Shown here piece by piece: positions 1 through 38,159 of a DNA stretch of 38,159 nt (positions are counted from its first letter, which is position 1; each line of letters begins with the position of its first letter). Position numbers and translations under genes: made by a program. Below the pieces are notes generated by a model. It searched no databases, had not been told where the DNA came from, and saw only the letters and a list, made by a program, of their open reading frames with translations. Source of the stretch: Alphaproteobacteria bacterium (GTDB lineage: Bacteria; Pseudomonadota; Alphaproteobacteria; ATCC43930; CGMCC-115725); assembly GCA_019244535.1 (NCBI GenBank), contig JAFASL010000782.1, positions 1-38,159 on the forward strand, in the 5' to 3' direction.

Positions 1-14455: not shown

Positions 14456-16414
14456 ATGGCAGTGCAAGTCTCCTGGCCCGGCGTCTACATCGAGGAATTC
14501 GCGCCGGCCGCGCCGATCCAGGGCGTCAGTACCAGCACGCCGGCGTTCATCGGCGTGGCCGCGAGCGGGCCTTTGCGCGTGCCGACATTGCTGACCAGCT
14601 GGGACGCGTTCAAAACAGGTTTCGGCGCGTTGCCCGTCCACGGTTTCTTCCTGTGGTACGCCGTGCGCGGTTTTTTCGAGAATGGCGGCCAGGATTGCTA
14701 TGTCGTGCGTGCCAGCAACGGCGCGTACGGCACGCTGGTCGTCGACACCCGGACCGGCGGATTGCCGCTCTTCACGGTCAGCGCGCGTCAGCCGGGAGCC
14801 GCAGTGATCGGCATTACGATTGCCAATCAGCACCTGCTGGACAGCGCCAATACCACTCTGTTCCGTCCCACCGGCGCACTGACCGCCGCCGCGGCAGTGG
14901 GCGACAAGCAGATTGTGATGAGCCTCGCCGATGCTGCAAAATTCCGTCCGGGAGACGTGATTACGATCGCCGCCGACGGTGAGAGCCTGCAGGTCGCGCG
15001 CGTCAGCACTGCCGGCGGGGTCGGCACCCTGCTGCTCAGCTCGCCGCTCGCCAATCCTTATGCGATCGCCGATGTCGCGCGGCTCGCCAACACCCCGGTC
15101 GGCGCGACGACCTTCCGTCTGTCCTCAACGGTCGCGATCCCCGCCGGCGCACTGGTCGCCGGGACGATGCTGACATTTACGCAGGGCGGCAACAGCGACA
15201 GTGAGATCGTTGGGTCAGTGCAGACCGAGCAACTCGGCGGCGGTGTCGTCACCTATCGCGTGACCCTCGTGCAAGGGTTGGGTTTTCCGGTCGACATGAC
15301 TGCCGCGGCGATAGTGCAGTCCGAGGAATTCAGTCTGACGGTGACGCAGGGCGCGGGCAGTCAGGTCTATAGCGGTCTTGCTACCGATAACAGCCACCCC
15401 CGCAACTACCTCGCAGTAGTCAATGGCGATGCGAGCGGCCTCGTTACGATCACGCCGCAACAGCCGCCGCCACCCGTTCCGATGCCAGGCAATATGCCGG
15501 CTGCGGCGGCAGCCAATCTCGCAGGCGGCGCAGCCGAGGACCTGACAACCCTTACCGATCAGAATTTCATCGACGCGCTTGACACATTGCACGGCATCTC
15601 CGACGTCAACATGATCGCGGTACCCGACCGCATCACCGCGGCAGTGCAGCAGGCGATGATCGCCCAGTGCGAGCTGCTCGCCGACCGGTTCGGCGTGCTC
15701 GACGCCCACCCCGGGCTGGACCCGTTCGCGCCGGCGCAATTGCCGGCGCAGCGCGCCGGGCTGGACTCGGCCCGCGGTTATGCCGCGCTCTACTACCCTT
15801 GGCTGATGGTGCCGCCTGCCGGGAGCGGCGACCCCATTCTGGTACCTCCTTCCGGTCACACCTGCGGCATCTTTGCACTCACCGATCAGACGCGCGGGGT
15901 CTTCAAAGCGCCGGCCAATGCCACGGTCAATGGCGCAGTCGGGCTGGAGCGGGTGCTGAGCGACATCGACCAGGGCATCCTGAACCTCGAAGGCATCAAC
16001 TGCTTCCGGGTGTTTCAGACCGGCGGCCGGCCGTATCTGTGGGCGGCACGCAGCACCGCCACCGATGCAAACTGGCAATACGTCAACATCAGGCGGCTGT
16101 TCATCTATCTCGAAAAATCGATCCAGGAGGGCATCCGCTGGGCCGTCTTCGAGCCCAACAACACCCAACTCTGGAACAAGCTGAAGCGATCGATCGGCGC
16201 CTTTTTGAACCAGGCTTGGCGTGACGGGGCGCTGTTCGGCGACAAGGCCACCGACGCCTATTACGTGCGCATCGACGAGGTGCTGAACCCGTTCTCCGAG
16301 CAGCAGCTCGGCCGGCTGCACATCGAAATCGGCGTCAGGCCCAGCTACCCCGCGGAGTTCATCATCGTGCGCATCGGCATCTGGGCCGGCGGCTCGGATG
16401 TCAGCGAGACCTAG
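14456..16414 (+). CDS. Contractile tail sheath protein (Afp2-4/Pvc2-4-like)
   Basis: ATG 14456 is preceded by GAGGGAA. The N-terminus is typical of sheaths (SWPGVYIEEFAPAAPIQGVSTSTPAFIGVA). The C-terminal block is conserved (YYPWLMV...GIFALTDQTRGVFKAPANA...INCFRVF...GRPYLWAARS). Confidence 0.95.
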   Translation: MAVQVSWPGVYIEEFAPAAPIQGVSTSTPAFIGVAASGPLRVPTLLTSWDAFKTGFGALPVHGFFLWYAVRGFFENGGQDCYVVRASNGAYGTLVVDTRTGGLPLFTVSARQPGAAVIGITIANQHLLDSANTTLFRPTGALTAAAAVGDKQIVMSLADAAKFRPGDVITIAADGESLQVARVSTAGGVGTLLLSSPLANPYAIADVARLANTPVGATTFRLSSTVAIPAGALVAGTMLTFTQGGNSDSEIVGSVQTEQLGGGVVTYRVTLVQGLGFPVDMTAAAIVQSEEFSLTVTQGAGSQVYSGLATDNSHPRNYLAVVNGDASGLVTITPQQPPPPVPMPGNMPAAAAANLAGGAAEDLTTLTDQNFIDALDTLHGISDVNMIAVPDRITAAVQQAMIAQCELLADRFGVLDAHPGLDPFAPAQLPAQRAGLDSARGYAALYYPWLMVPPAGSGDPILVPPSGHTCGIFALTDQTRGVFKAPANATVNGAVGLERVLSDIDQGILNLEGINCFRVFQTGGRPYLWAARSTATDANWQYVNIRRLFIYLEKSIQEGIRWAVFEPNNTQLWNKLKRSIGAFLNQAWRDGALFGDKATDAYYVRIDEVLNPFSEQQLGRLHIEIGVRPSYPAEFIIVRIGIWAGGSDVSET

Positions 16415-16431
16415 GTCATTGGGAGCGGCAT

Positions 16432-16863
16432 ATGGCAATTTCCGACCCGTACGGCAATTTTAACTTTCTTGTCGAGATCGACGGGATCGTGCGCGCCGCG
16501 TTCCACGAGGTGAGCGGCCTCGATTCGACAATCGACGTGATAGAGCACCGTGAAGGCAACGACCCGGTGATGCGCAAGTACCCGGGTCAGGTGAAGTATT
16601 CGAATCTGACCTTGAAGTGGGGGATTGCCAGCGACACCGACCTCTACAACTGGCATCGCCAGTGGGTCATAGGCGACCCCGCCGCCAAGCGGCTGACCGG
16701 CTCGGTCGTCGTCTACGACCGCCAAGGCAAGACCGAGTTGGCGCGCTGGAATTTCATCAATGCGTGGCCGGCGAAATGGACGGGCCCGACTTTCAATGCC
16801 GAAAGCAATGATATTGCGATCGAGACGCTCGAACTCGCGCATGAAGGCGTCGCCCGGGCGTAA
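16432..16863 (+). CDS. Tail tube protein (T4 gp19-like; Afp1/Afp5-like)
   Basis: MAISDPYGNFNFLVEIDGIVRAAFHEVSGLDSTIDVIEHREGND...KYSNLTLKWGI is the conserved inner-tube family signature. The gene lies immediately after the sheath gene. Confidence 0.95.
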   Translation: MAISDPYGNFNFLVEIDGIVRAAFHEVSGLDSTIDVIEHREGNDPVMRKYPGQVKYSNLTLKWGIASDTDLYNWHRQWVIGDPAAKRLTGSVVVYDRQGKTELARWNFINAWPAKWTGPTFNAESNDIAIETLELAHEGVARA

Positions 16864-16889
16864 GCACGCCAATCCCAGGAGCAAACCCG

Positions 16890-17276
16890 ATGTTCCAGAC
16901 CGAATTCGATTTCACACTGCCCTGCGGCTATCTCGACGAGCACGGTACACTGCATCGCGACGGGATCATGCGGCGCGCCACTGCGGCCGACGAGATCCTG
17001 CCGCTGCGCGACCCGCGCGTCGCTGACAACCAGGCTTATCTGGCCGTGATCCTGTTGTCGCGCGTCGTGACGCGGCTCGGCTCGCTCACTGCAATCAACC
17101 CGAAAATCATTGAGGGCCTGTTTGCCACCGACATGGCCTTCCTGCAGGACCTCTACAATCGCGTCAACCGGCTCGACGGAGCCGGTGAGAACGTCACCTG
17201 CCCGGAATGCCGCCATCAGTTCTGGCGGGAGCCGACCCTCCCGGGGGAATCCTGGGCTACCCCCTCGGTCAACTGA
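16890..17276 (+). CDS. Tail assembly chaperone-like protein (positional analogue of P2 gpE / lambda gpG)
   Basis: ATG 16890 has AGGAG 8 nt upstream. The gene sits between the tube and tape-measure-candidate genes. It has good GC3 and no recognised catalytic motif. Its 3' end overlaps the next ORF by 70 nt. Confidence 0.7.
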   Translation: MFQTEFDFTLPCGYLDEHGTLHRDGIMRRATAADEILPLRDPRVADNQAYLAVILLSRVVTRLGSLTAINPKIIEGLFATDMAFLQDLYNRVNRLDGAGENVTCPECRHQFWREPTLPGESWATPSVN

Positions 17277-17407
17277 CCGAGGAGGTAGCCTTTATCGCCT
17301 ACTATTTCCACTGGCCGCACAGCGACATCGTCAATTTGGAGCACGCGGATCGACGCCAATGGGTCGCGCGCATTTCCGAGATCAACCGGAGAGAAAGCGG
17401 TGAATAA
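17207..17407 (+). CDS. DUF6760-like small protein (conserved eCIS accessory); possibly expressed as a -1 frameshift extension of the preceding ORF
   Basis: The conserved-looking core is YPLGQLTEEVAFIAYYFHWPHSDIVNLEHADRRQWVARISEINRRE. ATG 17207 has no convincing Shine-Dalgarno. The ORF lies in the -1 frame relative to 16890..17276. Confidence 0.65.
   Translation: MPPSVLAGADPPGGILGYPLGQLTEEVAFIAYYFHWPHSDIVNLEHADRRQWVARISEINRRESGE
17240..17282 (+). promoter_or_regulatory. Candidate -1 programmed ribosomal frameshift signal: heptamer C_CCG_GGG (17240-17246) plus a perfect 8-bp hairpin CCTCGGTC-AACT-GACCGAGG (17263-17282)
   Basis: The heptamer fits X_XXY_YYZ in the zero frame of ORF 16890..17276 (ctC CCG GGG). 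Slipping by -1 enters the 17207..17407 frame (CCC GGG GGA ATC...). The hairpin spans the zero-frame stop codon (TGA 17274-17276). Confidence 0.35.
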
Positions 17408-18152
17408 CGCCGGCTCGCCAATGAGGATAACAAGACGCGAGATGCGCGTTGCACGCCGGACCGCATCGTGCACTCTCCTGGGCTCCCGGCCAGTCATTGG
17501 CAACACGGCCGCTTTCGTGCGCGGCGTGCTGCTCCGCCATGGCGGGCGCCGCCCCGTGCTCCAGCCGCTCGACCGCGCTTTTCGGCGCCCATTCTTTGCC
17601 ATGGTGTTCGCCCGTCACACCCACCGGCATGACCAGCGGACAAACTTGAGGATCGGCCTCGCTTTGCAGCCCTTGTTGCGCCGGCGCGAAATCGTCCGTC
17701 CATTCGTAGCCTGGCGTGCCGCCGCACCGGGTGCCGCCGCGGCAATGCCGCCACAGCGCTCGCCGGATCTCGTCACCCGGATTCTCGCCCGCGAGCGCCG
17801 CGTCGAATCCGTAGCGGCGATCCACACGCTGCTCGAGCGCATCGTCCGCGAGCACGACCGCTCTAGGCCGGTTGGGCCGGTCGCGCCGATGCCGGCACCG
17901 CCGGCCCCGGCGGTGCCGATGATCATCCGGCGGCCGGCCGCGCCGCCGCTACCCGGTGAAGCCAGTCGCCCTCATCCGCATGGCCGTTCCGATGTCGCTG
18001 ATTGGGGTGTTCCCGTGGCACCGCCACGACCCGCGGTGCCGTCGGCGCCGATCCCGTTCAGCCCGACTGAGCTGAGCCGTCTCACCGATCACGTCGTCCG
18101 CGCAATCGACCATCGCTTCACCGCGCATCGCGAGCGGCACGGGAGGATCTGA
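17400..18152 (+). CDS. Hypothetical protein; positional tape-measure candidate (P2 gpT position), Arg/Pro-rich
   Basis: GTG 17400 has GGAGAG 6 nt upstream and overlaps the previous stop (GTGAATAA). GC3 is higher than in the mirrored antisense frame. The C-terminal helix reads FSPTELSRLTDHVVRAIDHRFTAHRERHGRI, and the N-proximal motif reads VIGNTAAFVRGVLLR. The composition of the N-terminal half is odd, so the start and extent are uncertain. Confidence 0.5.
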   Translation: MNNAGSPMRITRREMRVARRTASCTLLGSRPVIGNTAAFVRGVLLRHGGRRPVLQPLDRAFRRPFFAMVFARHTHRHDQRTNLRIGLALQPLLRRREIVRPFVAWRAAAPGAAAAMPPQRSPDLVTRILARERRVESVAAIHTLLERIVREHDRSRPVGPVAPMPAPPAPAVPMIIRRPAAPPLPGEASRPHPHGRSDVADWGVPVAPPRPAVPSAPIPFSPTELSRLTDHVVRAIDHRFTAHRERHGRI

Positions 18153-18155
18153 GCT

Positions 18156-18842
18156 ATGCCGATGGAGAAGGCAATCATTACCAATACACTGACCGGCCAG
18201 CAGATCCCGGTGATGTTCAATCCCGAGGAATACACCCTCAACCGGGAAATCAACTACGCCCAGTCGGTCATTCCGGGTCTCAGCGGGCCGGTTCTTCAGT
18301 TCGTCAGCGGCAATATGCAGACGCTCGAAATGGAATTGTTTGCCGATACTTATGAAGAGCACCGCTTTGGCGCCCGCGTGCTCAACAGCGCGCAATCGGA
18401 TGTTCGGGCCTTTACCAACCAGATAACGGATCTGATGAATATCCAGCCGGCCTCGCACGGGCCGCCGGTTCTGCTGTTTACCTGGGCTTCGCTGTCGTTC
18501 ACCTGCGTGCTCGCGCGGGCGAGCCAGCGGTTCATCATGTTTCTCCCCGACGGGACGCCGGTCCGCGCGCGGCTGCAGGTCGTCTTCAACGAGTTCCGCA
18601 ACGTCGATCTCGAAGCCAAGGAGGTAAAGCGCGAAACCGCCGACTTCACAAAGCGGTACACCGTCAATCAGGGCGAGACCCTTTCCGGCATCGCGGCCGC
18701 CAGTTACGGCGACCCGGCCCTGTGGCGGGTGATTGCCCTGGCCAATGCGATCGACCAGCCGCGTCCACTGGCCGCCGGGCAGGAACTGGTATTGCCGAAC
18801 CTGCCCTACCGCGACCCCGATACCGGCGTCGTCTACAGCTAG
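18156..18842 (+). CDS. LysM-domain tube-initiator / baseplate hub protein (Afp7/Pvc7-like)
   Basis: ATG 18156 has GGGAGGA upstream. The N-terminal tube-like fold pattern reads VMFNPEEYTLNREINYA...LEMELFADT. The C-terminal LysM reads YTVNQGETLSGIAAASYGDPALWRVIALANAIDQPRPLAAGQELVLP. Confidence 0.9.
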   Translation: MPMEKAIITNTLTGQQIPVMFNPEEYTLNREINYAQSVIPGLSGPVLQFVSGNMQTLEMELFADTYEEHRFGARVLNSAQSDVRAFTNQITDLMNIQPASHGPPVLLFTWASLSFTCVLARASQRFIMFLPDGTPVRARLQVVFNEFRNVDLEAKEVKRETADFTKRYTVNQGETLSGIAAASYGDPALWRVIALANAIDQPRPLAAGQELVLPNLPYRDPDTGVVYS

Positions 18843-18856
18843 CCGAGGATCTGAAC

Positions 18857-20056
18857 GTGGACGGCAGCCGCTTCATTCCCGATTTCCGCCTCCAGCTCGG
18901 CGGGGTTCCAGTTCCGGCGGAATTGCGCGCCTCGATCTCAAGCGTGACGTTGGTCAGCGGGCTCGAAGGCGCCGATCGGGTCGAGATCACCCTGGTGAAT
19001 GACGGGCTGCGCTGGCTCGACCAAGCAATATTCGCGCTCGATACCCCGGTGGCCTTGCAGCTCGGCTACGCCGATACCGGGACTCAGCAGGTCTTTGTCG
19101 CTCAGATCGTCGGCTTTGGCGCCGCCTTCCCGAGTGGTGCCGCTCCGACAGTGACGGTGACGGCGCAGGATGCACGTTACCGTCTAGCACAGGGCAACAA
19201 GGTGCGCTGGTTCGCGATCCCGATCCCGTCGGTCGGCGATTTTCCGCTGCCCGATGTCGCGACAGCGCCGCTGGTTGCATTGGAGAATCTGCTGTTACCG
19301 CTTATCGATCCGGTCGGCGCCGCACTGTCGGTGCTGCTCGGCGGCGCCGAGGCAGTCTCGTCGATCGCCGATCCGGGCAGTGCTCAGAAATTCATCCGCA
19401 AGCAGGCGAATGAGAGCGATTACGACTTCCTGACCAAGATCGCCAAGGAAAACGGCTGGGAGATGGTCATCGACCACGATGGCCCACTCGGCGGCCACAA
19501 GCTTCACTTCTTCTCGCCCCTCGGCCGGCTCGATGCCGATATCGACCTCGCCTATGGCGCGAGCCTGATGGAGTTCACACCGCGCGTTACCAATGTCGGA
19601 CAGATCTTCTCTGTCAGCGGCTATGTCTGGGTGCCGCCGATAAAGATGGTGTTCAACATCACCCTCGGTTTCGACTGGGACCGGATGGCGCTCACTTTGG
19701 CGATTTATCCCGGCGGCATCGCTTTTGGCCCCAGTACCCCCTCGGCCGACCTGATCGACGATCCGCTGACCTTGGCGACTGCGCCGCGCAAACTGGTCAG
19801 CGAGCTGATCCCCAAGCTCAACAAACGCCTGACGGCTACCGGGACCACCCTCGGCGATCCCGGCATCATCGCCGGAAAGGTTCTGCGCATCACCGGGGTC
19901 GGCGTCCAGTTCGGCGGGTTGTGGCGCGTCACCGAGGCGACCCACACGCTCGACAGTGGTGGCTACCGCACGCATTTCGAGCTGCGCAAGGAGATCTGGT
20001 TCGGCTCGATCCCATTGCCGGCGCAGGGCGCAATACCGGTGCGGGTGAGTTTTTAG
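18857..20056 (+). CDS. Phage late-control gpD-like / VgrG-N (Afp8 N-terminal-like) baseplate hub protein
   Basis: GTG 18857 has GAGGA upstream, directly after the LysM gene stop. The motifs RASISSVTLVSGLEGADRVEITL, DYDFLTKIAKENGWEMVIDHDG and GLWRVTEATHTLDSGGYRTHFELRK are typical of the gpD/VgrG hub family. Confidence 0.85.
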   Translation: MDGSRFIPDFRLQLGGVPVPAELRASISSVTLVSGLEGADRVEITLVNDGLRWLDQAIFALDTPVALQLGYADTGTQQVFVAQIVGFGAAFPSGAAPTVTVTAQDARYRLAQGNKVRWFAIPIPSVGDFPLPDVATAPLVALENLLLPLIDPVGAALSVLLGGAEAVSSIADPGSAQKFIRKQANESDYDFLTKIAKENGWEMVIDHDGPLGGHKLHFFSPLGRLDADIDLAYGASLMEFTPRVTNVGQIFSVSGYVWVPPIKMVFNITLGFDWDRMALTLAIYPGGIAFGPSTPSADLIDDPLTLATAPRKLVSELIPKLNKRLTATGTTLGDPGIIAGKVLRITGVGVQFGGLWRVTEATHTLDSGGYRTHFELRKEIWFGSIPLPAQGAIPVRVSF

Positions 20057-20074
20057 ATAAGGAAGGCCACAGCA

Positions 20075-20722
20075 ATGGCGGAGAGCCTGTTCGAGTTCGG
20101 CTGGCAGCCGGCCGCGGAGAAGGATGACAAGATCTACGGCGTCGCGATTGCGACAGTGATCGACAATATCGACTCGCTCGGCGAGGCGCGCGTCCAGGTC
20201 AGCCTGCCATGGGCACCGGGCTTTGAGCCTTGGGCCCGCATCGCGACGATGATGGCGGGAATGGAACGCGGCAGCTTTTTCATCCCGCAGGTCGGCGACG
20301 AGGTCTTGGTCGGCTTCAACCACGGCGACATCCGCGAGCCCTTCATTCTCGGCGCATTGTGGAACACGCTCGACCGGCCCCCGGCGCTGCTGCCGACCGA
20401 CGCGGTCAATAAACGGATCATCCGCACACCGCTCGGCCAGCAGATCACCTTTGACGATGCCGAGCAGTCGATCACGATCAGCAATTTGCTGCAATTCCAG
20501 CTGAGCCTGGGCCCGGAAGAGAGTGAACTGGCGAGCGCGGGCGCCTCGGTGTCCCTCGACATTGCGGGCAATGTGACCATCACCGGCGCGGCCGGCATCA
20601 CGCTGCAGGCGCCGTCGATCACGATCGACGGCGAGAACGTGTCGATCTCTGGAAGCGCCGGGGTCACGGTCGACGGCGGCGCCGACTGCACGATCCTCGC
20701 CGGCGAGATCAATATCGGGTGA
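20075..20722 (+). CDS. gpV / gp5 OB-fold spike protein (Afp8 C-terminal-like) with a beta-helical tip
   Basis: KIYGVAIATVIDNIDSLGEARVQVSLPWAP...WARIATMMAGMERGSFFIPQVGDEVLVGFNHGDIREPFILGALWN is the classical baseplate-assembly-protein-V / VgrG OB-fold signature. Confidence 0.9.
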   Translation: MAESLFEFGWQPAAEKDDKIYGVAIATVIDNIDSLGEARVQVSLPWAPGFEPWARIATMMAGMERGSFFIPQVGDEVLVGFNHGDIREPFILGALWNTLDRPPALLPTDAVNKRIIRTPLGQQITFDDAEQSITISNLLQFQLSLGPEESELASAGASVSLDIAGNVTITGAAGITLQAPSITIDGENVSISGSAGVTVDGGADCTILAGEINIG

Positions 20723-20733
20723 GGAAGACGCCA

Positions 20734-21012
20734 ATGCCCAATGCCGCCGTGATGTTCTCGCCGACCTCCCACCCGGGCACGGTCGCCGGGCCGGGCGCGC
20801 CGACCGTGAAAATCGCCGGCCTGCCCGCTGCCGTCGTCGGCGACCAGCATATCTGCGCCTTTCCGGTCCCTCCCGGCCATCCGCCTAACATCGTCGCCAA
20901 AGGCAGCGCAACGGTGAAATTTGGCGGCCGGCCGGCAGCGAGGGTCGGCGATCTCTGCGCCTGCGGGGCCCAGATCGAAGCCGGCGTTCCAACCGTGAAT
21001 ATCGGCGGCTAA
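20734..21012 (+). CDS. PAAR-domain spike-tip protein (Afp10-like)
   Basis: ATG 20734 has GAGGAAG upstream. PAAR-type motifs are LPAAVVGD and RPAARVGD, plus Cys/His ligand candidates (HICAFP, CACG). Confidence 0.9.
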   Translation: MPNAAVMFSPTSHPGTVAGPGAPTVKIAGLPAAVVGDQHICAFPVPPGHPPNIVAKGSATVKFGGRPAARVGDLCACGAQIEAGVPTVNIGG

Positions 21013-21026
21013 GACGGAGAACGGCC

Positions 21027-21431
21027 TTGGCGACCGACAGCAAGGCATTTCTGGGACGCGGCTGGGCCTACCCGGTCGCTGTCGATGCGACTGGGGAAAT
21101 CGCTACCGCCGCTTATGAGGATGATGTCCAGCAGGCGATCCGCATTATCCTCGGCACCGAGCCGGGAGAGCGGGTCATGCGCCCCGATTTCGGCACTGGC
21201 CTGCGCAGCCTAATGTTCGAGCCGATCAACACCACGACGATCGCGCTTGCCCGGCATCGGGTCGAGCAGGCGCTGACCTTGTGGGAGCCGCGCATCGACA
21301 CGGTCAAGGTGACCGTGGATGCCGACCCGCCAGCCGGCAAGCTCAACATCGCCGTTGCCTACCGGGTTCGCACGACCAACACGTTTTATAACCTCGTCTA
21401 CCCCTTCTATCTGCAGGAGGGCGGCGGTTGA
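21027..21431 (+). CDS. GPW/gp25-family baseplate wedge protein (Afp9-like)
   Basis: TTG 21027 has GGAGA upstream. LGRGWAYPV...DDVQQAIRIILGTEPGERVMRPDFGTGLRSLMFEP is the gp25/GPW signature. Confidence 0.9.
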   Translation: MATDSKAFLGRGWAYPVAVDATGEIATAAYEDDVQQAIRIILGTEPGERVMRPDFGTGLRSLMFEPINTTTIALARHRVEQALTLWEPRIDTVKVTVDADPPAGKLNIAVAYRVRTTNTFYNLVYPFYLQEGGG

Positions 21432-24400
21432 TGTCCGGGTCCCCGATCATCGACGGCCGCGACCGGGCACAGATCCTCGCTGACCTGATCGCCCGCGCTC
21501 CGGCCTACGTCCCCGAATGGTCGATCGCTCAGGACACGCCGGCCTATGCCCTTCTCGCAATACTCGCGCGCGGTGTCGAGATCCAGGCAGCCGCCGAAAA
21601 CGGCATGCCCGACGGGGCCCGGCTCGGGTTTTTGAGCACGCTTGGCAATAGCCTTCTGTCGGCGCAGTCGGCGCGCACGCCGCTGGTCTTTCAGTTGATG
21701 CCCAATGCGCCGCTCGATGTCACCCTTGCGGGCGACAGTCAGGTCGCGGCGAAATTGCCGCCGCCACCGCCGTCGCTGCTGGGCAGCGCACAGGCGACGC
21801 CACCGGCGCCCATCTTTTCCACCGAGGGGACGATCACGCTGACGCGCGCCAAGCTCACCGCGCTCTATTCCGTCGATCCCAATGCCGATACCTACGCCGA
21901 CCATACAACAGCGCTGACCAGCGGCTTTACGCTGTTCGACCAGATGCAGCCGGTCCCGCATCAGCTGTATCTCGGCCACGACTCGCTGTTTGCGATCTCG
22001 GCCAATGCGGAGATCGAGCTCTCTTTCGATCTGGGGGCCACGCATGCCAAGAACGCGCCGCCGCCGATGCTGATCGATTGGGAATATCTGAGCGCGGACG
22101 GCTGGCTGCCGCTGCGCACGGTCTCCGACCGCACCGCTCGCTTGACCCAGGACGGGCGCATAACGTTGCACCTCGACTGCGGCCCTGATGCCGACAAGGG
22201 CAAGGTCAACGGCATCGAGAGCTATTGGCTGCGCGGTACCGTCAGCACTCGGGTGCCGAGCGGCACGATCGGCCCATTGCCCGGCGGCTACAGCATTACC
22301 TGGTCTGAGAGCAAACCGATCCATGACGCCGCGGCCAGCCTGACACCCCTGACGATCGCCGGCACGCCAACAACTCCCGACGGGGTACCCAATCAGGCCA
22401 TCATCACCAAAGTCCAGCGCTCGACGATCACTCTAAATAAATCACTGTTTGGGGCGCGAGTAGGCGCGAGTGTCGTCGCTGCCGGCGCCAATACTTTTGT
22501 CGGGCGCATCGCCGGTCACGTCGGCGGCGTCACCTTGGTGCTGGAGGGCATCGATCCCGGGCGGGCCATCACGATCCCCGCCCCTGGCGCCAATACCGCC
22601 ATGGTCATTGGCGAGCTCAACGGTACCGCCGTGCTGGACCAGCCGCTTGTCGGCGCCGCCGCTAAAGCCGCCCTCAACGATGCCGAGACCGGTGACCCGG
22701 TGGGCACGCTCGACGGGTTCGACCCCGATTTTCTGGTGCCGCTGGACAGCGCCGCCGATTTCTTGAAGGGCGATGCTGTCACCGTCGACGCGACGACGCA
22801 CGCAACGATTACCGCAGTGACCGCTACCTCGGTGTCGCTCGACGGAAGCATCAGCGCTGTCTCGCAGGGCAACCAGCTGACGTTGCTCAATGCATTGCCG
22901 GTGTTGCGGCCGGAGGGCGCCAGCGCCACCGGTTCGCTTCCCAGCGTCGACATCATCCGTGCGCGGGTCGGTTTCACCAAGTCGAATCTGAAGCCGGACG
23001 CCGCCGCCACCGACACCTCGCCGCTCGACACCGGGAACGCGTTCTACCCATTCGGCCGGCAGCCGCAGAAATTCACGACGTTTTACATCGCCAGCAAGGA
23101 GGTCTTTCAGCGTCAAGGCGCGCAGGTCGACATCGTGGTGACCTTGGCCCAGACCGGCGCCACCTTTAACGACAACGACATGGCAGTGCCGAACGCGATG
23201 CTGTGGACGGTCGAATATTACAACGGCGACGGCTGGCTGCCGCTCGGCGGCGGACAGAAACTGGCCGATGAGACTCACACGATGACGGTCGCCGGCCCGG
23301 CCAACATCAGTTTTCTCTGCCCCGCCGACTGGGCCGACACGAAGGTCAACGGCCAATCCAACAAATGGCTGCGGATCCGCATCGACGCTGGCAATTACGG
23401 CCATCCGTTACGGCTCACCGTCGACAATACGGTAAGCCCGCCACTGGTCAAGAGCGATCCCGCAACCCTTCAACCGCCGGTCGTCGCCTCGCTGCGGCTG
23501 CAATATACTTACCTGACCAATTCCGATCTGCTCGACCACTGCGTGTCCTACAACGATTTCGCGTATATCGATCATTCGGAGGACGTGCGCTGGCCGCGCC
23601 GGCCATTCCAGCCATTCACTCCAGTCAACGACACCCAGCCGGCAGTACATTTCGGCTTTTCGGCGCTGCTGCCGCCCGGGCTCGTCAGTCTTTACTTTGC
23701 CGCCGGCAATCGCAGTGACGGGCCGAGCGGCGGCGCTCCCACTTCGTCGCCTTTCCTGTGGGAGTATTACTCTTCCCGCGGCTGGATCGAGCTTGCAGTC
23801 CTCGACGAAAGCGACGGGTTTACTGGCAGCGGGCTCATTCAGTTCGTCGGCCCGCCCGATGCCATTCCGCTGCTCGGGCTGCGCGACACACCATATTGGC
23901 TGCGCGCCCGGCTCAAGCCCGAATTGCCGGTGCAGACCCTTCCGGCGACCGGCCTCTGGCTCAATGCGGTATGGGCGCACCAAGGCGAGACGGTGCAGCA
24001 GGATCTGCTCGGGTCGAGCAACGGGAATCCCGGGCAAACCTTTGTCTTCGCGCCCCAGCATGTGCCAGTGCTGCCCGGCGAGGTCGTCGAGGTGCGCGAG
24101 TGGCAGGGCCGCGGCGAGTATTGGCAGACCGCAGCGGCCGGCGTGCCGCAAAGCGACCTGCGCTTTGTCGTCGACCCCAGCGACGGCAAGACAATCACCG
24201 AGGTCTGGGTCACCTGGCATTGGCAACCCTATTTCTATCTCTCCGGCCCGAACGACCGCCATTACGTATTGGAACGCGCGAGCGGCGCGCTGCAATTCCC
24301 GACGCCGCCCTACGGGATGATTCCGCCCGGCGGTGCGTCGATCGCCGCCAGCTATGCGACCGGAGGCGGTCTTTCCGGCAATGTGCCGGCCAATACGATC

Positions 24401-25105
24401 ACCGAATTGCACAGCGCAGCGAGCTACGTGCAGAGCGTCACCAATCCCTTCCCTGCGACGGGGGGCTCAGCAACCGAGTTGACGCCGCGCGCCCGCGACC
24501 GCGCGACGCAGCGCCTGCGTCATCGCGACCGAGCGCTTGCGCCGGCCGATTTCGAATGGCTCGCCCGCGAGGCGTCACCGGAGGTGGCGCGCGCCCGCTG
24601 CCTGCCGATCACCGGGCCGGACGGCACCGGCGAGCGCGGCTGGATCACTCTGGTCGTCATCCCTGGCAGCGTCGACCCCGCGCCGATGCCGACACCCGGT
24701 CTGCTCGCCGAGGTGGCAGCGGAACTCGAGGCGCGGGTGCCCGCCGCTATTGTCGGCCAGATCGTCCTCGCCCCGCCGACCTACATGCCAGTCGGCGTAC
24801 GCGCCGACATCGTGCCGCATCACGCAGACGAGGCGGCTCTGGTCGAGGCGCGGCTGCGCGAGCGGCTCACTGCGTTTCTGCACCCGCTGACCGGGGGCAG
24901 CGCTGGGACAGGCTGGGATTTCGGCCAGCCCGTCTACCTTTCGCAGATCGCTGCACTGGTCGAGCAGACCGAAGGGGTCGATTTTGTCCCGCTGCTTCAA
25001 CTCATCGTCGATGACGGAGTGGCGGGGGACATGGTCGCGATCTCCTCCGGCGCTCTCGTCACCCAGGGCGACCACCAGCTCAAACTAATGGCCGAGGAGA
25101 CGTGA
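21431..25105 (+). CDS. Large baseplate J/gp6-like wedge protein (Afp11-like), 1224 aa
   Basis: ATG 21431 overlaps the gp25 stop (TGATG). The C-terminal Baseplate_J-like block reads ATGGGLSGNVPANTITEL...VTNPFPATGGSATELTPRARDRATQRLRHRDRALAPADFEWLA. The position after gp25 matches the P2 W-J order. Confidence 0.85.
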   Translation: MSGSPIIDGRDRAQILADLIARAPAYVPEWSIAQDTPAYALLAILARGVEIQAAAENGMPDGARLGFLSTLGNSLLSAQSARTPLVFQLMPNAPLDVTLAGDSQVAAKLPPPPPSLLGSAQATPPAPIFSTEGTITLTRAKLTALYSVDPNADTYADHTTALTSGFTLFDQMQPVPHQLYLGHDSLFAISANAEIELSFDLGATHAKNAPPPMLIDWEYLSADGWLPLRTVSDRTARLTQDGRITLHLDCGPDADKGKVNGIESYWLRGTVSTRVPSGTIGPLPGGYSITWSESKPIHDAAASLTPLTIAGTPTTPDGVPNQAIITKVQRSTITLNKSLFGARVGASVVAAGANTFVGRIAGHVGGVTLVLEGIDPGRAITIPAPGANTAMVIGELNGTAVLDQPLVGAAAKAALNDAETGDPVGTLDGFDPDFLVPLDSAADFLKGDAVTVDATTHATITAVTATSVSLDGSISAVSQGNQLTLLNALPVLRPEGASATGSLPSVDIIRARVGFTKSNLKPDAAATDTSPLDTGNAFYPFGRQPQKFTTFYIASKEVFQRQGAQVDIVVTLAQTGATFNDNDMAVPNAMLWTVEYYNGDGWLPLGGGQKLADETHTMTVAGPANISFLCPADWADTKVNGQSNKWLRIRIDAGNYGHPLRLTVDNTVSPPLVKSDPATLQPPVVASLRLQYTYLTNSDLLDHCVSYNDFAYIDHSEDVRWPRRPFQPFTPVNDTQPAVHFGFSALLPPGLVSLYFAAGNRSDGPSGGAPTSSPFLWEYYSSRGWIELAVLDESDGFTGSGLIQFVGPPDAIPLLGLRDTPYWLRARLKPELPVQTLPATGLWLNAVWAHQGETVQQDLLGSSNGNPGQTFVFAPQHVPVLPGEVVEVREWQGRGEYWQTAAAGVPQSDLRFVVDPSDGKTITEVWVTWHWQPYFYLSGPNDRHYVLERASGALQFPTPPYGMIPPGGASIAASYATGGGLSGNVPANTITELHSAASYVQSVTNPFPATGGSATELTPRARDRATQRLRHRDRALAPADFEWLAREASPEVARARCLPITGPDGTGERGWITLVVIPGSVDPAPMPTPGLLAEVAAELEARVPAAIVGQIVLAPPTYMPVGVRADIVPHHADEAALVEARLRERLTAFLHPLTGGSAGTGWDFGQPVYLSQIAALVEQTEGVDFVPLLQLIVDDGVAGDMVAISSGALVTQGDHQLKLMAEET

Positions 25106-25106
25106 C

Positions 25107-27161
25107 ATGACGCTGCCTCGCCCGGATCTCGACAATCGCACCTTCGCGCAGCTCGTCTCCGAAAGCGTCGGTCAGATCAATCGCCTTGCCGCGAGCTGGA
25201 CCGACTACAACGCCTCCGACCCCGGGATCACGCTGATCGAGCTGGTGGCCTGGCTCTCGGAGCAGAACCTCTACCGCGCGAACCGCATCACTCCGGAGAT
25301 GTCGCGCGCCTTCTTGCGCCTCGTCGGCGTCTTCCAGCATCCTGCCGGCATTGCCCAAACCGTAATCCTATTGCGCAATGCCGGTGCCGTGCCGATTGCA
25401 TTGCCCGAACGCACTCAGGTCTCAGACCCACTCGGCGCGGTTATATTCGAGACGCGCGATCCGGTGACGGTCTCGCCTGCAGTGTTGGTGCAGGTCTTGA
25501 GTGGCGCTGCGGCTCTTCAGGACGTCACAGCCGAAAACGCTCAGATCTTCGATCCCGCGAAGGATCCGCGGCTCGGCAGCTACCCGCCATTCGGAGACAC
25601 CCCCACACCCGGGGCCGCGCTCTATCTCGGGTTCGACCAGCCGCTGGGCACCCCGGGTGAAGACGTTGCACTTCATCTATGGACGCGGACGCCACAGGCC
25701 GACGCGCTGGCCGCCGCAGCATTGCGGCAGGAATGGCAAGCCGAAAAGGCTGTGGCCGAGCGCGACTGTCCGCCCGGTATTGCGTCGTTGTTGCCCGACT
25801 GGCGACAGCATTATTCCGCGCGCGTCGTATGGGAATTTCACACCGGCGCCGGCGACTGGCACCCGCTGACCGATGTGCGGGACGAGACACGGGCACTGAC
25901 CTTGACCGGGTTCATCCGTTTCGGCGCACCGAGTGGGCATGCCGCGGGTGGGCCGGGTCCTTATTGGTTTGTGCGCTGCCGGTTGGTGCACGGCGGGTTC
26001 GACTGCACGCCGTGGGTTGACCGCATCGCCCCCAATGCGGTCACAGCCGAGCATGCAGTCAGCATCGACGCTCCCGAGACGCTCGGTGCCAGCCGCGGCC
26101 ATGCCTGCGAGCACTACACTGCATCACTGTCGCCGATCGTCGCCGGCAGTACGCGGCTGAGCTTGGTTTCCGGCGCGCAGCAGGAACAAGGCTGGACCGA
26201 GGTCCTCGAATGGGATCTGGTCGGTCCGCACGACCGCAGCTACCGGCTCGAACCGGAGCGCGGCCGTATTACCTTCGGCAATGGCATGCGCGGCACAGTT
26301 GCGCCGGACGGCTGGGACGTTGTGCTCGACTACCGCATTGGCGGTGGCATTGAAGGCAATATTCCCGCCGCTCAACTGACCCGGATTGCGACAAGCGACT
26401 GGAACGCGGCGCATATTCCCGGCCTTCCCACGATCACCGCGCAGCTCATCGTCGCGCAGCCTTATGGGGCCGCCGGAGGCGGGCCTGCCGAGACCCTTGC
26501 CGCCGCCGAGGCGCGGGCGATCGCCGAGCTGCAGAAGCCGACGAAGACCGTGACCCTCGTGGATTTCGCCTCGCTGGCGCTGGCAACGCCGGGGGTGCCG
26601 ATCGGCCGTGCAAAGGCATTGGCGAACCGTTACCCGGCGCTGCCATGCTTTACTGCGGCGGGCAGCATCACCGTGATCGTGGTGCCCGACTGCTCCGGCC
26701 CGGCACCGATGCCCGGCCCCGAATTCCTGCGGGCGATCGAGCGCTACCTCCATCCTCGGCGTCCGGTGACCACCGAAATTCACGTGATCGCGCCGACCTA
26801 CGTCAAGGTCACCGTCGCTGCCCAGCTGCAAGCAACCGCCGACAGCGACCCCGCCCAGATCAAGGCGCTGGCGCAACAGAGCCTCGACACGTTCTTCAAC
26901 CCACTCACAGGCGGACCGGACGGCACCGGCTGGCCGATCGGCCGCTATGTGTACCGGGCCGAAGTCATGGCCCTGCTTGCCTCGCTGCCGGGAATCCTCT
27001 CCGTGTCGGATCTGACCCTGGCCGGCGACGACGGTACGCTGACTTGCGACAACCTGGCGATCTGCGTGGGCGATCTCGTCCAGTCGATGCAGCACAGCAT
27101 CGACGTCAGCATTGCCGGGACGACAATCTTCAACAGGAGCAGAGAACGTGAGTGCTCTTGA
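25107..27161 (+). CDS. Second baseplate assembly protein (Afp12-like; J-related)
   Basis: ATG 25107 has GAGGAGA upstream. The N-terminus LDNRTFAQLVSESVGQINRLAASWTDYNASDPGITLIELVAWLSEQ is the hallmark of the 'putative baseplate assembly protein' family. A J-like block occurs later (GGGIEGNIPAAQLTRI...GGGPAETLAAAEARAIAEL). Confidence 0.85.
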   Translation: MTLPRPDLDNRTFAQLVSESVGQINRLAASWTDYNASDPGITLIELVAWLSEQNLYRANRITPEMSRAFLRLVGVFQHPAGIAQTVILLRNAGAVPIALPERTQVSDPLGAVIFETRDPVTVSPAVLVQVLSGAAALQDVTAENAQIFDPAKDPRLGSYPPFGDTPTPGAALYLGFDQPLGTPGEDVALHLWTRTPQADALAAAALRQEWQAEKAVAERDCPPGIASLLPDWRQHYSARVVWEFHTGAGDWHPLTDVRDETRALTLTGFIRFGAPSGHAAGGPGPYWFVRCRLVHGGFDCTPWVDRIAPNAVTAEHAVSIDAPETLGASRGHACEHYTASLSPIVAGSTRLSLVSGAQQEQGWTEVLEWDLVGPHDRSYRLEPERGRITFGNGMRGTVAPDGWDVVLDYRIGGGIEGNIPAAQLTRIATSDWNAAHIPGLPTITAQLIVAQPYGAAGGGPAETLAAAEARAIAELQKPTKTVTLVDFASLALATPGVPIGRAKALANRYPALPCFTAAGSITVIVVPDCSGPAPMPGPEFLRAIERYLHPRRPVTTEIHVIAPTYVKVTVAAQLQATADSDPAQIKALAQQSLDTFFNPLTGGPDGTGWPIGRYVYRAEVMALLASLPGILSVSDLTLAGDDGTLTCDNLAICVGDLVQSMQHSIDVSIAGTTIFNRSRERECS

Positions 27162-28539
27162 ACAGCCGCTCGACCGCGTCAACCACTTCAATGGCCAGCG
27201 GCTCGACGCATCCGATTTCCGCGCCGATCAGGATTATCAGATACGAGTGCGGCGGAAGCTCTTCAGCTCGCTCTACTCGATCGGCATCGTCCAGGGCCTC
27301 GAAGTCACCAAGCATCCCACCGACCAACACAAGGTTCACGTGGCGCCCGGTGTCGCGCTCGACTTCATGGGTCGGGAGATCATCCTTCTCGACTCGACCG
27401 ACGTGCAGGTGGCAGGCACACCTAGTCCGAGCCCCGGAGTCATTTTCGGCAACTTTCTCGTCATTGCCTATGCCGAGCAGCGGGTCCAGCCGGTCAATGA
27501 CGGCTGCGTCGCAACCTCAGCGGCGGGAGGCTGCGGCGGCAATCTCGCCTGGGGCGCGCCAACCCGCATTCGCGCCGTGCCAAAATTGGAAATGGTCGAT
27601 ACCTGGCCGAGCGACCAGAGCGGCCGCATCGTTCTCGCTCAGATCGGTCTGCAAGCCGGTTGCCAGGTCAGTGATATCCAGTCCGGCGTGCGCCGCTACG
27701 CGGTCGCGGCGCAGCCGCCCACGGTTCATCCGATCAGCCTCGAAGGCGAGAAGGATATCGATGCTAGCAACCCAAAGGTCCTCTATTTCCATATCGATGG
27801 CGGCGTCCCGGACTCGGTCACGCTGTACCTGCGGGGTGCGCAGTTTTCGACCCTGTTCTACAGCGAGCTCGGCAACCACACGCATGCTGGCAGACTCGCT
27901 CAGCCGACGTTAACGATCCCGGACCACAGGCACACTTTCCAGTCGGTTACCACCGGCACCGCGACGCAGGATCCCAACAAGCCGGTGGATCTGATTGCTC
28001 GAACTTACGACACCGATTCGGACACTGAGATCCGGATGTGGCACAGCGACCTGAACGACGGAAATCGCCGACTGGAGACGCTCACCACTTTGAACCCCGG
28101 CGACGGGCCGATCGTGAGGCTGACGAATCTTACCGAGCACACTCACAACATTCCAGCCGGCCAGACGGACAGCGCCGGTGGGGGCAGCTATGCGCTCGGC
28201 GCGGTGAATATCGATGCGGCCGGCGTGACCGATCGGTCTGCAAGGTCCGGTGCCAGCACATCGCTGGCCTATTTCAAAAAGCTAACCGTCCTCTATGACG
28301 GGCAGGACATCACCGATCAAATTCTGAAGCAACTCAACGGCATCGACCCGGCTAATTGGCCGGCAAGCGCGACGCTCGGCGACGGGACCAATACGCATCC
28401 GCTAGTCGTCAATGGCACAGGGAAAATCGACTTGACCCAGCTCGGGCTCGATTTCACACCCGGCGAGCACAGTCTAACCCTTCAGGTTGCCGATGCGGGC
28501 AATGGCGGCCAGATCAAATACAACCTTTATGTCGCGTAG
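27148..28539 (+). CDS. Tail-fibre-like protein, paralog A of a three-member N-domain family; the C-terminal part has HxH motifs
   Basis: GTG 27148 has AGGAG 8 nt upstream and overlaps the previous gene by 14 nt. The N-domain is shared with 30656 and 33006 (RVNHFNGQRLDASDFRADQDY...IGIVQGLEV...VHVAPGVALDFMGREI). The motifs GNHTHAG, PDHRHTF and EHTHNIP recall phage tail-collar type fibre domains (weak call). Confidence 0.75.
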   Translation: MSALEQPLDRVNHFNGQRLDASDFRADQDYQIRVRRKLFSSLYSIGIVQGLEVTKHPTDQHKVHVAPGVALDFMGREIILLDSTDVQVAGTPSPSPGVIFGNFLVIAYAEQRVQPVNDGCVATSAAGGCGGNLAWGAPTRIRAVPKLEMVDTWPSDQSGRIVLAQIGLQAGCQVSDIQSGVRRYAVAAQPPTVHPISLEGEKDIDASNPKVLYFHIDGGVPDSVTLYLRGAQFSTLFYSELGNHTHAGRLAQPTLTIPDHRHTFQSVTTGTATQDPNKPVDLIARTYDTDSDTEIRMWHSDLNDGNRRLETLTTLNPGDGPIVRLTNLTEHTHNIPAGQTDSAGGGSYALGAVNIDAAGVTDRSARSGASTSLAYFKKLTVLYDGQDITDQILKQLNGIDPANWPASATLGDGTNTHPLVVNGTGKIDLTQLGLDFTPGEHSLTLQVADAGNGGQIKYNLYVA

Positions 28540-28654
28540 ATGATGAACGAGCCCATCCGCTACCAGTTCGTGCGAGACCGCGAGGCGTGGAATGCCAGCC
28601 TCGTCGCTCTCGAACCAGACAGCGACGGCAATCTGACGCTCACTCACCCGGCTT
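28540..28654 (+). other. Displaced 5' fragment (true N-terminus) of the NHL/tail-protein gene, in the +1-offset frame
   Basis: ATG 28540 abuts the previous stop. The fragment reads MMNEPIRYQFVRDREAWNASLVALEPDSDGNLTLT and then degenerates into Arg-rich nonsense. The NHL frame is open only from 28637. Confidence 0.5.
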
Positions 28655-28771
28655 CCCGGTCCGGCCGACGGCCAGCCAGTCGATCTGCCGGGTCCGTGGA
28701 CGACCGACCCATCGGGCATCGCTGCCGGGCCATGCGGGGCAATATTTGTCGCCGACACCAATCACAACCGG

Positions 28772-30646
28772 GTGCTATTCGTCGACGGCACTTGTGCGGC
28801 GCGTGCCTGGCTGCCGGCGACGACAATGCCCGGCGCGACGCCTGGGCAATTGGATCATCCGCGAGGCCTTGCCGTTTCAGCCGATGGTTTATGGGTCGCT
28901 GACACCGGCAACCGGCGCATTCAACGCTTCGGTTTCCCGGATCTCGAACCCGATCTCGATGTCATCGACGGGATTCAGCAGCCGACCGGCGTCGCGACCG
29001 ACAGCCACGGTCGCCTTTACGTGCTGGACCGCAGTCTGAACAAGATACGGCGTTTTACCAGACACGGGCTTGCTGATTTGGCTTACGACCTGGCCCTCGC
29101 CGCCTCAGGAAAATTGATCGATCCGCTGTTTCTGACAATCGGCGACGGCGATCTCCTGTGCGTGTCCGACGGCGTCGCGTCGACGGTCCGCTGCTTTGAC
29201 GAGACTGGCGCATTCGTCCGTGACCTCGCGGCGCCGCTCGGCATCTGGCAGCCTGGCGCCCTCACTTGCGGCATCGGCCGGCTTTTCGTAGCCGATGGGG
29301 TCAGCGGCCAGATAATCGCGTTTCTCGCGGACGGCACCTACTGGTGCGAGTTGCCATTGTTTCGCGGGACGGTCAGCGCTCTGGCCGTCACTGACACCGA
29401 CGATCTGCTGATAAAGACCGGGCTTGACGACACTTACATCGCCTTCAGCGCGGCCAAGAGCTATGCCGCCACTGGCAGCGCGACCAGCGGACCCTACGAT
29501 GCCGGCGCCAAGCTCGAATGGTTTCGCGCCGCCGCAGAGGCTGAAACGCCGCTCGGCACTGCCATTGTGCTCGAGGTCGCGCAATGGGATGCAGCCGTGC
29601 CACCGCCCGACCCGGGCGATTGGGTTCGCGCGCTGGCGCTCGATACGCTGCTCGCGACCTTGTTGCCCCCCGGCCCACCGCCGGCGTTACGGCGTTTCCT
29701 GTGGCTGCGCGCGACTTTGTCGACATCGCAGCCGGCGCTCAGCCCGGTCCTGCGCAATTTGCGCGCGGAAACCCCTGGCGAGGATTACCGAGACTATCTG
29801 CCCGAGATCTATCGGCGAAGCGACGAACCGGCGCTGTTTCTTTACCGACTGCTGAACCTGACGCGCACTGAGCTCGGTACAATCGGCGAGCATATCGACG
29901 CGCTGCCGCAACTCCTCGCACCCGGATTCGCTCCCGCCTCGGCGTTGCCGTGGCTCGCCGGGTGGCTCGGGCTCGAATTGCCGCGGATCGCCACCGAGGC
30001 GGAAGCCCGCGAACTCATTTCCCGGGCCATTGCCCTCTACCGCCGACGCGGTACGTCGGCTGGGATTAGCGATTTTGTCGAAATCCACACGGGAGTTCGG
30101 CCGAGCATCGTCGAGGCGTTCGAGGAGCGCGGCGTCTGGGTGCTCGATGTCGCGTCTTCGCTAGGCTTCGATACCGGACTGCCGGCAATCGATCCGCTCG
30201 GCATGGTCGTGCCTGATGCAGCCAACCCGCTCGCCGGCGCTACCGCGTGCTGCACGACGCCGATCGGTGCCACGGTGGTCGGCGAGGCGGGGCCGTTGCC
30301 GGTCAGCGAACTGGGTGCGCCGCTGTTTATCGACACCGCGTACCGCTTCACCGTCTTCCTGCCGGCCTACCGCGCGACTGATGCCTCCCTGCGCGCCGAG
30401 GTCCGGCGCGTGATCGACGCCGAGAAACCGGCCCACACCGATTATCACTTGTGCCTTGTCGAGCCGGATATGCGGGTCGGTTTTCAGGCCCAAGTCGGGA
30501 TCGACACGATCGTCGGCGGGCCGCCGCCGCGGTTGCGCCTCGGCGCGACCCGCCTCGGCGTCGAAACCAATCTCCCCGGCACTGCCGGCGAGGCGGGGCG
30601 CATCGGACAGGGCGCCCGCATCGGACACACGACGGTCCTGGGATAG
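28772..30646 (+). CDS. NHL-repeat beta-propeller plus phage tail protein (P2 gpI-like / TIGR02242-type) baseplate protein; apparently frameshifted at its 5' end
   Basis: NHL blades: PSGIAAGPCGAIFVADTNHNRVLF (upstream of 28772 in the same frame), PRGLAVSADGLWVADTGNRRIQRF, PTGVATDSHGRLYVLDRSLNKIRRF. Tail-protein block: LPEIYRRSDEPALFLYRLLNL...ALPWLAGWLGLELP...AIALYRRRGTSAGI. The first canonical start in this frame is GTG 28772, but the coding signal begins at 28637. Confidence 0.8.
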   Translation: MLFVDGTCAARAWLPATTMPGATPGQLDHPRGLAVSADGLWVADTGNRRIQRFGFPDLEPDLDVIDGIQQPTGVATDSHGRLYVLDRSLNKIRRFTRHGLADLAYDLALAASGKLIDPLFLTIGDGDLLCVSDGVASTVRCFDETGAFVRDLAAPLGIWQPGALTCGIGRLFVADGVSGQIIAFLADGTYWCELPLFRGTVSALAVTDTDDLLIKTGLDDTYIAFSAAKSYAATGSATSGPYDAGAKLEWFRAAAEAETPLGTAIVLEVAQWDAAVPPPDPGDWVRALALDTLLATLLPPGPPPALRRFLWLRATLSTSQPALSPVLRNLRAETPGEDYRDYLPEIYRRSDEPALFLYRLLNLTRTELGTIGEHIDALPQLLAPGFAPASALPWLAGWLGLELPRIATEAEARELISRAIALYRRRGTSAGISDFVEIHTGVRPSIVEAFEERGVWVLDVASSLGFDTGLPAIDPLGMVVPDAANPLAGATACCTTPIGATVVGEAGPLPVSELGAPLFIDTAYRFTVFLPAYRATDASLRAEVRRVIDAEKPAHTDYHLCLVEPDMRVGFQAQVGIDTIVGGPPPRLRLGATRLGVETNLPGTAGEAGRIGQGARIGHTTVLG

Positions 30647-30655
30647 GAGACCGCA

Positions 30656-38159: not shown

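What the first reader, a model, noticed from the sequence alone, without database searches (positions are those of the whole stretch)
17207..17290. Candidate -1 programmed ribosomal frameshift fusing the chaperone-like ORF to the DUF6760-like ORF (analogue of P2 E/E+E' and lambda G/GT)
ORF 16890..17276 and ORF 17207..17407 overlap by 70 nt, and the second lies in the -1 frame. The overlap contains C_CCG_GGG (17240-17246), which fits the X_XXY_YYZ slippery pattern in the zero frame (ctC CCG GGG). Sixteen nucleotides downstream lies a perfect 8-bp/4-nt-loop hairpin, CCTCGGTC AACT GACCGAGG (17263-17282), which engulfs the zero-frame stop codon. ATG 17207 has no convincing Shine-Dalgarno. The pair sits exactly between the tube and tape-measure-candidate genes, where contractile and long-tailed phages encode frameshifted tail assembly chaperones. 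The predicted fusion product is about 170 aa (...CPECRHQFWREPTLPG-GILGYPLGQLTEEVAFIAYYFHW...). To my knowledge such a frameshift is not an established feature of eCIS loci. Caveats: CCCGGGG is not one of the classic efficient heptamers, and the spacer is longer than the usual 5-9 nt.
Basis: partly seen in the sequence, partly recalled or inferred. Interest (0 to 1): 0.7.

Follow-up and report, generated by a model that had tools for sequence, protein, structure and literature searches.

The report
Conserved frameshift in injection-system chaperone gene
A gene pair in a phage-tail-like injection system is almost certainly joined by a programmed -1 ribosomal frameshift, as in phage tail assembly chaperones, and the same signal (a run of G followed by a hairpin) recurs in 74 of 80 related bacterial and archaeal genomes, where databases annotate two separate genes.

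Summary
ORF1 (16890..17276) is a tail-assembly-chaperone-like gene. ORF2 (17207..17407) is DUF6760. They overlap by 70 nt, and ORF2 is in the -1 frame.

Comparative evidence strongly supports a -1 programmed frameshift:
- In 74 of 80 related genomes (Bacteria and Archaea), DUF6760 lies in the -1 frame at the same spacing.
- In 32 of 75 loci, the -1 frame has no ATG/GTG/TTG before the invariant GYP motif.
- The stretch where the two frames are open in all loci is only about 13 nt, centred on a nearly invariant G run.

- The conserved slippery site is G_GGG_GRR, which is G_GGG_GAA at 17243-17249 in the window. It is not C_CCG_GGG (17240-17246).
It has 15 bp in the window and 12 conserved bp. It starts 5 nt after the heptamer and shows compensatory changes and frozen wobble positions.

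ATG 17207 is a by-product of an invariant Cys codon.

The predicted 172-aa fusion most likely works like lambda G/GT or P2 E/E+E'. I found no paper describing this, and RefSeq annotates two separate genes. I rate it a new member of a known kind. It is widespread and has an unusual heptamer. No experiment has yet confirmed it.

The parts
16432..16863 (+). Tube gene (Phage_T4_gp19 / CIS1-CIS5-like), immediately upstream of the chaperone gene
   Evidence: Pfam PF06841 E 3.4e-47. NCBIfam TIGR02241 and CIS5_fam.
16890..17276 (+). ORF1, the zero frame: a tail-assembly-chaperone-like protein of 128 aa with an invariant CPxC motif near its C-terminus. It is the product of standard decoding.
   Evidence: phrog_508 'tail assembly chaperone' E 6.7e-5; 14 of 14 homologues match it, best E 1.4e-8. 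4849 homologues at E<=0.001. RefSeq names orthologues 'phage tail assembly protein'.
17207..17209 (+). ATG that nominally opens ORF2. It is most likely not a real start.
   Evidence: It overlaps gaA TGc, the codon of invariant Cys107 of ORF1. The NTG codons at -48 and -39 in the -1 frame of orthologues arise from the two CxxC Cys codons. No Shine-Dalgarno sequence is visible upstream. In 32 of 75 orthologues the -1 frame has a stop after this position and no start codon.
17240..17246 (+). It fits the X_XXY_YYZ pattern but is not conserved. It is a possible secondary slip site in this window only.
   Evidence: The preceding codon is CCG in only 14 of 75 loci. C_CC.G_GG.C and C_CC.G_GG.U are reported as poor frameshifters in E. 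coli (PMC4066793).
17243..17249 (+). Conserved slippery site G_GGG_GAA, with the G run at 17243-17247. The P-site Gly-tRNA moves from GGG to GGG. The A-site codon GAA becomes GGA after the shift.
   Evidence: Columns 17243-17247 are G in 73-75 of 75 loci. Heptamers: G_GGG_GGG 31, G_GGG_GAA 22, G_GGG_GGA 11, G_GGG_GAG 6. L047 has the classical G_GGA_AAA in the same register. The stretch open in both frames in all loci is -6..+6 around 17246.
17250..17254 (+). Spacer of 5 nt between the heptamer and the hairpin
17255..17290 (+). Stimulatory hairpin. The 5' arm is 17255-17270, the loop is 17271-17274 and the 3' arm is 17275-17290, with a C.A mismatch at 17262/17283. The conserved core is 7 bp + 5 bp; the inner 3 bp are specific to the window.
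   Evidence: Window MFE -37.4 kcal/mol, z -4.4. On 75 loci, 81.6% of cells are paired, 9 pairs show changes on both sides and 0 of 500 shuffles reach the observed score. The stem appears in the MFE of the downstream 45 nt in all 75 loci (at least 5 of the 12 conserved pairs; 11 or 12 in 53 loci), with median dG -21.3 and median z -3.85. Wobble positions inside the stem are 85-100% conserved, against 35-69% outside.
17246..17407 (+). -1 frame extension encoding the DUF6760 domain (GILGYPLGQLTEEVAFIAYYFHW...), including the stop codon at 17405-17407. The trans-frame product is 16890-17246 joined to 17246-17404, 172 aa in total.
   Evidence: PF20546 46.8 bits. Conserved in the -1 frame in 74 of 80 genomes. 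The AF2 model of a fused homologue predicts a helical domain with pLDDT 81-91 after a low-confidence linker.
17400..18152 (+). Downstream 250-aa ORF in the position where phages encode the tape measure. Its start overlaps the DUF6760 stop. It is the candidate client of the chaperone, but its identity is not established.
   Evidence: No Pfam, PHROG or NCBIfam hit. Only the C-terminal ~35-100 aa are conserved in orthologous loci. In Streptomyces the gene at this position is a large TMP-related protein (PMC11126660).

Best explanation
**Proposed mechanism**

ORF1 and DUF6760 form one recoded gene.
- Most ribosomes translate ORF1 to its stop at 17274-17276 and make a 128-aa chaperone-like protein.
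- A fraction of ribosomes stall with the conserved 15-bp hairpin (17255-17290) at the mRNA entrance, 5 nt downstream of the slippery site.
- These ribosomes slip one base backwards on the G run G_GGG_GAA (17243-17249).
- The P-site Gly-tRNA re-pairs from GGG to GGG. The A-site Glu-tRNA re-pairs near-cognately from GAA to GGA. Alternatively, the P-site tRNA slips alone before the A site is filled.
- Translation then continues in the -1 frame to 17407.
- The result is a 172-aa fusion: ...FWREPTLPG-(G or E)-ILGYPLGQLTEEVAF...

**Proposed function**

By analogy with lambda G/GT and P2 E/E+E', the short product would coat the tape-measure-like protein encoded next. The DUF6760 tail of the rare fusion would recruit the tube protein, so that the tube polymerises on the baseplate. 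Neither product is expected to end up in the particle.

**Shown versus inferred**
- Shown: the sequence features and their conservation.
- Inferred: the frameshift itself.
- Inferred by analogy only: the chaperone function and the binding partners.
For: 1. **Frame relation.** In 74 of 80 genomes from a species-level collection, plus the window, DUF6760 is in the -1 frame of ORF1 at an identical spacing. The genomes include Lysobacter, Paenibacillus, cyanobacteria, Acidobacteriota, Chloroflexota, Methanosarcina, Methanoperedens and ANME-2.
2. **No independent start.** 32 of 75 loci have no ATG/GTG/TTG in the -1 frame between the upstream stop and the invariant GYP motif. The region open in both frames in all loci is about 13 nt around 17246.
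3. **Slippery site.**
   - The G run starts at codon position 3 in 71 of 75 loci.
   - The base at 17248 is a purine in 73 of 75, giving A-site codons GGR or GAR that can re-pair as GGG or GGA.
   - One locus has replaced the run with the classical heptamer G_GGA_AAA in the same register.
4. **Hairpin.**
   - A 12-bp core is conserved.
   - Changes on both sides occur at 9 of the 15 tested pairs, including conserved-core pairs (UA/CG, CG/GC, CG/UA, GC/AU).
   - 0 of 500 shuffles reach the observed score, and slid controls are much lower.
   - It is predicted in every locus.
   - Val is GTA in 67 of 75 loci (GTG, a U.G pair, in the rest) and Pro is CCC in 68 of 75. In the window's own eCIS genes GTA makes up 5% of Val codons and CCC 24% of Pro codons.
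5. **Natural controls.** In L004 (Halococcaceae) and L005 (Oscillospiraceae), DUF6760 has its own SD+ATG directly before GYP. There the G run is gone and the stem is broken.
6. **Streptomyces.** Loci keep G_GGG_GAA with a different hairpin at a similar distance.
7. **Chaperone link.** phrog_508 matches. DUF6760 members weakly match small phage 'tail protein' PHROGs. The gene order is tube, ORF1, DUF6760, then an ORF upstream of the tube initiator.
Against: - There is no experimental evidence of a trans-frame product.
- G_GGG_GAA is not a perfect X_XXY_YYZ heptamer. G-rich heptamers are weak in E. coli: G_GG.G_GG.U was the lowest without a stimulator (PMC4066793).
- Some lineages express DUF6760 as a separate gene, so a covalent fusion is not universally required.
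- 17 of 75 loci do have GTG, ATG or TTG just after the G run, and RefSeq annotates two genes.
- Neither the PDB sequence search nor Foldseek confirmed a chaperone fold.
- No Pfam tail-assembly-chaperone family is hit.
- The downstream 250-aa ORF is short for a tape measure and has no family assignment.
Confidence: 0.85

Rival explanations
1. Two independent genes. DUF6760 would be initiated on its own: at ATG 17207, at a rare start codon just after the G run with the G run acting as a Shine-Dalgarno sequence, or by termination-reinitiation at the ORF1 stop.
For: - An ATG exists at 17207.
- RefSeq annotates 'phage tail assembly protein' and 'DUF6760 family protein' as separate CDS.
- Two lineages really have separate genes with SD+ATG.
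- 17 of 75 loci have GTG, ATG or TTG at +3 or +6.
- G runs can act as SD sequences and drive weak initiation on a nearby AUA (PMC4066793).
Against: - ATG 17207 is a by-product of the invariant Cys codon and has no SD. The corresponding region carries -1-frame stops in many orthologues.
- 32 of 75 loci have no canonical start, and 27 of 75 have no start of any kind at +3 or +6.
- The first candidate codon is 1 nt after the G run, which is too close for an SD.
- A strong hairpin starting 5 nt after the heptamer would hinder initiation, yet it is conserved with compensatory changes.
- In the window and 15 other loci, the ORF1 stop lies 19-40 nt downstream of the anchor (28 nt in the window), at or beyond the invariant GYP codons. 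Reinitiation there could not produce the conserved N-terminus.
- Random frames and spacings would be expected for independent genes. Instead, 74 of 80 are -1 at identical spacing.
- L047's G_GGA_AAA is not SD-like.
Confidence: 0.06
2. Transcriptional slippage, or DNA-level homopolymer variation. RNA polymerase would add one G in the G run, or the G tract would vary in length in the population, giving an mRNA in which ORF1 and DUF6760 are in frame.
For: - The conserved element is a homopolymer of 5-8 G.
- An extra G gives exactly the in-frame fusion.
- Assemblies with one extra G exist: P0003 and P0005 have 8 G.
Against: - 28 of 75 loci, including the window, have only 5 G. From general knowledge, this is far below the runs of about 9 A or T used for programmed transcriptional slippage in bacteria.
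- The run begins at codon position 3 in 71 of 75 loci, and the next codon is restricted to GGR or GAR. These are constraints on decoding, not on polymerase slippage.
- The conserved hairpin lies downstream at the 5-nt spacing typical of ribosomal -1 frameshifting.
- L047 replaces the run with G_GGA_AAA.
- Other fused or off-frame assemblies carry further indels, so sequencing error is the likely cause.
Confidence: 0.05
3. The frameshift is real, but in this window it occurs mainly on the reader's heptamer C_CCG_GGG (17240-17246), with an 8-nt spacer.
For: The window has CCCGGGGG, so both registers fit formally. An 8-nt spacer to the stem at 17255 is within the usual 5-9 nt. The product would be identical...TLPGGILGYPL...
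Against: - The register is not conserved: the preceding codon is CCG in only 14 of 75 loci.
- C_CC.G_GG.C and C_CC.G_GG.U are among the poorest heptamers in E. coli.
- L047's classical heptamer marks the register one codon downstream.
Confidence: 0.1

Closest known systems
Lambda G/GT and the conserved -1 frameshift of dsDNA phage tail assembly chaperone genes (Levin 1993; Xu, Hendrix and Duda 2004, 2013, 2014, as reviewed in PMC5009743)
   Same: - Two overlapping ORFs lie between the tail tube gene and the gene in the tape-measure position.
- The second ORF is in the -1 frame and has no start of its own.
- There is a slippery heptamer near the end of the first ORF.
- Two products share an N-terminus.
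- ORF1 matches a PHROG of tail assembly chaperones.
   Different: - The locus is a cellular contractile injection system, not a phage. No phage record matched by tblastn.
- The heptamer is a G run (G_GGG_GRR) rather than G_GGA_AAG.
- A strong hairpin is conserved at the nucleotide level across phyla and domains. From my own recollection, lambda G/GT needs no such stimulator.
- The ratio of the two products and their binding partners are unknown.
P2 E/E+E' and the equivalent pair in R-type pyocins and Mu-like contractile tails
   Same: It is a contractile-tail context with the gene order sheath, tube, chaperone pair, then the next gene. A small extension domain is added by a -1 shift.
   Different: No Pfam hit to the P2 gpE or Mu gp41 families. 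The ORF1 family carries a CPxC zinc-ribbon-like motif. The extension is the DUF6760 family. The slippery sequence is different.
DUF6760 (PF20546) as annotated in RefSeq: 'DUF6760 family protein' next to 'phage tail assembly protein'
   Same: It is the same protein family and the same gene neighbourhood.
   Different: Databases treat it as a free-standing small protein, sometimes with an ATA start or a truncated start. Here it is read as the C-terminal domain of a trans-frame fusion in most lineages.
Cis6/Afp6/Pvc6 spike plug of eCIS (PMC8894136)
   Same: It is a small protein encoded between tube and baseplate genes in CIS loci.
   Different: A DUF6760 profile finds no chain in any solved structure, including CIS entries. 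Cis6 is a structural component of the particle, whereas a chaperone extension is not expected in particles. I reject this identification.

Membership tests
-1 programmed ribosomal frameshift site | The downstream ORF is in the -1 frame and overlaps the upstream ORF, and this frame relation is conserved in relatives | tested here: met
   70-nt overlap in the window. 74 of 80 genomes are -1 at identical spacing.
-1 programmed ribosomal frameshift site | A slippery heptamer X_XXY_YYZ that allows both tRNAs to re-pair | tested here: inconclusive
The conserved site G_GGG_GRR is a perfect heptamer in 43 of 75 loci (G_GGG_GGG, G_GGG_GGA, G_GGG_GGT). In the window (G_GGG_GAA) the P site re-pairs perfectly, but the A site re-pairs only near-cognately (GAA to GGA).
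-1 programmed ribosomal frameshift site | A stimulatory RNA structure 5-9 nt downstream | tested here: met
   Hairpin 17255-17290 lies 5 nt after the heptamer, with covariation and frozen wobble positions.
-1 programmed ribosomal frameshift site | The downstream ORF has no independent initiation | tested here: met
   32 of 75 loci have no ATG/GTG/TTG in the open -1 frame before GYP. The window's ATG 17207 is explained by a Cys codon. The test is not absolute: 17 of 75 have a start codon near the run.
-1 programmed ribosomal frameshift site | A trans-frame protein is detected | not testable with these tools
   This needs mass spectrometry, western blot, ribosome profiling or a reporter assay.
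Phage-type tail assembly chaperone pair (G/GT, E/E+E') | Position between the tube or major tail gene and the tape measure gene | tested here: inconclusive
   The tube gene lies directly upstream. The downstream 250-aa ORF has no family, and only its C-terminus is conserved. In Streptomyces the downstream gene is large and TMP-related (PMC11126660).
Phage-type tail assembly chaperone pair (G/GT, E/E+E') | Sequence or fold relationship to known chaperones | tested here: inconclusive
   phrog_508 matches 14 of 14 members, best E 1.4e-8. There is no Pfam chaperone family, no PDB sequence hit and no significant Foldseek hit.
Phage-type tail assembly chaperone pair (G/GT, E/E+E') | The short product binds the tape measure, the extension binds the tube protein, and both are absent from particles | not testable with these tools
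   This needs pull-downs and particle proteomics.
DUF6760 (PF20546) | Score above the Pfam gathering threshold | tested here: met
   46.8 bits against a threshold of 27, residues 22-62 of ORF2.
Cis6/Afp6 spike plug | Sequence similarity to Cis6 chains in solved CIS structures | tested here: not met
   The profile of 38 DUF6760 sequences found no relevant PDB chain at E<=10.

The most novel reading that the evidence does not exclude
The G_GGG_GRR heptamer plus the 12-bp hairpin would be an ancient recoding signal kept almost base for base in contractile injection system loci of many bacterial phyla and of methanogenic and methanotrophic archaea. It would make an obligatory chaperone-DUF6760 fusion whose ratio to the short product controls tube assembly. 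If so, it would be one of the most widely distributed cellular -1 frameshift sites and a rare archaeal one. It would also mean that lineage II eCIS, said to lack a tape measure system, assemble their tube by the phage G/GT route.
Probability: 0.6. Interest if true: 0.75.

Novelty: new member of a known kind. Interest (0 to 1): 0.66.

Why it matters
**Annotation.** If confirmed, thousands of database entries need correcting. ORF1 alone has 4849 homologues at E<=0.001. Two genes, sometimes with implausible starts, would become one recoded gene.

**CIS biology.** It gives lineage II and Streptomyces-type contractile injection systems a phage-like tail assembly chaperone. Their literature speaks only of 'additional proteins of unknown function' and of a missing tape measure (PMC6899500, PMC10066040). 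This bears on how tube length and cargo loading are set, which matters for engineering these particles as delivery devices.

**Recoding research.** It offers a naturally replicated series: G_GGG_GGG, G_GGG_GAA, G_GGA_AAA, a different hairpin in Streptomyces, and separate genes in two lineages. It also offers candidates for -1 frameshifting in archaea.

Tried and rejected
- **In-frame fused homologues as proof of fusion** (P0003, P0005, P0009, P0083 and others). Their DNA shows 8 G where relatives have 7, or further indels in the same gene. Most are probably homopolymer or long-read errors, so I give them little weight.
- **DUF6760 as the Cis6/Afp6 spike plug.** Rejected: there is no sequence match to any solved chain.
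- **PDB sequence search with the ORF1 profile.** It returned only spurious zinc-finger hits.
- **AlphaFold2 model of the fused homologue P0005** (pLDDT 73). Foldseek against the PDB and BFVD gave nothing significant, so there is no fold-level support for or against a chaperone.
- **Rfam.** No family matches the element.
- **tblastn against 50,697 phage records.** No match.
- **NCBIfam.** No hit for ORF1 or ORF2.
- **Second protein search with the 53-aa DUF6760 part.** It returned only 19 proteins. This is probably a word-index limit, so I did not use it as a count.
- **Literature.** Nine searches found no paper with 'DUF6760' and none linking CIS or eCIS with a programmed frameshift. Subscription-only papers were not searchable.
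- **Whole-region folds in some loci.** They pair the G run with the CCCCC of the stem. I treated this as irrelevant while a ribosome covers the G run, and refolded only the downstream part.
Full report
**1. The observation**

The window between 13.5 and 25 kb is a contractile injection system (eCIS-type) locus:

| Coordinates | Gene |
|---|---|
| 13527..14438 | Pvc16_N-type terminator |
| 14456..16414 | sheath |
| 16432..16863 | gp19-type tube |
| 18156..18842 | CIS_tube+LysM tube initiator |
| 18722..20056 | gpD-like hub |
| 20075..20722 | gpV/VgrG OB-fold spike |
| 20719..21012 | PAAR |
| 21027..21431 | gp25 |
| 21428..25105 | Baseplate_J |

Between the tube gene and the tube initiator lie three ORFs: ORF1 16890..17276 (128 aa), ORF2 17207..17407 (66 aa, -1 frame, 70-nt overlap) and a 250-aa ORF 17400..18152. 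ORF2 is DUF6760 (PF20546, 46.8 bits). ORF1 matches phrog_508 'tail assembly chaperone' (E 6.7e-5), as do all 14 homologues tested (best E 1.4e-8).

**2. Conservation of the frame relation**

I located the ORF1 part and the DUF6760 part separately by tblastn. In 74 of the 80 genomes, DUF6760 is in the -1 frame of ORF1, and the two alignments abut at the same nucleotide as in the window.

The genomes span many groups:
- Bacteria: Pseudomonadota (Lysobacter, Caldimonas, Mitsuaria, Undibacterium, Nitrosomonas), Bacillota (Paenibacillus), Cyanobacteriota (Okeania, Moorena, Elainella), Acidobacteriota, Chloroflexota, Gemmatimonadota, Verrucomicrobiota, Nitrospirota and Planctomycetota.
- Archaea: Methanosarcina (three isolates), Methanoperedens, ANME-2 and Hydrothermarchaeota.

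Complete plasmids of Nostoc, Rhodococcus and Streptomyces show the same arrangement.

**3. Where the shift must happen**

For each locus I took the stretch between the nearest upstream stop in the -1 frame and the zero-frame stop. The stretch common to all 75 loci runs from -6 to +6 around window position 17246, about 13 nt. In 32 of 75 loci, the -1 frame contains no ATG, GTG or TTG anywhere from its upstream stop to the invariant Gly-Tyr-Pro motif of DUF6760. For example, Methanosarcina sp. DH2 reads TGA ACA GGG GGA ATA ACC GGC TAC.

The window's ATG 17207 lies over gaA TGc, the codon of Cys107 in the invariant CPxC motif of ORF1. The frequent NTG codons at -48 and -39 in other loci come from the two Cys codons of that motif. 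ATG 17207 is therefore best explained as a by-product of ORF1 coding, not as a start codon.

**4. The slippery site**

Positions 17243-17247 are G in 73-75 of 75 loci. Position 17242 is almost never G, so the run starts at the third base of a zero-frame codon. Position 17248 is a purine in 73 of 75 loci.

Heptamers read in the zero frame:

| Heptamer | Loci |
|---|---|
| G_GGG_GGG | 31 |
| G_GGG_GAA (the window) | 22 |
| G_GGG_GGA | 11 |
| G_GGG_GAG | 6 |

Two further loci carry the same motif one codon upstream. One locus (L047) has the classical G_GGA_AAA in the same register.

The codon before the run varies (CTG 20, CCG 14, GCG 11, GTG 7 and others).

In the conserved register, the P-site Gly-tRNA re-pairs perfectly. 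The A-site codon is GGR, which gives a perfect GGG after the shift, or GAR, which gives GGA with one G.U pair. In E. coli, G-rich heptamers are weak without a stimulator, and most heptamers respond to a strong one (PMC4066793). This fits with the strong structure described next.

**5. The stimulatory structure**

- GGCUACC (17255-17261) pairs with GGUAGCC (17284-17290).
- There is a C.A mismatch at 17262/17283.
- CCUCGGUC (17263-17270) pairs with GACCGAGG (17275-17282).

The window RNA folds at -37.4 kcal/mol with z = -4.4.

Evidence from the 75 loci:
- The 7+5 bp core is conserved. 81.6% of cells form standard pairs, against 33-58% when the partners are slid.
- Nine pairs show changes on both sides, and 0 of 500 shuffles reach the observed covariation.
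- Folding only the 45 nt downstream of the heptamer gives this stem as the minimum-energy structure in all 75 loci (at least 5 of the 12 conserved pairs; 11 or 12 in 53 loci). The median is -21.3 kcal/mol, with median z of -3.85.
- The stem lies in DUF6760 coding sequence, yet its wobble positions are frozen at 85-100% identity, against 35-69% just outside it.
- Val is GTA in 67 of 75 loci and GTG (a U.G pair) in the other 8. Pro is CCC in 68 of 75. In the window's own eCIS genes, GTA accounts for 5% of Val codons and CCC for 24% of Pro codons.

Streptomyces plasmid loci keep G_GGG_GAA but carry a different hairpin (CGUACGC.../...GCGUACG) 7 nt downstream. Rfam has no family for this element.

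**6. Natural controls and exceptions**

- In a Halococcaceae MAG (L004) and an Oscillospiraceae MAG (L005), ORF1 ends, and a Shine-Dalgarno sequence and an ATG follow directly before GYP. In both, the G run is absent and the stem is broken. When DUF6760 has its own start, the RNA signals are not maintained.
- The remaining exceptions (L034, L080, L086, L090) come from assemblies with additional indels in the same gene. L007 and L065 look degenerate.
- In-frame fused proteins exist in metagenomes, and their junction (GG[VI][VI]GYPL) is the predicted one. However, P0003 and P0005 simply have 8 G where relatives have 7. I treat them as possible homopolymer errors, not as proof.

**7. Rival explanations**

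*Independent initiation* is contradicted by several points:
- Many loci lack any start codon.
- The first candidate codon lies only 1 nt from the G run.
- The conserved hairpin would hinder initiation.
- In the window and 15 other loci, the ORF1 stop lies at or beyond the invariant GYP codons, so reinitiation could not produce the conserved N-terminus.

*Transcriptional slippage* is unlikely:
- The run is only 5 G in 28 loci, including the window.
- The run is fixed in frame.
- It is followed at ribosomal spacing by a hairpin.
- In one locus it is replaced by G_GGA_AAA.

I cannot exclude that, in this window, some shifting also occurs on C_CCG_GGG. The product would be the same.

**8. Function**

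The predicted product is 172 aa. The junction reads ...TLPG-G-ILGYPL... after a P-site slip, or ...TLPG-E-ILGYPL... after tandem slippage.

An AlphaFold2 model of a fused homologue predicts three parts:
- a beta-hairpin plus helical N-terminal domain;
- a low-confidence linker exactly at the junction (residues 116-123);
- a confident helical DUF6760 domain (pLDDT 81-91).

Fold searches were uninformative.

The assignment as an analogue of G/GT or E/E+E' rests on three things: the PHROG match, the weak matches of DUF6760 to small phage 'tail protein' PHROGs, and the gene order. The downstream 250-aa ORF has no family, and only its C-terminal ~35-100 residues are conserved. In Streptomyces, the gene at that position is a large tape-measure-related protein (PMC11126660). 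The chaperone mechanism is therefore an inference by analogy (PMC5009743).

**9. Novelty**

- No paper in the searchable library contains 'DUF6760'. None links eCIS or Streptomyces CIS with a programmed frameshift or a tail assembly chaperone.
- Key CIS papers describe these genes as subtype-specific or of unknown function, and state that a tape measure is absent (PMC6899500; PMC10066040).
- RefSeq annotates two CDS, in one case with an ATA start and in another with a truncated start.
- DUF6760 is not the Cis6 spike plug.

The kind of element, a tail assembly chaperone frameshift, is well known. This instance, its distribution in cellular injection systems of both domains, its G-run heptamer and its nucleotide-level conserved hairpin appear to be undescribed.

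**10. Verdict**

My confidence is about 0.85 that a -1 ribosomal frameshift joins the two ORFs, and lower, about 0.6, for the G/GT-like function. The finding is a new member of a known kind and is of moderate to high interest.

Noticed in passing
window 9073-13476 (+): A 1467-aa ORF with no Pfam hit lies directly upstream of the Pvc16_N gene. It has Ala/Lys/Pro-rich stretches and an internal repeat near the C-terminus (...FETALNKAAASGKGSWADRVG... / ...FEQALNKAAKAGEGSWPEKVG...). It may be a cargo or effector protein.
   Followed up: partly
window 17400-18152 (+): The 250-aa ORF after DUF6760 starts at a GTG that overlaps the DUF6760 stop (GTGAATAA). It has no family hit, and only its last ~35-100 residues are conserved in orthologous loci. 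It occupies the tape-measure position, but it is short for a tape measure.
   Followed up: partly
window 17243-17247 with 17260-17264; also L006, L061, L084: In free RNA, the G run can pair with the CCCCC of the 5' arm of the hairpin. This is the minimum-energy fold in some orthologues. It could compete with the stimulatory stem when no ribosome covers the slip site.
   Followed up: no
window 17279-17285: The 3' arm of the hairpin contains a nearly invariant GAGGAGG, which is a perfect Shine-Dalgarno-like sequence. It encodes Glu-Glu in the -1 frame and is sequestered in the stem. Any role beyond pairing is unknown.
   Followed up: no
L004 2880-2920 and L005 2850-2880: In a Halococcaceae MAG and an Oscillospiraceae MAG, DUF6760 is a separate gene with its own SD and ATG directly before GYP. 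The G run and the stem are lost.
   Followed up: yes
L084 3363-3533; L088 1884-2027; L085 3366-3524: RefSeq gives DUF6760 an ATA start in Nostoc, a truncated start in Rhodococcus, and a GTG that overlaps the upstream stop in Streptomyces. This suggests the annotation pipeline has trouble finding a start for this family.
   Followed up: yes
protein P0013 (250 aa, contig of 184 kb): A homologue in which the ORF1 domain is duplicated in tandem within one protein.
   Followed up: no
L085 3357-3411 and L087 1857-1911: Streptomyces plasmid CIS loci keep G_GGG_GAA but use a different hairpin sequence (CGUACGC(GG).../...(CC)GCGUACG), shifted by about one codon. ORF1 there also has a long N-terminal extension.
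   Followed up: partly
L001/L002 3340-3360; L089; L090; L034; L080; L086: Fused or off-frame versions of the pair differ from typical loci by one G in the run, or carry extra indels in the same gene. They illustrate how homopolymer errors can mimic or mask recoding sites in metagenome and long-read assemblies.
   Followed up: yes
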